A stretch of DNA of 64,000 nt, taken from assembly GCA_964347045.1 (NCBI GenBank), contig CAYFXC010000001.1:1-64000 (forward strand), given 5' to 3'. The stretch comes from an uncultured archaeon (GTDB taxonomy: Archaea; Asgardarchaeota; Hermodarchaeia; Hermodarchaeales; Hermodarchaeaceae). The notes beneath the pieces are model-generated. The model did no database searches. It worked only from the letters and a program-made list of their open reading frames with translations, and was not told the origin of the DNA. A program made the translations under genes and the position numbers. Of the stretch, positions 1 through 64,000 are shown piece after piece (positions within the stretch are counted from its first letter, which is position 1; each line of letters begins with the position of its first letter).

Positions 1-242
1 AATGGTAGTAAAAAGGAGGGACGCACATTGAGCTACTTAAGGCTTTCGCAGTCTTCGGTAGCTCTTCACGGCTCCAGTCTTCGAGTTTTGTCAACCACAT
101 TAAATTAAGCTTTCGGTTTTCTGTCATACAAAAAGGATGAGGGCATTGTACGCTACAGCAAATGGATTGTGTGTTTGTGAAGGGAAATTCTTTTCTAAGC
201 ATAACCAGCACACTTACACCGTTTCTAGAAGGAGAGATCCTC

Positions 243-1208
243 GTGGGTAGCAAGACAAATGACTACACAGGCATCATTTTGAACATTCAGCGTTTTTCGA
301 CTGATGATGGGCCCGGTATTCGAACGACCGTTTTTCTCATGGGGTGTGACCTAAGTTGCCACTGGTGTCAAAACCCGGAAACTTGGTCACTGACGCCACA
401 AGTAGTGTGGTACCAAGACAGGTGTATTGGTGCATGTCATTGTATATCCGTTTGCCCAAAGAAAGCCTTGTCACTGACTCCTGAGGGTTTACAGATTGAC
501 CGCCAGCAATGCAATAGCTGTGGTGAATGCATACCGGTTTGTCCCTCGAAAGCGATTGACCTTCTTGGAACTCCTCGAAGTGTTGATGAGGTTTTTTCTG
601 AAGTGATGCGTGATAAACCGTTTTACGATGAATCTGGTGGTGGAGTGACATTAAGTGGTGGTGACCCCTTATTTCAACACCATTTCACTCATCGCCTTTT
701 GCAGAGATTGAAAAAAGCTAGGATTCATACAGCTCTTGACACCGCAGGCTATTCTAGCGCACCAATTTTCAAGAAGGTGGTTCAGCTCAGTGACCTAACG
801 TTATTTGATTTGAAGATAATGGATCCTGACCAGCATAAAGACTGCACTGGTGGGTCATTAGATCCTATTCTTGAAAATGCAAAATGGCTGGGAGGCGAAG
901 TTAACACAGTATGGATACGTACGCCAATCATTCCTAATTTAACGGATTCGTCTGCAAACATTACAGCGATTGCCGCGTTTATTCGTCTTTACATGCCCAA
1001 TGTCGAGCAATGGGACCTTTTAGGCTTCAACAAGCTCTGTAATCCAAAATGGCAACGACTTAATCGGCCCTTTCGTTGTGCAAATACACCATTGGTAAGC
1101 GAAAAGCATATGATGCATCTTTTGGAAATTGCAAAAGAGTCCCAGGTTGAAAAAATAACTTGGTCGGGTGTTACCCAAGAAGCAACGTCTCATAAATCAA
1201 CGAAATAA
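243..1208 (+). CDS. Glycyl-radical enzyme activating protein (radical SAM with 2x[4Fe-4S] ferredoxin insert)
   Basis: DGPGIRTTVF-x-GC-xxx-C-xx-C-QNPE motif, two CxxCxxCxxxC clusters, GGVTLSGGDP; likely GTG start at 243 after AGGAGA. Confidence 0.9.
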   Translation: MGSKTNDYTGIILNIQRFSTDDGPGIRTTVFLMGCDLSCHWCQNPETWSLTPQVVWYQDRCIGACHCISVCPKKALSLTPEGLQIDRQQCNSCGECIPVCPSKAIDLLGTPRSVDEVFSEVMRDKPFYDESGGGVTLSGGDPLFQHHFTHRLLQRLKKARIHTALDTAGYSSAPIFKKVVQLSDLTLFDLKIMDPDQHKDCTGGSLDPILENAKWLGGEVNTVWIRTPIIPNLTDSSANITAIAAFIRLYMPNVEQWDLLGFNKLCNPKWQRLNRPFRCANTPLVSEKHMMHLLEIAKESQVEKITWSGVTQEATSHKSTK

Positions 1209-1224
1209 GGGCGGGAAATTTAGA

Positions 1225-2316
1225 ATGACACAAACTAAACGAAAACGAGCACGAGAGATAGGATTAGAGATTGGTTCGATACCTCCCGGGGTAGGTAATT
1301 CCATAACTGACGTTCCTGGAGTATTGGTGGGACATACAACGCTCATTGAGGGAGAAGGAAAACTCATTCCTGGGAAAGGACCAATACGTACTGGTGTAAC
1401 GGCAATATTACCACACGATGGGAATCTATTTACTGAATCTGTAGTTGGAGCTGTGCATATCATCAATGGCTTTGGTAAGGCTGTGGGTCTTGCACAGTTA
1501 ATGGAATTGGGACGTATCGAGACACCAATTCTTCTTACTAGTACGCTAAATGTGGGAATCGTTGAAGATGCCGTAACCGAATATATGATTGAGCAAAATC
1601 CTCAAGCAGGGATTTCAAAAACAACGCCCAATCCGATTGTAGCTGAATGTCATGATGGATATCTCAACGATGCCCAGGGTCGGCATGTTCGCAAATCACA
1701 TGTTTTTGCAGCAATTCAGAATGTAACTGCAGATGTCCAAGAGGGATGCGTGGGCGTCGGTACAGGGATGATGGCATTTGGATATAAGAGCGGAGTTGGT
1801 ACAGCTTCACGAGTTCTTCCAAAAAAACAAGGGGGATATTACATAGGAAGTTTTGCAGTTCCCAATTGTGGTCGAAAAGGAGATCTCATCCTAAACGGAA
1901 CACCAATCAACAAGCTCTTGAAAGAATCACCTAAACTCTCTCCTGATCCAGCTTATTCTGAAGGAGGTTCTATAGTTGTCGTTATTGCAACTAATGCCCC
2001 TCTGTCGTCCCGTCAATTAAGTCGCATGGCACGCCGCGCAGTCATTGGAATTGGACGAACAGGAAGCGTGGTGAGTCATGGAAGCGGGGATTTTGTCATC
2101 GCATTTAGTACGGCCTATCGTGAGAATTCGGAGATATCGTCTTTAACTATTGAGCGAACACAATTACAAGAAAAATGGCTAACTGCATATTTTGGAGCGG
2201 TTGTGGAAGCAACAGAAGAAGCCATTGTCAATGCCCTCTGTATGGCTACGCCTATGACAGGCAGAGATAATTTTACAGCAGAAGCATTGCCGATTGATAT
2301 AATTACGCAATTCTAG
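1225..2316 (+). CDS. DmpA/P1 family aminopeptidase (peptidase S58)
   Basis: NSITDVPGVLVGHTT, NGFGK, ECHDGYLND, G-S autocleavage site (EGGSIVVVIATNAPL), SGDFVIAFST. Confidence 0.9.
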   Translation: MTQTKRKRAREIGLEIGSIPPGVGNSITDVPGVLVGHTTLIEGEGKLIPGKGPIRTGVTAILPHDGNLFTESVVGAVHIINGFGKAVGLAQLMELGRIETPILLTSTLNVGIVEDAVTEYMIEQNPQAGISKTTPNPIVAECHDGYLNDAQGRHVRKSHVFAAIQNVTADVQEGCVGVGTGMMAFGYKSGVGTASRVLPKKQGGYYIGSFAVPNCGRKGDLILNGTPINKLLKESPKLSPDPAYSEGGSIVVVIATNAPLSSRQLSRMARRAVIGIGRTGSVVSHGSGDFVIAFSTAYRENSEISSLTIERTQLQEKWLTAYFGAVVEATEEAIVNALCMATPMTGRDNFTAEALPIDIITQF

Positions 2317-2461
2317 CAATTGGGGCGAATCTTTCGCACGATTTACTTGTTTTTTGACTTGTGGGTTCTTCGCTCCTTTACCCATATATAATTTTTCGAA
2401 GTAATCTATATATACTGAATAGTTTCTATACAAGAAGGAATTCCTCAAGTAGGCGAGAGCT

Positions 2462-3478
2462 ATGTCAACAGAAACACGGAAAGTACAACTTACTGGTGGA
2501 GCTACTTACATCATCTCTTTACCAAAAAAATGGGCAGAGAAAGCAGGTCTAAAGTCAGGCAGCGAGTTGCAACTCGTCCCACAAGATCGATATTCGTTGC
2601 TACTCTATACCGCAGCATCGCTAGAGGCGGCAACGCTCACAGAAGGTCACGTTGAAATTCCCAAGGGAATGCCAACAGAAGATATTGTTCGAAATTTTAT
2701 CACGCAGTACCTAGCGGGATTTGATATTATCCAGCTTGATTTACAATTTGTAAAAGCGGATCAACGTGTGGCTGTAAAGGAAACTATACGCCGATTGATG
2801 ATTGGAGCTGAAATCGTTTCTGAAACCACAGATAGAATCGTGGTTCAGTGCTTTTTGGGTCAAGCCAACTTACCATTATTGAAAGCATTAGAACGGATGG
2901 AAGCGTTAGTCAGTTCTATGCAGAATGATGCTGTGATTGCGTTATTAGAGGGAGATAAACGATTAGCGGAGGAAGTGGTACAGCGGGACCCTGAAGTAGA
3001 TCGTTTCTATTTCTATATAGTTCGGCAGTTGACTTCAGCTATTGGACGTACAGATCATATTCGAAAGATTGGTTTGACAAGTCCTCAAGCTGTTCTTGGT
3101 TATCGTATGGTTGTAAAAAGCATTGAGCGGGCTGGAGATCACGCAACACGAATTGCCTCAATTGCCACAGATACCAAGCTTCCTGAGAAGTCCCCGCTGA
3201 CGAATACATTTACTAAGATGCATCAGCTATCGGATAGAGTCTTTCAAGATTCGTTAATGACGCTTAGAAGTTTAGATGTTCCATTAGCGCATAAAACCAT
3301 TCATCGAGTGGATGACATTGTTCAGCTCGAAGAAAAGGGTATTCGGCATTTGCTAGGTGGTAAATATCCTGTTGAATCAGTGCTAAACTTTCGATTAGCA
3401 TTGGAAAGTTTACGACGAATTGCTGAGTATGGGTCTGACATAGCAGAGACTGCAATTAACTTGTCTGTTGAACGTTAA
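2462..3478 (+). CDS. AbrB-PhoU phosphate uptake regulator family protein
   Basis: N-terminal RKVQLTGGATYIISLPKKW AbrB domain; two PhoU repeats (D-EVDRFY, ERAGDH, RRIAEY). Confidence 0.9.
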   Translation: MSTETRKVQLTGGATYIISLPKKWAEKAGLKSGSELQLVPQDRYSLLLYTAASLEAATLTEGHVEIPKGMPTEDIVRNFITQYLAGFDIIQLDLQFVKADQRVAVKETIRRLMIGAEIVSETTDRIVVQCFLGQANLPLLKALERMEALVSSMQNDAVIALLEGDKRLAEEVVQRDPEVDRFYFYIVRQLTSAIGRTDHIRKIGLTSPQAVLGYRMVVKSIERAGDHATRIASIATDTKLPEKSPLTNTFTKMHQLSDRVFQDSLMTLRSLDVPLAHKTIHRVDDIVQLEEKGIRHLLGGKYPVESVLNFRLALESLRRIAEYGSDIAETAINLSVER

Positions 3479-3491
3479 CCCAATTCTGAGA

Positions 3492-4022
3492 TCATAAATC
3501 AAATTGGATCCCACAATAGGCGCAAAAGCGAGCGTCTTCATCATTTTCTGTTTGGCAGCGTGGACAAATGAGCGCAGAGTCTTCTTCTGGTTCATCAAAA
3601 AGATCTTGGAGTGGTAAGGATTCAGCCATGTGAATTTCATTTACTGCCTTAGCAGAGGTGTAAATGGGGCTCCAGAGGATTCGTTTATTGTCTTTAACAC
3701 CGTGGGTTGGACATTCGAGTAATACAACTGTAAAATGACCCTTTATTCCAGATCGTTTTGGTTGGGCTGGTTCACCGCAGATATTGCATCGGAAAAGCCG
3801 ATTCCCTGCGGGACCAATCCATTCACTGAGTCGACTGTAGGGTAAGAATATGCGTCGAACTCGTCGGTGAACAGGACAGCGTACATAGGCTGCCAATGGT
3901 TGGAGTTCTTTGTTTTTTGAAACCTGAACCTCATCAATTTTCAGAAGAATATAGGATCTCCCACAAGGGCAAGTAAGGGCCCCTTCCCATGCAATGTCGG
4001 TTTCAGATTCCGAACCGGGTAT
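3492..4022 (-). CDS. Multi zinc-ribbon protein (probable ATA start)
   Basis: CPCG, CPVH, CNIC, CPTH, CPRC, CAYC pairs; frame is open 42 codons upstream of the track's TTG, to an ATA preceded by GGAGG. Confidence 0.7.
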   Translation of the reverse strand: MPGSESETDIAWEGALTCPCGRSYILLKIDEVQVSKNKELQPLAAYVRCPVHRRVRRIFLPYSRLSEWIGPAGNRLFRCNICGEPAQPKRSGIKGHFTVVLLECPTHGVKDNKRILWSPIYTSAKAVNEIHMAESLPLQDLFDEPEEDSALICPRCQTENDEDARFCAYCGIQFDL

Positions 4023-4077
4023 GATTTGTTCCTCCCTGCTAGTTGTCGAGTTAGAATACTTAAGGTTTGGTGACTAC

Positions 4078-4878
4078 TTAAGAAGGCTTTTGGAAGATGA
4101 GAATGTATTCGTGAACCTTGTTGACACGAAAGGTTGTTGGATAGCCAAGGGGACGAAGGTTATGGTAGTCTTTTCTTCGATCCCAAATTATGATATCTTC
4201 AAGTTGGAATCCGACCTTGCTCCATTGTTGGATGCAGTCAATATGAAGTGGGTAAAATTGGTTTTTCTTACGAAGATCCATTACAATCAAAATGCACCAA
4301 TGACCTGGTTTGAGAGCCATGAAAAGCTGTGCAGAAACTGTTCCTAATGAATTTATAAAGTCAGTGTATGCTGAGATGTTGCCAAGATCCTGAGCCAAGG
4401 GTGTGTATGGTCGCGGTGATTTACCATCAGCGGTGCGACGTTGTTGATGGATGTTCCAATAAGGGGGAGAAGTAATAATAAGATCTATAGAATCGGATGG
4501 GATAAATGTCGATAGATTCTGTGCGTTTTCACAGAAGATTTTGGCGCTACATGAATTGTGCTTTAACCGTTTCTGAGCAAGTTTGACATATTCCGTTGAA
4601 ATATCGACTCCAATTGCTTGGCAATCAAGTTTTAGGGCTGCAAGTAATGTGCTTCCTGCTCCCATGAAAGGATCAAGAACGGTATCTCCAGGTTTGGTAT
4701 AAATTCGTATCAGGCGTTCCACGAGTTTCTGGGGAAAAAGCGCTGGATGATGTAAGCGGATTTCTTCTGTTGTTTTTCCGATGTCCCAGATGCTTATTGA
4801 GTAGCGCGTCCAGGTTTTTCCATCCAACGTGTTCAGCCGATTCTTTTCACGATTCGTTTGTGTTGACGTTCCGAACAC
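4078..4878 (-). CDS. Solitary N4-cytosine/N6-adenine DNA methyltransferase, permuted motif order
   Basis: HPALFP...VLDPFMGAGST (motif I) precedes DLIITSPPY (motif IV); IIIWD and HEYILIF motifs. Confidence 0.85.
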   Translation of the reverse strand: MFGTSTQTNREKNRLNTLDGKTWTRYSISIWDIGKTTEEIRLHHPALFPQKLVERLIRIYTKPGDTVLDPFMGAGSTLLAALKLDCQAIGVDISTEYVKLAQKRLKHNSCSAKIFCENAQNLSTFIPSDSIDLIITSPPYWNIHQQRRTADGKSPRPYTPLAQDLGNISAYTDFINSLGTVSAQLFMALKPGHWCILIVMDLRKKNQFYPLHIDCIQQWSKVGFQLEDIIIWDRRKDYHNLRPLGYPTTFRVNKVHEYILIFQKPS

Positions 4879-4942
4879 ACCCCTTCGTAGGGCTTATCGG
4901 CTTCAGGACTAATAAATTGCGCATCCCAAATGTGAATGAAAA

Positions 4943-5506
4943 TTAGATTGCAAAGCTTGTTTCCTTGTTCGCGGAGGTTAACGCCTTGCTTAACACGAGA
5001 CGAGATAGGCTTGTGAAGGCTTTTTCTACATTTTCACCAGAAAAGGCTGAAGTTTCAAAGAAGTAGGCTTTCATGCGCCGTGCAAGTCGATCGCCGGAAG
5101 TGGTACTCACCACTCTTTGATTTGCTAAATCTGATTTTGTCCCCCATAATGCGGGTACATAGTCTTCGAGCACTTCATTGACTTCGGGAATCCACCGTTT
5201 CTCAATAGCGCGATAAGATTCGGGGCGAGTGATGTCAAACACAAAGATAACACCTTGTGCGCCTTGGTAGTATCGTTTTCGTAAGGCACTAAAACGTTCT
5301 TGGCCGGAGGTATCCCACAATGCGAGATTTACATCAAAGCCATCAACTACGAGTTCTTTGTTTGTAACATCCATGGCTATTGTTGTGAGATAGTCTTCAG
5401 TAAAGGTGTTTGTTGCAAATCGTCGCACAAGAGAGGTTTTTCCGACAGCCCAGTCACCACAAACAATAATTTTGAAGATATATTTGGTTGAACCGTTGGA
5501 TGACAA
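4943..5506 (-). CDS. Rab-like small GTPase
   Basis: GDWAVGKTS, YLTTI, LWDTSGQERF, RYYQGAQG, GTKSDL, FETSA; no C-terminal Cys prenylation motif. Confidence 0.93.
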   Translation of the reverse strand: MSSNGSTKYIFKIIVCGDWAVGKTSLVRRFATNTFTEDYLTTIAMDVTNKELVVDGFDVNLALWDTSGQERFSALRKRYYQGAQGVIFVFDITRPESYRAIEKRWIPEVNEVLEDYVPALWGTKSDLANQRVVSTTSGDRLARRMKAYFFETSAFSGENVEKAFTSLSRLVLSKALTSANKETSFAI

Positions 5507-5589
5507 GGTTAAACCCCGCTAATCGCTAGTTTCCGAATATCGGCTTTAAAGCTGTCGTCAAAAAGAAGGGGATGAAATAAGGTTTGAAT

Positions 5590-6246
5590 TTATGTAACAG
5601 ATAGTTGCTCAACCCCAAATGGACACAGAGTATTAAGAGGACAAGTTTGGCATTTGGGATTTCGTGCTGTACACCGAGTTCGCCCGTGAGCAATGAAAAG
5701 TCGATTGATGCGATTCCATTGGTCATGGGGTAATAGCTCCATTAGATCTCGTTCTACCTGATTGGGATTTTTTCCTTTACTGAGCCCCAATCGACGTGAA
5801 ATTCGAAAAACATGAGTATCAACTGCAATTCCTTCTACAATACCAAAAGCGCGATTAAGAATAATATTCGCTGTTTTTCGACCAACACCAGGAAGGCGAA
5901 TAAGCTCTTCCATGGTTTGGGGAACTTTACCATCGAATTCTTCAATGAGCATTCGACACGAAGCTTGTATGTGCTTGGTTTTTTGTCGATAGTAACCGAC
6001 TTTGAAAATATCTTGCTGAAGTTGTCGAGGATTAACTGAGGCAAAATCTTTAGGAGTACGATATTTCTTGAACAATTCTTTGGTTACTTGGTTGACTTGA
6101 ACGTCTGTCGATTGAGCTGAAAGCATCGTAGCAATCAGGTATTGGAAAGGTGAACGCGCCTTAAGTGTCAGTGGCTCTTGGGGATAGTGTCCTTCTAGAA
6201 TTTTAATAATGTGTAATGCACTTGATTTTTCGTTAGGGTGAACCAC
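5590..6246 (-). CDS. nth: Endonuclease III
   Basis: LSAQSTD, HhH LPGVGRKTAN, AVDTHVFR, C-terminal Cx6Cx2Cx5C Fe-S motif. Confidence 0.95.
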   Translation of the reverse strand: MVHPNEKSSALHIIKILEGHYPQEPLTLKARSPFQYLIATMLSAQSTDVQVNQVTKELFKKYRTPKDFASVNPRQLQQDIFKVGYYRQKTKHIQASCRMLIEEFDGKVPQTMEELIRLPGVGRKTANIILNRAFGIVEGIAVDTHVFRISRRLGLSKGKNPNQVERDLMELLPHDQWNRINRLFIAHGRTRCTARNPKCQTCPLNTLCPFGVEQLSVT

Positions 6247-6372
6247 GTTTTATCCCTTCAGCGTTATTCAGAAGATGGTTCCTAAATTCAAGTTTCCCCT
6301 CTTGCTAATTATTATTTTCACCTAATTATAGGACACACAACAGTCATATATCATGCAGTAAATCAATCGGAT

Positions 6373-6762
6373 GTGGTTCAGCGATGAAGGACAGCTGCCG
6401 GACGCCTAGCGTCTGAGGAAGCTCCATCCTCCTTTAGGCAGCGGTACGGCGTGAGCCGTAAGGCGAGAGCCTTGCTCTGGGAACAGAAACGACACGCCCA
6501 GCGCTGAATTGACGATGAGGCAGTAGAGGAGCAAAGGTAACTTTGCTCCAAGCGGCGTGCTGGTGACAGGACGCTTGTTAACCTGTTGAGGACAGCGTTG
6601 GAACCGATGAAACGGCCCAACACCGTGGGAGCAAGCCCAAATAGGCCATCAATGAGGAGCCTACTGAGGTGGCGGGTAGGGTGCTTAGCCAGATGCTGTC
6701 ATTCCATTCAAGGTAACTTGAATGGTTGAACAAAAGATGGGCTACTCTCATTTCTGGACCAC
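6373..6762 (+). ncRNA. rnpB: RNase P RNA (archaeal type A-like)
   Basis: GAGGAAGCTCC P4 5' strand, ACAGAAA, GAAAC, AACAAAAGATGGGCTACT 3' P4 region; terminal pairing GTGGTTCAG/CTGGACCAC; ends approximate. Confidence 0.9.
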
Positions 6763-6790
6763 GCCTTTTCTCACAAAAGGGTGGAGAACA

Positions 6791-7321
6791 GTGGATCCCC
6801 CACAAATTCTTGTGTTACGCATCCCAGGTTGTGACCCAAAGAAATGCAGTGCTCTTAAGCTCTCCCGACATAAAATGATCCGTCTTTTACATAGCCCCCG
6901 ACAAATCCGTGGACACCCAATCATTTTGAACCCGTTCGCGTCTCAAGCTTTCTCCCCAGCCGATTTGAAGCACGCACAGAAGGATGGTGTTTTAGTCTTA
7001 GATTGTTCGTGGAACGAAGCAATGGAATTGTTTCAGCGAAGAATTCGCGGGGAACCACGAGGTCTGCCATACTTGGTTGCAGCTAATCCAGTCAATTATG
7101 GTCAGGTTGGAAAACTTTGTTCAGCTGAAGCTGCAGCAAGTGCCCTATATATTCTGGGATTTGAAGAGAGGGCAAAAGAGATTTTGAATCTCTTCAAATG
7201 GGGACCGCATTTTTTTGATCTGAACTCAGAACCTTTGAGAGAATATCAGGATGCAAAAAATAGCAGTGAGGTTGTGCAGAAACAGCTGCTGTATATGCCG
7301 TCTTTTAACGATGATAAATAA
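6791..7321 (+). CDS. tsr3: 16S/18S rRNA aminocarboxypropyltransferase Tsr3
   Basis: CDPKKCSALKL, VLDCSW, LPYLVAANPVNYG, FKWGPHF; GTG start at 6791 downstream of rnpB. Confidence 0.93.
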   Translation: MDPPQILVLRIPGCDPKKCSALKLSRHKMIRLLHSPRQIRGHPIILNPFASQAFSPADLKHAQKDGVLVLDCSWNEAMELFQRRIRGEPRGLPYLVAANPVNYGQVGKLCSAEAAASALYILGFEERAKEILNLFKWGPHFFDLNSEPLREYQDAKNSSEVVQKQLLYMPSFNDDK

Positions 7322-7333
7322 CAGGTTACTGAA

Positions 7334-8875
7334 TCACTCGCTGATTGGAATTCGGAAATTGTAAGCTATTGGACTAGCCATGGGATTCGCAAGTATCTTT
7401 GGAATGTAGTCACCTAAATCGAAGGCAATGGCGCCTTGTCCTTTATCTTGATAGGCCAGTAAGCCTGCTGCACCATTTATAAAAGCACCAGCACATGCAC
7501 TAAGAAACGAATTTACTCCTTGGGCCCGGAACCCGGCAACGAGACCGGCTAGCACGTCACCTGTTCCACCAACGCTCATAATTGGGTGCCCAGTCCAGTT
7601 CAGTTTTGTTTCTGTGGGAGTTGATGTGATGTCTACCGGTCCCTTCAATAAAACCACGCATTTGAGCGTTTTTGATAAATCTCGGACTTGTTGTGCCCGT
7701 TGAAGAAGAGGTGTAGCGACTTGAATTCCACGAATACGTTTAAACTCACCTGCATGCGGTGTAATGATTGTATTAACGCCAATTTTCATAAACCGTGAAA
7801 CAACTTTGAGTGCATCGGCATCAATCACAAGTGGTTTTTTCAGGCGATTAGCCATTGACATAATTTTTCCCGTTGCATCCAACGTTTCATGATGATCGCC
7901 AAGTCCAGGCCCAACTAACACTGCTTGCACATCAGCGAGAACCTCTTCGATTAGCGGCAGATCAGCATTCACTAGTTTTTTCTCGCAAAGTGTAACAGGT
8001 ATAAAATCTGGAGAGTGACTGGTCGCAGCCGTAATAACCTGCGAAGGAGCAGCTAAGTACACCAAATCAACACCACTTCGAAGAGCCCCCATTGAGGCAA
8101 GAATGGGTGCCCCAATATATTGCGGGCTTCCACCAATGACTAATAATCGCCCAAAATCCCCTTTCTTCGTAAAAATAGGTCGTGGTTGAGTTGCCCTTAT
8201 GACATCTCCTGGACCTACATAGAGTTCTGCTTCAGGAGGAATTCCTACATCAGCAACTACCAATTTTCCAGTATGTTCCCTATTTTTTGCTAGTCCTACT
8301 TTGGCATAATGGAACGTCACAGTCAAATCTGGTCGAAATGCGTCCTTCGTCGTAGGTTGACCTGTGTTGGGATGAATGCCTGTTGGAACATCAATCGCAA
8401 CTTTGAAAGCTTCCATTTTGTTCATAAGCTGAAGCGTTTTGATAAAAGGAGCCCGTGGTTTGCCTATAGCGCCTGTACCTAAAAGTGCGTCCACCACGAC
8501 GTTTGCATAAATTTGGGGTAATTCAGATGTGTCGCGCACAATATGGAGATCAATAGAGTGACGCATTTTTTGGATGATTTCCCAATTTTTCGCTGCTGCT
8601 TCGTTTCGGATGTTGTCAGGGTCTCCCAAAATGACCAAATGCACAATTTGGCATCGGGGGGCAAGATGACGTGCAGCGACGAAACCATCACCACCATTTC
8701 CCCCTAAACCAGCAAAGATGGCAACCCGAGGTAACCGTTTAGACCTGCGAAGGACTTCACGGGCAACCGCCCGTCCCGCATTTTCCATTAAAATTAGGCG
8801 GTCAACACCAAAGAATTCCGCATTCCATTCAATTGCAATCATTTCCTCTGCTAAGAGGGTTCGCACAGGTGACAT
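7334..8875 (-). CDS. nnr: Bifunctional NAD(P)HX epimerase/dehydratase
   Basis: LMENAG, GNGGDG, DALLGTG, DVPTG; KGDFG, GPGLG, VIDADA, TPHAGEF, GGTGDVLAG. Confidence 0.93.
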   Translation of the reverse strand: MSPVRTLLAEEMIAIEWNAEFFGVDRLILMENAGRAVAREVLRRSKRLPRVAIFAGLGGNGGDGFVAARHLAPRCQIVHLVILGDPDNIRNEAAAKNWEIIQKMRHSIDLHIVRDTSELPQIYANVVVDALLGTGAIGKPRAPFIKTLQLMNKMEAFKVAIDVPTGIHPNTGQPTTKDAFRPDLTVTFHYAKVGLAKNREHTGKLVVADVGIPPEAELYVGPGDVIRATQPRPIFTKKGDFGRLLVIGGSPQYIGAPILASMGALRSGVDLVYLAAPSQVITAATSHSPDFIPVTLCEKKLVNADLPLIEEVLADVQAVLVGPGLGDHHETLDATGKIMSMANRLKKPLVIDADALKVVSRFMKIGVNTIITPHAGEFKRIRGIQVATPLLQRAQQVRDLSKTLKCVVLLKGPVDITSTPTETKLNWTGHPIMSVGGTGDVLAGLVAGFRAQGVNSFLSACAGAFINGAAGLLAYQDKGQGAIAFDLGDYIPKILANPMASPIAYNFRIPISE

Positions 8876-8977
8876 CAGACATCCATCCTATACATTTCAT
8901 TATGAAGATTGAGTGACAATAAGGCTTTTGACTGGTTACAGATAATAGCATAAATTGTTGAATTTTAGGTGATTGCC

Positions 8978-9214
8978 ATGCCTAAAGCGTATGTCCTTAT
9001 TGTGGCAAAAAAAGGCGTCCAAAAAGATGAGCTTCTCGAACCCTTAATGAGCATCGAGGAGGTAAAAGAAGCATATCAAGTTCTGTGGAATTTTGATATT
9101 GTAGCTAAAATTATTGTAAAAGATATCCGACAACTGAAACACACTATTATCTCGAAGATACGACAACTCCCTGAAGTGGATAAAACAGTGACGCTTATCG
9201 CGGCAGAAAGTTAG
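8978..9214 (+). CDS. Stand-alone Lrp/AsnC ligand-binding (RAM) domain protein
   Basis: AYVLI...EAYQV..FDIVAKI...IRQLPEV.KTVTLI pattern. Confidence 0.8.
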   Translation: MPKAYVLIVAKKGVQKDELLEPLMSIEEVKEAYQVLWNFDIVAKIIVKDIRQLKHTIISKIRQLPEVDKTVTLIAAES

Positions 9215-9223
9215 GTCGCGATA

Positions 9224-9505
9224 TCATCTTTTATCACTTCCGAGCAGATATTTCAATTCATCCGGTTCAATATCTCTTGGTGGTAAGACCGCATCAGCTC
9301 GATAAGGACAATGGCGAACTTTCTTTCCATATTGATCAATCCACTCGAATAGTTGAGCATACATTTCCATTGCCTGGTCAATAGACCCCCATCGAGCTTC
9401 TTCAAATATATGGTCCCAGCGTTCTGTAAGTTCTTGAAGTATCTCATCCCGATCCGGGTCATCTATCAGCCGATAGCCTTCATTAGTAATTCTAACCACA
9501 AACAA
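9224..9505 (-). CDS. Hypothetical protein
   Basis: 93-aa ORF filling the intergenic space; no recognised motif. Confidence 0.55.
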   Translation of the reverse strand: MFVVRITNEGYRLIDDPDRDEILQELTERWDHIFEEARWGSIDQAMEMYAQLFEWIDQYGKKVRHCPYRADAVLPPRDIEPDELKYLLGSDKR

Positions 9506-9616
9506 TTACGCCAATACATCCTTGAACCAATTCTATTTGTTTTACCCTACGTTTCTACTCAAAAGTTTTATAGCAGGGTGTTATTGACTGAACTCCAGAC
9601 TTCCTTACAAGTCTCA

Positions 9617-9785
9617 GGGCTCGTAGCTTAGCCAGTCACACACGAATATCCGGTGTGGGCAAAGTCAGAGCATCGGGCTTTTATAGGAGCCACCAATTAG
9701 GGACTGTACGAAACTTGTACAGCAAGTTCTTCTTGCTTCTAAAGAAACCCGAGGGTCGCGGGTTCAAGTCCCGCCGAGCCCGCCA
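9617..9785 (+). tRNA. tRNA-Lys(UUU) with two introns (18/19: 9636-9663; 37/38: 9684-9746)
   Basis: Cloverleaf GGGCTCG...CGAGCCC-G-CCA is restored after removing two BHB-flanked inserts; anticodon TTT at 9680-9682. Confidence 0.92.
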
Positions 9786-9833
9786 TTTATCATTCTCAAA
9801 TATTTTTTCGCAATATTGTTTTGAAAAAGTAAA

Positions 9834-9998
9834 TGGTGCGGGGGCTGGGAATTTCCGCCATCTCTGATTACAAGAGCCGGCTTTTGAACCCAGGAACGCC
9901 TACACGACAGGGTTCTGAGCCCTGCGCCTTTAGCCCTTCAAAAGTGCCACTTGGAGTACCAAGAGCTTCGAAGATTGACCAAGCTTGGCTACCCCCGC
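9834..9998 (-). tRNA. tRNA-Leu(CAG) with two non-canonical introns (D-loop region: 9930-9974; 59/60: 9851-9882)
   Basis: GCGGGGG...CCCCCGC-A-CCA, long variable arm, CAG anticodon, BHB-like motifs at both inserts. Confidence 0.92.
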
Positions 9999-10382
9999 AG
10001 ATTTTGTTAAGGGGCAAAACTCCATTTCACCGTCGGAGCAAGATAAACCTTTGCCCCAATTTCATTCTATAATGGTATTAGTGTGAAAGCCAGAATCCAG
10101 CTTTTTAGATTGACCAAACTCTTACACCATTTTCCGAAACTTATTCACCAAGGAATTATCTTGAAGGTGTTCGGTCCCTGCATCATTGAAGAACACTACT
10201 CCGAAGAGCGGTAACCACGCACCTTAAGACAGGCGTTTTTGTCTCAGTCAACTAGCTTCGAATTGATTTAGATATTAGTAGACTATATGAACATCAAGAA
10301 GCTCCTGTAAAAAACGAGGGGATGTGTGCTATTTTAAGGTTCGAGATAAAGTTTTTCTCTTAATGAAAATATATGAGAGGCT

Positions 10383-11222
10383 GTGTCATCTTCTACACCT
10401 TCTGCGACTAGACGTTTATGGAGTCGAATCCTGAGAAATGCAGCGGCTTTAGCCCGATTGCGAGTTTTAGATTGTTTGAATCAGAGAACATGTCATGATA
10501 TAATTGGTACAGGCGCGGGTGGTGATCTCACAAAACGATTTGATTCTGTGGCAGAGCAAACCATGATTGCATACTTGGAGCCTTTGGTTGCATTTACTCT
10601 TGTGAGTGAAGAAGCAGGAATCAAACAAGTGGGATCCAACCCTAAGGGATTTCTCATCATGGACCCAATTGACGGGAGTGTAAATATTAGTCATAATATC
10701 TCGTTTGCATGTATTGCCATAGCCTATGCAGCGGAGTTGATGCTTGATGGATTAGAAGTAGCAGTTGTATTAGATCTCTTTTCAGGTAGTTGTTATCACG
10801 CTGTGCGGGGAGAAGGAGCTTTTAAAGATATGAAACGGATCCATCCTTCGGGCGAAAATCTTTTAGAAACTAGTCTCGTGGGGGTTGATGGAGACTTCCC
10901 TCCAAAATCACTTAGAATGGCTGCAAAGGGGACTAAAGTTCCAATCCGTTATACTCGGCATTTTGGGGCAAATGCATTAGAATTGTGTTTTGTGGCTGAT
11001 GGCTCCCTGGATGGATTCATTGATCTTCGGGGAAAATTTCGAGGAATCGATTTAGCAGCAGCAAGTTTAATTCTAAATGAAGCAGGCGCGGCCTTAATCG
11101 ATCAATACGGCGCTGCGGTTAAAGGAAAATGTACAAATGACGCGAGATATGCCTATATTGCAGCACGAGATGAACCTTTTGCTAAAAAACTCCTTGCCCT
11201 TGCTTCTAAGAACCTAGATTGA
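10383..11222 (+). CDS. Inositol monophosphatase/fructose-1,6-bisphosphatase family
   Basis: SEE, DPIDGS, RHFGANALELC, DLAAA motifs. Confidence 0.88.
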   Translation: MSSSTPSATRRLWSRILRNAAALARLRVLDCLNQRTCHDIIGTGAGGDLTKRFDSVAEQTMIAYLEPLVAFTLVSEEAGIKQVGSNPKGFLIMDPIDGSVNISHNISFACIAIAYAAELMLDGLEVAVVLDLFSGSCYHAVRGEGAFKDMKRIHPSGENLLETSLVGVDGDFPPKSLRMAAKGTKVPIRYTRHFGANALELCFVADGSLDGFIDLRGKFRGIDLAAASLILNEAGAALIDQYGAAVKGKCTNDARYAYIAARDEPFAKKLLALASKNLD

Positions 11223-11238
11223 GAGCAATAATGCTTAA

Positions 11239-11529
11239 TCAATCGTTTATCGTTTCGAGAATAGAAACCGCGTTCCAAATTCCTGTCCGAGCGTGACTGG
11301 GACAATTTGGATCAAGAGTTGCATCTCCAAGTCGAGAAATTGCGTTTGAAGCACGAACGGCGGCTGAACCCAGTTCACTGTGAAGCAATTCAATTGCCTC
11401 ATTGGCAGCTCTACGAATGTTCCTAGGAACAGTACTATCTTCGCCAATCTGCGATAGGATTATCGTGGCTTGTTCAATCTTCTGAATCGTTTCTTTGGAA
11501 AGCTCTTCTACTTTGTTTGGATCAGCCAT
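11239..11529 (-). CDS. UPF0147 family protein
   Basis: [23 protein letters not shown] motifs. Confidence 0.88.
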
Positions 11530-11619
11530 AGGAATATCCCCTCGGGAATCTATTTTATGAGTTCGATTTGGAGATACCAAGATTACTTAAAAGCTTTTTT
11601 CACCGATATTAGAGATGTT

Positions 11620-11976
11620 ATGTCAGATGATAAGGTTACAAAACGGATGGGTCAGTTGCTTCGGAAGGGCGCGGCTTTACTAAATGTTGCGTGCCCCAAA
11701 TGTAACACACCCCTTCTCCGTTTACAAGATGGATCTATGTATTGTGCAAAGTGTGACAAGGAAGTTATAGAACAAAAATCAGTAATGCCCAGTGCAGATC
11801 AATATGTTACAAGTGGTGATCTATTGGATCAACTCGCATCAAAAGTTCTTATTAGCATTGAGAGTCTCATCCAATCATTTCCAGAAAAACCTCATACAGA
11901 AGAAATACGTGTATTTGCAAAAACGGTCAGGGATTTAATTGAGATACTAAAAGGAATTCAACAATTTCAGCGCTAA
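11620..11976 (+). CDS. UPF0148 / SSSCA1-like zinc-finger protein
   Basis: MGQLLRKGAALL..CPKCNTPL...YCAKC. Confidence 0.85.
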   Translation: MSDDKVTKRMGQLLRKGAALLNVACPKCNTPLLRLQDGSMYCAKCDKEVIEQKSVMPSADQYVTSGDLLDQLASKVLISIESLIQSFPEKPHTEEIRVFAKTVRDLIEILKGIQQFQR

Positions 11977-11983
11977 GAACTAC

Positions 11984-14275
11984 TCACTCTTCTGGCTCGT
12001 ATTGAGCATCTAAAGCGTCCCGAATCGTCTGGGCTTTAGTTTTACCAATTCCTTGAACTTCTGCCAGCTGTTCGATACTGGCATTGGTGAGTTCTGTAAT
12101 ACTCCCAAACTTGATTAAAAGGCGTTTAGCTAAAGTAGTATTTACCCCCGGAAGCCCGGCAACAATGAACTCTTGAAGCGTAGACATACTAAGAACAGGT
12201 TTTTTACCTCGTATACTCAAGGTCATTTTTCGTAAACTTTGCTCTTGCCGCGCAATAGCAAACATCAGCGCAGCTGCTTCCTCGGGAGATTTTACATTGA
12301 TAACTGGTACATTGAAACCTGTTAATGCTGCAGATATAGCCCCTCGAACGGCTGCAGGGTTGATACCACTTGAACCATAAAGACTTGGACCAGTTATAAG
12401 AAGGAGTGGAAGGGCAAAACTATCCTTGAGCGCGCCAAGTTGTTGAAATAGTCGTTTATCAATAATCGATTGAGCAAAATCATCTGCCGTTTTCGCTTCA
12501 ACAGCAACCCGATCTGAGAGTATAAAATCGGCTACTTCGAGGGTTTCAACCGTGATGCTAACTTCGAGCTCACTTAATGCCTTTGTAATTGCAGAACGGA
12601 GCTCGCGGTTATCCACGATGATTTTAATTTCATCTACCTCTTTAGATGAAGGCTCTTTGGTCTTTGAGCTCATGAAATCTTTCAAGGTTGATTGTTTTCG
12701 ATCACTTTCAATGTCTCGAGACATTTTTTTCATCTCCTTGAGTAAATCCTTCATTTTCGCTTCTCGGTGAATGGACGCCCAATAATAGCCTTGATCCCGT
12801 GTACCTAATGCAACCAAAACTATCACCCGACCAGGTTGGGTTCTGGCTGTACGTCCGCGCCGTTGAATTAAACGAACAGCACTGGGAACTGCTTCATAAA
12901 AAATAACTAAATCACATTCTTGAATATCCAAACCCTCTTCGCCAACGCTGGTAGCAACTAGGATATTGTAAGTGCCCTCTCGAAATAATTGGAGAATTTC
13001 ACCTTGTTCCTTCTGAGTTAATCCACGATCACCTGATCTGGTAGCCTGCCCTACAAATCGTATTGGACGAGAATTTGTTGATGACGTTAGTGTTGTTTCC
13101 AATAACTTGGCCGTATCACGAAATCTAGTAAAAATCATGATCCGTGAATCAGGTGAAATTACAAGTTGCCGTTCTACGATATTGATTAATTTATCAAGTT
13201 TTGGATGCTCCATACCTAAGGAAATTAGTTTCTGGACTTGGCTTTGAGCTTCTAACACATTAGAATCTTGAACAAGCCCTTTAACGGCCTTGGACGCTTT
13301 TCCACGTTTGGCTTCTTTTTGAAGTCCGTCGAAATATCGTTGTAAGGCACTCACTCCTTGAGTCTCTAATAATTCAACGCAATGATATAACCGGATTAAT
13401 GCAGCACAATGAGAAACTAATTGAAACAGTTGACTCGGAGGAGAAGTATCGTTTGAAATCTTATTTTGGATTTCCCGTTGAATTTGTAAAATTTGCCGAA
13501 CGGAAACATTGCGAGGATTACTTGAGTCAATGATCTCCGATTCTTTTAACGGAATAAGCCGCGCCTTAATGGCTTTTCGAAGGGCTTTCACAACATCGAG
13601 GAACACATCAGGTAATTTGATTTCAAGCCATTCAAAATCAATAGGAGGAAGATAGGGTGCAACGTCTGGGCTCTCACGGGTTCGGAGTTCAATGTTTTCG
13701 ATTCCAAGATTAGCAACAATTTCTCGGATTTTTTCAATTTCAGATCCTGGTGACGCTGTCAGCCCTAAAATTAGTGGTGATTCAACTTGTTTATGATATT
13801 TGCTGGCAATGAAGGTATATGCGTACTCGCCAACTGCCCGGTGGGCTTCATCAAAGACAACTAAAGAAACATCTTCAAGCGTATACCTTCCAGCTAACAA
13901 ATCATTTTGGAGGACCTGAGGGGTCATAAAAGCAATCTTGATTTGATTCCAATATTCATGGCGTTTTTTCGGAGCTACTTCGCCTGTGATTATTTTCATT
14001 TGATCTTCTGGAATCGTCATAAACTCATGAAAGGTTTTCAGATGTTGAAGCACAAGTGGTTTCGTTGGGGCAAGAACGATACATTTTGATGAAGGAATAT
14101 TATGTAATTGATATGCTGCGGCTAACACAGCAAGAACCGTTTTACCAACGCCGGTGGGAAGCACCACGAGGGTGTTCCATTTAATGGCCGTACCAATGAT
14201 AGTTTCTTGATAGAGTCTTTTACTGATTTTATGGGGTTTGATGAGCGGATGTTGAACATATTCCGGCTCTGTCAT
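11984..14275 (-). CDS. hef: Hef (FANCM-like) helicase-ERCC4 nuclease
   Basis: LPTGVGKT, DEAH, QRRGRTAR, ERCC4 domain (VDNRE...VEAK), C-terminal tandem HhH. Confidence 0.95.
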   Translation of the reverse strand: MTEPEYVQHPLIKPHKISKRLYQETIIGTAIKWNTLVVLPTGVGKTVLAVLAAAYQLHNIPSSKCIVLAPTKPLVLQHLKTFHEFMTIPEDQMKIITGEVAPKKRHEYWNQIKIAFMTPQVLQNDLLAGRYTLEDVSLVVFDEAHRAVGEYAYTFIASKYHKQVESPLILGLTASPGSEIEKIREIVANLGIENIELRTRESPDVAPYLPPIDFEWLEIKLPDVFLDVVKALRKAIKARLIPLKESEIIDSSNPRNVSVRQILQIQREIQNKISNDTSPPSQLFQLVSHCAALIRLYHCVELLETQGVSALQRYFDGLQKEAKRGKASKAVKGLVQDSNVLEAQSQVQKLISLGMEHPKLDKLINIVERQLVISPDSRIMIFTRFRDTAKLLETTLTSSTNSRPIRFVGQATRSGDRGLTQKEQGEILQLFREGTYNILVATSVGEEGLDIQECDLVIFYEAVPSAVRLIQRRGRTARTQPGRVIVLVALGTRDQGYYWASIHREAKMKDLLKEMKKMSRDIESDRKQSTLKDFMSSKTKEPSSKEVDEIKIIVDNRELRSAITKALSELEVSITVETLEVADFILSDRVAVEAKTADDFAQSIIDKRLFQQLGALKDSFALPLLLITGPSLYGSSGINPAAVRGAISAALTGFNVPVINVKSPEEAAALMFAIARQEQSLRKMTLSIRGKKPVLSMSTLQEFIVAGLPGVNTTLAKRLLIKFGSITELTNASIEQLAEVQGIGKTKAQTIRDALDAQYEPEE

Positions 14276-14384
14276 ATTAATCGCAGCACAATTTTTTAGT
14301 GTTATAGAGTATTTTTTTGTCTGAAATCACTTTATTACCCGCATTTATATTACACTATATTCCACGTCTTTATGAAGATGGAGT

Positions 14385-14726
14385 GTGTCCGTGATGTCAA
14401 AAACCGGTGTACCCTCAATGGCTGAGGCAGAAGTTTATGAATTACAGATGCCTGGTAATATTATTGGAAAAGAGGTAATCGATGGAAGCGCCCGTCGAAT
14501 CGGAATAGTCCGAAGCCTCAGAATCATGTTACCGCCTGGAAAAGTCGAGTTACAAGTCAAAGGTTTAGGTGTAGAACTTCCAGTAGATGTTTCTAACATT
14601 ACAGCGGTTGGTAATGTAATTCAACTATCGAACACTGTCAAAGAAGCCGAAGAGATTTCCATAGCAGATGTACAACGCCTACGAGAAGAAACGTGGAAAG
14701 AAGTTCAAGGACTTATCATTCGATAA
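14385..14726 (+). CDS. PRC-barrel domain protein
   Basis: IIGKEVID...IGIV...ITAVGNVI pattern; start uncertain. Confidence 0.75.
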   Translation: MSVMSKTGVPSMAEAEVYELQMPGNIIGKEVIDGSARRIGIVRSLRIMLPPGKVELQVKGLGVELPVDVSNITAVGNVIQLSNTVKEAEEISIADVQRLREETWKEVQGLIIR

Positions 14727-14795
14727 TCGAACATCATGCCGAAAATACCATAATTTTATCTTTTACTTTGAAAACCACTAAAACGGCAAAATACA

Positions 14796-16730
14796 ATGAG
14801 TGGAAAGAAAAAGCCATACTTAGGTCCACTTTTACTTGCTTGGTGTGATCACTGTAACGTTCCGTTAGTAAAGCGAGTCCGTTGTGGTCGATGTGGAGCT
14901 AAGACCAGATCCGTCCCAGTGACACCACCAGGTGATGCTCGTCCTGCTTTTAATACAGATCGAGATCGAATTATTGCCACAATTGCAGCCCAATACGGAA
15001 ATAGCGTTGCTCAACAATTTCTTCCCTCAGATAAAGTTGTCCTTTTGAATTCGATCCCAGATATTGATTGCTGTGAGGAAATTATTGTCGACGGACAAAT
15101 AATTGGATTACACCGATTTCGAATAGATACATTATCATGGGAATTTGTACCCAAAATGGAAGGCGCACGGCGACTAGTCAGGCTTTCCAATGCCAAACAA
15201 GTAGTAATTACGGATACAGCAGTGCCGTTCATTGTCAAAGGTGCGAATCTCCTTAGACCAGGAATTTCAACAGCTGATACATCGATTCAGCCTGGCGAAT
15301 TTGTAATTGGAGTTACTGAACAAGGAAAGGCGATTCTTGTAGGTACCGCCACAATGACCGGGCAAGAAATGCGAATAAAAGAGCGGGGTATGGCGATTAA
15401 AAAACAATACAAAGCTGAACCGCAAGAAGCCGATCTTTTACCAAATGGACAAACATGGGATACTGTCTTGGAAGCAAATGCCACTATTCTACAAGAAATT
15501 GAGAACGAAGCCATTGCGTTTGTAGAACAGGTGGCCCAGGAGTATACTCTACCTTTGGTCGTGGCTTTTTCTGGAGGAAAAGATAGCCTTGCAACGCTTT
15601 TATTGGTGAAAAAAGCTCTTTCCGACCAAGCATTTCATATAATATTCATTAATACGGGAATTGAATTTCCAGAGACCGTAGAAAACGTATATGCAACAGC
15701 CGCGCATTTTGGTCTAGAAAACCAGTTGCTAGTAAAAAATGTTGAAAAAGACCAATTTTTCCGGGTTCTGGATTTGTATGGATTTGTGGCCCGAGATTAT
15801 CGTGTCTGCTGCAAAACCGTTAAATTAGGACCGACTAGCCAACTCATTGACCAACATTTTCCTGAGGGATGTGTAAGTTTCATTGGCCAACGACGCTATG
15901 AATCGCATCGACGCTCCGCTAGCCGAAGAATATGGAATAATCCGTGGGTGCGAAAACAAATCGGAGCTAGCCCAATTCATAATTGGACAGCAATGATGAT
16001 ATGGCTCTATATTTTTCAAGAAAACGCAAGTTACAACCCGTTATATGAAAAGGGATTTGAAAGAATTGGATGCATGTTTTGCCCAGCCTCAAGTATGAAT
16101 GAGTTAGCAATTATTGCTGATCTTTGTCCTTCGGAATGGAAACGTTGGCAAAATAATGCTGAAAGAGTTGCAAAGAAATATGGTATGAGCAAAAAATGGT
16201 TGAATCATGGATTCTGGCGCTGGAAAAATCCTCCGCCCAAAATTCGAGAACTTGCGCAGAAACTGGAAATTGACCTGCTCTCATCAGACCCTAATCAAGC
16301 AAAAGAACAGCTATCTGTTATTATCGAACCCTCAGATTACCTCGAGAAAGGATTGATTTCAGGTAGATTCAGTAAACCAATTGACCTGATTCGAGCAGCA
16401 GCCTTTCTTCCTGCTTTGGGTGATATGGTTTTAGATTTAAATCGAAATCTGATTGAGGTTTCAATCCCAAAGAAAGATGAGCAAGTCAAAGTTCTTCTCT
16501 CCGAAAGTGGTCATTTTACATTTTCGAGCCCAGTTACAAAGAAAATTATGAATAAATTTACTCGAACGGTATTCCGTGGTGTACTTTGTACTGCTTGTGG
16601 AACCTGTCAGAGTCTTTGTGAAAATAATGCTATAACAATGGATACGAATCAAGCGAGAATTACTGAGAATCAGTGTATACAATGTGAAGAATGTCTTCGT
16701 GGAAAATGCCCCTCATTATATATGTCATAA
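14796..16730 (+). CDS. PAPS-reductase family protein with PUA and C-terminal 4Fe-4S domains
   Basis: N-terminal Zn finger, PUA (GANLLRPG), SGGKDS, ERIGCMFCP, two ferredoxin Cys motifs. Confidence 0.88.
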   Translation: MSGKKKPYLGPLLLAWCDHCNVPLVKRVRCGRCGAKTRSVPVTPPGDARPAFNTDRDRIIATIAAQYGNSVAQQFLPSDKVVLLNSIPDIDCCEEIIVDGQIIGLHRFRIDTLSWEFVPKMEGARRLVRLSNAKQVVITDTAVPFIVKGANLLRPGISTADTSIQPGEFVIGVTEQGKAILVGTATMTGQEMRIKERGMAIKKQYKAEPQEADLLPNGQTWDTVLEANATILQEIENEAIAFVEQVAQEYTLPLVVAFSGGKDSLATLLLVKKALSDQAFHIIFINTGIEFPETVENVYATAAHFGLENQLLVKNVEKDQFFRVLDLYGFVARDYRVCCKTVKLGPTSQLIDQHFPEGCVSFIGQRRYESHRRSASRRIWNNPWVRKQIGASPIHNWTAMMIWLYIFQENASYNPLYEKGFERIGCMFCPASSMNELAIIADLCPSEWKRWQNNAERVAKKYGMSKKWLNHGFWRWKNPPPKIRELAQKLEIDLLSSDPNQAKEQLSVIIEPSDYLEKGLISGRFSKPIDLIRAAAFLPALGDMVLDLNRNLIEVSIPKKDEQVKVLLSESGHFTFSSPVTKKIMNKFTRTVFRGVLCTACGTCQSLCENNAITMDTNQARITENQCIQCEECLRGKCPSLYMS

Positions 16731-16836
16731 AAATAGCCGATTCAAACCATCTTTGTTAATTGGTTGCAAGAAAAGCTTTTCAAGCTACACCTCAGATTGG
16801 TATTTCCCCTCTAGAATCCCTGATGAGCGATATATT

Positions 16837-18720
16837 ATGAGTGAAGATGTCCGAAGCACGATTTCGCTTTACAGACGACTCTTTAGTTTACCAACTGACC
16901 GAACTTTGGTTCTCATTATCGTGCTTGCGTCGATTCTGGTAGGCGGACTAACAGAGCTTCTCCGTTATCTTGGAGGCCCCCCAATTACCAGTATGGTCTT
17001 TTTAAGAGGCGCAATTCGTGGCTTGATAATTACAATTCCTGCGGCGTTGTTGACGCTCGTCGCTTTCCGTCTTGGTACCCGAAAAGGAACCATTTTGAAT
17101 TGGCATCGACTACTCGGAGTGATAACAACAGCTGTTGTAGTTCTTTTAGTCATATGGTTACTTTCTACTCTCATTGGATGGGCAATTGAGGTGATTTTCA
17201 AGTTTCAATATGGCCCTTTAGCAGGTGGAGGGATCGCAACAATGTTCTACCTCCGGAATCTGATTTTAGCGGCTGCATTTACGTCAGCCATTCTGCTCCT
17301 AATTGCATTAAGCACCAGCCGCGTTGGTGTTACATCCGGAGTCTTGCTTTCATTGGTCTTTCCCACATCTGCCATGGTTATGTACGTTTTAACCGAACCT
17401 GTTCCGACCCAATGGATTTTCCTTCTAATATATTTCCTCTGTGCTTTGATGTTTGTTAGTACTTCAGGAATTCTACTTACAGCAGTCGGTCGCCCATTGA
17501 AAAAAGCCTTCAAAGTTGATGGGATTCAAATGTTCCGCGGGTTTCTTGAGGTCTGGATGGAAGACAGAGCAGATCTCATGGAAGAGAGCCTCACGCAGAT
17601 AGGACAGGAGAAAAGCCTGCCTCTCTCGATTATGAAATTTACCACCCAAACCAGGAATCCGCTATTTGTAAATGTAATTCCAGGGGTACATCCTGGTCCT
17701 TTCAAAAACACTGGTAGTAGCGCACTGCCCACGCGAATTGGAGAATGGGGGCGAACAACGCTGAATTCAATCGCCTGTTCGCCACACAGTGCCTCCACCC
17801 ATGATTTGAATCTTGTCTCAAAGGAAGAAGTTGAACGATTCATGGGTATGATTCAAGCAGCGTATGAACAGACGAGACCAATCCAAGATGTAAGTCAGTT
17901 TTGCCGCGCAACTTCAGGTACAATACACGCCGGTTGCCAAGTATTTGGAGATACTGCGGTTCTTCTCTTTACTCGTTCGCCGATTGAAATGGATGACATT
18001 AGTTTAGCGGTGGCAGAGCAGATTACATCAGAATTGAAGCCACTCGTGAAACGGTGTATTATCATTGATACCCATAATTGCATGAGTGAACTCAAAGAAT
18101 CAGTATATGAAGACTCGAACTTAGTTCCTGATATGATCAAAGCTGCAAAAACTGCCACCCGTGAAGCAATAAAATCAACACGAGATAAACCACGGATAGG
18201 CGTCATACAAAGAAGGAAAACAGGTTTTTCCAAAGAGGAAGGAATGGGAGCTGAGGGGATTACCGTTTCGATTATTGAGGTAGCCGGTCAAAAGACAGCC
18301 TTTGTCCTTATCGACGGAAATAACATGATTATTGGATTGCGAGAAAAAATCGTCAATGCACTCGTTCCACAACATGTAGATGCGGCTGAAATAATGACTT
18401 CGGATACACACCAAACCACAGCGATTTCTTCATCAAACGGGTATAGTCCCATAGGGGAACAAATACCTCATGACGAACTGACTAACCTAATTGTTGAACT
18501 TGTAACCGAAGTCAGCACAAATCTTGAGCTTGGAACGGTTGCGCTTTATCAGGGCACCACCGACCCGCTAATGGTAATGGGCGAAGGAACCGTAGAGAAA
18601 TTAACAAGCCTTGTTCCCATTTCGGCAAGCGTAGCAAAAAAAGTTGGAATCACCGTCTATGCTGTTGCTTTCGTGATATCCCTCATCTTACTTCTCTTCA
18701 TCCTTCCCCTACCCTTGTGA
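16837..18720 (+). CDS. DUF2070 family membrane protein
   Basis: Multi-TM N-half; HPGPF, H-ASTHD-N, DTHN, DGNNM, TSDTH motifs. Confidence 0.85.
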   Translation: MSEDVRSTISLYRRLFSLPTDRTLVLIIVLASILVGGLTELLRYLGGPPITSMVFLRGAIRGLIITIPAALLTLVAFRLGTRKGTILNWHRLLGVITTAVVVLLVIWLLSTLIGWAIEVIFKFQYGPLAGGGIATMFYLRNLILAAAFTSAILLLIALSTSRVGVTSGVLLSLVFPTSAMVMYVLTEPVPTQWIFLLIYFLCALMFVSTSGILLTAVGRPLKKAFKVDGIQMFRGFLEVWMEDRADLMEESLTQIGQEKSLPLSIMKFTTQTRNPLFVNVIPGVHPGPFKNTGSSALPTRIGEWGRTTLNSIACSPHSASTHDLNLVSKEEVERFMGMIQAAYEQTRPIQDVSQFCRATSGTIHAGCQVFGDTAVLLFTRSPIEMDDISLAVAEQITSELKPLVKRCIIIDTHNCMSELKESVYEDSNLVPDMIKAAKTATREAIKSTRDKPRIGVIQRRKTGFSKEEGMGAEGITVSIIEVAGQKTAFVLIDGNNMIIGLREKIVNALVPQHVDAAEIMTSDTHQTTAISSSNGYSPIGEQIPHDELTNLIVELVTEVSTNLELGTVALYQGTTDPLMVMGEGTVEKLTSLVPISASVAKKVGITVYAVAFVISLILLLFILPLPL

Positions 18721-18791
18721 TACTAGCGTTTCATAATCCTTTTAGGATAAATGATGTTTTGTTACGATATCTAATATAGGCGGACTCAGTG

Positions 18792-19364
18792 ATGAAACTT
18801 TTCGAAATCCGATTTCATGGTCGCGGAGGCCAAGGAGCTGTAACCGGCGCAAAAATCTTAGGCGATGCGACGCGATTAGAAGACAAACACTTTCAAGCCT
18901 TTGCGCATTATGGTGCAGAAAGGCGTGGTGCTCCTGTTATGGCCTTCACTCGAGTGGCTGATGAGCCCATTCGTATTCATAGTTACATTTACGAACCAGA
19001 GGCAATCGTCGTTCTGGATGAAACACTAATCGATAATCCTGCTGTTCAGGAAGGCATCAAGGAGGGCACCTTTGTTATTATCAATAGCTCTCGGTCACCA
19101 CAAGATATCAAGCTTAAAGTGAAAGCAAAGATTTCTACTGTTGATGCCACAAAAATCGCTTTAGACGAGGGAATTTTAGTGGCTGGTATTGCTGTGGTGA
19201 ATACTATAATGTTAGGGGCTGTTGCCCGTGCCACAAATATCGCTTCAATTGAAAGCATAAAAAAGGCTATTCGAAAAGGTCTATCAAATCTTCCCGTGAA
19301 AGTTATCGAAACAAATGTTGAGGCTGCCCAACGCGCATATAATGAACTTAGATTGGAGAATTGA
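18792..19364 (+). CDS. porG: Pyruvate/2-oxoacid:ferredoxin oxidoreductase gamma subunit
   Basis: EIRFHGRGGQGAVT, YGAERRGAPV. Confidence 0.93.
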   Translation: MKLFEIRFHGRGGQGAVTGAKILGDATRLEDKHFQAFAHYGAERRGAPVMAFTRVADEPIRIHSYIYEPEAIVVLDETLIDNPAVQEGIKEGTFVIINSSRSPQDIKLKVKAKISTVDATKIALDEGILVAGIAVVNTIMLGAVARATNIASIESIKKAIRKGLSNLPVKVIETNVEAAQRAYNELRLEN

Positions 19365-19678
19365 GTATGACTCCCCTCAAGCGAGATCCACCAGAAAAAC
19401 GTATAACCTGTATCACCTACCCAGCAACCGGAGCTATGGGACGTACAGGAGATTGGCGGATATTTCGTCCAGTAGTAGATAACGAAAAGTGCACAGGATG
19501 CCAAACTTGCTGGATGTACTGTCCTGATGCAGCCATCACCATGGATGAAAATAACAAGCCTGTTATCAACCGCGAATATTGTAAAGGCTGTTTAATTTGT
19601 GAATCAGTTTGCCCAGTCAAAGCCATTATTCGTATACGCGAAACTGAGGTTGAAGATAAACAAAGTGAGGGAAACTAA
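19361..19678 (+). CDS. porD: Pyruvate/2-oxoacid:ferredoxin oxidoreductase delta subunit
   Basis: TGDWR..RP, two ferredoxin motifs, YCKGC. Confidence 0.93.
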   Translation: MSMTPLKRDPPEKRITCITYPATGAMGRTGDWRIFRPVVDNEKCTGCQTCWMYCPDAAITMDENNKPVINREYCKGCLICESVCPVKAIIRIRETEVEDKQSEGN

Positions 19679-19680
19679 CA

Positions 19681-20859
19681 TTGCCACAAACAATATCTGT
19701 AACTGGAAATCATGCAGCCGCATGGGCGGCGCGGACTGTAGAACCTGCAGTCATTGCTGCGTATCCCATCACACCACAGACTACGATTGTAGAAAGGATT
19801 GCTGAGTTCGTTGAAGCCGGAGATCTCAAATCCGAATATGTACGCGTTGAATCAGAACATAGTGCAATGGCTGCATGCATTGGAGCATCCGCGTTAGGTC
19901 TTCGAACTTTCACCGCTACCGCATCGCATGGACTCGCCTTGATGCATGAAATGCTCCATTGGGCAGGACGTGCACGTCTACCAGTTGTTATGCCAGTGGT
20001 TAACCGTGCACTCGGACCCCCATGGAATATTTGGACTGACCACACAGATACTATGGCATGTCGTGATACAGGCTGGATCCAATTTTATGCTGCGAATAAT
20101 CAGGAAGTTTATGATACAGTCCTCATGCTCTACCGCCTTTGTGAAGATTCTAAAGTGTTAATACCTGGAATGGTTGCTCTGGACGCTTTCATCTTAAGCC
20201 ATACATTCATGTCCATTGAAGCATACGAACATCATGAAATAACAGATTTTCTTCCAACTTATGAGGCAGGACACTGGAAACTCGACATCAATGAACCAAT
20301 GGCCACAGGAAACCTTGCTGGTCCCGAATACTACTATGAACTCAGCTATGCCATCCATGAAGGTTTTGAAGCAGCTCGTAAACTTATTCCTAAAATTGAA
20401 GCTGACTTTAAGAAACACTTCGGTCGTGAACACGGTGGTTTTATCGATACCTACCAATGTGACGACGCTGAAGTCATCCTAATTGCCATGGGAACAATGG
20501 GTGAAGAAGCCCAACTTGCTGTTGAAGCGCTCCGCGAAGAAGGCGTCAAAGCAGGATCGGCACGCCTCCGCATATTTCGACCATTCCCCGCACAAGAACT
20601 TCAAGCCCTTGCACGAAAAGCCAAGGCCCTTGTCGTTGTTGACCGAAGCCTCTCCTACGGTCACCTAGGTGCGGCCGCAACTGAAATTCGCTCCGCTCTA
20701 TTTCGAGGAAATGTCACAACCCCAGTTCAGGGAGTCATCGCGGGTCTTGGCGGACGAGATGTTCGTGTTGAAGACCTAAAAAGACTCATACACACCGGCT
20801 TCAAAGTCGCTGATAAAGGCGAAGCTGGACCTGATGTCTTCTACGGACTCAAAAGGTGA
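19681..20859 (+). CDS. porA: Pyruvate/2-oxoacid:ferredoxin oxidoreductase alpha subunit
   Basis: AAYPITPQT, VESEHSA, TATASHGL. Confidence 0.93.
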   Translation: MPQTISVTGNHAAAWAARTVEPAVIAAYPITPQTTIVERIAEFVEAGDLKSEYVRVESEHSAMAACIGASALGLRTFTATASHGLALMHEMLHWAGRARLPVVMPVVNRALGPPWNIWTDHTDTMACRDTGWIQFYAANNQEVYDTVLMLYRLCEDSKVLIPGMVALDAFILSHTFMSIEAYEHHEITDFLPTYEAGHWKLDINEPMATGNLAGPEYYYELSYAIHEGFEAARKLIPKIEADFKKHFGREHGGFIDTYQCDDAEVILIAMGTMGEEAQLAVEALREEGVKAGSARLRIFRPFPAQELQALARKAKALVVVDRSLSYGHLGAAATEIRSALFRGNVTTPVQGVIAGLGGRDVRVEDLKRLIHTGFKVADKGEAGPDVFYGLKR

Positions 20860-21767
20860 AAAAAATGGTAGCAATTAAAGATATGCCCCGAGAAGAATAC
20901 ATTGAACTCGGCCACGCGGCCTGTGCAGGCTGTGGAGCAACGATTGCAATTCGCCACGCCCTCAAAGCTCTAGGCGATAACACTATTCTTACGGTACCAG
21001 CCTGCTGTATGTCTGTCATCCAAGGGCTTTACCCCAAAAACGCGCTAAACTTACCGGTTCTTAACACGGCCTTTATGACTGCTGGAGCTGCTGCATCAGG
21101 TATCGCCGCCGGACTCAAGTACATTGGGAAAGACAAGGATATCAATCTCATGGCCTGGGCAGGAGATGGGGGGACCTATGATATTGGTATCCAAGCTCTT
21201 AGTGGCGCTGCGGAACGTCAAACCAATTTCATCTATACCTGCTATAACAACGAAGCCTACGGTAATACTGGAATGCAACGTTCTGGAGCTACACCATATG
21301 GGTCATTTTCTACAACTACACCCACGGGTAAGATGCAGCATAGGAAGCCATTTGCAAGAATTATGGCGGAACATGGAATTCCGTATACTGCGTCAATTTC
21401 AGCAGCATACCCGCGACTGGTATATGATACGTATTCGAAGGTGAAAGATATAGAGGGAACGCGGTTCGTTGAGGTGCATACCATGTGTCCGACAGGATGG
21501 CGATATTTGACATGGGATACGGTGGAGATGGGTAAGCTAGCCGTGGATACAGGGGTGTGGATTATGTGGGAAAAGGAGGGGGATGAATGGCGATTTTTGG
21601 GACGAAGTAAACGGATTGCAGAAGGTAAGCTTAAACGGAAGCCGTTGATGGATTATTTGAAACCGCAAGGTCGATTTCGGACATTGGTGAAAGATCCGGT
21701 GCGTGTAAAGGAGTTTGAGCGGGGAATTGAACGCGAATGGGAGATTCTTAAGAAGCGCGTTGGATGA
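20856..21767 (+). CDS. porB: Pyruvate/2-oxoacid:ferredoxin oxidoreductase beta subunit
   Basis: GHAACAGC, TPP motif GDGG...NEAYGNTG, CPTGW. Confidence 0.93.
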   Translation: MKKMVAIKDMPREEYIELGHAACAGCGATIAIRHALKALGDNTILTVPACCMSVIQGLYPKNALNLPVLNTAFMTAGAAASGIAAGLKYIGKDKDINLMAWAGDGGTYDIGIQALSGAAERQTNFIYTCYNNEAYGNTGMQRSGATPYGSFSTTTPTGKMQHRKPFARIMAEHGIPYTASISAAYPRLVYDTYSKVKDIEGTRFVEVHTMCPTGWRYLTWDTVEMGKLAVDTGVWIMWEKEGDEWRFLGRSKRIAEGKLKRKPLMDYLKPQGRFRTLVKDPVRVKEFERGIEREWEILKKRVG

Positions 21768-21827
21768 TAATACCAAGAAACACGAACTCATTTGAACCCT
21801 TAGCTCAGTTACAGAGTTGTGATAAGT

Positions 21828-22202
21828 ATGACCTTAGAGTTTGTAGAAGAGTCTGTGGATGTTGGTGATCTTCGAATCGCTGTAGCGATAAGTAGTTTGG
21901 CAAACGGATCTTTGTTGTTAGTAAGCGACGGGGAACACCGGTTTGGTACGATTGCGGTGGGTGTGCCGAGTCCGTTTAGTGAGGTATCACCAGTTGCAAC
22001 TTCCTGTATGGTAGGAACACGATTTCAAGCAGAAGCAAGGGCGATTGCAGATATCGCCGCACAAAAATTAGGGGGAATTGTGGTGGTAAACCTGTTTTTA
22101 TCACGGGAGCATGAAACTGAGGTCGGTGCGGTACTATCTGCTGTCCGTTCGGTTTTACTAGAAATGACAGCAACAGAAGAGGGAAAGACGCGGTTAGGCT
22201 GA
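21828..22202 (+). CDS. Putative proteasome assembly chaperone PAC4/PAC3-like protein
   Basis: By-eye similarity to PSMG4: LLLVS...GTIAVGVP...PVATS.VG...ARAIA...AQK....VVVNL. Confidence 0.55.
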   Translation: MTLEFVEESVDVGDLRIAVAISSLANGSLLLVSDGEHRFGTIAVGVPSPFSEVSPVATSCMVGTRFQAEARAIADIAAQKLGGIVVVNLFLSREHETEVGAVLSAVRSVLLEMTATEEGKTRLG

Positions 22203-22276
22203 TTTAGAGGGGGTTATAAGCAGCAGGTTTATATGTTATTTGAAGAGATTTTTCAATTAGCATGGAGGCTAAGTAA

Positions 22277-23539
22277 TTGGTCCGTGAACGTTGGGGGTTC
22301 ATTAAAGACCCATTGTATGGATACGTGGGAATCACCCCTTTAGAAAAAAATGTCATTGATACGCGCGTAGTTCAGCGGTTGCGCCGATTGCGACAGCTAG
22401 CTGGTGCTGAATTTGTTTATCCGGGTGCCAATCATACCAGGTTTGAACATAGTATCGGCGCAATGCATCTAGCTGGATTAATGGCGGAAAATATTACAGA
22501 AGATGAGATGGAGACTCAATCATTACGGCTTGCTGCCTTATTGCATGATATCGGGCATGGCCCTTTTAGTCATATTTTCGAAGAAATTCTAGCTGAGAAA
22601 GGTCAAAACCATGAAGATATTACAACGTGGCTAGTGAAAGATTCCGAGCTAGCAGATATTTTGCAGGATGGAGGAATAAATCCCAATGATTTGAGTCAGC
22701 TAGCCATTGGGAAACTAGAACGAAAAGGGCGATTATATCTTAATCAAGTAATTCGGAGTTCTATTGACGTTGATAAATTAGACTACATTGTTCGAGATTC
22801 CTTTCATACTGGAGCCGAGTACGGAAACGTTGATGTTTTTCGCTTGATTTACACTATTGAACCATTTCAAGGAAATTTATCGGTTAACACCACAGCAATA
22901 ACTACTCTTGAAGCCTTTTTGATTGCACGGGTGTTAAGCTTTCGTAGTATCTATTATCATAGAGTGTGTAGGGCAGTCCAACGGATGCTAGCGGATGCCC
23001 TCAAATTTGCTAATGAGGAGCTTGGATTATCGGAGTTTATTACACCTGAGGATTACTTGGAAATGGACGATTACACGACATGGACGAGGCTTAAGCAATA
23101 TAAGGCGTCCCGTCCAATTATTGAACGCCTAGAGCGCCGCGAACTTATCAAATGTGCATATACTGTTGAATCAATAGTTCAAGACCGTCCCACTATTGAT
23201 TTGTTAGATAAAGAAAGTGTTCGGAAACAAATTGAACAAGAGATTGCTGCCAAAGCTAAGGTAGATATAGACAAAGTACAACTCGATTCCCCACTTCTCC
23301 CATCTGTGCCTTATCGTCATTCCTCGCAACTTGATCCCATGGAGATTCCGGGGTTTGCGTACGTGGGTAAGAAAAAGATTGCACTTGACCTTGTTGAGTT
23401 ATCCCGAGTTATTTCTTCTCTTAAAGGATATCTTGATATTGTACGTGTATATACAACCGCTCCGCTTCGTAAACGCGTCGGTAAAGCCGCACAGGAAGTG
23501 TTGGGTGGTACACCATACGTTTCAGGTATCTCGATGTGA
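22277..23539 (+). CDS. HD-domain phosphohydrolase (SAMHD1/dNTP triphosphohydrolase-like)
   Basis: QRLRRLRQL, HTRFEHS, LHDIGHGPFSH, DKLDYIVRD. Confidence 0.9.
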   Translation: MVRERWGFIKDPLYGYVGITPLEKNVIDTRVVQRLRRLRQLAGAEFVYPGANHTRFEHSIGAMHLAGLMAENITEDEMETQSLRLAALLHDIGHGPFSHIFEEILAEKGQNHEDITTWLVKDSELADILQDGGINPNDLSQLAIGKLERKGRLYLNQVIRSSIDVDKLDYIVRDSFHTGAEYGNVDVFRLIYTIEPFQGNLSVNTTAITTLEAFLIARVLSFRSIYYHRVCRAVQRMLADALKFANEELGLSEFITPEDYLEMDDYTTWTRLKQYKASRPIIERLERRELIKCAYTVESIVQDRPTIDLLDKESVRKQIEQEIAAKAKVDIDKVQLDSPLLPSVPYRHSSQLDPMEIPGFAYVGKKKIALDLVELSRVISSLKGYLDIVRVYTTAPLRKRVGKAAQEVLGGTPYVSGISM

Positions 23540-23549
23540 CCAAACTAGA

Positions 23550-24593
23550 TTAGAGAAAATCAGAGAGCTCTAATTGTCGACGATGTTTTAGTACAATTTG
23601 CTTGATATTTAATTTATCAAGTACCGCTCCGAAAGTTACAGTGTTCCCACAGGTTAGGTAAACGGCCCGAGGTTGCGCTTTCTTTACATAATCTACAAGT
23701 TGATGAAAATCAGCATGGGCTGAGAGGATGAAAGATTTTTCGACTTTTTTCATAGGGAAGATTTTTGCCCAGCCTGTAGCAACAGCGCGCGAGATTGAAT
23801 GTCCATATTGTGATCGAGCCTTTTCGATTGGTTTTGATGATAAATATACATAGTCGCCTTGACGCATTATTTCCTGTGCTTCCTCTGAGTGTTCATTGAA
23901 GAAGTCAAGGGGAATTTCATAGTTTTGGTAAACTTTGCTGATTTTTGCTATGGTTGGTTCCACGATTACTGGTACTGTGAGAAAAGTATTGATAATCCGA
24001 ATAATTTCTTGGGCTTTTCCTGTGGCATAGACTCGAAATATGGGAATTTTCCCATTCTTTAACTCTTGACTTGTCCAATCGGCAATTTCGGTATAAACTT
24101 GTTCTCTGGGAGGAAATACCGCATCAGGACGCCCATAAGTTGCTTCCATTAAGAGAACATCACATGGGATCGGATTGGCTCCGTGTGCTGTCATTGTGGA
24201 TTGAAGGTTGAAATCCCCTGTGTACACGAGCCTTTTTCCATTTCTTTCTATCACGAATTGGGCGGCGCCAAGCATATGCCCTGCAGGATGGAGCTGTATT
24301 GTTCCTCCATCACCAAGAGTATGGTATTTTCCTGGTGAAATTGTATAAACATTAGTGGATTTTCCAATAAAGGATTTGTAAATATCCAATGTCTCCGGAG
24401 TGACGATTTTAGGAAAATTACTTTTGAATCCTGCAATATGATCTGAATGTGCATGTGAGATGCATATTGTTGTTTTTCGTGATCGCCATCTAAATGGAAT
24501 TCGCGTGGGATCAAAAAGTAAACGTTGTTCTCCCGCGCGTATGGCGATGTTTCGGGATTTAACTAGCTGGAAATCCACAAACGGGTTCTGCAT
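23550..24593 (-). CDS. MBL-fold beta-CASP-like nuclease
   Basis: SHAHSDH, AGHMLG, YTGD, EATYG, SAHAD; start uncertain. Confidence 0.85.
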   Translation of the reverse strand: MQNPFVDFQLVKSRNIAIRAGEQRLLFDPTRIPFRWRSRKTTICISHAHSDHIAGFKSNFPKIVTPETLDIYKSFIGKSTNVYTISPGKYHTLGDGGTIQLHPAGHMLGAAQFVIERNGKRLVYTGDFNLQSTMTAHGANPIPCDVLLMEATYGRPDAVFPPREQVYTEIADWTSQELKNGKIPIFRVYATGKAQEIIRIINTFLTVPVIVEPTIAKISKVYQNYEIPLDFFNEHSEEAQEIMRQGDYVYLSSKPIEKARSQYGHSISRAVATGWAKIFPMKKVEKSFILSAHADFHQLVDYVKKAQPRAVYLTCGNTVTFGAVLDKLNIKQIVLKHRRQLELSDFL

Positions 24594-24692
24594 TATAATG
24601 TCCCACGATTTTTTGCAGCTGAAATTTTTGCAGACTGGAATAGATACATTCACTAATTTAAGCCTACTAGAATAATCAACCACTAAGAATCT

Positions 24693-24890
24693 TTAAAGTG
24701 ATGGAAAAATCCAGTTGAAAAGACCCAAATCCGCCATGAAAACGACTACAATGAGTGCAATTGTAACTAGCAAAACGGTTATTGGTCCCACTTTGACACC
24801 TTCACTCGAATCAGCAAAAAACCGAATTAGACCGGCACCCGCTGCTGGCATGGGACCTTCTGATTGTCTTTTTCGTTTCGATTTTGGCAT
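24693..24890 (-). CDS. Preprotein translocase Sec61beta
   Basis: AGLIRFF...VKVGP plus a single C-terminal TM helix. Confidence 0.9.
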   Translation of the reverse strand: MPKSKRKRQSEGPMPAAGAGLIRFFADSSEGVKVGPITVLLVTIALIVVVFMADLGLFNWIFPSL

Positions 24891-24992
24891 ACGATTCCCA
24901 CGTACAAAATATCTGGAATCATTAAATCCCAACCGTTTTTAAGGTTTCTTGATGAAACATCTTCTCTCCCTTGAGGAGTAAAATTTCCAGAG

Positions 24993-26330
24993 ATGAGACG
25001 AATGAAACCCATTGAAGCTCGTTCATCATATAATCAAATTTTCTCTTTGTTAGAAAAACACCATTCCTGGATGCGCGGAACAATCAACCTCATTGCATCA
25101 GAAAATGTTCACTCACCTGCAGTCCGAGAAGCGATGCAAATCGACTTCAGTGACAGATATGCCGAAGGTTGGCCAGGAGAACGTGTATATGCAGGAACCA
25201 AATATATTGACGAAGTTGAAATCATGGGCAACGAACTCACAAAAGCGCTATATCGAGCTGACTTTGCAGATATAAGACCAATAAGTGGAGTGTTAGCGAA
25301 TCTAAGTATTCTGACCGCTTTTACTGAACCAGGTGACCGTATGATGTGCTTATCAATTCCTACTGGTGGTCACATCTCTTCAGCACGCCATCGATTATGG
25401 GGCACAGCAGGACGCGTTCGAGGATTAAAAGTTCAATATTTCAAATACGATGAATATGAACTAAACATAGACGTTGATGCAACCATTCGAAGAATCGAAC
25501 GTTTACGCAAAAAAGGCAAACATATTGATTTCTTCATGTTCGGCGCGTCGGTCTTTCCTTTTCCGCAACCACTTCCCGAAATTGCCGAAGTTGCGAAGGG
25601 ATATGGTTCATATGTGAATTACGATGCAGCACATGTTGCAGGTCTAGTTGGTACTAATAACTTTCAGGATCCTCTTCGTGAGGGAGCAGACAGCCTTACT
25701 TTTAGCACCCACAAAACCCTTCCGGGTCCACAGGGCGGGTGTATCGTTGCACATGAACAATTTGCAGATCGAATTAAACGCGGTGTATTCCCCGCTTTAC
25801 ATAGCAACCATCACCTTCATCATGTGGCGGCCAAAGCAGTAGTAATGGCGGAAATGCTCGCTTTTGGAAAAGAGTATAGTCAACAAATTATTGAAAATGC
25901 ACAGGCTCTTGGTCAGGCTCTTATGGAAGAGGGGTTCAAGGTTCTTGCAGAACATAAGGGTTTTACAAAATCGCATGTTTTGCTTGTTGAAGTCGCGGAC
26001 ACCCCTCTAAGAAATGGACGAGCTGTTGAAGAAAAACTTGAAGATGCTAATATCATTATCAACCGAAATTTGCTACCATGGGATAAACGATTTGGACGAG
26101 ATTACATTCGTCCGGGAGGAATACGACTTGGAACGAGTGAAATGACACGCTTAGGAATGAAAAAAGATGAAATGGCACATATCGCAGAATTCATGCGTCG
26201 AATCGTCTTCGATAAAGAAGATTCGAAATCTGTAGCAAGAGACGTCATACAATTCCGAAAAGCGTTCCAAAAAGTTCATTATGCATTCGATACGGCGCGT
26301 GACGCCTATGAGTATATAAAAATTCGATAG
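24993..26330 (+). CDS. glyA: Serine hydroxymethyltransferase
   Basis: LIASEN, YAEG, GGHIS, YDAAH, STHKTLPGPQGG, GIRLGT. Confidence 0.95.
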   Translation: MRRMKPIEARSSYNQIFSLLEKHHSWMRGTINLIASENVHSPAVREAMQIDFSDRYAEGWPGERVYAGTKYIDEVEIMGNELTKALYRADFADIRPISGVLANLSILTAFTEPGDRMMCLSIPTGGHISSARHRLWGTAGRVRGLKVQYFKYDEYELNIDVDATIRRIERLRKKGKHIDFFMFGASVFPFPQPLPEIAEVAKGYGSYVNYDAAHVAGLVGTNNFQDPLREGADSLTFSTHKTLPGPQGGCIVAHEQFADRIKRGVFPALHSNHHLHHVAAKAVVMAEMLAFGKEYSQQIIENAQALGQALMEEGFKVLAEHKGFTKSHVLLVEVADTPLRNGRAVEEKLEDANIIINRNLLPWDKRFGRDYIRPGGIRLGTSEMTRLGMKKDEMAHIAEFMRRIVFDKEDSKSVARDVIQFRKAFQKVHYAFDTARDAYEYIKIR

Positions 26331-26435
26331 CGACACATTGAGGAACCCTTTTTAACGGTACTGACTTAATTTATGCAGGATTTTCTCTGACAAGATCATT
26401 CGTTCAGTGGATATTGCCTTCATGAGGGGCTAAAT

Positions 26436-27281
26436 ATGAAAGTTAAAGATATGATGAAGACGGAATTTGCTAGGGCGTCGGTTCCCGGAACTCGTGACAC
26501 TGTTCTCCAAATTATGTCCGAACATGGAAAAACTGCTATTCCATTAGTAAAGAAAGACAGTGAAGAACTAGCTGGAATTGTTTCACGGTTAGATCTGATG
26601 CGTAAACCCGAAGAAGACCAGCTAGCACTTCTAATGGATCGAAATCCTCCAGTTGTAGCCCAAAATTACGAGGTTGAAGAGGCGATTCGTATTCTTCTTG
26701 AAAAAGGCATTCGCCGGCTACCAGTTGTTGATTCAAAACGCCGACTCAAAGGCATGATTACCGTACATCAAATCATCCGAAAGGTAATCAGCGTACAATA
26801 TCCAGACGAACTAATCACACCCTACGTTGAACGAAAAGTTACAGCAATTTGGGAGAACACGCCCATCCAAGCAGCATATACCATTATGCGGCTAGCAGCC
26901 ACCGATGTCTTACCTGTGATTTCAGAAAAAGGTGATCTTGTGGGAATCATCTCTGTAAGTGATATCATGAATCTTAGTGAAATCGTCCGAGAACGGCGAT
27001 CTACGTCGGTCTCTGCAGCGAGTGAAGGAACCGATTGGTCTTGGGATGCTACCACCGTACTTTACATAACGACAAATGAACTGCAGCTTCCAGATAAACC
27101 TGTAGCAGAAGTAATGGTTGGCGGAATCATCACAACCTACGAACAGGCAACGATCGGTGAAGTAACCAAAGCTATGCGCCGAAATGACATCGACCAACTC
27201 CCAGTTACCGACGCAAAAGGTGAGTTGTGCGGTATTATTCGCGATAAGGACCTAATGCGAATCCATCTAGAGAAGAAATAA
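26436..27281 (+). CDS. Tandem CBS-domain protein
   Basis: Four CBS repeats (RRLPVVD, LPVI, QLPV...GII). Confidence 0.88.
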   Translation: MKVKDMMKTEFARASVPGTRDTVLQIMSEHGKTAIPLVKKDSEELAGIVSRLDLMRKPEEDQLALLMDRNPPVVAQNYEVEEAIRILLEKGIRRLPVVDSKRRLKGMITVHQIIRKVISVQYPDELITPYVERKVTAIWENTPIQAAYTIMRLAATDVLPVISEKGDLVGIISVSDIMNLSEIVRERRSTSVSAASEGTDWSWDATTVLYITTNELQLPDKPVAEVMVGGIITTYEQATIGEVTKAMRRNDIDQLPVTDAKGELCGIIRDKDLMRIHLEKK

Positions 27282-27290
27282 GGTACGAAG

Positions 27291-30200
27291 TTACGGATTC
27301 GCAGGTGAAAATTCTTTCAATGTCGTTTGTTGATCATCTTCTTCTGGAGTAAATACAGAATTAATGACCCGTTTTGCCATCTCAAGTCGTTGCTGATAGT
27401 ATAATGGTAGATGATAATCCTCAACAATTTTGGAGGCTAGGCCAACATATTTAGTTATTCCTGCTTTCGTAACTGTCAAAATGAGGTTTCCGGAGCACAC
27501 AGAACATTGTCCTGATAAAGGAAGGCGACGGAATTTCTCATTACAGTTTGTGCAACGAAATTGTTGTGTTGCAAAGGCTCGAATGTTACCAAAAATATCA
27601 GGGAGAAAATGGGACTCGAGAAGGCGTTTCGCCATATCCTGAACATCAACTGCGGCAATTCGACTACCCAACGCCAATTGCCGTTCCACTTTCTCCTGCA
27701 TTGTTTGCAGTTTCGTGTACGTAGTCACCCGAGGACCATAATTGACATCATCTGTAGGATGTGAGAAATCTAATCCATACGATTCCGCCGTCGGTTCTAT
27801 CCGATGATCCACAATACGATGCGCCACCAAATCAAAAATATCTTCAACATCCTTCGGATCCGCAAACTGTCTCGCCCGCTCATAAAACTCCAACGGATAA
27901 ATCCCACTCCCATCAATATTATGCGCCTCCGCATCAATCTCCTTCGGCGTAATCAACACACTCAACACCAACGGCGTATCCATCGACCCCCCACGAGACG
28001 TCGGCAAATACGCCCGCGAAAAATTCAACATCGAATCCAACGCCAGCAGCAAACTATCTTCGTCCCCGTCACAGTTTGCTATACAAATAGACGTATGTAT
28101 ATTATTATAGAGATTATTATTAGTATTCTTTGGAATGACGCTTAAGCAGTAAGATGGCATTTCGCGAGATATTTTTTGGATGTCTGCTACAATGTCAAAT
28201 ACAGAATTTGATATTCCTCCCAACGTGTGACGCGTTCCGTCGGATGTTCTTATTATACGATCAACCGGAACCCCTTTTGCCAAAATTTTTTGAGCGTTTT
28301 TTCGTCTAATTGGATGCATCATTGTCAATCTTTCAAGAATAAGAAGGTCAGGACCCCTTACAGAAATTCGGCGTACAACCTGTTTTTTCGGTGTTTTACC
28401 TAGTTCTTTATACCTAGCTAGAACACTAGGTCCATATCGACCGAGAGGAGGATCTTTTCGGTATCGATAAAATACCCCTAACGTGCTTAGTAGTAGGCCA
28501 ACATCATCAAGTAATTTTTGCGAGACTGAATAGAAAAGAATACAGCTATCTGTTGCAGGTATGCTTCCGTCTCCATCAATATATGCAGATAGGAACTCTA
28601 GCCTTAACTCCTCATTTAAAGAGAAAATAAAACTAGGTAACCTCTTACTATAAGCATTAATCCCCATTTTCCATGCGTAGGCGAAGAGGTAGGCGTGGAT
28701 GCGTCCGGTGTGGACGAGTTGGTGGTTGTCTTGTTTGTAGTAGGGGTCTGATCCGAGGACGGTTTGGATGAGGTGTCGTAGGTGTGTTCGTAGGGTGGGG
28801 TGGGGGAGGCTGAAGTTGGTTTGGTAGCAGGTGTGGTCGTCGCGGATGTAGCCTTCGGCGGTGTAGTAGCCGAGGAGTCGGACGAAATTTGAGTTGAAGG
28901 GGATGTAGGGTGTGATGGTGTGGTCGTCGCGGGCGATACCGAGTCGGGCAGTGTGTGGTATTTCGTGCCATTGGAAGACGCCTTCGTGTTCGAGGACTTC
29001 AAGGTGGGCGAGTGGGATGGAAGTGTACCAGGCTTGGGTGAAAAGGCGTGTTTGGCGCCTGCGTGGGATTTTGGAGGTAAAATAGTCTCGGAGAATTTTG
29101 TTGATTTTTCTCGGACCGAGTTTGTCTAATGGCACATGATTTGGATGGTTACTGAGAGAGAGGACGAATCTTTGGAGTGTAGTTCGCATCCAGTCCGCGG
29201 CATTTCGTAACCGTGTTTGATGTTTGAAGGTTTGGAATTTTTCTGTATTTGGTAGACCTTGGGCTAATTCTTGAAGAATATTGACTGTTTTGGGTGGATT
29301 GTTATCAGGGATGTTTATTGCGGTAAGGATTGGAATCTGGTCACCAATTGTGAGTTGATGGGCTTTGATGCGTTCGATGGTGTTGGTGGTAGGATTCCAG
29401 ATCATGGCATTGTGGTCAGGTGTCATAGTGATAGTGCGTCCGGAGTGGGTGGTGACTTTGAACCAGTGGTTACTTTTCCCTTTGATCCAGTGTTTGATGG
29501 GTTGATATAAGGGTTGATGGGTTGTGGGGTCTAAGCTGATTGTACGCCAATGATGATAGGGATTATCGATGGCAAGTGTTCCGAAGTTGTCGACGACCTC
29601 ATTGGGTGTTCTTTTTTCAAGGAGTTCTTCAATTATGTGACCGAGGGAGAGTTTGAGGAGTTTTTCCTCGTTGGTGTCCCAGATGAGAATTTCTTCATTT
29701 GCATGGAGGCAGTTGCGTCGTTTTGCGGCGTGCCAGAAGGGGTGTGCGTAGCAGACTCGGAGGGGGGTGAATCCGATGATGCGACCGATGACGCCGGCGG
29801 ATGTGTGGGGTGCGAGTCCGATGACGAGGTGTCCAATGAGATCTTCTGGTGTTTCGAGATTATAGAAGGGATTAAGGTTGTAGACTTTGATGAGAAGATC
29901 ATCCACAAATTGTGATACGCGGAAGAGATATTTTGCGCAATCGTATGGAACGACGAGGTCTTGGATTTTGAGTTCGAGAATTTGGTCGGTGTTATGAAGA
30001 GGGGCACCAGTTTTGTCAAAATGATATCCCAATTCCTTGAGTTTATCTGGGTCGACGTTGATTTCACTTGGTTTGAAATGGGTGAGGGGAGCATCGGTCA
30101 TGTCGAACCGGATTGTGCCATCTTTGTAAACGTACAGATCATATTTTGCGCGGAGTATCGCTTTCTCAAGAAGTTCAGGGGTCTTGTTTTTGCTCATCAG

Positions 30201-40249: not shown

Positions 40250-40681
40250 TCAAGCATCTTCTTTCTTAGACTTTTGAGTAGATGGTTTTTCAATTAGCAT
40301 TTCCCATTCGTCGCGTAGCGCGTCATATCGCATGTCGTCTACATGAATTTCGGAAAATGTTCCAAGGGCCTGGGCAAGAATTTGGGCTAAAATATGATAA
40401 CAAAAATCGACTGTACGTTTTACAATTACGTTGATATAGAAATCTTCACAGTCACAATATATTTCAGATAAGACACGATAATCCCGCGATTTCCCAATAA
40501 CCACCCATGCCTCTCTGCCACTTGGTTCAAAGATATATTTTTTCACAAAGTCCTTTGCAACGGCTTGAAGGGCCTTCCAAAATCGGTCTCCACAGTGTTG
40601 TGAAAGAGTTTGAAGATCCGAACCAGAGATGGCTTGATGTTTTCTGAGAGAGTTCAGGGCGCTTTCTATTTCGCGTTTCAT
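40250..40681 (-). CDS. SWIM zinc-finger protein (SWS1/ZSWIM7-like)
   Basis: CDCEDF...CYHILA CxC-n-CxH motif. Confidence 0.8.
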   Translation of the reverse strand: MKREIESALNSLRKHQAISGSDLQTLSQHCGDRFWKALQAVAKDFVKKYIFEPSGREAWVVIGKSRDYRVLSEIYCDCEDFYINVIVKRTVDFCYHILAQILAQALGTFSEIHVDDMRYDALRDEWEMLIEKPSTQKSKKEDA

Positions 40682-40744
40682 CGTAACAACAATCTCTTAT
40701 TATAAAGAAAAAAATACCTATCGTTTTAGTAGTAGTGAAGAAGA

Positions 40745-41584
40745 ATGCACTTGGAATTAATACAAAATGAACCTGCCCTCCTTCTTCGTGAGGGATCACG
40801 ACGTGTTTTAGTTGTAGGGGATTTACATATAGGTTACGAACGAATCCTTTTCAAACAGGATTATTATTCAACCAATCTTACTATTCGGATTATCACGGAG
40901 TTTGAAAAACTCGTTGAGAAGTTAGAACCCACTGAAATCATCATCTTGGGTGATTTGAAACACTCTATCCAAGATTTTTCTAAGCCGGAGTTCCATCAAA
41001 TTGCACAACTATTACAACACTTACAGCAACGTGCAAAGGTCACCATTATCCCAGGAAACCATGATGCAGATTTGGAATTAGTTACACCTGACGACACAAA
41101 AATCAGTTCATCAGCAGGTCTTCGCCTTCAGTTCAAATCAAAACAGATATATCTTCTACACGGGCACGCCCACCCATCCTCTGATATTCTCTCTTGTGAC
41201 AGCATGATTATGGGTCACATTCATCCAACCATCTCTATCTCAAAATTTAAACAAAAATCATCTCTACATCGAGTCTGGGTAAAGACAAAGTGGAGGTCTA
41301 CAATTGGCGAGACTACGAAGAGATGGTCAGGTGAAGGACAATTCCAAAACGAAAAAGAAGTGATTCAGAGACTTCTTAATATGAGAATTCTAATTATTCC
41401 AGCGTACCTTAGCTTACTCCGAGGACATGTTCTTAATATTGATTCGTCGAATACTCATCTAGGAACTCCATTATTTCGCCATCTCTCACTAGATGATGCC
41501 GAAATTATAATGCTTGATCACACGCCTTTAGGAACACTTGAAAAATTAAAGGAAAAAAGACACCCCGATAAAGAAACATTTTAA
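40745..41584 (+). CDS. Metallophosphoesterase (Lhr-associated type)
   Basis: GDLHIG, GDLKH, GNHD, HGH, GHIHP. Confidence 0.88.
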   Translation: MHLELIQNEPALLLREGSRRVLVVGDLHIGYERILFKQDYYSTNLTIRIITEFEKLVEKLEPTEIIILGDLKHSIQDFSKPEFHQIAQLLQHLQQRAKVTIIPGNHDADLELVTPDDTKISSSAGLRLQFKSKQIYLLHGHAHPSSDILSCDSMIMGHIHPTISISKFKQKSSLHRVWVKTKWRSTIGETTKRWSGEGQFQNEKEVIQRLLNMRILIIPAYLSLLRGHVLNIDSSNTHLGTPLFRHLSLDDAEIIMLDHTPLGTLEKLKEKRHPDKETF

Positions 41585-41612
41585 GAGCCTATTTACTGTA
41601 TCCTGCACCGTT

Positions 41613-41812
41613 GGGTCGATGGTCTAGATTCTCAGGAAACTAGCTTTCCTGGTCTAGTTTGGTATTGGACAAAGGATAAGTTCCTTCGAACCACCAAAGA
41701 TTCGCGGTTCGGGACCATGCGAACTATAAGTCTCATGGCGGGAATCCGTGAGATCCGGGGTTCAAAACCAGCCTGTATACGCCGGTTGGGGAAACTCCCC
41801 GTCGGCCCACCA
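41613..41812 (+). tRNA. tRNA-Pro(CGG) with four introns (~41630-41659, 41666-41698, 41714-41744, 41767-41795)
   Basis: 200-nt locus collapses to a 77-nt cloverleaf GGGTCGA...TCGGCCC-A-CCA; each insert is flanked by a BHB-like motif. Confidence 0.85.
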
Positions 41813-41910
41813 TTCACTTCCTAATAATTCTTAATGTGGAAAATTCGTCAGTTACCGTAATTTTAGTAAAATTGCGTAAAGCACTTAAAGTATAGTGAGT
41901 TGCCAGTAGT

Positions 41911-42648
41911 ATGCCAGTGGCGGCGCAAGTTAGACAACGTCTTGCTCGACGCATAGCAGGGGAAATCTCATTATCTGAGATCCCCGGTCGTATCATGCGC
42001 AAATGGCGCGAGATGTTTCACATTTCTCAAATCCAATTAGCAGAGGCTTTGAGAGTATCACCTTCTGTAATCAGTGATTATGAAAGTGGACGCCGTCAAT
42101 CGCCTGGCACAAAAACCATCAAACGTTTTGTTGAAACCATAATTACACTAGACGAACAAAATGGCGGCCAGGTGGTAAATGCTTTCCAACGCATGATGGG
42201 TGTAGAGATACCATCCAGTATAATTCTAGATATCAGCGAATTTAGTCATGGGGTTACTATCAAAGAAATCATTGAAAGCTTACGAGCACAAATTATCGTA
42301 GGCGAGGAACTCCTCGATCGCGAGGTTTTAGGGTATCTTATCGTAGATATCTCAGAAGCGTTAGATATTCTATCTAGTACCGGTTTTCTTAAACTATTTG
42401 AAGCAACTGAAGACCGCGTTCTAATTTTAGTTAATGTATCAACGGGACGATCACCACTTGTAGCCATGAAAGGTGAAATTAAACCAAGTCTTTTTGTACT
42501 ACATGGAGTAGAACAAATCGATTATCTTGCAATTGAACTTGCCAAACGAGAACAAGTGCCACTAGCAGTCTCCCGAATCGAATCAGTTGCGGGAATGTTG
42601 CGACGCTTACAAACTCTTCGCAAAAACTCCATCAATGAAAAACAATGA
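41911..42648 (+). CDS. Archaeal XRE-type HTH transcriptional regulator
   Basis: IAGEI.LS..PG..MRKWRE, SPSVISDYESGRR, VSTGRSP. Confidence 0.85.
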   Translation: MPVAAQVRQRLARRIAGEISLSEIPGRIMRKWREMFHISQIQLAEALRVSPSVISDYESGRRQSPGTKTIKRFVETIITLDEQNGGQVVNAFQRMMGVEIPSSIILDISEFSHGVTIKEIIESLRAQIIVGEELLDREVLGYLIVDISEALDILSSTGFLKLFEATEDRVLILVNVSTGRSPLVAMKGEIKPSLFVLHGVEQIDYLAIELAKREQVPLAVSRIESVAGMLRRLQTLRKNSINEKQ

Positions 42649-42659
42649 GACAATTGAAA

Positions 42660-42983
42660 ATGACAAATAAAATTGCTATAATCGGCGACACTGATACTGT
42701 TGTGGGTTTCCGATTAGCTGGTATCCTCAATTCTGAAATACCATCTGATGCCCTAGCAACGCGTCAAGCATTGCTGAACTTTTCAAGCGATTCGAATATT
42801 TCGATTGTTATAATCACGGAACCATTAGCTGAAGAAATCCGTGAAACCATCGAAGAATTATCCGAACGCCCCTACCCAGTTATTGTCGAAATTCCTGATA
42901 AAAGCGGTCGTCTTGAAGGTAAAGAGAGTTCAGTTCGACGGTTAGTGAAACGTGCAATCGGTGTAGAACTCGAAGGGTTTTGA
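42660..42983 (+). CDS. atpF: A/V-type ATP synthase subunit F
   Basis: IAIIGD.DTVVGFRLAGI, P.IVEIP, VKRAIG. Confidence 0.93.
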   Translation: MTNKIAIIGDTDTVVGFRLAGILNSEIPSDALATRQALLNFSSDSNISIVIITEPLAEEIRETIEELSERPYPVIVEIPDKSGRLEGKESSVRRLVKRAIGVELEGF

Positions 42984-43069
42984 AAGATTCTAAATACCAT
43001 AAGAATTTTAACAACAGAATATAGCTGATAGAGAACCGAAAAGTGAATTATCATTTAAGGCGGCTGATT

Positions 43070-44845
43070 ATGACTACCCGAATAGGAAATATTCAACGAA
43101 TAGCAGGACCTCTTATCGAAGCAGATGGGCTCCTCGGAGTTACAATGTTTGAAGTCTGTAGAGTGGGAGGAGAAGAACTGATTGGTGAAGTAAACAGAAT
43201 CGTCGGTGATCGTGCTTTTATTCAAGTCTATGAAGAAACCTCAGGATTAAAACCCGGTGAAAAGGTCGTTGCCACGGGAACTTCACTTGATGTGGAACTT
43301 GGTCCAGGCTTAGTTGGATCCATTTTCGATGGAATTCAACGTCCACTCCCTATTATCAAAGAACAGGTAGGAGACTTCATTACAAGAGGAGTAACCGCAG
43401 AACCGTTACCGCGTGATAAGAAATGGTCATTTAAACCCATGGTAGAGAAGGGAGCTAATGTCTCTCAAGGAGATGTGCTTGGAACCGTTCAGGAAACCAG
43501 TGTATTTCTTCACAAGATACTCGTTCCTCCCGGAATCGAAGGCAAATTGACACACATTGTAGGAGAGGGAGATTATACAATACAAGAGGTCATTGGACAA
43601 GTCCAAACTGCCTCGGGTAAAGAAGACCTAAAGCTTTCCCAACGATGGCCTGTACGAATTGGTCGACCCTATAAGAGAAAAATTGCGACAGAAGTCCCCC
43701 TATACACAGGACAACGAGTTATTGACACGTTCTTCCCAGTCGCAAAAGGAGGCACTGGAGCCATCCCAGGAGGGTTCGGCACTGGAAAAACAGTAACTCT
43801 CCACCAATTGGCTAAATGGGCGGATGCTGAAATTATTGTTTATGTTGGTTGTGGTGAAAGGGGTAATGAGATGACAGAAGTTCTCGAAGACTTCCCCAAA
43901 CTCAAGGATCCCAAAAGTGGAAAATCGTTGATGGAAAGAACGCTACTTGTAGCCAATACTAGCAATATGCCAGTTGCTGCACGAGAAGCATCAATTTACA
44001 CTGGAATCACACTTGCAGAATATTTCCGTGACCAAGGTTATAACGTGGCCTTGATGGCAGACAGTACGTCTCGATGGGCAGAAGCACTCCGAGAGATTTC
44101 AGGACGATTAGAAGAGATGCCAGGTGAAGAAGGATATCCTGCATATTTGGGAAGTCGTCTAGCTGATTTCTATGAAAGAGCAGGACGAGTGCAAACCTTG
44201 GGAACGGATGAGCGAGTTGGTAGTGTTACTGTGACAGGAGCTGTCTCTCCAGCTGGAGGTGACTTTTCAGAGCCAGTCACACAATCAACATTACGGATCA
44301 CAAAGGTGTTTTGGGCACTTGACAAAGACATGGCTTCACGACGATTCTTCCCCGCAATCAATTATCTTCAGAGTTATTCTTTGTATAAAGACGAGTTAGT
44401 TCCGTGGTATTCAAAGAACATGGGAGACGACTGGCCCGAGCTAACTGAAGAATCTCTTTCTATTCTGCAACGCGACAAGGAACTTCGTGAAATTGTGCAA
44501 CTTGTGGGTCCTGATGCGTTACCAGAGCGTGAACGTGCAATATTGGAAGCTGCCAGAATGGTCAAAGAAGATTACCTTATGCAATCCGCACTTCATCCAA
44601 TCGATACATATTGCCCTGAATCGAAAAGTTACTGGATGTTGAAAATCATCATGAACTTCTGGCAAAAAATGCGCCAGGCGATTGATGATGGTATTCCACT
44701 TCGACGAATCATTGCACTTCCGGTTGTTGGGAAGATAGCGCGGATGAAAGTTCAACCTCATGAAGACCAAAATACGATGCAGCAATACTTCAAGGACCTT
44801 GAAAACGAAATTAACAACGAATTTATTTCCATTGAGGCAAATTAG
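43070..44845 (+). CDS. atpA: A/V-type ATP synthase subunit A
   Basis: [30 protein letters not shown]. Confidence 0.96.
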
Positions 44846-44914
44846 ATACAATACCATTATCAAATTAAAAGTACTTGCACACAACTCCTCCCACTTAGGG
44901 AAAGGCGTATTTCA

Positions 44915-45907
44915 ATGATAGATGAAACGCGAAAGGCAACACAATGGGGAAAAAGCAAAACGCTTGTAGTGAGCCTACCTCGTCGGTGGATAAAGAAGTA
45001 TGGGATTGAACCTGACTCGCAACTCCACTTACAAGAGGACTCGGAAGGCTCGTTACGCATTACTCCATTGCAAATTGCAGAAACGCCTTTCGAAAGGATT
45101 GCAACAGTCCGTCTTTTAGAACAGGATGAGTTGACACTTACAACTATACTTGAAACCTATTACATAGTAGGGTACGACCAATTAACAATCGAAAGTAGCC
45201 GAAGATTAAACGAATCTGTCCGAAAAATTGTAACAAAAATTGTAAATCAACTTCCGGGTTTTGAAATTTTAGAAAGTACTGATCGCCAAATCGTTATCAA
45301 AGGAGTTAGCGTGATTCGCGGACAAGATATTTTAGAATTTATCAAAATGAGTGGGAGAGCAGCAATTGAAAGTATTAATACACTCATTACAGGATTGCGT
45401 GAAGGTCCTGATGAAACTGAGCGAGTTGCCAATGAACTAATAACAGAGGGGTGGCGTCAACGTGGAAATTACCTCAGATCGCAACGCGAGTTAAGAAAAG
45501 CTATGAGTATTCGTCCACCTGGTTTTACACTTGAAATGGCAGACATCTTCGATACTTCATATTTCATCCTCCAGCTTAGTAGCGTTCATGAAAATGTTCA
45601 GTACATAGCAGAAGCGTTAACTCGACGTCAACCCCCTGAAGATCAGAATAAACTCGCTGTAGCAGCATTAACCAAGGTACATGATAACCTCAAAAAAGCC
45701 ATTTCTGCTTTTCTCCAGCGAAACCAAGAGATGGTTCGCCAAGTCTTGGGTGAAATTCCACTCCTACGCCAATGGAAGCGCCAAACGGAAACAATTGTCG
45801 ATGTTATGCGTGACTCAGTAATCACTCAGATAATATTAGATCGCATGGAAGAAATGCTAGCCTACAATAGTGCTATTGCAAAAGCAGCATTATTACTGAA
45901 AACCTAA
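44915..45907 (+). CDS. Divergent AbrB-PhoU-like regulator
   Basis: RKATQWGKSKTLVVSLPRRW AbrB domain, Y..GYD motif, helical PhoU-like remainder with degenerate acidic motifs. Confidence 0.75.
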   Translation: MIDETRKATQWGKSKTLVVSLPRRWIKKYGIEPDSQLHLQEDSEGSLRITPLQIAETPFERIATVRLLEQDELTLTTILETYYIVGYDQLTIESSRRLNESVRKIVTKIVNQLPGFEILESTDRQIVIKGVSVIRGQDILEFIKMSGRAAIESINTLITGLREGPDETERVANELITEGWRQRGNYLRSQRELRKAMSIRPPGFTLEMADIFDTSYFILQLSSVHENVQYIAEALTRRQPPEDQNKLAVAALTKVHDNLKKAISAFLQRNQEMVRQVLGEIPLLRQWKRQTETIVDVMRDSVITQIILDRMEEMLAYNSAIAKAALLLKT

Positions 45908-46052
45908 TTCCATAAAACAACTCGTTTCAAACGGAATAATTTGGCTAAAACGTTTTCTCGTCTCAAGGTAATGCTTAAAAGTTGCACAAGCCTAGTGACC
46001 GAAGCCCGACACCCTTCAATGTAAGGATGTTCGAACCTGTGAGGCAGTAACA

Positions 46053-47486
46053 ATGACCGAAAGACAAGCTACCACTCTGAAACCTACTTACCAAACAGTC
46101 ACCACTGTTTCGGGACCACTTTTGATCCTTGACAAAGTTTCAGATGTTGCATACAATGAGCTAGTCGAAGTAACGGCGCCTGACGGCTCCCTCCGCCGAG
46201 GAACTGTGTTAGAAGCTATGCGCGGACGCGCAATTGTTCAGGTTTTTGAAGGAACCCGAGGACTCGATACAAAATCTACACGGGTTCGTCTGACCGGAGA
46301 AACAATGAAAACAGCTGTCACGATCGACTTGCTTGGACGCGTTCTCAATGGATCAGGAACCCCCATCGATATGGGACCTCCAATCGTACCCGATGACGAG
46401 TTAGACCTCAATGGCGCTCCAATGAACCCCGATGCACGACAATATCCCCGTGAATTTATTCAAACAGGACTTAGCGTGATTGACGGACTCAATACTCTTG
46501 TCCGAGGTCAAAAACTTCCCATTTTCAGTGGATCAGGACTCCCCCACGACCGAGTTGCGGCACAAATTACTCGCCAGGCAAAAATTCCTGGTAAAGAAGA
46601 ACAGTTCGCGGTTATTCTTTGCGCAATCGGAATCACAGCTGAAACGGCTCAATTCTATATGAAGACATTAGAAGAAACTGGAGCATTAGCTACCAGTGTA
46701 CTTGTGTTGAATCTTGCTGATGACCCACCTATCGAGCGCATCATCACTCCCCGTACGGCTCTCACCATCGCAGAATATCTTGCATTTGAACAGAACATGC
46801 ACGTGCTCGTAATTCTAACGGATATGCTTAATTATGCCAATGCGTTGCGCGAAATCTCTGCCGCGCGAGAAGAGGTGCCTGGTCGTCGCGGATATCCCGG
46901 ATACCTTTACACTGACCTTTCATCTATTTATGAGCGCGCAGGACGAATTATCGGACGAACTGGTACCATCACTCAAATGCCCATTCTTACCATGCCGGGT
47001 GATGACATTACTCATCCTGTCGCAGACCTCACGGGCTATATTACAGAAGGACAACTCATTACGAGCCGATCCTTACACAACAAAGGTATCTACCCACCCG
47101 TTGATCCCGCACCAAGCTTAAGCCGACTTATGAAAGAAGGAATCGGTGAAGGACACACACGAGCAGACCACAATGAGGTCCAAGCCCAGTTATATTATGC
47201 CGCCAGCGAAGGTTCTGACCTCCGAGACCTTGTTGCCGTCGTCGGTGAAGGAGCCCTTTCAGATAGAGATCGAGTTTATCTGGGCTTCATTGAAACTTTT
47301 GAGCAACTCTTTCTCAACCAAGGCGAGTTTGAAGAACGCACCATCGAACAAACCCTAGACCTAGGTTGGGAAATGCTCTCTCGATTCCCCGAACGCGAAC
47401 TCAAACGAATCGACCCCGAAACAATCGATAAAGCCAAAAACCAACAACTATATCGCTATTCCCCACTAGCGAGCGAAGCCAATTAA
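46053..47486 (+). CDS. atpB: A/V-type ATP synthase subunit B
   Basis: [37 protein letters not shown]. Confidence 0.96.
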
Positions 47487-47916
47487 TTCTCTTCGTTCAG
47501 AGCAACTTCACCTAGGGAAATAATTAGCGATAGGATTTAGGCCTGGTACTCAAGGTAAAGGCTCGAAAAACTGCATCTTTTCGGTAGCGAGAATTGATTT
47601 ATGGGTATATTTCTTTCAAACGCTTCTCAGCTATGGATTTTATTTTTCCTTCACATAATCGTTTGTAAGCAATACGCATACAGGATGATTGGCGCTGCAC
47701 ATGTAGATCAAGAATTTTAGCCTGTTCAGTTGAAGGGAAAATTCTACGACGTATGATTTTCTGCATCGCGATTAGATTATTCCAAAATCGTATTGTGATT
47801 TCTAATTGCTTTTAAAGAAAACCCAAAAAACCCAACAGAACCTGCTTGGCTCAAACAACCATGTTTATTACCAAAATGGTTTTAGGTCGATTTGATACCT
47901 CTTCATTTCAGAACTG

Positions 47917-48021
47917 GCGGCTTTGATCTAGTGGTTATGATCCAGGCCTCCCACGCCTGAGACCCGGGTTCGAAAGTTTGACACAACTACTTTGTCACCG
48001 AAAATCCCGGAAGCCGCACCA
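47917..48021 (+). tRNA. tRNA-Gly(CCC) with T-loop intron (59/60: 47975-48004)
   Basis: GCGGCTT...AAGCCGC-A-CCA; BHB with TTCG/CGAA central helix. Confidence 0.92.
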
Positions 48022-48070
48022 TTTTTCGTTTTCCGAATGAATAAAAAGTTTAGAGACTATGGTAAAGTAA

Positions 48071-48155
48071 GGAGAATGGCAGTGACGACCTGACCCTCTA
48101 GACCCGTAGTTTACTATGAGGAATGACAAGGATCTTGAGTGCTGAGCCGTTCTCC
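48071..48155 (+). ncRNA. Box C/D guide sRNA (D guide predicted for Cm34 of tRNA-Leu(CAA))
   Basis: 10-bp terminal stem GGAGAATGGC/GCCGTTCTCC, C box GTGACGA, D' ATGA, C' ATGACAA, D CTGA; upstream TATA-like element, downstream T-run. Confidence 0.8.
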
Positions 48156-48169
48156 ACCCATTTTACATT

Positions 48170-48964
48170 CTAGCTTGTAGTTGTTTTGGCGTACTTTTCG
48201 AAAATTGCCATGTACATGCATTCGTGTCGTGAAATGGTCAGTTTCTCCGGTCTAATCTTTTTCTTTGTAAACTCTACTGGAGCTCCACGAATTATCACGA
48301 GTGGAACTTGTTCATCAGCTTCCCCCAGTAAAAGTTGAGCGGCTGAAGCCAGATTGTCAGCAATTGCTGATCGTGTTATCCGAAGCGGTCTACCAAAGAG
48401 ATCTGGATGCCCTCGAAAATCCTTAATTGGTTCGATTCCAGCAACAGCAACTGCTAATCCAACAGTACCTAATCGGAGTGGTTGAGTTCGACTATCGGCA
48501 ATAATGACACCTAGTTCATGACCAGTTTTAGATTCCAACTCTGTTTTGATTTGCCAAGCGATCTTTGTAGGATTTGAGGGAAGTAGGACTACATGCCCCG
48601 CAGGTGCGTTTGATCGATCAATTCCAGCATTGGCCATTAGAGTATTATCTTTGATTGTGAGAAGAACGTGTGGAATGCCTCCAAGAATCTCATCTGCTTC
48701 ATCAAGAACGAGCTGGGCTAATGATGCCTCGAGATTGTATTGTTCAGATAACTCCTGGGCACGAGATGACACTCGAACACTACTCAATTTCCTAATTCGA
48801 TTTTGAGCAGTTGCTACTACGGTCTCGGCAATTACTAAGATATCATGAGAAGTAAGAGAGATTCCTTGTTGAATAATCGTCGAGGAGAACAGTTCAACCA
48901 AATTATCTCCTGGATTAATTATTGGTGTACGTATTCCAAAGAGTTCCATTTCATTCACACTCAT
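48170..48964 (-). CDS. cofE: CofE-family gamma-glutamyl ligase (F420-0 ligase or FolC2-like)
   Basis: P.I.PGD, NAGID.SN, VIIADS, D.FGR.L..T...AD.LA.AA..L.GE. Confidence 0.82.
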   Translation of the reverse strand: MSVNEMELFGIRTPIINPGDNLVELFSSTIIQQGISLTSHDILVIAETVVATAQNRIRKLSSVRVSSRAQELSEQYNLEASLAQLVLDEADEILGGIPHVLLTIKDNTLMANAGIDRSNAPAGHVVLLPSNPTKIAWQIKTELESKTGHELGVIIADSRTQPLRLGTVGLAVAVAGIEPIKDFRGHPDLFGRPLRITRSAIADNLASAAQLLLGEADEQVPLVIIRGAPVEFTKKKIRPEKLTISRHECMYMAIFEKYAKTTTS

Positions 48965-49787
48965 TGGGCGATTGTAGAGCAGCGACCATCCTTATGCAAT
49001 CTTTAGTGGCACGAATGTCGTGGGTTCGAAGTATATGAACGCCTTCAAGGATAGCAATGGTTGATGCGGCGAGTGTTCCATAAAGACGGTTGTCAGGTGA
49101 ATCATAGCCTAGCACTTGTCCAATGAAATGTTTTCGTGACACACCAAGAAGAAGAGGTTGATTGAGAACACGAAGAGTCTTTAAATTTCTGATAATTTCT
49201 AAATCGCAACCAATGGGTTTTCCAAATCCTAATCCGGGATCAATTACACAGAGCTTATTGGAGATTCCATTAGTTTGAGCAATTTGGAGACTTTTCTTTA
49301 AAGCAGAAATAATATCAGGAAGGGACTTTTGATCACCCGGTTGCGATTCTGATGCCATAATAACACAACTGGCCTTTGCGTCTTTGATTGTGGCACCCAT
49401 AGCTGGATCAAATTTCAACCCTGATACATCGTTGACTATTGTAGCTCCGTTTGATAAGGCGACCTGTGCAACTTGCGCCCGTTGTGTATCAATAGAGACT
49501 GGTATATCCCATTTTTGAGTAATCTGCTTGATAACAATTTGAATTCGATTTATTTCTTTTTCAACAGAAACAGAGGGAGATCTTGGAGCAGTTGAAACAC
49601 CGCCGATATCCAATAGATCAGCACCTTCTTCGATCATTTTCTCTGCTGCTGAAACTGCTCGATGAGGAGATGCATAATAAGAGTGGTGATAGAATGATTG
49701 TGGATCAAGGTTAATAATTCCCATAACCGCAACAGGGCAAATATCCCCAACAGGTAAATTACCAAGTCGTGCATCAAGATGTGCCAT
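48951..49787 (-). CDS. folP: Dihydropteroate synthase
   Basis: MGIINL..SF, DIGG.ST.P, SIDT, NDVSG, DPGLGFGK, GVSRK, RTHD. Confidence 0.92.
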   Translation of the reverse strand: MAHLDARLGNLPVGDICPVAVMGIINLDPQSFYHHSYYASPHRAVSAAEKMIEEGADLLDIGGVSTAPRSPSVSVEKEINRIQIVIKQITQKWDIPVSIDTQRAQVAQVALSNGATIVNDVSGLKFDPAMGATIKDAKASCVIMASESQPGDQKSLPDIISALKKSLQIAQTNGISNKLCVIDPGLGFGKPIGCDLEIIRNLKTLRVLNQPLLLGVSRKHFIGQVLGYDSPDNRLYGTLAASTIAILEGVHILRTHDIRATKDCIRMVAALQSPNECE

Positions 49788-49855
49788 GTGCGTCACCGAA
49801 AGCTTAATGCCACTTGCCCAAATAAGAACTCGACCGTTGGATTGAGGTAACAATC

Positions 49856-50992
49856 ATGACTAAGCCCCAATTACAAAAAACACACTTACATGATTGGCAT
49901 GAAACCCATGGCGCGAAAATGGCACCATTTGTCGGTTTTCGTATGCCCTTATGGTATAAGGCAGCAGTCCCTGAACATATTGCTACTCGGAAGGCAGCGG
50001 GCCTTTTTGATGTAACACACATGGGTAGAGCAATGATTAGCGGACCAGAGGCAACCAAGTACCTTGAAAACCTATTACCTACTCGAATTCACCAACTAGA
50101 CCAAGGAGCAGGAACTTACAGCGTCTTCTGTACTGATAGCGGAGGAATCATTGATGATCTATTCATATTCCGACTTGCTGAAGAAGAATATTACATAGTA
50201 GTTAATGCCGCTAATCGTAAGAAAGACTACTCATGGATGAAAAAACACAGCACTAACTTTGATGTTAAAATTACAGATATTTCTGATAAAACACCGATGT
50301 ATGCACTTCAAGGACCAGCTGCAGTTAGAATCCTAGAGAACCTTTCCTCTCAGGATTTATCATCAATTCCTCGGTTTAACGCCATTCAAACAAAACTCGA
50401 TGGTTTTGAAGTCATTGCTACACGAAGTGGTTATACTGGTGAAGATGGGTTTGAAATTGCTCAAGTCAATGTTAGCCTAAAGGAAAAGGAGAAAGCAGTT
50501 CAACTATGGGAAAGTATACTCAAAGAAGGAAAAGCCTCGGGATTAGTCCCTGTCGGATTAGCTGCTCGAGATACTCTTCGCCTTGAAGCAGGTATGGTTC
50601 TTTATGGCAACGACATAAACGAAGAAACGACTCCATACCAAGCCCGAATCGGTTTTGTCATTAACTTGAAGAAAGAGCAATTTATTGGAAAAGAAGCGTT
50701 AGTTATTGAAAAGCGAGAAAAACCTCAGCGTCTACGTGTGGGATTAATCCTATTAGGCAGAGGAATTCCGCGCACTGGAAATGCGATTTACGCGAAGGGT
50801 GAAGTGATTGGCGAAATTACAAGTGGTTCAATTTCTCCCATGATTCGAAAAGGCATTGCCCAAGGATATGTCCAACGCCCCTACCGAAAATCAGAAACAC
50901 TTGTCCACATCGAAATAGGAAATAAGAAGCGGTGGGCAGAAATTATACACCCTAAGAATCTACTTGGACATATCAAAAAACTCGCAAATTAA
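49856..50992 (+). CDS. gcvT: Glycine cleavage system aminomethyltransferase T
   Basis: GLFDVTHMG, GGIIDD, RSGYTGEDGFE, ARDTLRLEAG. Confidence 0.95.
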   Translation: MTKPQLQKTHLHDWHETHGAKMAPFVGFRMPLWYKAAVPEHIATRKAAGLFDVTHMGRAMISGPEATKYLENLLPTRIHQLDQGAGTYSVFCTDSGGIIDDLFIFRLAEEEYYIVVNAANRKKDYSWMKKHSTNFDVKITDISDKTPMYALQGPAAVRILENLSSQDLSSIPRFNAIQTKLDGFEVIATRSGYTGEDGFEIAQVNVSLKEKEKAVQLWESILKEGKASGLVPVGLAARDTLRLEAGMVLYGNDINEETTPYQARIGFVINLKKEQFIGKEALVIEKREKPQRLRVGLILLGRGIPRTGNAIYAKGEVIGEITSGSISPMIRKGIAQGYVQRPYRKSETLVHIEIGNKKRWAEIIHPKNLLGHIKKLAN

Positions 50993-51011
50993 AAAGACGC
51001 GCTAGTTTCGT

Positions 51012-51317
51012 CTATCGTGAATCCCAGTCATTTTCTACTTCTTGGACAAAAGTTACCAGCAATTGAGCAACAGGATGCTTAGGGTTAAGATGAAGAATGC
51101 GACGCCGACGGAAAAAACGGATATCTGAAACAATACCAGCTTTAATGAGTGGAAGAAGACAGCGTTCTACAGAAGAAACAGAAACGTTTGCACGACGTGC
51201 CAGCATTGAAAGGTGCATCGTCGTATCTTTTTGTTCAATGAGCACCTCTAATAAACGGATCTGAGGAGTATCCCCAAATAACTCTTTTAACCGTCCCATT
51301 TGTGTAGCCAACCTCAC
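51012..51317 (-). CDS. Winged-helix DNA-binding protein
   Basis: LFGDTPQIRLLE, LARRANVS.SSV...L..L.K.GIV. Confidence 0.75.
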   Translation of the reverse strand: MRLATQMGRLKELFGDTPQIRLLEVLIEQKDTTMHLSMLARRANVSVSSVERCLLPLIKAGIVSDIRFFRRRRILHLNPKHPVAQLLVTFVQEVENDWDSR

Positions 51318-51400
51318 CGCTCATGAAGGAAACAATTGACCATACAGAGGTACCTTTAGGAAAAAAATCTTATCGCCTGAAATCTTTATGACCTTTTGTA

Positions 51401-52090
51401 TTAAGAACTGGTTACCCGAGTCCCAATTTTTCCCTCATTTATTGCAAAAAGTATGTTTTGAGGATTTTTTCCATCAACAAACCATATTTCAATATCAGCT
51501 CGTTCGATGATATCAAGAGCTCGTTTATCAAATAACTGATATGCACCTGGTTCGTTGGCTAGAGTGGCCACAATATCTCGTAATTCACTTAACGTGATTT
51601 CAGTCAGAAGATTGGCCTCAAGAGATTGTTTAGGATCCCTGTCATATACGCCTTCAACATCAGTGACGTTGACTAAGACCTTGGCTTTTGTAAGTTCTGC
51701 AACTCGGGCAGCCACAGCGTTGGTTGATTGACCTGGATGAAGTCCTCCTAATACGAGTAATTTGTCCGTTTCATACAGGTTTGTTAATTGTTTTTCAGTC
51801 ATCACAGGAGTAGGATATGCAATACCCTCTAACGCTGCAATCATCAATTGTGCACAAACCCAAGTTGCAGCAATGCCTAATTGATCCAGTGTGTCGCGAT
51901 TAGCACCCAAAACCTTCCCTTTTTCAATCAATTTCTTTGCGAGCGCTCCCCCACCAATAACAAGAACTACCTCATGTTTTTCTCGTTTTAGTTGGTGTAC
52001 AATCTGTGAAATTTCTTTAAATTGGTCTAAATTAAGTTTTTGATCGCTATCAAACAGAAGAGACCCACCAATTTTAAGGACAAACTTCAT
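51401..52090 (-). CDS. pyrH: Uridylate kinase
   Basis: KIGGS, GGG..A, PGQST.AVAA, DVEGVY.RDPK. Confidence 0.92.
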   Translation of the reverse strand: MKFVLKIGGSLLFDSDQKLNLDQFKEISQIVHQLKREKHEVVLVIGGGALAKKLIEKGKVLGANRDTLDQLGIAATWVCAQLMIAALEGIAYPTPVMTEKQLTNLYETDKLLVLGGLHPGQSTNAVAARVAELTKAKVLVNVTDVEGVYDRDPKQSLEANLLTEITLSELRDIVATLANEPGAYQLFDKRALDIIERADIEIWFVDGKNPQNILFAINEGKIGTRVTSS

Positions 52091-52200
52091 ACAATCACCT
52101 TTGTAGTTCGAAAAGTTTATGATTACCTTTAACGGTTGCTCCTCGCACTTAATGGCGCATACATGCCTTTTTGCTTTATGCGAACAGGGAGTTGCTACCC

Positions 52201-53460
52201 ATGTCTACTACCAGTGAATCCTATCAGCGGTTCAAGCTCAAGAAGGTAGTGGACACGCTCGCTCAAAAAAAGGGACTTCACACTGAACTCATTACCCTCT
52301 ACATTCCCCCCGAAAAGCAGATGAGTGATGTTTTAGGAACACTCCGAACCGAATACGGCACTGCGACTAATATCAAATCAAAATCAACGCGTAAAAACGT
52401 CATGGATGCCATTCAAACCGTGATTCAGCGTCTGAAAATTATCCCCAAACCTCCACCTCATGGTCTAGCAGTTTTTGCTGGGACTATTCCACACGGAGCC
52501 CCAGGAAGCGAAAAAATGGAAATCTATCTCATTGAACCCCCAGAACCAGTTAACGTCTACATTTATCGTTGTGCAGCTGAATTCTGGCTAGACCCTCTTC
52601 GTGAAATGCTTACCCCTAAAGATAGTTACGGACTAATTTCAATCGACCGAAGTGCCGCATCTTGGGCAATTCTTCGAGGTACTAGCCTAAAAGTTATAAA
52701 AACAGTCAAATCCGGAATTATGGGAAAACATCGGGCAGGTGGACAGAGTCAACGACGATTCGAACGATTAATTGAGCAGGCTGCTCATGAATTTCTCACG
52801 CGATCTGGGGAATTAACCCGAGAGTTCTTTGAGGATATTCCGGATTTAAACGGGATTATCATTGGAGGACCAGGGTTTACTAAGGAAACCTTTACAGACA
52901 AAGGCTACCTTAAGCCTCCTCTCAAGGATAAGGTATTAGCTATTCTTGATACAGCGTACGCAGGTGAAGAGGGAATTCGTGCTCTAGTTGAAAAGTCAAC
53001 AGACATTCTTCGTAACCAACGATTAATCGAAGAAAAACGTCTTGTCCAACGATTCTTAAGCGAGATTGCTCGTGATAGCGGGCGGGCTACATATGGAGAA
53101 AAACAGGTGCGTGCCGCACTTGAACGCGGAGCAGTAGAAATAATTCTCGTATCAGAAGGAATTGACTACACGCGTGTAATTATCAAATGCAGTTCCTGTG
53201 ATAACACAATAGAAAAGACCCTTTCCCCTGATGCCATCTCCAATCTTGAAAACACCCTTGAAACCCAGCAATGTGAGAAATGCAATAATCAAACCTTACA
53301 AATTATCGAATCTCAAGACATGATTGAAGAAATCGGTGAGGTCGCAAAAGAAACTGGAGCAGATATCGAAATCATATCTCCTGAAACTGAAGAAGGCAAA
53401 CAACTCCTCAGCGCATTCAGAGGCATCGGTGCTATTCTTCGTTGGGCTGAACAGACCTAG
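52201..53460 (+). CDS. prf1: Peptide chain release factor aRF1
   Basis: NIKS, YRC, GGQS motifs. Confidence 0.96.
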   Translation: MSTTSESYQRFKLKKVVDTLAQKKGLHTELITLYIPPEKQMSDVLGTLRTEYGTATNIKSKSTRKNVMDAIQTVIQRLKIIPKPPPHGLAVFAGTIPHGAPGSEKMEIYLIEPPEPVNVYIYRCAAEFWLDPLREMLTPKDSYGLISIDRSAASWAILRGTSLKVIKTVKSGIMGKHRAGGQSQRRFERLIEQAAHEFLTRSGELTREFFEDIPDLNGIIIGGPGFTKETFTDKGYLKPPLKDKVLAILDTAYAGEEGIRALVEKSTDILRNQRLIEEKRLVQRFLSEIARDSGRATYGEKQVRAALERGAVEIILVSEGIDYTRVIIKCSSCDNTIEKTLSPDAISNLENTLETQQCEKCNNQTLQIIESQDMIEEIGEVAKETGADIEIISPETEEGKQLLSAFRGIGAILRWAEQT

Positions 53461-53587
53461 GACAAAAATACTTGGAGAAAGCCTTTTTAGCGAGCGAAAG
53501 AATGCCGTTTCCTAGTCAAATAAGAAAATCATTACGAAGACTCATTTTAGATATCAGTGTTGAATTGTGAATAAGAAGTTGGAGATA

Positions 53588-55981
53588 ATGGGGCATAGCA
53601 TGCTACTCAAAGAAAAACGATGGAAACCGGAAATCGAAGAAGAAATCCTGAAAATCTGGACCAAAAACAAAATCTACGCCTTTAACAAAGATACACCAAA
53701 TCCGGTGTATTCTGTTGATACGCCACCACCCTATCTAAGTGGACCCTGGCATGTTGGCGGTTCAATTCACTATACCCAAATCGATATGATCGCCCGAACC
53801 AAGCGCATGGAAGGACATGATGTTATTTTTCCTATGGGGTTGGACCGAAATGGATTACCCATTGAAGTACAGGTTGAAAAAGCATACAACAAAAGTATGC
53901 ATGAAATCCCTCGACAGCAATTTCTTGAATTATGTGCTGAATTCTTGGATCGTAATGAAGCCCTAATTGTGGCCCATGCCCAACGCCTTGGACTCAGTTG
54001 TAATTCCTTCAAAGACGATGAAATGTATCGAACTGATAGCCCCCAATATCGTGCGGTTACCCAACGCACCTTTATCGAACTATACAAGAAAGGTCTCATC
54101 TACATTGATAATCGGCCCAACAACTGGTGTCCTGAATGCGGAACCACGATAGCAGACGCAGAAGTTGAATACAAGGACATAGAAACTATTCTATTAACTC
54201 TCAAGTTTATTATCAAAGAAACCGGAGACGAATTACCCATAGCAACAACACGTCCTGAGCTTCTCTCAGCATGTGCTGCTGTTTTGGTAAATCCTGATGA
54301 TGAGAGGTACTTACATCTCCACGGAAAAACTGCGATTACACCCTTGTATGAGAAGCGCGTTCCTATTATTCCTCATCCTGAAGCGCGTATTGAATTCGGG
54401 ACCGGCGTCGTCATGGTTTGTAGTTATGGAGATTACACAGATGTTCGACTTTTCAGAGAATTACAGCTAGAACCTATCAATGCCTTGGGTCCTGATGGTA
54501 AAATGACTAAGGTGACAGGGTCATATGAAGGATTAGCTGTCACAGAAGCACGTAAAGCTATCCTCAAAGATTTGAAAGAAAAGAACCTGATTCTGAAACA
54601 AGAGTCCACCATTCATCGAACCCCAACTTGTTGGCGCAGTCGGAATCCCATTGAATTTATCGCCATGCCTGAATATTATTTGAAGCAGATTCAATTCATC
54701 GATGACCTCCGAGTCGTTGTCGATCAAATGACCTTTTTCCCCTTAAAGAATAAACAGATTCTAGTAGACTGGATTAACAGTGTTAGTCGTGATTGGCCCA
54801 TTAGCCGACGCCGATACTATGGTACCGAAGTCCCCCTTTGGTACTGTAAGAAATGTAATGAAACCATCGTTCCGCCACCAGGTCCCTACTATCAACCTTG
54901 GAAGAATCCTCCACCAATCAAGAAATGCCCAAAATGTGGAAATGCTGATCAATTTGAGGGCGAAACCCGAACCTTAGACACTTGGATGGATTCGTCTATT
55001 AGTGGTCTTATCACAATCTTCTACACTGAAGATGATGAATTCTTTCAACAACACTTTCCAACAAGTATTCGACCACAAGGTAAAGACATTGTCCGAACTT
55101 GGCTTTACTACTCTGTCTTGCGCGTCTACCAACTCTTTCAAGCACCTGCCTTCAAATTCGTCTGGATTAGTGGGCATGGGCTTGACGAAAAAGGTGAAGC
55201 CATGAGTAAATCTAGGGGCAACGCCATCGATCCGAATCCAATTATAGAAAAATATGGTGCTGACGCCTTCCGCCTATGGGGCGCTCTCGAAGCCTCCCTC
55301 GGCTCTGACTACAGATTCAACGAGGGACGTCTCGCTGGTGCTCATCGCTTCCTAACAAAACTTTGGAACGTCTCACGGTTCATCTCTGGATTCCCCCAAC
55401 CTAAAGTTAGCACCACCAATCTTCACCCTGCTGATCATTGGATTCTCTCCGAGCTAAATCATATTATTACGCGGGCAAAAGCAGGATACGCTAGACTAGA
55501 TTTCATTATTCCATCTCGCGAACTACGTATTTTCACATGGGATCTTTTTGCCAGCCATTATCTCGAACTCGTTAAGGGTCGTGCCTATTCCGAACAAGAT
55601 AAGATAGGGCAAGCCGCTGCATGGTACACTCTCCACATGGTCCTCAAAGCCATCCTAAAGCTCCTTGCTCCCATTTGTCCTTATATCACTGATAAGATTC
55701 ACCGCGAATTATATGACAAGAAAACCTCCATTCATAAACTCAAGTTTCCTGAAATCTTCAAAGGCATCAGTGAGGAGCACCCAACCGAAATGTTGACCCA
55801 ATTCAACGCTGATATCTGGAAACACAAAAAAGACCAGAAAATAAGTCTTCGTGAAGCGCTTCCCAATGTTACTGCACCAAAGATTCTGAAACCCTATGCA
55901 GAAGACCTCCAACGCATGCATAACATCCAATCTATCAAGTTCCATTCAAAGGATAACACACAAATACCCCCAGCCAAATAA
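53588..55981 (+). CDS. valS: Valyl-tRNA synthetase
   Basis: DTPPPY.SG..HVG, ATTRPE, DWPISRRR, DTWMDSS, AMSKS. Confidence 0.93.
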   Translation: MGHSMLLKEKRWKPEIEEEILKIWTKNKIYAFNKDTPNPVYSVDTPPPYLSGPWHVGGSIHYTQIDMIARTKRMEGHDVIFPMGLDRNGLPIEVQVEKAYNKSMHEIPRQQFLELCAEFLDRNEALIVAHAQRLGLSCNSFKDDEMYRTDSPQYRAVTQRTFIELYKKGLIYIDNRPNNWCPECGTTIADAEVEYKDIETILLTLKFIIKETGDELPIATTRPELLSACAAVLVNPDDERYLHLHGKTAITPLYEKRVPIIPHPEARIEFGTGVVMVCSYGDYTDVRLFRELQLEPINALGPDGKMTKVTGSYEGLAVTEARKAILKDLKEKNLILKQESTIHRTPTCWRSRNPIEFIAMPEYYLKQIQFIDDLRVVVDQMTFFPLKNKQILVDWINSVSRDWPISRRRYYGTEVPLWYCKKCNETIVPPPGPYYQPWKNPPPIKKCPKCGNADQFEGETRTLDTWMDSSISGLITIFYTEDDEFFQQHFPTSIRPQGKDIVRTWLYYSVLRVYQLFQAPAFKFVWISGHGLDEKGEAMSKSRGNAIDPNPIIEKYGADAFRLWGALEASLGSDYRFNEGRLAGAHRFLTKLWNVSRFISGFPQPKVSTTNLHPADHWILSELNHIITRAKAGYARLDFIIPSRELRIFTWDLFASHYLELVKGRAYSEQDKIGQAAAWYTLHMVLKAILKLLAPICPYITDKIHRELYDKKTSIHKLKFPEIFKGISEEHPTEMLTQFNADIWKHKKDQKISLREALPNVTAPKILKPYAEDLQRMHNIQSIKFHSKDNTQIPPAK

Positions 55982-55995
55982 CCTCGCAACCCTTT

Positions 55996-56070
55996 GGGGT
56001 GGTAGATCAATGGTAGATCGCGTGCCTCGCACGCACGAGGTTCCGGGTTCAAGTCCCGGCCACTCCACCA
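55996..56070 (+). tRNA. tRNA-Ala(CGC)
   Basis: Intronless cloverleaf, G3:U70, encoded CCA. Confidence 0.95.
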
Positions 56071-56145
56071 ATCAGCATCATCCCGATTCTCTGGCAAAAC
56101 TCATATAAACGTAGAACACCACGCCCAACAACACGAATTTCTTGT

Positions 56146-56222
56146 GGGTCGGTGGCCTAGCCTGGTAGGGCACTCGGCTGATAACCGAGAGGTCGCGGGT
56201 TCGAAGCCCGTCCGACCCACCA
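56146..56222 (+). tRNA. tRNA-Ile(GAU)
   Basis: Intronless cloverleaf, GAT anticodon, encoded CCA. Confidence 0.95.
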
Positions 56223-56290
56223 CTTTTTAGTTATTTAACTCGTTAATTTTCAAAAAAAATACCATCAAAACGAATTTTCAGGTCACAAAC

Positions 56291-56358
56291 TTGCATCAGA
56301 TCTCAGTGGTTTATATGACTCTATACAAGTGCCTTTCTTAGAAAAACCCCTCAGGAGG
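56291..56358 (+). promoter_or_regulatory. Promoter/RBS of micro-ORF 1 (TTGCA-N13-GTTTATATG, TACAAGTGC, GGAGG)
   Basis: Same elements, with the same TTGCA-TATA spacing, recur upstream of micro-ORF 2. Confidence 0.65.
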
Positions 56359-56366
56359 CAATTTAC

Positions 56367-56405
56367 ATGTATCCACCCCGACCCCCTTGTCCTGTTCCAT
56401 CCTAG
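56367..56405 (+). CDS. MYP micro-ORF 1: MYPPRPPCPVPS
   Basis: AGGAGG 8 nt before ATG, TATA box, downstream T-tract; paralogous to two other micro-ORFs. Confidence 0.65.
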   Translation: MYPPRPPCPVPS

Positions 56406-56431
56406 TTATAACTCATTTTTCCTTTCTTTTT

Positions 56432-58168
56432 TTAGACTTTTGATTTTAACTTTGGTAATGTATTATCGTCCCATTTCCATGCTCCTAGTTCAAAATCATA
56501 ATTTTTTGGTAAAACTGGTGTCTCCAACCCCGAATAAGATTGCCAGACAGGTCTTGCTTCTAGGGATGCATTAATTTCATTTTTTGCAAATGTCTTCCGT
56601 AATGTCGAAAGTACATCTACCGCTTGACTATTCGTAACGTGGGCAAAGACATATGCATATCCGTTTTCAAGGACCACCGCGTTTTGATATGGCAACAAAT
56701 GTAATGTTTTCAAAACATAGTCTGTAACTGTTCGAGGTTCAAAAATGCGAATTAGTAATGCGGTATTAAGTCCAACGTGGTGCAATATTATTCCATTATT
56801 TTTACTTATTTGCAAACGTTCCAATTTCTTTATTCGACGACGATATCGCATATGCATTGACTCTGAAATCCCCAATGTACGGAGTTCCTGTGATGATTGT
56901 GAGGTAACTCGATTTGTTAATAGAATGTTATCAAAAGTACGCCTAAAATATGTGAAATCTTCAATTTGTAACTTAAGCGGGAAGTCGCTTTGTTTCAGAA
57001 GGTCATATGAGTATTCAGCATATTGAATCGGGGATGGCTGATCATGTACAAAGTTTGAATCTAATGACTCGATCCTATTGAGAAGAAGAGAAGAATCAAG
57101 AGGCCATCCCTTTTCTGGAGTATAAGACTCTAAATTCCAATAATTAATATTTTGAGAGTCTGCGATTGCTTGAACGTTTCCTATTCCTTCACTCCGTGTT
57201 AGTTTTTCTAGCCAATCAGAAAAATGCATGCGTTGATTTTGTGGGATTAGAAATCTGCAATGAACCGTGTTGCTTTGTAATGTTTGTATGAAAAAGACAT
57301 ATCGGATTGCTGAGATGAGATTTGATAATCGTTGTGCTATTTTCTTGCTAGTAGCTTGGAAAAAAACCTCTAGTGGAATTAATCCAATCAAGGGCACGTC
57401 AATAAATTTGGACAGACGGAGAAGATGACGTTGTGCGAGGTTAGTTAGATGTTGGCTGAGCCCGGAAACACTCATGTTGAGTTGCTTGGCGAGACGGCTT
57501 TGGTGGAGAGGAGTGATTACATTACTGAGGGTCGTAAGGATTTGGTGTTCAGGATGTGTGAGAAGGATGTGGGTTTCGATCATCCAGCGTTCGAGGGCGT
57601 TAGTATAGGTTGGTGTGGAGAGAGGAGTACCTGTTGTGGTAGGGCGAAGAGTGTTAAGCCAGAAAAGAACTCGGTTAAGAAAGGCCCCAGAGACAACGCC
57701 ATCAAAGAGAGGAAAACCGGAAGGCGCATCATAGACATAATATTGATAATGTTGGGGTGGGGAGACTTGCTTCCAAAGTGTGGTAAGCTCCGTTTTTTCA
57801 ATGGCACTATAATCTCCATATTTGAGACCAAGATAGAGACCGAGATCAGCGGTTTCGGAGATTTGACGTAGGTGGGGTAAAAGAAGGCTAAGGAGAGCTT
57901 CACGCCATATCACCCAGTCTAATACATGCGAGGGAGCTTGTTGAAGGTCTTGAGCGAGAGTTACTTGCCAGCCGCCACGCGGACGTTCTTCTAGTGAAGT
58001 TTCTACGGCTCCAAATCGTGGATAGTCATAGACCAAGGGAAAGTCATTCCATAAGAAGCTGAGAATTCGATCCCGTAGTCGGGGGAGAGGTTCGACTGTG
58101 AGCTCAGTAATTATCCAATCCTGTTTTTTACGGAATTGTTGCATGAGCTCACGAAATCGTTTCGACAC
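56432..58168 (-). CDS. Large wHTH regulator-like protein, paralog A (N-terminal zincin-like domain plus tandem Lrp/AsnC-like modules)
   Basis: QSRLAKQLNMSVSGLSQHLTNL...IDVPLIGL AsnC-type HTH; second degenerate HTH; similar along its length to 58545..60257. Confidence 0.75.
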   Translation of the reverse strand: MSKRFRELMQQFRKKQDWIITELTVEPLPRLRDRILSFLWNDFPLVYDYPRFGAVETSLEERPRGGWQVTLAQDLQQAPSHVLDWVIWREALLSLLLPHLRQISETADLGLYLGLKYGDYSAIEKTELTTLWKQVSPPQHYQYYVYDAPSGFPLFDGVVSGAFLNRVLFWLNTLRPTTTGTPLSTPTYTNALERWMIETHILLTHPEHQILTTLSNVITPLHQSRLAKQLNMSVSGLSQHLTNLAQRHLLRLSKFIDVPLIGLIPLEVFFQATSKKIAQRLSNLISAIRYVFFIQTLQSNTVHCRFLIPQNQRMHFSDWLEKLTRSEGIGNVQAIADSQNINYWNLESYTPEKGWPLDSSLLLNRIESLDSNFVHDQPSPIQYAEYSYDLLKQSDFPLKLQIEDFTYFRRTFDNILLTNRVTSQSSQELRTLGISESMHMRYRRRIKKLERLQISKNNGIILHHVGLNTALLIRIFEPRTVTDYVLKTLHLLPYQNAVVLENGYAYVFAHVTNSQAVDVLSTLRKTFAKNEINASLEARPVWQSYSGLETPVLPKNYDFELGAWKWDDNTLPKLKSKV

Positions 58169-58242
58169 AATTCAGCCTTCCATTTACATGATGATATAAA
58201 ACCGTTAAGCGAATTCTACCTTCCACTGATACTTTTAGTAAT

Positions 58243-58272
58243 AAAAAAGAAAGGGAAACCTGTTCGGTTTCC
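58243..58272 (-). terminator. Hairpin plus T-tract terminator downstream of micro-ORF 2
   Basis: GGAAACC-GAACA-GGTTTCC followed by CTTTCTTTTTT on the minus strand. Confidence 0.6.
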
Positions 58273-58362
58273 GGTATTCAACACACTTGTTCTGGGTGAG
58301 AGTAGTACGTGTTAAAAGCTTCTAAAATTGGATGAGATGGTTACTAGAATCACTTCTATTTA

Positions 58363-58395
58363 TTAAAGAGGTTCTGGTCGACGTGGGGGATACAT
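58363..58395 (-). CDS. MYP micro-ORF 2: MYPPRRPEPL
   Basis: GGAGG at 58407-58411, GTTTATATG at 58444-58452, tandem TAA stops. Confidence 0.65.
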   Translation of the reverse strand: MYPPRRPEPL

Positions 58396-58406
58396 GGTTT
58401 AGGATG

Positions 58407-58470
58407 CCTCCAAGCACTTGTAACCATGTCGAACTCAATTTTCCATATAAACTAAAAGTCACCGTTGCAA
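58407..58470 (-). promoter_or_regulatory. Promoter/RBS of micro-ORF 2 (TTGCA-N13-GTTTATATG, TACAAGTGC, GGAGG)
   Basis: Matches the micro-ORF 1 upstream elements. Confidence 0.65.
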
Positions 58471-58544
58471 AAAAAGCCAAAAAATGTTGTTAGAAATGAA
58501 AAAAATTGTGTAACTTTACAATTGCAAAACCTATGATTGATTAT

Positions 58545-60257
58545 TTAGGGAAGGGTATCTTTTGTCCATACCCAATCCTCACGATCAAAATCATAATTAC
58601 GAATTTGGATTGGCTCAGTGGTCCAACCGTACGCTTCCCAAGCGGGTTTAATCGAAATTATTGATGGTATGTTATTATCTTTGAATAATTGTGAAAGTGC
58701 ATTTTGTACAGATATTGCTGATTCTCTTGGTAAGAGTAAAGAAGCGCTCCCAGTTCCATCATTGAAAATATTTCCGACAATATGTGGAAGTAATTGTAAA
58801 GCTGTAAGTACTCTTTTTGTTTCTTTTTCATTACTCTCGATAAGTAAATGGATTATGGTGTTCAATCCAATATGCATAATACTAATTCCAAGGGGAGGAC
58901 TCATCACCTCGCGTTTTTCCAAATAATTCACGCGGCGTCTATAGGCCATGTGTTGGGTTTCTTTATATCCAGCCAATCTCGCTTCTTCTGCCTCGTAAAA
59001 ACGTGCACGATCAGTTATAAAATACACATCTGTTGCTCTTTGCATATAGATGAAATCAGACGGTTTAATGCTTATTCGCTGAGAAGAGGGTGATAATTTG
59101 AAAGAGTTTAATGGTGGAAGGTGTTGTGTCCATTTTCCACTAATCAGTCTTGAAACATTATCGAGTACAGCTTCCGAATCTGTAACCCAACCACCCTTGT
59201 TAGAATTGTATAAATCAAAATTTCTTGATTGTAATCTTTCAGTTCTGATCCGAATTTCAGGCACGGAAAGATCATGAAGAGCGACAAATTGTTTTACCCA
59301 TTGACGAAATCTTGTAATTCGTCGAATTGGTATTGCGAAATAAGAGATTAAGGCATCATCGAATTCTTGTATTCCTAGGGTGTAACGAATTTTTGAGAGA
59401 ATGTTCTTTAATGAAATTGTCTTCCTCATATCGCTTACAGGGAAGGTAACAGCAAAAGGTTCGAGACCAATTACTCTGAAATTTGTGAAAGATACCGGTC
59501 TTAGTTGATGTTTTTCTGCAAGTCGTTTGATAACTTGACTTATTGTTGGTTGCCTTAATTTGAGTTTGTCAACGAGCTCTGACTGTGAGCAAGTGGGACA
59601 AGAATTTAATCCACGGAGAATTTTGAGCTCAAGAGGCCTGAGCAGTCTGTTATAGTTAAACATCCACCGCTCGAGGTTTGCAGTATAGGTTTCGGTAGTC
59701 ATAGTTGTTAGCAGCTGATTGAAAGGCTTGAACCATCGTTTGGCTTTTCGAAGAAACGCTCCGTCAACAACCCTATCAAAAGAAGCGAATCCCGCCGTTG
59801 GATAATATCGGTAAGTTGGGTAGTCAATTGGCGGAGATACGGTTTCCCAAACTTGTAGGAATCGGTGACGTTGTTTAGGGTTTTTTATTCCATATCTGTA
59901 ATAACAGTATAAACCGAGATCCGCCGCCTGTTCTACTTGACGAATAACTGAGGGAAGATGGAGTAGGTAGGCTTCACGCCAAAGAATGGGTATAAGGTAG
60001 TTTTGGAACTGAGAGAGAAGATTCTGTGAAAGGCTAAGGATCACCTGGCTGTTAGAGTTAATAGATTCAGTAACACCGAATCGCGGTCCATTGAGTTCGA
60101 AGGGAGATGGAATAAAAGTAATAGTCGTATACCGGTCAAGAGGCGGAGATTTTAGAATTTTTTGAAGAGTCGTTGTAATTGTTGTGAATGCTTCGATGGC
60201 TTCCGCTTGTTGGTGATAAATGGAATCGGTTTGATTTGTTGTCTTTTCGAAAGTCAT
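58545..60257 (-). CDS. Large wHTH regulator-like protein, paralog B
   Basis: SQSELVDKLKLRQPTISQVIKRL HTH; shares PRFG, WREA, ADLGLY, VSPP, GF..FD.VV.GAFL, LERWM and NYDF...W.W with paralog A. Confidence 0.75.
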   Translation of the reverse strand: MTFEKTTNQTDSIYHQQAEAIEAFTTITTTLQKILKSPPLDRYTTITFIPSPFELNGPRFGVTESINSNSQVILSLSQNLLSQFQNYLIPILWREAYLLHLPSVIRQVEQAADLGLYCYYRYGIKNPKQRHRFLQVWETVSPPIDYPTYRYYPTAGFASFDRVVDGAFLRKAKRWFKPFNQLLTTMTTETYTANLERWMFNYNRLLRPLELKILRGLNSCPTCSQSELVDKLKLRQPTISQVIKRLAEKHQLRPVSFTNFRVIGLEPFAVTFPVSDMRKTISLKNILSKIRYTLGIQEFDDALISYFAIPIRRITRFRQWVKQFVALHDLSVPEIRIRTERLQSRNFDLYNSNKGGWVTDSEAVLDNVSRLISGKWTQHLPPLNSFKLSPSSQRISIKPSDFIYMQRATDVYFITDRARFYEAEEARLAGYKETQHMAYRRRVNYLEKREVMSPPLGISIMHIGLNTIIHLLIESNEKETKRVLTALQLLPHIVGNIFNDGTGSASLLLPRESAISVQNALSQLFKDNNIPSIISIKPAWEAYGWTTEPIQIRNYDFDREDWVWTKDTLP

Positions 60258-60481
60258 GGATTTTAATTTCCTGTTAATGTTTCTCCCAAGAACATGACTA
60301 CATGAGTTCTTGAGTTCTTAATAATATTCGGAGATTCTGTACTGTAGTTTCGCGTGGAGTTTTTCTATGAATCCGTCTTTGGATGATTGACGCGACTGCT
60401 TGGTCGTAGTCCGGGTGGCTAAGCGATGTGTAGTACGTGGGATGAATTGATGCCTCGTTCATGACGGGCTATGCATTTCCT

Positions 60482-60556
60482 TTATTTGGATCCGACTGCA
60501 AATCGAGGGTCCGGAATTGGACCGGGGGTATAGATTGGTGGTCGGCGCACAGCCAC
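60482..60556 (-). CDS. Candidate Pro/Arg-rich micro-ORF (M)AVRRPPIYTPGPIPDPRFAVGSK
   Basis: GTG start options at 60556/60550, Pro-rich like the MYP peptides, upstream TGCAAC plus TATA-like element; no clear RBS. Confidence 0.4.
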   Translation of the reverse strand: MAVRRPPIYTPGPIPDPRFAVGSK

Positions 60557-60606
60557 TGCGTCCGTAATTTTATCAACATTTTCGATATTCGTTGCAGAAA
60601 AAAGAA

Positions 60607-60684
60607 TGGTAGCGGGGAGTTGATTTGAACAACTGATCTCGGGGTTATGAGCCCCGCGGGATATCCTGGCTACCCCACCCCGCT
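60607..60684 (-). tRNA. Initiator tRNA-Met(CAU)
   Basis: A1:U72, consecutive G-C pairs in the anticodon stem, CAT anticodon, encoded CCA. Confidence 0.93.
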
Positions 60685-60837
60685 AATGGATTGTTGATAG
60701 AGAAGAGCTGGTGAGGTCGATTTAAGCTTTATGCCTTGGTTTTTGTGTTTCTTTTCATCCAAAAAGTTTCGATACTATAGTGCTAAATTTTTGTGGAGGT
60801 TAAATAATAACTTCCATATACATTGCTGGTGAACTTT

Positions 60838-60876
60838 ATGTATCCAAGACCTGGAGACGAACCTGGTCCATTGTAA
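60838..60876 (+). CDS. MYP micro-ORF 3: MYPRPGDEPGPL
   Basis: GGTGA RBS 5 nt before ATG, upstream TTAAATAA, TAA-TAG stops. Confidence 0.6.
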   Translation: MYPRPGDEPGPL

Positions 60877-60908
60877 TAGATTGTTGAGTTTTTACATTAT
60901 AATTCGCT

Positions 60909-61982
60909 TCAGGTTCTCCTTAGGAGACGAATCAAGGCACGAGGTACTTCTGTATAGGAGTTGACTTTGATATAGCGCCCGCGACCAAGCTGAGCTATGT
61001 TTTTACAGGTTTCTTCTCCTTGGGGATGAGTTCCTGGTGTTTGGAGGACATGGAGATTATGGTATTTTCTAGCATATGGTTCAGGAGGTTCTCCACGGTT
61101 TGCGATACCATCGGTAATGAGAATTGCCCAAGATTCATGGCGATGCGCCCGTTTGAATTGAATGTAAGCGGTCTCAAGTGCATCGGAAATATTGGTGTAA
61201 CCTGCAGGTTCAGTATCAAGTATTGTGTCTACAATTTGATCAATTGTGGTATATTGGTCCATTGCTTTGATGGTACTAGCTACTGTGTTGAAAGCGATGA
61301 GGGCATATTTATCGTGTCGGAGATGATAGGCTGCAACAGCAGCTGCGGTAGCGGCCGTTAGTAGTTTGGGTCCAGCCATGGATCCCGAAGTATCAAGAAT
61401 TATGGTTCCAATTTTTTTTCTTGCAACTCGTTCAATACCTATTATGTCAGAGTAATTTACGTAATCCGGTTTGAGCAGTGTTTCTTCCAGTGTATTATCG
61501 AGGTCAAATTCGTCGAGGCCTGGATGGAATGGAACCTGTTTGATTTTTTCTGGTCGGAGTCCACGCCCAGTAATTCGTAGGGCTGAATGGACTATTGTGG
61601 CTCTAGCGAGTTGTCGGAACGTTTGGCGATATTGTCCTCGAATTTGGTTTCTGAGTTGGAAAAATAGCAAAGGCCCAGCGACATTTCCTTCACGGGCGGA
61701 TTTCGCAATGAGATGAACCCCGTCTTGTGTTGAAATAGCCTCACTTGTTGCAATGGGTTGAAGTTGGGCAAGGGCTTGAAGAGCGGGGATATTTCCAAGT
61801 TCTATGGCAATTTCAGCCATCTCTTTGGCGGTGGGATAATCAAAGCTTCGACCCAAACGGAGATAGTATTGAAAATCGCGTCCGCTAGCTCGGATTTCAG
61901 ATTCGAATAGTTTCTCATCTGAGATGAAGCCGGAAAGCACAATTGGCACGTCATCGGAGGACGGCGCCTCCTCGGTGATCAA
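60909..61982 (-). CDS. VWA-domain protein (CoxE-like MoxR partner)
   Basis: MIDAS DTSGSM, YTNISDAL, LITDG. Confidence 0.88.
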   Translation of the reverse strand: MITEEAPSSDDVPIVLSGFISDEKLFESEIRASGRDFQYYLRLGRSFDYPTAKEMAEIAIELGNIPALQALAQLQPIATSEAISTQDGVHLIAKSAREGNVAGPLLFFQLRNQIRGQYRQTFRQLARATIVHSALRITGRGLRPEKIKQVPFHPGLDEFDLDNTLEETLLKPDYVNYSDIIGIERVARKKIGTIILDTSGSMAGPKLLTAATAAAVAAYHLRHDKYALIAFNTVASTIKAMDQYTTIDQIVDTILDTEPAGYTNISDALETAYIQFKRAHRHESWAILITDGIANRGEPPEPYARKYHNLHVLQTPGTHPQGEETCKNIAQLGRGRYIKVNSYTEVPRALIRLLRRT

Positions 61983-62827
61983 AAATTTGCCAATACTGCC
62001 TTTACCAAAGTTTTGATTACGTCTACAGGTGATTTTTGGGTGTTATCATGAAGTTCAATCTTGGGAACTAAAGACATTATGGCGGCTTCTTCCCAGATGG
62101 AATGACCTTCACCAGGTATTTGTGTATAGAGACTAGCGATGTCGAGAGCCCCTCTGACACTGGCACCGCGTCGAATATCGGTGTAATCTCGCGTGGCACG
62201 AGTAATCGCGACTGCGATATTAACAATTTCCTCATCTTTGATTCCAGTATTCGTATGCACAATGTCTCTCTCTTGCTCTTCGGTGTGATAATCTAAATAT
62301 AGCCAAACGTAACGGTCTCGGAGTGCTTCACCCAGTGGTGTAACTCCTACACTAGCTTCCGGATTCTGCGTTGCAATGATACGGAACCCGTTTTGTGCGT
62401 TGACTGTTCCTAGTTTTGGAACATGTAAGCGGCCTTCATCCATAACAGGCAAGAGAGTGTTTTGTGTGGCTTCGGGCATGCGATTAATTTCGTTGATAAA
62501 TAGGACACCCCCATTTTCCATGGTTTCAACAAGGGGACCGGGAATGAAAGTATTTCGAGTGTAGCCATCTTTTAATACAACAGGAGGATCAAACCATCCC
62601 ACGAGCTTAGCGGAAGTATATCTTTCATCACCATCAACTCGGAAGAAAGTTCGACCTAAATAATCTGCGACCGCTGACGCAATTGTGGTCTTTCCAACTC
62701 CCACGGGACCTTCAATGAGTAAATGTTTATTGGCATTATCAGCGGCCAGACATTGGGTAATGATTTCATTTCGCCCGATGATTTTGTATTTCCGTTGAAT
62801 AGTTGTAACATCTTTGGTTAAAGACAT
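61979..62827 (-). CDS. MoxR-family AAA+ ATPase
   Basis: GPVGVGKT, FINEINR, IATQNP, ALRDR, RGASVRG. Confidence 0.9.
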   Translation of the reverse strand: MSLTKDVTTIQRKYKIIGRNEIITQCLAADNANKHLLIEGPVGVGKTTIASAVADYLGRTFFRVDGDERYTSAKLVGWFDPPVVLKDGYTRNTFIPGPLVETMENGGVLFINEINRMPEATQNTLLPVMDEGRLHVPKLGTVNAQNGFRIIATQNPEASVGVTPLGEALRDRYVWLYLDYHTEEQERDIVHTNTGIKDEEIVNIAVAITRATRDYTDIRRGASVRGALDIASLYTQIPGEGHSIWEEAAIMSLVPKIELHDNTQKSPVDVIKTLVKAVLANF

Positions 62828-62948
62828 GCGTTTTCACCTTAATGCGTTTTAAAATCTATTTTTTGAAGTAAAGTATTTGGGTATTATCTCAAGATTCTGG
62901 AATGAAAAAGAATGTTTATTGGGCACGAAAATCATATTTTAATGTTCT

Positions 62949-63045
62949 GCGGAGTTGGCGGAGCGGTAACGCGCTGGACTCGAGATGAACCGGGTCATCC
63001 AGTGACCTTTTGGTCGCAAGGGTTCAAATCCCTTACTCCGCGCCA
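62949..63045 (+). tRNA. tRNA-Ser(CGA) with a 12-nt 37/38 intron (62985-62996)
   Basis: Long variable arm, G73, CGA anticodon, CTCG/CGGG BHB helix. Confidence 0.9.
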
Positions 63046-63056
63046 ACCTTTTTTCG

Positions 63057-64000
63057 CTATATTACAAGATCCGCGATATCAATACTAGATTCAAAGATTC
63101 GTTCCAGGTTATGAACGACACGATCATAAACTGCCAACACTGCTGTCTCCTGTTTCGCAATAACTTCAGTAATCTCAATAACAAGGGTATTAATCGTCTC
63201 TTCTAATTCTATCACACTTCGTGCACGAGCGCTATCCTGTTGCAAAACTGCTGTAATTGCTTCACGGTGAGCGAGTATTACCTTTTCACTAAATTTGGTC
63301 AGAACACGTGAAAAATGTCGGGGTGGAATAACATAATCTTTAGAAAGTACTTGTTCAGCGATACTTGAACATCCGTCAGCGATGGCCTCAACTTCTTTAG
63401 CTACAAGTCTATAATCCAGCAAATCTAATGGAGACAGTAAAAGGTCACCAATGGGTGATGCAATGGCTTTCCGAAGTTGTCGAACAACAAGGAAATAAAT
63501 TCGATCGACTTCGCGATCCCTGTCTCTTACATCTTGCGCAAGTTCTTGATCATTACGAATAAAGGCGCGAATTGCGTCTTCATGCATTTTTGCAGCAATC
63601 CCATATGTTCGTCGGAGATAGGTAATTGAATCAATGCTTCTAGGGATAAGGCATTGAAGAGTCATCTTTGATGCGTCTTCTTCCATGATTTCGACACCAA
63701 CGAGAAAATCAGCCATTCTCTTGACCTCTCGTTTTATTGCTGGAGTCATTGCCTTCCCCAAATTGATCTCTATCACATTATTACCTGCCAAATATCCGGC
63801 AAGAATTTCCCTGGCTACATTTGATGGATCTGTAATCACACTTCGTTGACGAAGAGGTTCCTCGGCTAGCCCTGGATCAATAATAAGCATGCCATCAGCT
63901 CGTTCGTGAACTAAAATCATTGACCCTTTTTTCAAACCGTTGGAGTCAACCCAATGTTTGGGTACCGATAAGAGATATGATGCACCTACACGTTGTAATT
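63057..64000 (-). CDS. AbrB-PhoU regulator (start lies beyond the window edge)
   Basis: Frame continues to the edge as LQRVGASYLLSVPKHW; DREVDRIYFL and ERI PhoU motifs. Confidence 0.88.
   Translation of the reverse strand, partial: LQRVGASYLLSVPKHWVDSNGLKKGSMILVHERADGMLIIDPGLAEEPLRQRSVITDPSNVAREILAGYLAGNNVIEINLGKAMTPAIKREVKRMADFLVGVEIMEEDASKMTLQCLIPRSIDSITYLRRTYGIAAKMHEDAIRAFIRNDQELAQDVRDRDREVDRIYFLVVRQLRKAIASPIGDLLLSPLDLLDYRLVAKEVEAIADGCSSIAEQVLSKDYVIPPRHFSRVLTKFSEKVILAHREAITAVLQQDSARARSVIELEETINTLVIEITEVIAKQETAVLAVYDRVVHNLERIFESSIDIADLVI

What the first reader, a model, noticed from the sequence alone, without database searches (positions are those of the whole stretch)
41613..41812. tRNA-Pro(CGG) interrupted by four introns, with a ~6-nt exon
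Seen: removing 30, 33, 31 and 29 nt (D-loop ~17/17a, 22/23, 37/38, 59/60) gives a normal 77-nt tRNA. Central BHB helices are CTAG/CTAG, TGGT/ACCA, TTCG/CGGG and TTCA/GGAA. The first intron's register is ambiguous because of a TGGTCTAG direct repeat. Known: multi-intron tRNAs occur in Thermoproteales; the highest count I recall is three. Inference: needs a relaxed-specificity splicing endonuclease and probably ordered splicing.
Basis: partly seen in the sequence, partly recalled or inferred. Interest (0 to 1): 0.8.

Follow-up and report, generated by a model that had tools for sequence, protein, structure and literature searches.

The report
Four-intron proline tRNA gene, Asgard archaeon
This is a real proline tRNA gene of a Hermodarchaeota-type Asgard archaeon, cut into five pieces (one only 6 bases long) by four short enzyme-spliced introns. 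It is conserved across a genus, but four-intron Asgard tRNA genes have been tabulated since 2024, so it is a good example and not a first.

Summary
Removing 41630-41659, 41666-41698, 41714-41744 and 41767-41795 (30, 33, 31 and 29 nt) from 41613-41812 leaves a 77-nt tRNA-Pro(CGG) with encoded CCA, which ARAGORN accepts. Exon 2 is TGGTAT (6 nt).

Each intron sits in a bulge-helix-bulge (BHB) motif. Across 19 orthologues from two genera the exons are essentially invariant and the introns diverge. The intron helices keep pairing through compensatory changes. Relatives carry 0, 1, 3 or 4 of these introns, so the intron-free gene serves as a template.

My own BHB-based finder recovers the same coordinates. 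It gives no accepted tRNA on a reversed-genome decoy.

The genome encodes a catalytic EndA subunit with the broad-specificity loop lysine, a non-catalytic EndA paralogue and RtcB.

The host is an Asgard archaeon, not a member of Thermoproteales. "Three is the maximum" is outdated: four-intron genes are tabulated in Valentin-Alvarado 2024, and a 2026 preprint reports up to five. Obligatory ordered splicing is not required by the fold.

Here the gene is an outlier: the other 32 recovered tRNA genes have at most 2 introns.

This scan has already reported orthologues of this gene in other Hermodarchaeota genomes. Verdict: real, a new member of a known kind.

The parts
41573..41585 (+). Archaeal promoter: BRE-like GAAA followed by the TATA box (GAAACATTTTAAG), ending about 27 nt before the mature 5' end
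   Evidence: Conserved upstream of the gene in 15 same-genus orthologues and, as GGAAAGAYTTAAG/GGAAAGATTTATAG, in the sister genus. Function is inferred from position and conservation.
41613..41629 (+). Exon 1 (17 nt): acceptor 5' strand, U8 G9, D-stem 5' strand, D-loop A14 G15 A16 U17
   Evidence: Invariant apart from U4/C4 and A7/G7.
41630..41659 (+). Intron 1 (30 nt, 17/17a). BHB: H is CTAG 41624-27 with CTAG 41654-57, bulges AU|U and UU|U, h' is 41632-39 with 41645-52 after one C.U mismatch (HBh' type)
   Evidence: H 4/4, h' 8 after one skip. (helix 3 is 100% paired; helix 4 has 6 of 8 pairs with compensatory change). Absent in G001, G008, G012, G016, G017 and G018. Register is uncertain by about 2 nt.
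41660..41665 (+). Exon 2, the micro-exon UGGUAU (6 nt): U17a G18 G19 U20 A21 U22
   Evidence: TGGTAT is invariant or nearly so in all 19 orthologues. It is contiguous with its neighbours in the intron-free genes of the sister genus and in Pro(GGG) of this genome.
41666..41698 (+). Intron 2 (33 nt, 22/23). BHB: H is UGGU 41660-63 with ACCA 41693-96, bulges AU|U and AA|G, h' is GG 41667-68 with CC 41691-92, plus an inner hairpin 41672-76 with 41682-86
   Evidence: H is 100% paired with G-C/G-U and U-A/U-G switches. The GG/CC pairs change to A-U in other species (compensatory). It is the only solution of the finder.
41699..41713 (+). Exon 3 (15 nt): G23-U25, U26, anticodon stem 5' strand, U32 U33 C34 G35 G36 G37
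   Evidence: Invariant in 19 orthologues.
41714..41744 (+). Intron 3 (31 nt, canonical 37/38). Strict hBHBh': H is UUCG with CGGG, bulges GG|A and AA|U, h' is CCAUG with CAUGG, h is the anticodon stem
   Evidence: H 4, h' 5, h 6. (3 of 5 h' pairs compensatory). A homologous intron is present in G017 and G018 of the sister genus.
41745..41766 (+). Exon 4 (22 nt): U38, anticodon stem 3' strand, variable loop AGAUC, T-stem 5' strand, U54-A59
   Evidence: Invariant except one C/U. U38 is confirmed by the intron-free orthologue.
41767..41795 (+). Intron 4 (29 nt, 59/60). Relaxed BHB: H is UUC(A) with (G)GAA (3 bp plus A.G), bulges AA|A and AC|U, h' is CCAGCC with GGUUGG, h is the T-stem
   Evidence: H 3, h' 6, h 5. 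(4 of 6 h' pairs compensatory). The same position is used in five other tRNA genes of this genome.
41796..41812 (+). Exon 5 (17 nt): U60, T-stem 3' strand, acceptor 3' strand, discriminator A73, encoded CCA
   Evidence: CCA is encoded in nearly all tRNA genes of the genome.

Best explanation
41613-41812 (+) is the single functional tRNA-Pro(CGG) gene of a Hermodarchaeota-type Asgard archaeon. It is transcribed from its own BRE/TATA promoter as a precursor of about 200 nt.

Four short introns (17/17a, 22/23, 37/38, 59/60) each fold with the neighbouring exon into a bulge-helix-bulge motif. The heterotetrameric (alpha-beta)2 splicing endonuclease cuts two nucleotides 3' of the 4-bp central helix on each strand. 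RtcB joins the exons. RNase P trims the 5' leader.

The product is a 77-nt tRNA identical in sequence to the mature tRNA of sister-genus species that have 0 or 1 intron.

Shown here: anatomy, conservation, covariation, uniqueness of the gene, and presence of the enzymes.

Inferred: transcription, actual cleavage sites and ligation.
For: Spliced product and boundaries:
- The spliced product is a canonical tRNA-Pro(CGG).
- My BHB-jump finder independently returns exactly these four introns. Introns 2-4 are unique solutions.
- The spliced D-arm CTAGATTGGTATGAT occurs contiguously in Pro(GGG) of this genome.

Comparison of 19 orthologues:
- Exons are invariant and introns diverge.
- Alignment gaps in orthologues with 0, 1 or 3 introns coincide with the predicted introns.
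- The intron-free orthologue scores 55.9 bits with Rfam tRNA.
- Pair counts: 94.9% paired, against 39-51% when partners are slid. 17 pairs have changes on both sides, concentrated in the intron h' helices. No shuffle out of 500 reaches this.

Genome context:
- The decoy genome gave 0 accepted tRNAs, against 33 in the real genome.
- No second Pro(CGG) exists. The ARAGORN call on C59 is spurious.
- The promoter is conserved.

Splicing enzymes:
- EndA alpha has Y124, H132 and K163, and its K41 aligns with A. pernix K44.
- EndA beta has the catalytic His replaced by Thr.
- Both carry the Pfam EndA domains. RtcB is present.
- Kaneta 2018 (PMC5829648) links this loop lysine to cleavage of non-canonical introns and places the loop in Asgard.
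Against: - There is no RNA evidence of any kind. Splicing, cut sites and aminoacylation are inferred.
- The unconstrained MFE fold does not show the BHBs of introns 1 and 2. A competing hairpin forms at 41652-41670.
- Intron 4 has a mismatched central helix.
- Intron 1 has no outer helix and has a mismatch next to its 5' bulge.
- Pro(UGG) could in principle read CCG, so the gene need not be essential.
- The three same-genus species without intron 1 have C16, not the A16 predicted for the spliced product. Intron loss therefore does not confirm the intron 1 register.
- The assembly is 89% complete.
Confidence: 0.92

Rival explanations
1. The gene and its four introns are as described, but intron 1 is excised in another register, for example 41627-41656 or 41628-41657 within the TGGTCTAG repeat. 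That would give U16 instead of A16 and an 8-nt second exon.
For: The TGGTCTAG direct repeat makes nine registers give the same product. An alternative central helix GGUC/GGUC (41621-24 with 41651-54) pairs 4/4 in this genome. Intron-1-free relatives have a pyrimidine at position 16 (AGCTTGG, AGCACGG).
Against: By my reading of the alignment, GGUC/GGNC drops to 3/4 in 7 of the 12 same-genus species that carry intron 1. It also has no adjacent inner helix. CTAG/CTAG is 4/4 Watson-Crick in all 13 carriers. The AT after the first CTAG is invariant, whereas the dinucleotide after the second CTAG varies (TT, TA, CC, CA), as expected for intron sequence. The same rule gives the more usual D-loop in Val(TAC). 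Two sister-genus species without this intron have AGATTGG.
Confidence: 0.2
2. Splicing is obligatorily ordered: one D-loop intron can only be recognised after the other has been removed and the exons ligated.
For: The BHBs of introns 1 and 2 abut: U41660 is the third bulge nucleotide of intron 1 and also the first pair of the central helix of intron 2. If both introns were cut before ligation, a free 6-nt exon would be held by almost nothing (inference). Ordered removal is documented for a three-intron tRNA in C. merolae (PMC3728597).
Against: Each BHB is self-contained and survives removal of the other. A fold with all four central helices enforced is only 7.3 kcal/mol above the MFE. Enforcing the helix of intron 1 or of intron 2 alone costs 2.3 kcal/mol, and that fold shows both helices together. 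Either order of stepwise cutting and ligation keeps the micro-exon tethered.
Confidence: 0.3
3. The locus is a decaying tRNA pseudogene that has accumulated insertions and is no longer processed into tRNA.
For: Standard finders do not see it. Pro(UGG) may cover CCG codons (general knowledge).
Against: The exons are invariant across two genera while the introns diverge to unalignable loops. BHB helices are kept by compensatory changes. The promoter is conserved. It is the only Pro(CGG) gene.
Confidence: 0.03

Closest known systems
Multi-intron tRNA genes of Asgard archaea: Atabeyarchaeia and Freyarchaeia (Valentin-Alvarado et al. 2024, PMC11291895) and the motif-free census of Goswami et al. 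(bioRxiv 10.64898/2026.10.13.758758)
   Same: An Asgard host. Several BHB introns per gene, many at non-canonical D-arm and T-arm positions. D-arm introns are missed by standard annotators. The published table has four intron columns, and the preprint states up to five per gene. Two EndA paralogues are present.
   Different: This lineage carries Hermodarchaeota labels and is not named in the main text of either paper. Its genome-wide load is modest: about 0.85 introns per recovered gene, against 2.0-2.4 in the focal families. This gene is therefore an outlier in its own genome. The 6-nt exon and the 0/1/3/4-intron series are specific to this gene.
Multiple-intron tRNA genes of Thermoproteales (Sugahara et al. 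2008, as cited in PMC11291895; Pyrobaculum, Thermofilum)
   Same: Protein-spliced BHB introns at 37/38 and at non-canonical sites, an (alpha-beta)2 EndA with the specific loop, and relaxed HBh' motifs.
   Different: A different phylum. From my own knowledge the maximum usually quoted there is three. According to the preprint, intron sequences there recur between tRNA types (28% in shared families). In this genome, introns at the same position share only the bases forced by the exon.
Three-intron nuclear tRNA genes of the red alga Cyanidioschyzon merolae (Soma et al. 2013, PMC3728597)
   Same: Introns in the D-arm, at 37/38 and in the T-loop of one gene. BHB-like junctions. Intermediates were shown by RT-PCR, with a preferred order.
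   Different: A eukaryotic nucleus and enzyme, a maximum of three introns, and experimental validation that is lacking here.

Membership tests
Archaeal bulge-helix-bulge (protein-spliced) tRNA introns | A 4-bp central helix between the four exon nucleotides before the 5' bulge and the four intron nucleotides before the 3' bulge, with a 3-nt bulge on each strand | tested here: met
   H is 4/4 for introns 1-3 and 3/4 for intron 4 (relaxed class); these helices are 100, 100, 95.6 and 76.7% paired across orthologues.
Archaeal bulge-helix-bulge (protein-spliced) tRNA introns | At least one flanking helix (h of exon or h' of intron) of 2 or more pairs | tested here: met
   h' is 8 pairs after one mismatch for intron 1, then 2, 5 and 6 for introns 2-4. 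h is 6 for intron 3 and 5 for intron 4. Introns 1 and 2 are HBh' type.
Archaeal bulge-helix-bulge (protein-spliced) tRNA introns | Removal at the bulge sites restores a canonical cloverleaf | tested here: met
   a 77-nt tRNA-Pro(CGG). It matches the mature sequence of sister-genus genes with 0 or 1 intron.
Archaeal bulge-helix-bulge (protein-spliced) tRNA introns | Actual cleavage by EndA and ligation by RtcB | not testable with these tools
   Only the genes are shown. No RNA data are available.
(alpha-beta)2 EndA with the L1 (Crenarchaea-specific) loop | Two paralogous subunits: one with the catalytic Tyr-His-Lys triad and one without a complete triad | tested here: met
   alpha (C7, 186 aa) has Y124, H132 and K163 aligned to A. 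pernix Y125, H133 and K164; beta (C1, 199 aa) has Thr at the His position in the alignment to M. jannaschii EndA.
(alpha-beta)2 EndA with the L1 (Crenarchaea-specific) loop | An N-terminal loop insert with the conserved lysine that confers broad substrate range | tested here: met
   query IRKPK aligns with A. pernix VEKPR (K41 to K44). The role of the lysine is taken from PMC5829648.
(alpha-beta)2 EndA with the L1 (Crenarchaea-specific) loop | Heterotetramer assembly and activity on relaxed BHBs | not tested
   No complex prediction or assay was run.
Heavily interrupted tRNA gene sets of Asgard archaea (Jordiarchaeia, Atabeyarchaeia) | Genome-wide burden of about 2 or more intervening sequences per tRNA gene | tested here: not met
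   33 recovered genes carry 28 introns (14 with none, 12 with one, 6 with two, 1 with four). This matches the 0.91 per gene that the preprint gives for other Asgard families. About a quarter of the expected tRNA set was not recovered by this finder.
Heavily interrupted tRNA gene sets of Asgard archaea (Jordiarchaeia, Atabeyarchaeia) | Asgard host, with non-canonical D-arm and T-arm introns missed by standard tools | tested here: met
   orthologue records are titled Hermodarchaeota or Ca. Hermodarchaeum yapensis; the gene is missed by ARAGORN and by Rfam.

The most novel reading that the evidence does not exclude
The two abutting D-loop BHBs around the 6-nt exon may force strictly stepwise cutting and ligation, with only one EndA tetramer able to dock at a time. 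Separately, closely related species share an identical mature tRNA yet carry 0, 1, 3 or 4 introns, including at least one nested loss of intron 1. This may record frequent, precise intron loss and gain in Hermodarchaeia. If so, this one gene would be a natural system for catching archaeal tRNA intron turnover, whose mechanism the 2026 census left open.
Probability: 0.3. Interest if true: 0.6.

Novelty: new member of a known kind. Interest (0 to 1): 0.42.

Why it matters
Standard tRNA finders miss this gene completely, so an automated annotation would report the genome as lacking tRNA-Pro(CGG).

It shows that four-intron tRNA genes occur outside the Asgard families already described as intron-rich. 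It also shows that an exon of only six nucleotides can be maintained for a whole genus.

The graded series of relatives with 0, 1, 3 or 4 introns and the same mature tRNA gives clean material for three questions:
- how archaeal tRNA introns are gained and lost;
- how a broad-specificity EndA handles adjacent motifs;
- how intron-aware tRNA annotators can be benchmarked.

Tried and rejected
Rejected boundary models:
1. My first exon model cut at the ends of the CTAG repeat and before AAGAT. It gave a valid tRNA but the wrong D-arm (AGTTTGGTAAGAT). Comparison with relatives corrected it.
2. Pairing TGGT with the first ACCA (41690-93) gives an 80-nt product with a 12-nt D-loop. I rejected it because the intron-free genes read TGGTATGATT and because GG/CC (AGT/ACT in G014) covaries as h' only in the other register.
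3. For intron 1, an alternative BHB (AGAU/GUCU plus CAGGAAA/UUUCCUG) would leave a 13-nt D-loop. Rejected.

Tool results that led nowhere or misled:
4. Rfam at E<=10 on 41400-42000 found no tRNA signal.
5. ARAGORN's Pro(cgg) on contig C59, with a 1444-nt intron, is spurious. Its 5' half lies in a coding region and the acceptor stem has two mismatches. The real gene there is a class II tRNA.
6. An exact 45-mer search of genome contigs found nothing because the own genome is left out of that collection. Five bacterial hits of the second pattern were chance matches.

Problems with my own finder:
7. The first strict BHB rules missed intron 2. The rule was relaxed to h' of 2 or more pairs.
8. A relaxed run allowing introns up to 125 nt produced obvious false positives, one of which ARAGORN accepted. 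That run also had a prefilter bug. One run timed out. The final run used introns up to 75 nt with a decoy control.
9. The finder recovers 33 genes. ARAGORN sees about nine more, none longer than 146 nt. His, Lys(CTT), Glu(CTC), Leu(CAA) and the further Met genes were not found, so "most interrupted" applies only to the recovered set.

Limits on the evolutionary reading:
10. The class holds only these 19 genomes. Introns 2 and 4 therefore could not be polarised with an outgroup.

Not available: tRNAscan-SE and SPLITSX.

Full report
**What is there**

The 200 nt at 41613-41812 (+) start with GGGTCGA and end with TCGGCCC-A-CCA, a 7-bp acceptor stem separated by far too much sequence. ARAGORN finds four other tRNAs in the window but not this one. 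Rfam's tRNA model finds nothing here, either at the gathering threshold or at E<=10.

Removing four segments of 30, 33, 31 and 29 nt gives a 77-nt sequence that ARAGORN calls tRNA-Pro(CGG). It has a 9-nt D-loop, a UUCGGGU anticodon loop, a UUCAAAU T-loop, discriminator A73 and an encoded CCA.

**Exact boundaries**

My first cut was corrected by comparison with relatives. The refined parts are:

| Part | Coordinates | Length | Position |
|---|---|---|---|
| Exon 1 | 41613-41629 | 17 | |
| Intron 1 | 41630-41659 | 30 | 17/17a |
| Exon 2 (TGGTAT) | 41660-41665 | 6 | |
| Intron 2 | 41666-41698 | 33 | 22/23 |
| Exon 3 | 41699-41713 | 15 | |
| Intron 3 | 41714-41744 | 31 | 37/38 |
| Exon 4 | 41745-41766 | 22 | |
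| Intron 4 | 41767-41795 | 29 | 59/60 |
| Exon 5 | 41796-41812 | 17 | |

Each intron obeys the BHB rule, with a cut two nucleotides 3' of a 4-bp helix on each strand:
- Intron 1: CTAG/CTAG, bulges AT|T and TT|T.
- Intron 2: TGGT with the second ACCA of ACCACCA, bulges AT|T and AA|G, followed by GG/CC as the inner helix.
- Intron 3: TTCG/CGGG, bulges GG|A and AA|T. This is a strict hBHBh' motif stacked on the anticodon stem.
- Intron 4: TTC(A)/(G)GAA, bulges AA|A and AC|T, stacked on the T-stem, with an A.G mismatch.

I wrote a finder that walks a cloverleaf grammar through the DNA and may jump only across BHB-compatible segments. It returns exactly these coordinates. Introns 2, 3 and 4 are unique solutions, and this intron 1 gives the standard D-loop.

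**Comparative evidence**

The locus is present in all 14 other species of the genus and in all 4 of the sister genus. These are all the genomes of the class that are held. Public titles of these contigs read Candidatus Hermodarchaeota or Ca. Hermodarchaeum yapensis.

In the 19-sequence alignment the exons are invariant apart from U4/C4, A7/G7, positions 16-17a and 22 in the D-arm, and one T-stem pair that changes on both sides. The introns diverge strongly.

The intron content varies between species:

| Introns present | Genomes |
|---|---|
| All four | this genome and 11 other same-genus species |
| Introns 2, 3 and 4 (no intron 1) | G001, G008, G012 |
| Intron 3 only | G017, G018 (sister genus) |
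| Intron 1 only | G015 (sister genus) |
| None (plain 77-nt gene) | G016 (sister genus) |

The intron-free G016 gene scores 55.9 bits with Rfam tRNA. The alignment gaps coincide with my intron calls.

Counting the named structure on the alignment gives 94.9% of cells paired, against 39-51% when partners are slid by 1-3 columns. 17 pairs change on both sides, against 8.6 +/- 1.8 in shuffles, and none of 500 shuffles reaches the observed value. Compensatory pairs lie almost entirely in the intron inner helices: 6 of 8 pairs for intron 1, 2 of 2 for GG/CC of intron 2, 3 of 5 for intron 3 and 4 of 6 for intron 4. That is the signature of selection on the splicing motifs themselves.

**Register of intron 1**

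The TGGTCTAG repeat makes several registers equivalent, and one further register changes position 16. I favour 41630-41659 for four reasons:
- CTAG/CTAG is Watson-Crick in all 13 carriers.
- The AT after the first CTAG is invariant, while the dinucleotide after the second CTAG varies (TT, TA, CC, CA).
- The resulting D-arm CTAGATTGGTATGAT is found contiguously in Pro(GGG) of this genome and in G017 and G018.
- The same rule gives the more ordinary D-loop in Val(TAC).

One caveat remains. The three same-genus species without intron 1 read AGCTTGG, so an error of up to 2 nt cannot be excluded without RNA data.

**Chance and uniqueness**

On the real genome the finder yields 33 products that ARAGORN accepts. 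On the reversed genome it yields none. A looser version allowing 125-nt introns did give false positives, so the comparative evidence is the stronger argument.

BLAST of the spliced tRNA and of the intron-free orthologue against the whole assembly finds no second Pro(CGG) gene. ARAGORN's Pro(cgg) on contig C59, with a 1444-nt intron, is an artefact. Pro(UGG) has no intron and Pro(GGG) has two. The assembly is 89% complete.

**Context in this genome**

Among the 33 recovered genes, 14 have no intron, 12 have one, 6 have two and none has three. Only Pro(CGG) has four. That is about 0.85 introns per gene. The further genes that only ARAGORN sees are at most 146 nt long.

Each of the four positions is used elsewhere in the genome:
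- 17/17a in Pro(GGG) and Val(TAC);
- 22/23 in Leu(CAG) and Phe(GAA);
- 37/38 in ten genes;
- 59/60 in Leu(CAG), Gly(CCC), Gly(UCC), Arg(CCU) and Leu(UAG).

Introns at the same position share only the bases that must pair with the exon. I therefore see no evidence of copying between genes.

**Machinery**

Two EndA genes are present.
- The 186-aa protein on C7 is closest to the catalytic subunit of Aeropyrum pernix EndA (E 6e-45). It keeps the Tyr-His-Lys triad, and its K41 aligns with K44 of the Crenarchaea-specific (L1) loop.
- The 199-aa protein on C1 carries the same Pfam domains but has Thr at the catalytic His position.

This is the (alpha-beta)2 type. Kaneta et al. 2018 tie that type, through the loop lysine, to cleavage of non-canonical and relaxed BHBs, and they report it in Asgard archaea. 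RtcB is present and RNase P RNA lies in the window.

A BRE/TATA element (GAAACATTTTAAG, 41573-41585) sits about 27 nt upstream and is conserved in both genera. A T-rich tract follows the CCA in most orthologues.

**Order of splicing**

The unconstrained MFE (-80.7 kcal/mol, z = -4.3) shows the inner hairpins but prefers a competing hairpin over the central helices of introns 1 and 2. Enforcing the helix of intron 1 or of intron 2 alone costs 2.3 kcal/mol, and the resulting fold shows both helices. Enforcing all four costs 7.3 kcal/mol. The four motifs are therefore mutually compatible and no order is imposed by structure.

The motifs of introns 1 and 2 do abut at U41660. A 6-nt exon freed on both sides would be hard to retain. 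Stepwise cutting and ligation, in either order, is therefore a sensible inference, not a result.

**History**

A tree of the two flanking proteins, rooted on the sister genus, places G008 and G001 (no intron 1) inside a clade of four-intron species with 100% support. G012 (no intron 1) falls at the base of the genus.

Intron 1 of G015 and intron 3 of G017 and G018 resemble their counterparts in this genus in sequence. Both introns therefore probably predate the split of the two genera. Intron 1 was then lost at least once within this genus, and introns were also lost in the sister genus. Introns 2 and 4 cannot be polarised without an outgroup.

**Comparison with the literature**

Valentin-Alvarado et al. 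2024 found introns in 92-95% of tRNA genes of Atabeyarchaeia and Freyarchaeia, with more than half of the genes carrying several. Their table has four intron columns. It lists one gene with four tRNAscan-predicted introns, which the authors' own count in the same table reduces to three.

Goswami et al. (bioRxiv, October 2026) report:
- up to five intervening sequences per gene;
- systematic loss of D-arm introns by tRNAscan-SE;
- 0.91 introns per gene in non-focal Asgard families;
- two EndA paralogues in most genomes.

Neither main text mentions Hermodarchaeia.

This scan has also already reported orthologous four- and three-intron Pro(CGG) genes in other Hermodarchaeota genomes, and a four-intron tRNA-Asn with a 4-nt exon in a Loki-type genome.

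**Verdict**

The gene is a well-supported new member of a known kind. It is notable for three things: the 6-nt exon, being the only gene with more than two introns among those recovered from this genome, and the natural 0/1/3/4-intron series.

Noticed in passing
window 41843-41895: A roughly 50-nt element (TTCGTCAGTTACCGTAATTTT..GTAAAATTGCGTAAAGCACTTAAAG) lies between the tRNA and the downstream HTH_3 (XRE-type) regulator gene at 41911-42648. It is conserved in most same-genus orthologues, and its CGTCAG.TAACGTA core is conserved in the sister genus. It is probably that gene's promoter or operator, or a small RNA.
   Followed up: partly
window 9617-9782 (+), 9837-9998 (-), 47917-48018 (+), 62949-63045 (+): Other interrupted tRNA genes lie in the window: Lys(UUU) with introns in the D-loop and at 37/38 (28 and 63 nt), Leu(CAG) with introns at 22/23 and 59/60, Gly(CCC) with one at 59/60, and Ser(CGA) with one intron. 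ARAGORN and Rfam miss the first three.
   Followed up: partly
own genome C1:236282-240981 (outside the window): The gene for the non-catalytic EndA subunit (C1:239498-240097, minus strand) sits inside a cluster of eight tRNA genes: Pro(UGG), Thr(UGU), Leu(UAA), Thr(GGU), Arg(CCU), Tyr, Asp and one more. It lies directly beside the two-intron Arg(CCU) gene at 239361-239478.
   Followed up: no
own genome C5:86486-86627 (outside the window): The 58-nt intron of tRNA-Trp contains C-box-like GATGACGA and D-box-like CTGA motifs. It resembles the C/D-box guide RNA known from archaeal tRNA-Trp introns (the comparison is from my own knowledge).
   Followed up: no
own genome, several contigs: ARAGORN run with introns allowed mislabels several non-canonically interrupted genes. 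Val(UAC) is called Leu(taa), Ile(UAU) is called Asp(atc), Ser(GGA) is called Pro(tgg), and Phe(GAA) is called Arg(gcg). This happens because it forces the intron into the anticodon loop.
   Followed up: partly
L011, L012, L015 (G008, G001, G012): Two separate lineages that lack intron 1 both read AGCTTGG in the D-loop (C16). Neither possible spliced product of their four-intron relatives gives this (A16 or U16). Either a parallel substitution occurred or the loss mechanism is imprecise.
   Followed up: partly

What the first reader, a model, noticed from the sequence alone, without database searches (positions are those of the whole stretch)
56291..60876. Candidate peptide-signal system: three paralogous 'MYP' micropeptide genes interleaved with two large wHTH regulator-like genes
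Seen: three 10-12 aa ORFs, MYPPRPPCPVPS (56367-56405 +), MYPPRRPEPL (58363-58395 -) and MYPRPGDEPGPL (60838-60876 +). All begin ATG TAT CC(A/C) and are Pro-rich. Each has a Shine-Dalgarno (GGAGG, GGAGG, GGTGA) and a TATA-like box. They lie within 4.5 kb around two paralogous ~575-aa proteins, and one micro-ORF sits at the 3' end of each paralog. Known: in bacterial Rap-Phr, PlcR-PapR and AimR-AimP systems a small peptide gene lies just downstream of its cytoplasmic receptor. Inference: a receptor/peptide family with a conserved MYP(P)R head and variable specificity tail. I do not recognise it as described in archaea. The peptides have no signal sequence, so the signal could be intracellular or exported by an unknown route.
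Basis: partly seen in the sequence, partly recalled or inferred. Interest (0 to 1): 0.92.

Follow-up and report, generated by a model that had tools for sequence, protein, structure and literature searches.

The report
Proline-rich mini-genes beside Asgard regulators
Three genes of only 10-12 codons, each with its own promoter and ribosome-binding site, are conserved at the amino-acid level beside two unusual DNA-binding proteins that carry a disabled protease-like domain, throughout one class of Asgard archaea; this looks like an undescribed peptide-plus-regulator circuit, but its function is untested.

Summary
The three micro-ORFs sit exactly where stated. They recur at the same syntenic positions in all 15 species of the genus, in the sister genus and in five metagenome contigs.

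They evolve as coding sequence:
- Third-codon-position entropy is 1.1-1.4, against 0.3-0.9 at positions 1 and 2.
- dN/dS is 0.16-0.33 in frame and 1.4-3.5 out of frame.
- Start codons swap among ATG, GTG and TTG, and indels are whole codons.

Each ORF has a TATA box at about -57, a GGAGG or GGTGA ribosome-binding site and a terminator. The conserved head is aromatic-Pro, not "MYP".

The two 570-aa paralogues combine a zincin (M1-aminopeptidase-like) fold that lacks the zinc-binding histidines with two Lrp/AsnC modules. Two peptide classes flank paralogue A. The third always lies 11-39 nt from the end of a MoxR-partnered VWA gene.

Distant homologues of the regulators lack such ORFs, and so do VWA orthologues in other Asgard families.

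No binding, export or expression was shown. The "secreted signal" reading is therefore unsupported; an intracellular peptide-regulator circuit is my best guess (about 0.4).

This scan reached similar conclusions earlier on related genomes (e1-5516895, e1-5516903). I found nothing on it in the papers searched.

The parts
56310..56316 (+). TATA box (TTTATAT) of micro-gene 1, 57 nt before its ATG
   Evidence: TTTAWAW lies at -56 to -61 in all 15 class-1 loci
56354..56358 (+). Shine-Dalgarno GGAGG of micro-gene 1
   Evidence: GGAGG lies at -13 to -16 in every class-1 locus
56367..56405 (+). Micro-gene 1 (class 1), MYPPRPPCPVPS. It is convergent with paralogue A, with 26 nt between the two stop codons, and is followed by a T-rich run (56416-56440)
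   Evidence: present in 15 of 15 loci that hold the 3' flank of A; consensus Y-P-x-R-x-P-x-P; dN/dS 0.21
56432..58168 (-). Paralogue A (578 aa): zincin-like N domain without zinc-binding His, plus two Lrp/AsnC-like (wHTH+RAM) modules
   Evidence: architecture inferred from the model of B
58245..58272 (-). Terminator of micro-gene 2: hairpin GGAAACC-GAACA-GGTTTCC followed by a T run. The TATA-like box of A follows about 40 nt further on
   Evidence: a perfect hairpin plus T run lies between class 2 and A in 11 of 15 loci
58363..58395 (-). Micro-gene 2 (class 2), MYPPRRPEPL. Same strand as A, 194 nt upstream of its start. SD at 58407-58411, TATA at 58445-58451
   Evidence: present in 15 of 15 genus loci; consensus [WY]-P-P-x-R-P-[ED]-P; dN/dS 0.33
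58545..60257 (-). Paralogue B (570 aa), same architecture as A. The HExxH place is occupied by W93-R94-E95-A-Y-L98, with D113 on the next helix
60380..60560 (-). Its role is unknown
   Evidence: (1-nt indel)
60607..60684 (-). Initiator-type tRNA-Met (CAT)
60767..60788 (+). 22-nt motif conserved across the genus upstream of micro-gene 3 (promoter or operator candidate)
   Evidence: nearly invariant in all class-3 loci; recurs at G000:C21:5721 and, as an inverted 20-nt core, at C1:68554
60838..60876 (+). Micro-gene 3 (class 3), MYPRPGDEPGPL. SD GGTGA at 60828-60832. Convergent with the VWA gene, 36 nt from its end by the tblastn end (32 nt between the two ORF ends, 60876 and 60909)
   Evidence: lies 11-39 nt from the VWA 3' end in 17 loci (a divergent form lies at 33-39 nt in the sister genus); consensus Y-P-x-P-G-[DTE]-E-[PI]-G-P; dN/dS 0.16
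60909..61982 (-). VWA protein (357 aa) with an intact MIDAS motif (DTSGS)
61979..62827 (-). MoxR-type AAA+ ATPase (282 aa), overlapping the VWA start

Best explanation
The three micro-ORFs are genuine, separately transcribed and translated genes for proline-rich peptides of 10-13 residues. There are three old paralogous classes. Together with two fast-evolving regulators and a MoxR-VWA pair, they form a module specific to Hermodarchaeia (Asgard).

Shown here:
- Each micro-gene has its own promoter, SD, ORF and terminator.
- The peptides are under purifying selection.
- The linkage to A, B and VWA survives gene-order changes.
- The regulators have a zincin fold without zinc ligands, followed by two wHTH+RAM modules.

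Inferred:
- The peptides stay in the cell and bind the regulators. The most plausible site is the disabled peptidase-like groove of the N domain, which could hold a peptide without cutting it.
- Binding changes how the Lrp-like modules bind DNA, and so sets expression of the module itself.
- Class 3 may instead, or also, dock its conserved acidic residue on the MIDAS site of the VWA protein.

My odds by layer: translated conserved genes about 0.9; functional partnership with A/B or VWA about 0.55; direct ligand of A/B about 0.35-0.4.
For: Coding signature:
- Third-position entropy is 1.10-1.38, against 0.32-0.87 at positions 1 and 2.
- NG86 dN/dS is 0.16-0.33 in frame, against 1.4-3.5 in both shifted frames.
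- Arg is encoded by both CGN and AGG. Starts swap among ATG, GTG and TTG. Stops vary. Only whole-codon indels occur.

Own transcription units:
- TTTAWAW lies at -54 to -61 and GGAGG at -13 to -16.
- A hairpin plus T run follows class 2 in 11 of 15 loci, then A has its own TATA-like box.

Linkage:
- Class 1 is present in 15 of 15 loci and class 2 in 15 of 15 genus loci. Class 3 lies 11-39 nt from the VWA end in 17 loci, with a divergent form in the sister genus.
- The linkage holds in at least four gene orders, including an inverted A and a relocated VWA.
- Metagenome contigs whose B is only 41-44% identical still carry the ORFs.
- The ORFs occur nowhere else in the genome or the class.
- They are missing at the third paralogue and at 13 distant homologue loci, and at 14 VWA orthologues of other Asgard families.

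Receptor candidate:
- The B model has pLDDT 88.6.
- Residues 10-203 align to M1 aminopeptidase catalytic domains (Z 9.9, 172 aa, 3.9 A to 1z1w). All 50 top rows are zincin peptidases.
- HExxH is replaced by x-R-E-x-x-x across the whole family.
- Residues 205-570 align to the double Lrp/AsnC protein NirDL (Z 14.9; Foldseek E 1e-7) and to PH0061 (hmmsearch E 8e-5).
- The VWA MIDAS motif is intact.
Against: - No binding, expression or DNA target was shown.
- The zincin assignment rests on fold only. Foldseek gives no hit better than E 0.1 for the N domain alone, and a profile-profile comparison with M1 catalytic domains of this genome and relatives finds nothing.
- Lrp/AsnC-like double modules can be enzymes rather than regulators, as in NirDL/AhbAB.
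- The peptide genes and the A/B orthologues arose once in one small class (19 species genomes). Their co-occurrence is a single evolutionary event, and conserved synteny could partly reflect slow rearrangement of a housekeeping region (ValRS, tRNAs, MoxR-VWA, oriC nearby).
- In this genus B has no micro-gene of its own.
Confidence: 0.4

Rival explanations
1. The peptides work with the MoxR-VWA chaperone pair, as substrates, adaptors or MIDAS ligands. A and B are regulators of the locus but do not bind the peptides.
For: Class 3 stays 11-39 nt from the VWA stop in every arrangement, including where VWA-MoxR lies on the other side of the pair. All classes keep an acidic residue after the Pro core. 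The MIDAS DxSxS motif is intact.
Against: VWA orthologues (about 40% identity) in 14 loci of other Asgard families have no such ORF, so the peptides track the presence of A/B rather than VWA. Classes 1 and 2 flank A, not VWA.
Confidence: 0.15
2. The micro-ORFs are cis-acting translational sensors. Early Pro-Pro stretches would stall ribosomes depending on aIF5A, proline or tRNA supply, and so tune transcription or mRNA fate of neighbouring genes, like leader peptides.
For: M-[YW]-P-P starts and further X-P repeats. Class 2 lies about 200 nt upstream of A on the same strand with a terminator hairpin in between. The sister lineage has the same layout before B. Neighbours are translation genes (tRNA-iMet, ValRS, eRF1).
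Against: Classes 1 and 3 have no downstream gene on their strand. A keeps its own TATA-like box after the terminator, and the terminator lies 8-147 nt beyond the stop, too variable for a ribosome-coupled switch. Selection acts on non-Pro positions too: R, D/E, and G-x-E-x-G.
Confidence: 0.12
3. One reading: exported cell-to-cell signals sensed by cytoplasmic receptors, of the Rap-Phr / PlcR-PapR / AimR-AimP type.
For: Peptide genes sit next to candidate receptors. Heads are conserved and tails are variable. Class 2 shows tandem duplications in two species.
Against: There is no signal sequence or pro-region: the products are 10-13 aa in total. No transporter, Opp-like importer or processing protease lies in the conserved neighbourhood. 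The receptor fold is not TPR. The 31-aa 'membrane-tail' form of class 3 overlaps the VWA 3' end in antisense and may be a by-product.
Confidence: 0.1
4. The peptides are translated and conserved, but their targets lie elsewhere in the cell (for example proline-motif-binding proteins or the ribosome). The neighbourhood would then only reflect shared regulation or history.
For: No binding evidence ties them to any neighbour. PPII-type peptides are generic ligands for many domains (general knowledge). The class-3 promoter motif recurs at two unrelated places.
Against: Linkage persists through several rearrangements, and the ORFs are absent wherever A/B orthologues are absent.
Confidence: 0.15
5. 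The ORFs are not translated. The conserved sequences would be promoter, operator or small-RNA elements.
For: No expression data could be obtained.
Against: Three-base periodicity of substitutions, dN/dS well below 1 only in the ORF frame, interchange of valid start codons, whole-codon indels, and a strong SD at fixed distance. The 5' leaders between TATA and SD are not conserved.
Confidence: 0.03

Closest known systems
RRNPP peptide-regulator cassettes of Bacillota and their phages (Rap-Phr, PlcR-PapR, Rgg-SHP, AimR-AimP)
   Same: A very small peptide gene lies next to the gene of a cytoplasmic protein with a DNA-binding domain. There are paralogous peptide/receptor sets with a conserved core and a variable tail.
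   Different: The receptors there are TPR proteins; here the fold is zincin-like plus double Lrp/AsnC. Those peptides are made as 20-50-aa precursors, exported, cut and re-imported. These are 10-13 aa in total, with no export or import genes nearby. The domain of life differs. No binding was shown here.
PatS/PatX-HetR of heterocystous cyanobacteria (PMC4649674, PMC7761841)
   Same: A leaderless peptide of about 13-17 residues without a signal sequence acts directly on a transcription factor. This is the nearest analogue for the intracellular-ligand reading.
   Different: There is no RGSGR motif. HetR has a different fold. patS is not adjacent to hetR. Nothing is known here about movement between cells.
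Lrp/AsnC (FFRP) regulators and the fused double module of sirohaem decarboxylase NirDL/AhbAB (PDB 2dbb, 4czc, 4ch7)
   Same: Residues 205-570 of B superpose on two tandem wHTH+RAM modules (Z 14.9 to 4czc; hmmsearch E 8e-5 to PH0061).
   Different: There is an extra 200-residue N domain and a long linker. Known RAM ligands are single amino acids. NirDL is an enzyme, not a regulator.
M1 aminopeptidase / thermolysin-type zincins, and inactive copies such as the TAF2 aminopeptidase-like domain (PDB 1z1w, 5fwq, 6hqa)
   Same: Same fold over about 170 of 205 residues. The active-site helix and the following helix keep a Glu and an Asp.
   Different: Both zinc-binding His are missing in every family member. 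There is no sequence-profile similarity. No catalysis is expected.
Zincin-plus-HTH regulators IrrE/PprI and ImmA-ImmR (my own knowledge; PprI 8slm appears as a weak row)
   Same: A zincin-type domain is combined with a helix-turn-helix and a sensor-like domain in one regulatory protein or pair.
   Different: Those zincins are active proteases that cleave a repressor. Here the metal site is absent and small peptide genes are attached.
Proline-rich or arrest-type leader peptides (mgtL/mgtP, TnaC, SAM-decarboxylase MAGDIS uORF; my own knowledge)
   Same: Very short ORFs rich in Pro. Class 2 sits upstream of a gene with a terminator in between.
   Different: Two of the three classes have no downstream gene. 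The downstream gene has its own promoter.

Membership tests
RRNPP peptide-receptor systems | Receptor with a TPR-type peptide-binding domain | tested here: not met
   The model of B (pLDDT 88.6) matches zincin and Lrp/AsnC folds only. No TPR Pfam hit.
RRNPP peptide-receptor systems | Peptide made as a precursor with an export signal and processed to a mature 5-10-mer | tested here: not met
   ORFs are 10-13 codons in nearly all loci, with no hydrophobic or signal segment.
RRNPP peptide-receptor systems | Peptide gene adjacent to the receptor gene | tested here: met
   Classes 1 and 2 flank A in all 15 genus loci. An extra copy lies upstream of B in the sister lineage.
RRNPP peptide-receptor systems | Peptide binds the receptor and changes its activity | not testable with these tools
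   The peptides are too short for the complex tool. See Tried and rejected.
Lrp/AsnC (FFRP) family | wHTH followed by a RAM (beta-alpha-beta-beta-alpha-beta) domain | tested here: met
   It is present twice in tandem: Z 8.5 to 2dbb, Z 14.9 to NirDL 4czc, hmmsearch E 8.3e-5 to PH0061. Pfam gives only MarR/HTH_24 on the first HTH.
Lrp/AsnC (FFRP) family | Sequence-specific DNA binding | not testable with these tools
   Conserved promoter motifs are candidates only.
Gluzincin metallopeptidases (M1/M4-like) | Zincin catalytic-domain fold | tested here: met
   Z 9.9 / 172 aa / 3.9 A to F3 (1z1w). All 50 best rows are zincin peptidases. Foldseek alone is not significant.
Gluzincin metallopeptidases (M1/M4-like) | HExxH plus a downstream Glu as zinc ligands | tested here: not met
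   W-R-E-A-x-L is at that place in A and B, and x-[RK]-E in nearly all of the 33 further family representatives aligned (three deviate; 36 clusters found in 1.84 billion proteins). None has HExxH.
Gluzincin metallopeptidases (M1/M4-like) | GxMEN exopeptidase motif that holds the substrate N-terminus | tested here: inconclusive
   A conserved F-G-x-x-E lies about 30 residues before the R-E, with spacing like M1. The profile-profile alignment to M1 domains found no match, so the equivalence is a guess.
MoxR-VWA chaperone pairs | AAA_5/AAA_3 MoxR ATPase next to a VWA protein with a MIDAS motif | tested here: met
   AAA_5 E 8e-24, VWA_2 E 7e-11, genes overlapping, DTSGS present.
Leader-peptide attenuators | Short ORF, then a terminator, then the regulated gene on the same strand without its own promoter | tested here: not met
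   This layout fits class 2 only. A has a conserved TATA-like box after the terminator. Classes 1 and 3 face the 3' ends of convergent genes.

The most novel reading that the evidence does not exclude
This is the first gene-encoded peptide-sensing regulatory circuit in archaea. Unprocessed proline-rich decapeptides would be read by a new receptor class, in which a peptidase that lost its metal site serves as the peptide-binding sensor of a double Lrp/AsnC DNA-binding protein. Three peptide classes would give combinatorial or antagonistic input, possibly also between cells.
Probability: 0.3. Interest if true: 0.9.

Novelty: new variant of a known kind. Interest (0 to 1): 0.78.

Why it matters
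Stand-alone genes of 10-13 codons under clear purifying selection are rare anywhere. The gene calls returned for the public contigs fetched here list none of them.

If the peptides are ligands of the neighbouring proteins, this would be a peptide-based regulatory circuit in the archaeal lineage closest to eukaryotes. It would use a receptor principle (a disabled zincin as sensor) not known from bacterial systems.

It is directly testable with cheap reagents: 10-12-residue synthetic peptides and three recombinant proteins. This needs no culture of the organism.

It also shows that comparative codon analysis can recover functional ORFs far below the usual annotation cut-offs.

Tried and rejected
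- Expression: no RNA holder was listed for the stretch, so nothing can be said about expression.
- Co-folding: paralogue A of G017 with a 30-residue read-through form of its class-1 peptide gave no verdict (score 0.02).
- A genome-contig scan with B found no relative. The genome search was used instead.
- Zincin homology by sequence: hhalign of the N-domain alignment against M1 catalytic domains found nothing (E 0.32). Foldseek with the N domain alone had no hit better than E 0.1. Pfam finds nothing in the N domain.
- The 'fourth micro-ORF' (60482-60556, minus strand) is rejected. The alignment has a 1-nt indel inside it, and conservation is at the nucleotide level.
- The conserved 170-nt element: no Rfam hit, no covarying pair, fold z -1.55, no tRNA even when introns are allowed.
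- The idea that the 31-aa class-3 forms are membrane-tethered is set aside, because their tail overlaps the VWA 3' end in antisense.
- The idea that a micro-ORF is a first exon of A is rejected. A terminator and the promoter of A lie in between, and classes 1 and 3 have no downstream gene.
- Literature searches for Asgard or archaeal peptide signalling, RRNPP in archaea and small proline-rich proteins gave nothing on this system.
Full report
**1. Observation**

The layout in the window is:
- ValRS(+), tRNA-Ala(+), tRNA-Ile(+)
- micro-gene 1(+), facing paralogue A(-, 56432-58168)
- micro-gene 2(-)
- paralogue B(-, 58545-60257)
- tRNA-iMet(-)
- micro-gene 3(+), facing VWA(-) and MoxR(-)

A and B are 30% identical.

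The genome is a 2.58-Mb MAG of 83 contigs. Public names on close B homologues place it in Hermodarchaeia / 'Promethearchaeota', that is, Asgard.

ATG-TAY-CCN occurs 121 times in the genome, so about 0.2 sites are expected in this stretch. A motif scan of the whole genome finds only these three Pro-rich short ORFs preceded by a ribosome-binding site.

**2. Conservation elsewhere**

The B-A pair is present in all 14 other species genomes of the genus and in two of four genomes of the sister genus. The whole GTDB class holds only 19 species genomes.

After fetching the loci, short Pro-rich ORFs appear at the same positions in every one:
- **Class 1** is convergent at the 3' end of A, in 15 of 15 loci that include that flank. 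Its core is Y-P-x-R-x-P-x-P.
- **Class 2** lies on the strand of A, between B and A, in 15 of 15 genus loci. Its core is [WY]-P-P-x-R-P-[ED]-P. It is duplicated in tandem in two species.
- **Class 3** is convergent with VWA, 11-39 nt from its end, in 17 loci. A divergent form occurs in the sister genus. Its core is Y-P-x-P-G-[DTE]-E-[PI]-G-P.

Five metagenome contigs whose B is only 41-44% identical also carry such ORFs. They lie upstream of B, downstream of B, upstream of an inverted A, and at the VWA end.

The association survives at least four different gene orders. In G011 and G014, VWA-MoxR lies on the A side, and class 3 went with it.

A pattern search over all 19 genomes hits only these loci, and a reversed control hits none.

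**3. Coding or not**

- Across orthologues the third codon position is far more variable than the first two: mean entropy 1.17 against 0.32/0.41 for class 2, 1.10 against 0.35/0.37 for class 3, and 1.38 against 0.70/0.87 for class 1.
- Pairwise NG86 dN/dS is 0.33, 0.16 and 0.21 in the ORF frame. It is 1.4-3.5 in the two shifted frames of the same nucleotides.
- Arg uses both CGN and AGG. Start codons interchange among ATG, GTG and TTG. All three stop codons occur. Length changes are whole codons.
- The leaders between the TATA box and the SD are not conserved, while the SD and the ORF are.

This is the signature of translated genes under purifying selection. One caveat: the genomes are related, so the pairwise figures are not independent, and dS is near saturation.

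**4. Transcription units**

Classes 1 and 2 share a T-rich stretch plus TTTAWAW at -54 to -61, and GGAGG (mostly GGAGGCAT) at -13 to -16.

Class 2 is followed by a perfect hairpin (GGAAACC...GGTTTCC or GGAACCC...GGGTTCC) and a T run in 11 of 15 loci. In the window this lies at 58272-58245. A conserved motif and a TATA-like box then precede A.

Class 1 ends in T runs or a hairpin shared with the end of A.

Class 3 has GGTGA as SD and a nearly invariant 22-nt upstream motif.

So these are stand-alone genes of roughly 100-170 nt. They are not leaders or exons of the large genes.

**5. The large proteins**

Pfam sees only a MarR-type wHTH near residue 210-250.

An AlphaFold model of B from a 25-sequence alignment is confident (pLDDT 88.6, pTM 0.83).

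*Residues 205-570.* They superpose on the fused double Lrp/AsnC protein NirDL (Z 14.9 over 285 residues; Foldseek E 1e-7) and on single Lrp/AsnC regulators. A profile search hits PH0061 at E 8e-5.

*Residues 10-203.* They superpose on the catalytic domain of M1 aminopeptidases, thermolysin and other zincins.
- With the domain folded alone (pLDDT 91.3), all 50 best rows are zincin peptidases. The best is Z 9.9 over 172 residues at 3.9 A.
- At the place of HExxH the proteins have W-R-E-A-x-L, and the next helix has an invariant Asp.
- The family comprises 36 representative clusters among 1.84 billion proteins, all of the same ~530-590-aa architecture. Nearly all members aligned have x-[RK]-E there, and none has HExxH.
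- The assignment is at fold level only. Foldseek alone and a profile-profile comparison with M1 domains of this genome and relatives give nothing.

Similar architectures exist in Bathyarchaeota, Thor- and Heimdall-type clusters.

**6. Specificity of the association**

The third paralogue in this genome has no such ORF nearby, and neither do 13 loci of distant homologues in other Asgard families.

VWA orthologues of about 40% identity are common in the phylum (76 of 121 genomes). The 14 loci examined lack a class-3-like ORF.

The micro-genes therefore track the A/B orthologues, not VWA as such. This co-occurrence still goes back to a single origin.

VWA is 81-88% identical within the genus, against 49-58% for B. 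The regulators and peptides are the fast-evolving part of the locus.

**7. How it most likely works**

Shown:
- The micro-genes are autonomous.
- Selection acts on the peptides.
- They are persistently linked to A, B and VWA.
- The regulators combine a peptidase-type fold without metal ligands with two wHTH+RAM modules.
- The VWA MIDAS motif is intact.

Inferred:
- The peptides remain intracellular and are bound by the disabled zincin groove, or by a RAM interface, of A/B.
- This binding alters DNA binding and sets expression of the module.
- Class 3 may dock on the VWA MIDAS through its conserved acidic residue.

I put this at about 0.4.

The evidence for and against each is given in the Rival explanations section.

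**8. Comparison with what is known**

Functionally the nearest systems are RRNPP cassettes and, for an unprocessed leaderless peptide acting on a transcription factor, PatS-HetR (PMC4649674, PMC7761841).

Membership in RRNPP fails on the receptor fold and on peptide biogenesis.

The regulators are members of the Lrp/AsnC fold class with a zincin-fold N domain that is not a peptidase.

Searches of the literature held here found no description of this system. Archaeal small-proteome studies exist for Haloferax and Methanosarcina (PMC10117724, PMC11456600), but none covers this lineage.

This scan had reached similar conclusions on related genomes (e1-5516895, e1-5516903, e1-2782180).

**9. Verdict**

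I class it as a new variant of a known kind of system. It carries high interest, because it is unexpected in Asgard archaea and is directly testable with synthetic peptides.

Noticed in passing
window 60380-60560 (-): An element of about 170 nt between tRNA-iMet and the promoter of B is conserved with long invariant blocks in 9 genus members. It is not coding (1-nt indel). It has no Rfam hit, no covariation, fold z -1.55, and no tRNA call. Its nature is unexplained.
   Followed up: partly
window 60767-60788; G000:C21:5721-5742 (L046:2722-2743); G000:C1:68554-68573: The 22-nt class-3 promoter motif recurs inside a conserved 301-aa coding gene just upstream of a B12-binding radical SAM gene. There it is nucleotide-invariant in 4 genomes while the surrounding codons wobble. 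Its 20-nt core recurs inverted near the replication origin, beyond the window. It is a candidate binding site of an unknown DNA-binding protein.
   Followed up: partly
L033, L035, L036, L044 (upstream of B): The initiator tRNA-Met gene carries one or two inserts (introns) in G014, G011, G007 and G012, but none in this genome.
   Followed up: no
window 62949-63045 (+): ARAGORN reports a 97-nt 'tRNA-???' with a 2-base anticodon. By position and sequence it is probably an intron-bearing tRNA-Ser(CGA), as called in the syntenic metagenome contig L047.
   Followed up: no
L038:4718-4830, L040:2104-2210, L034:4702-4800: The class-2 micro-gene, with its SD, is tandemly duplicated in G008 and G001. A decayed second copy lies in G013. 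This points to ongoing birth and death of peptide genes.
   Followed up: partly
window about 58215-58235 (-); same place in L031, L034, L038, L040-L043: A conserved motif AATCGGAAGGTAGAATTAG lies about 55-60 nt upstream of the start of A, after the class-2 terminator. It is an operator candidate.
   Followed up: no
L041:374-469, L042:7284-7379, L043:2223-2318: In G005, G006 and G002 class 3 is 31 codons long with a hydrophobic tail. The tail overlaps the 3' end of VWA in antisense by 11 nt, so it may be a by-product of a lost stop codon rather than a membrane anchor.
   Followed up: partly
L045:4641-6374: The A orthologue of G017 has no ATG, GTG or TTG in the first 70 codons of its open frame. 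This means an unusual start codon, a sequencing error or an N-terminally shortened protein.
   Followed up: no
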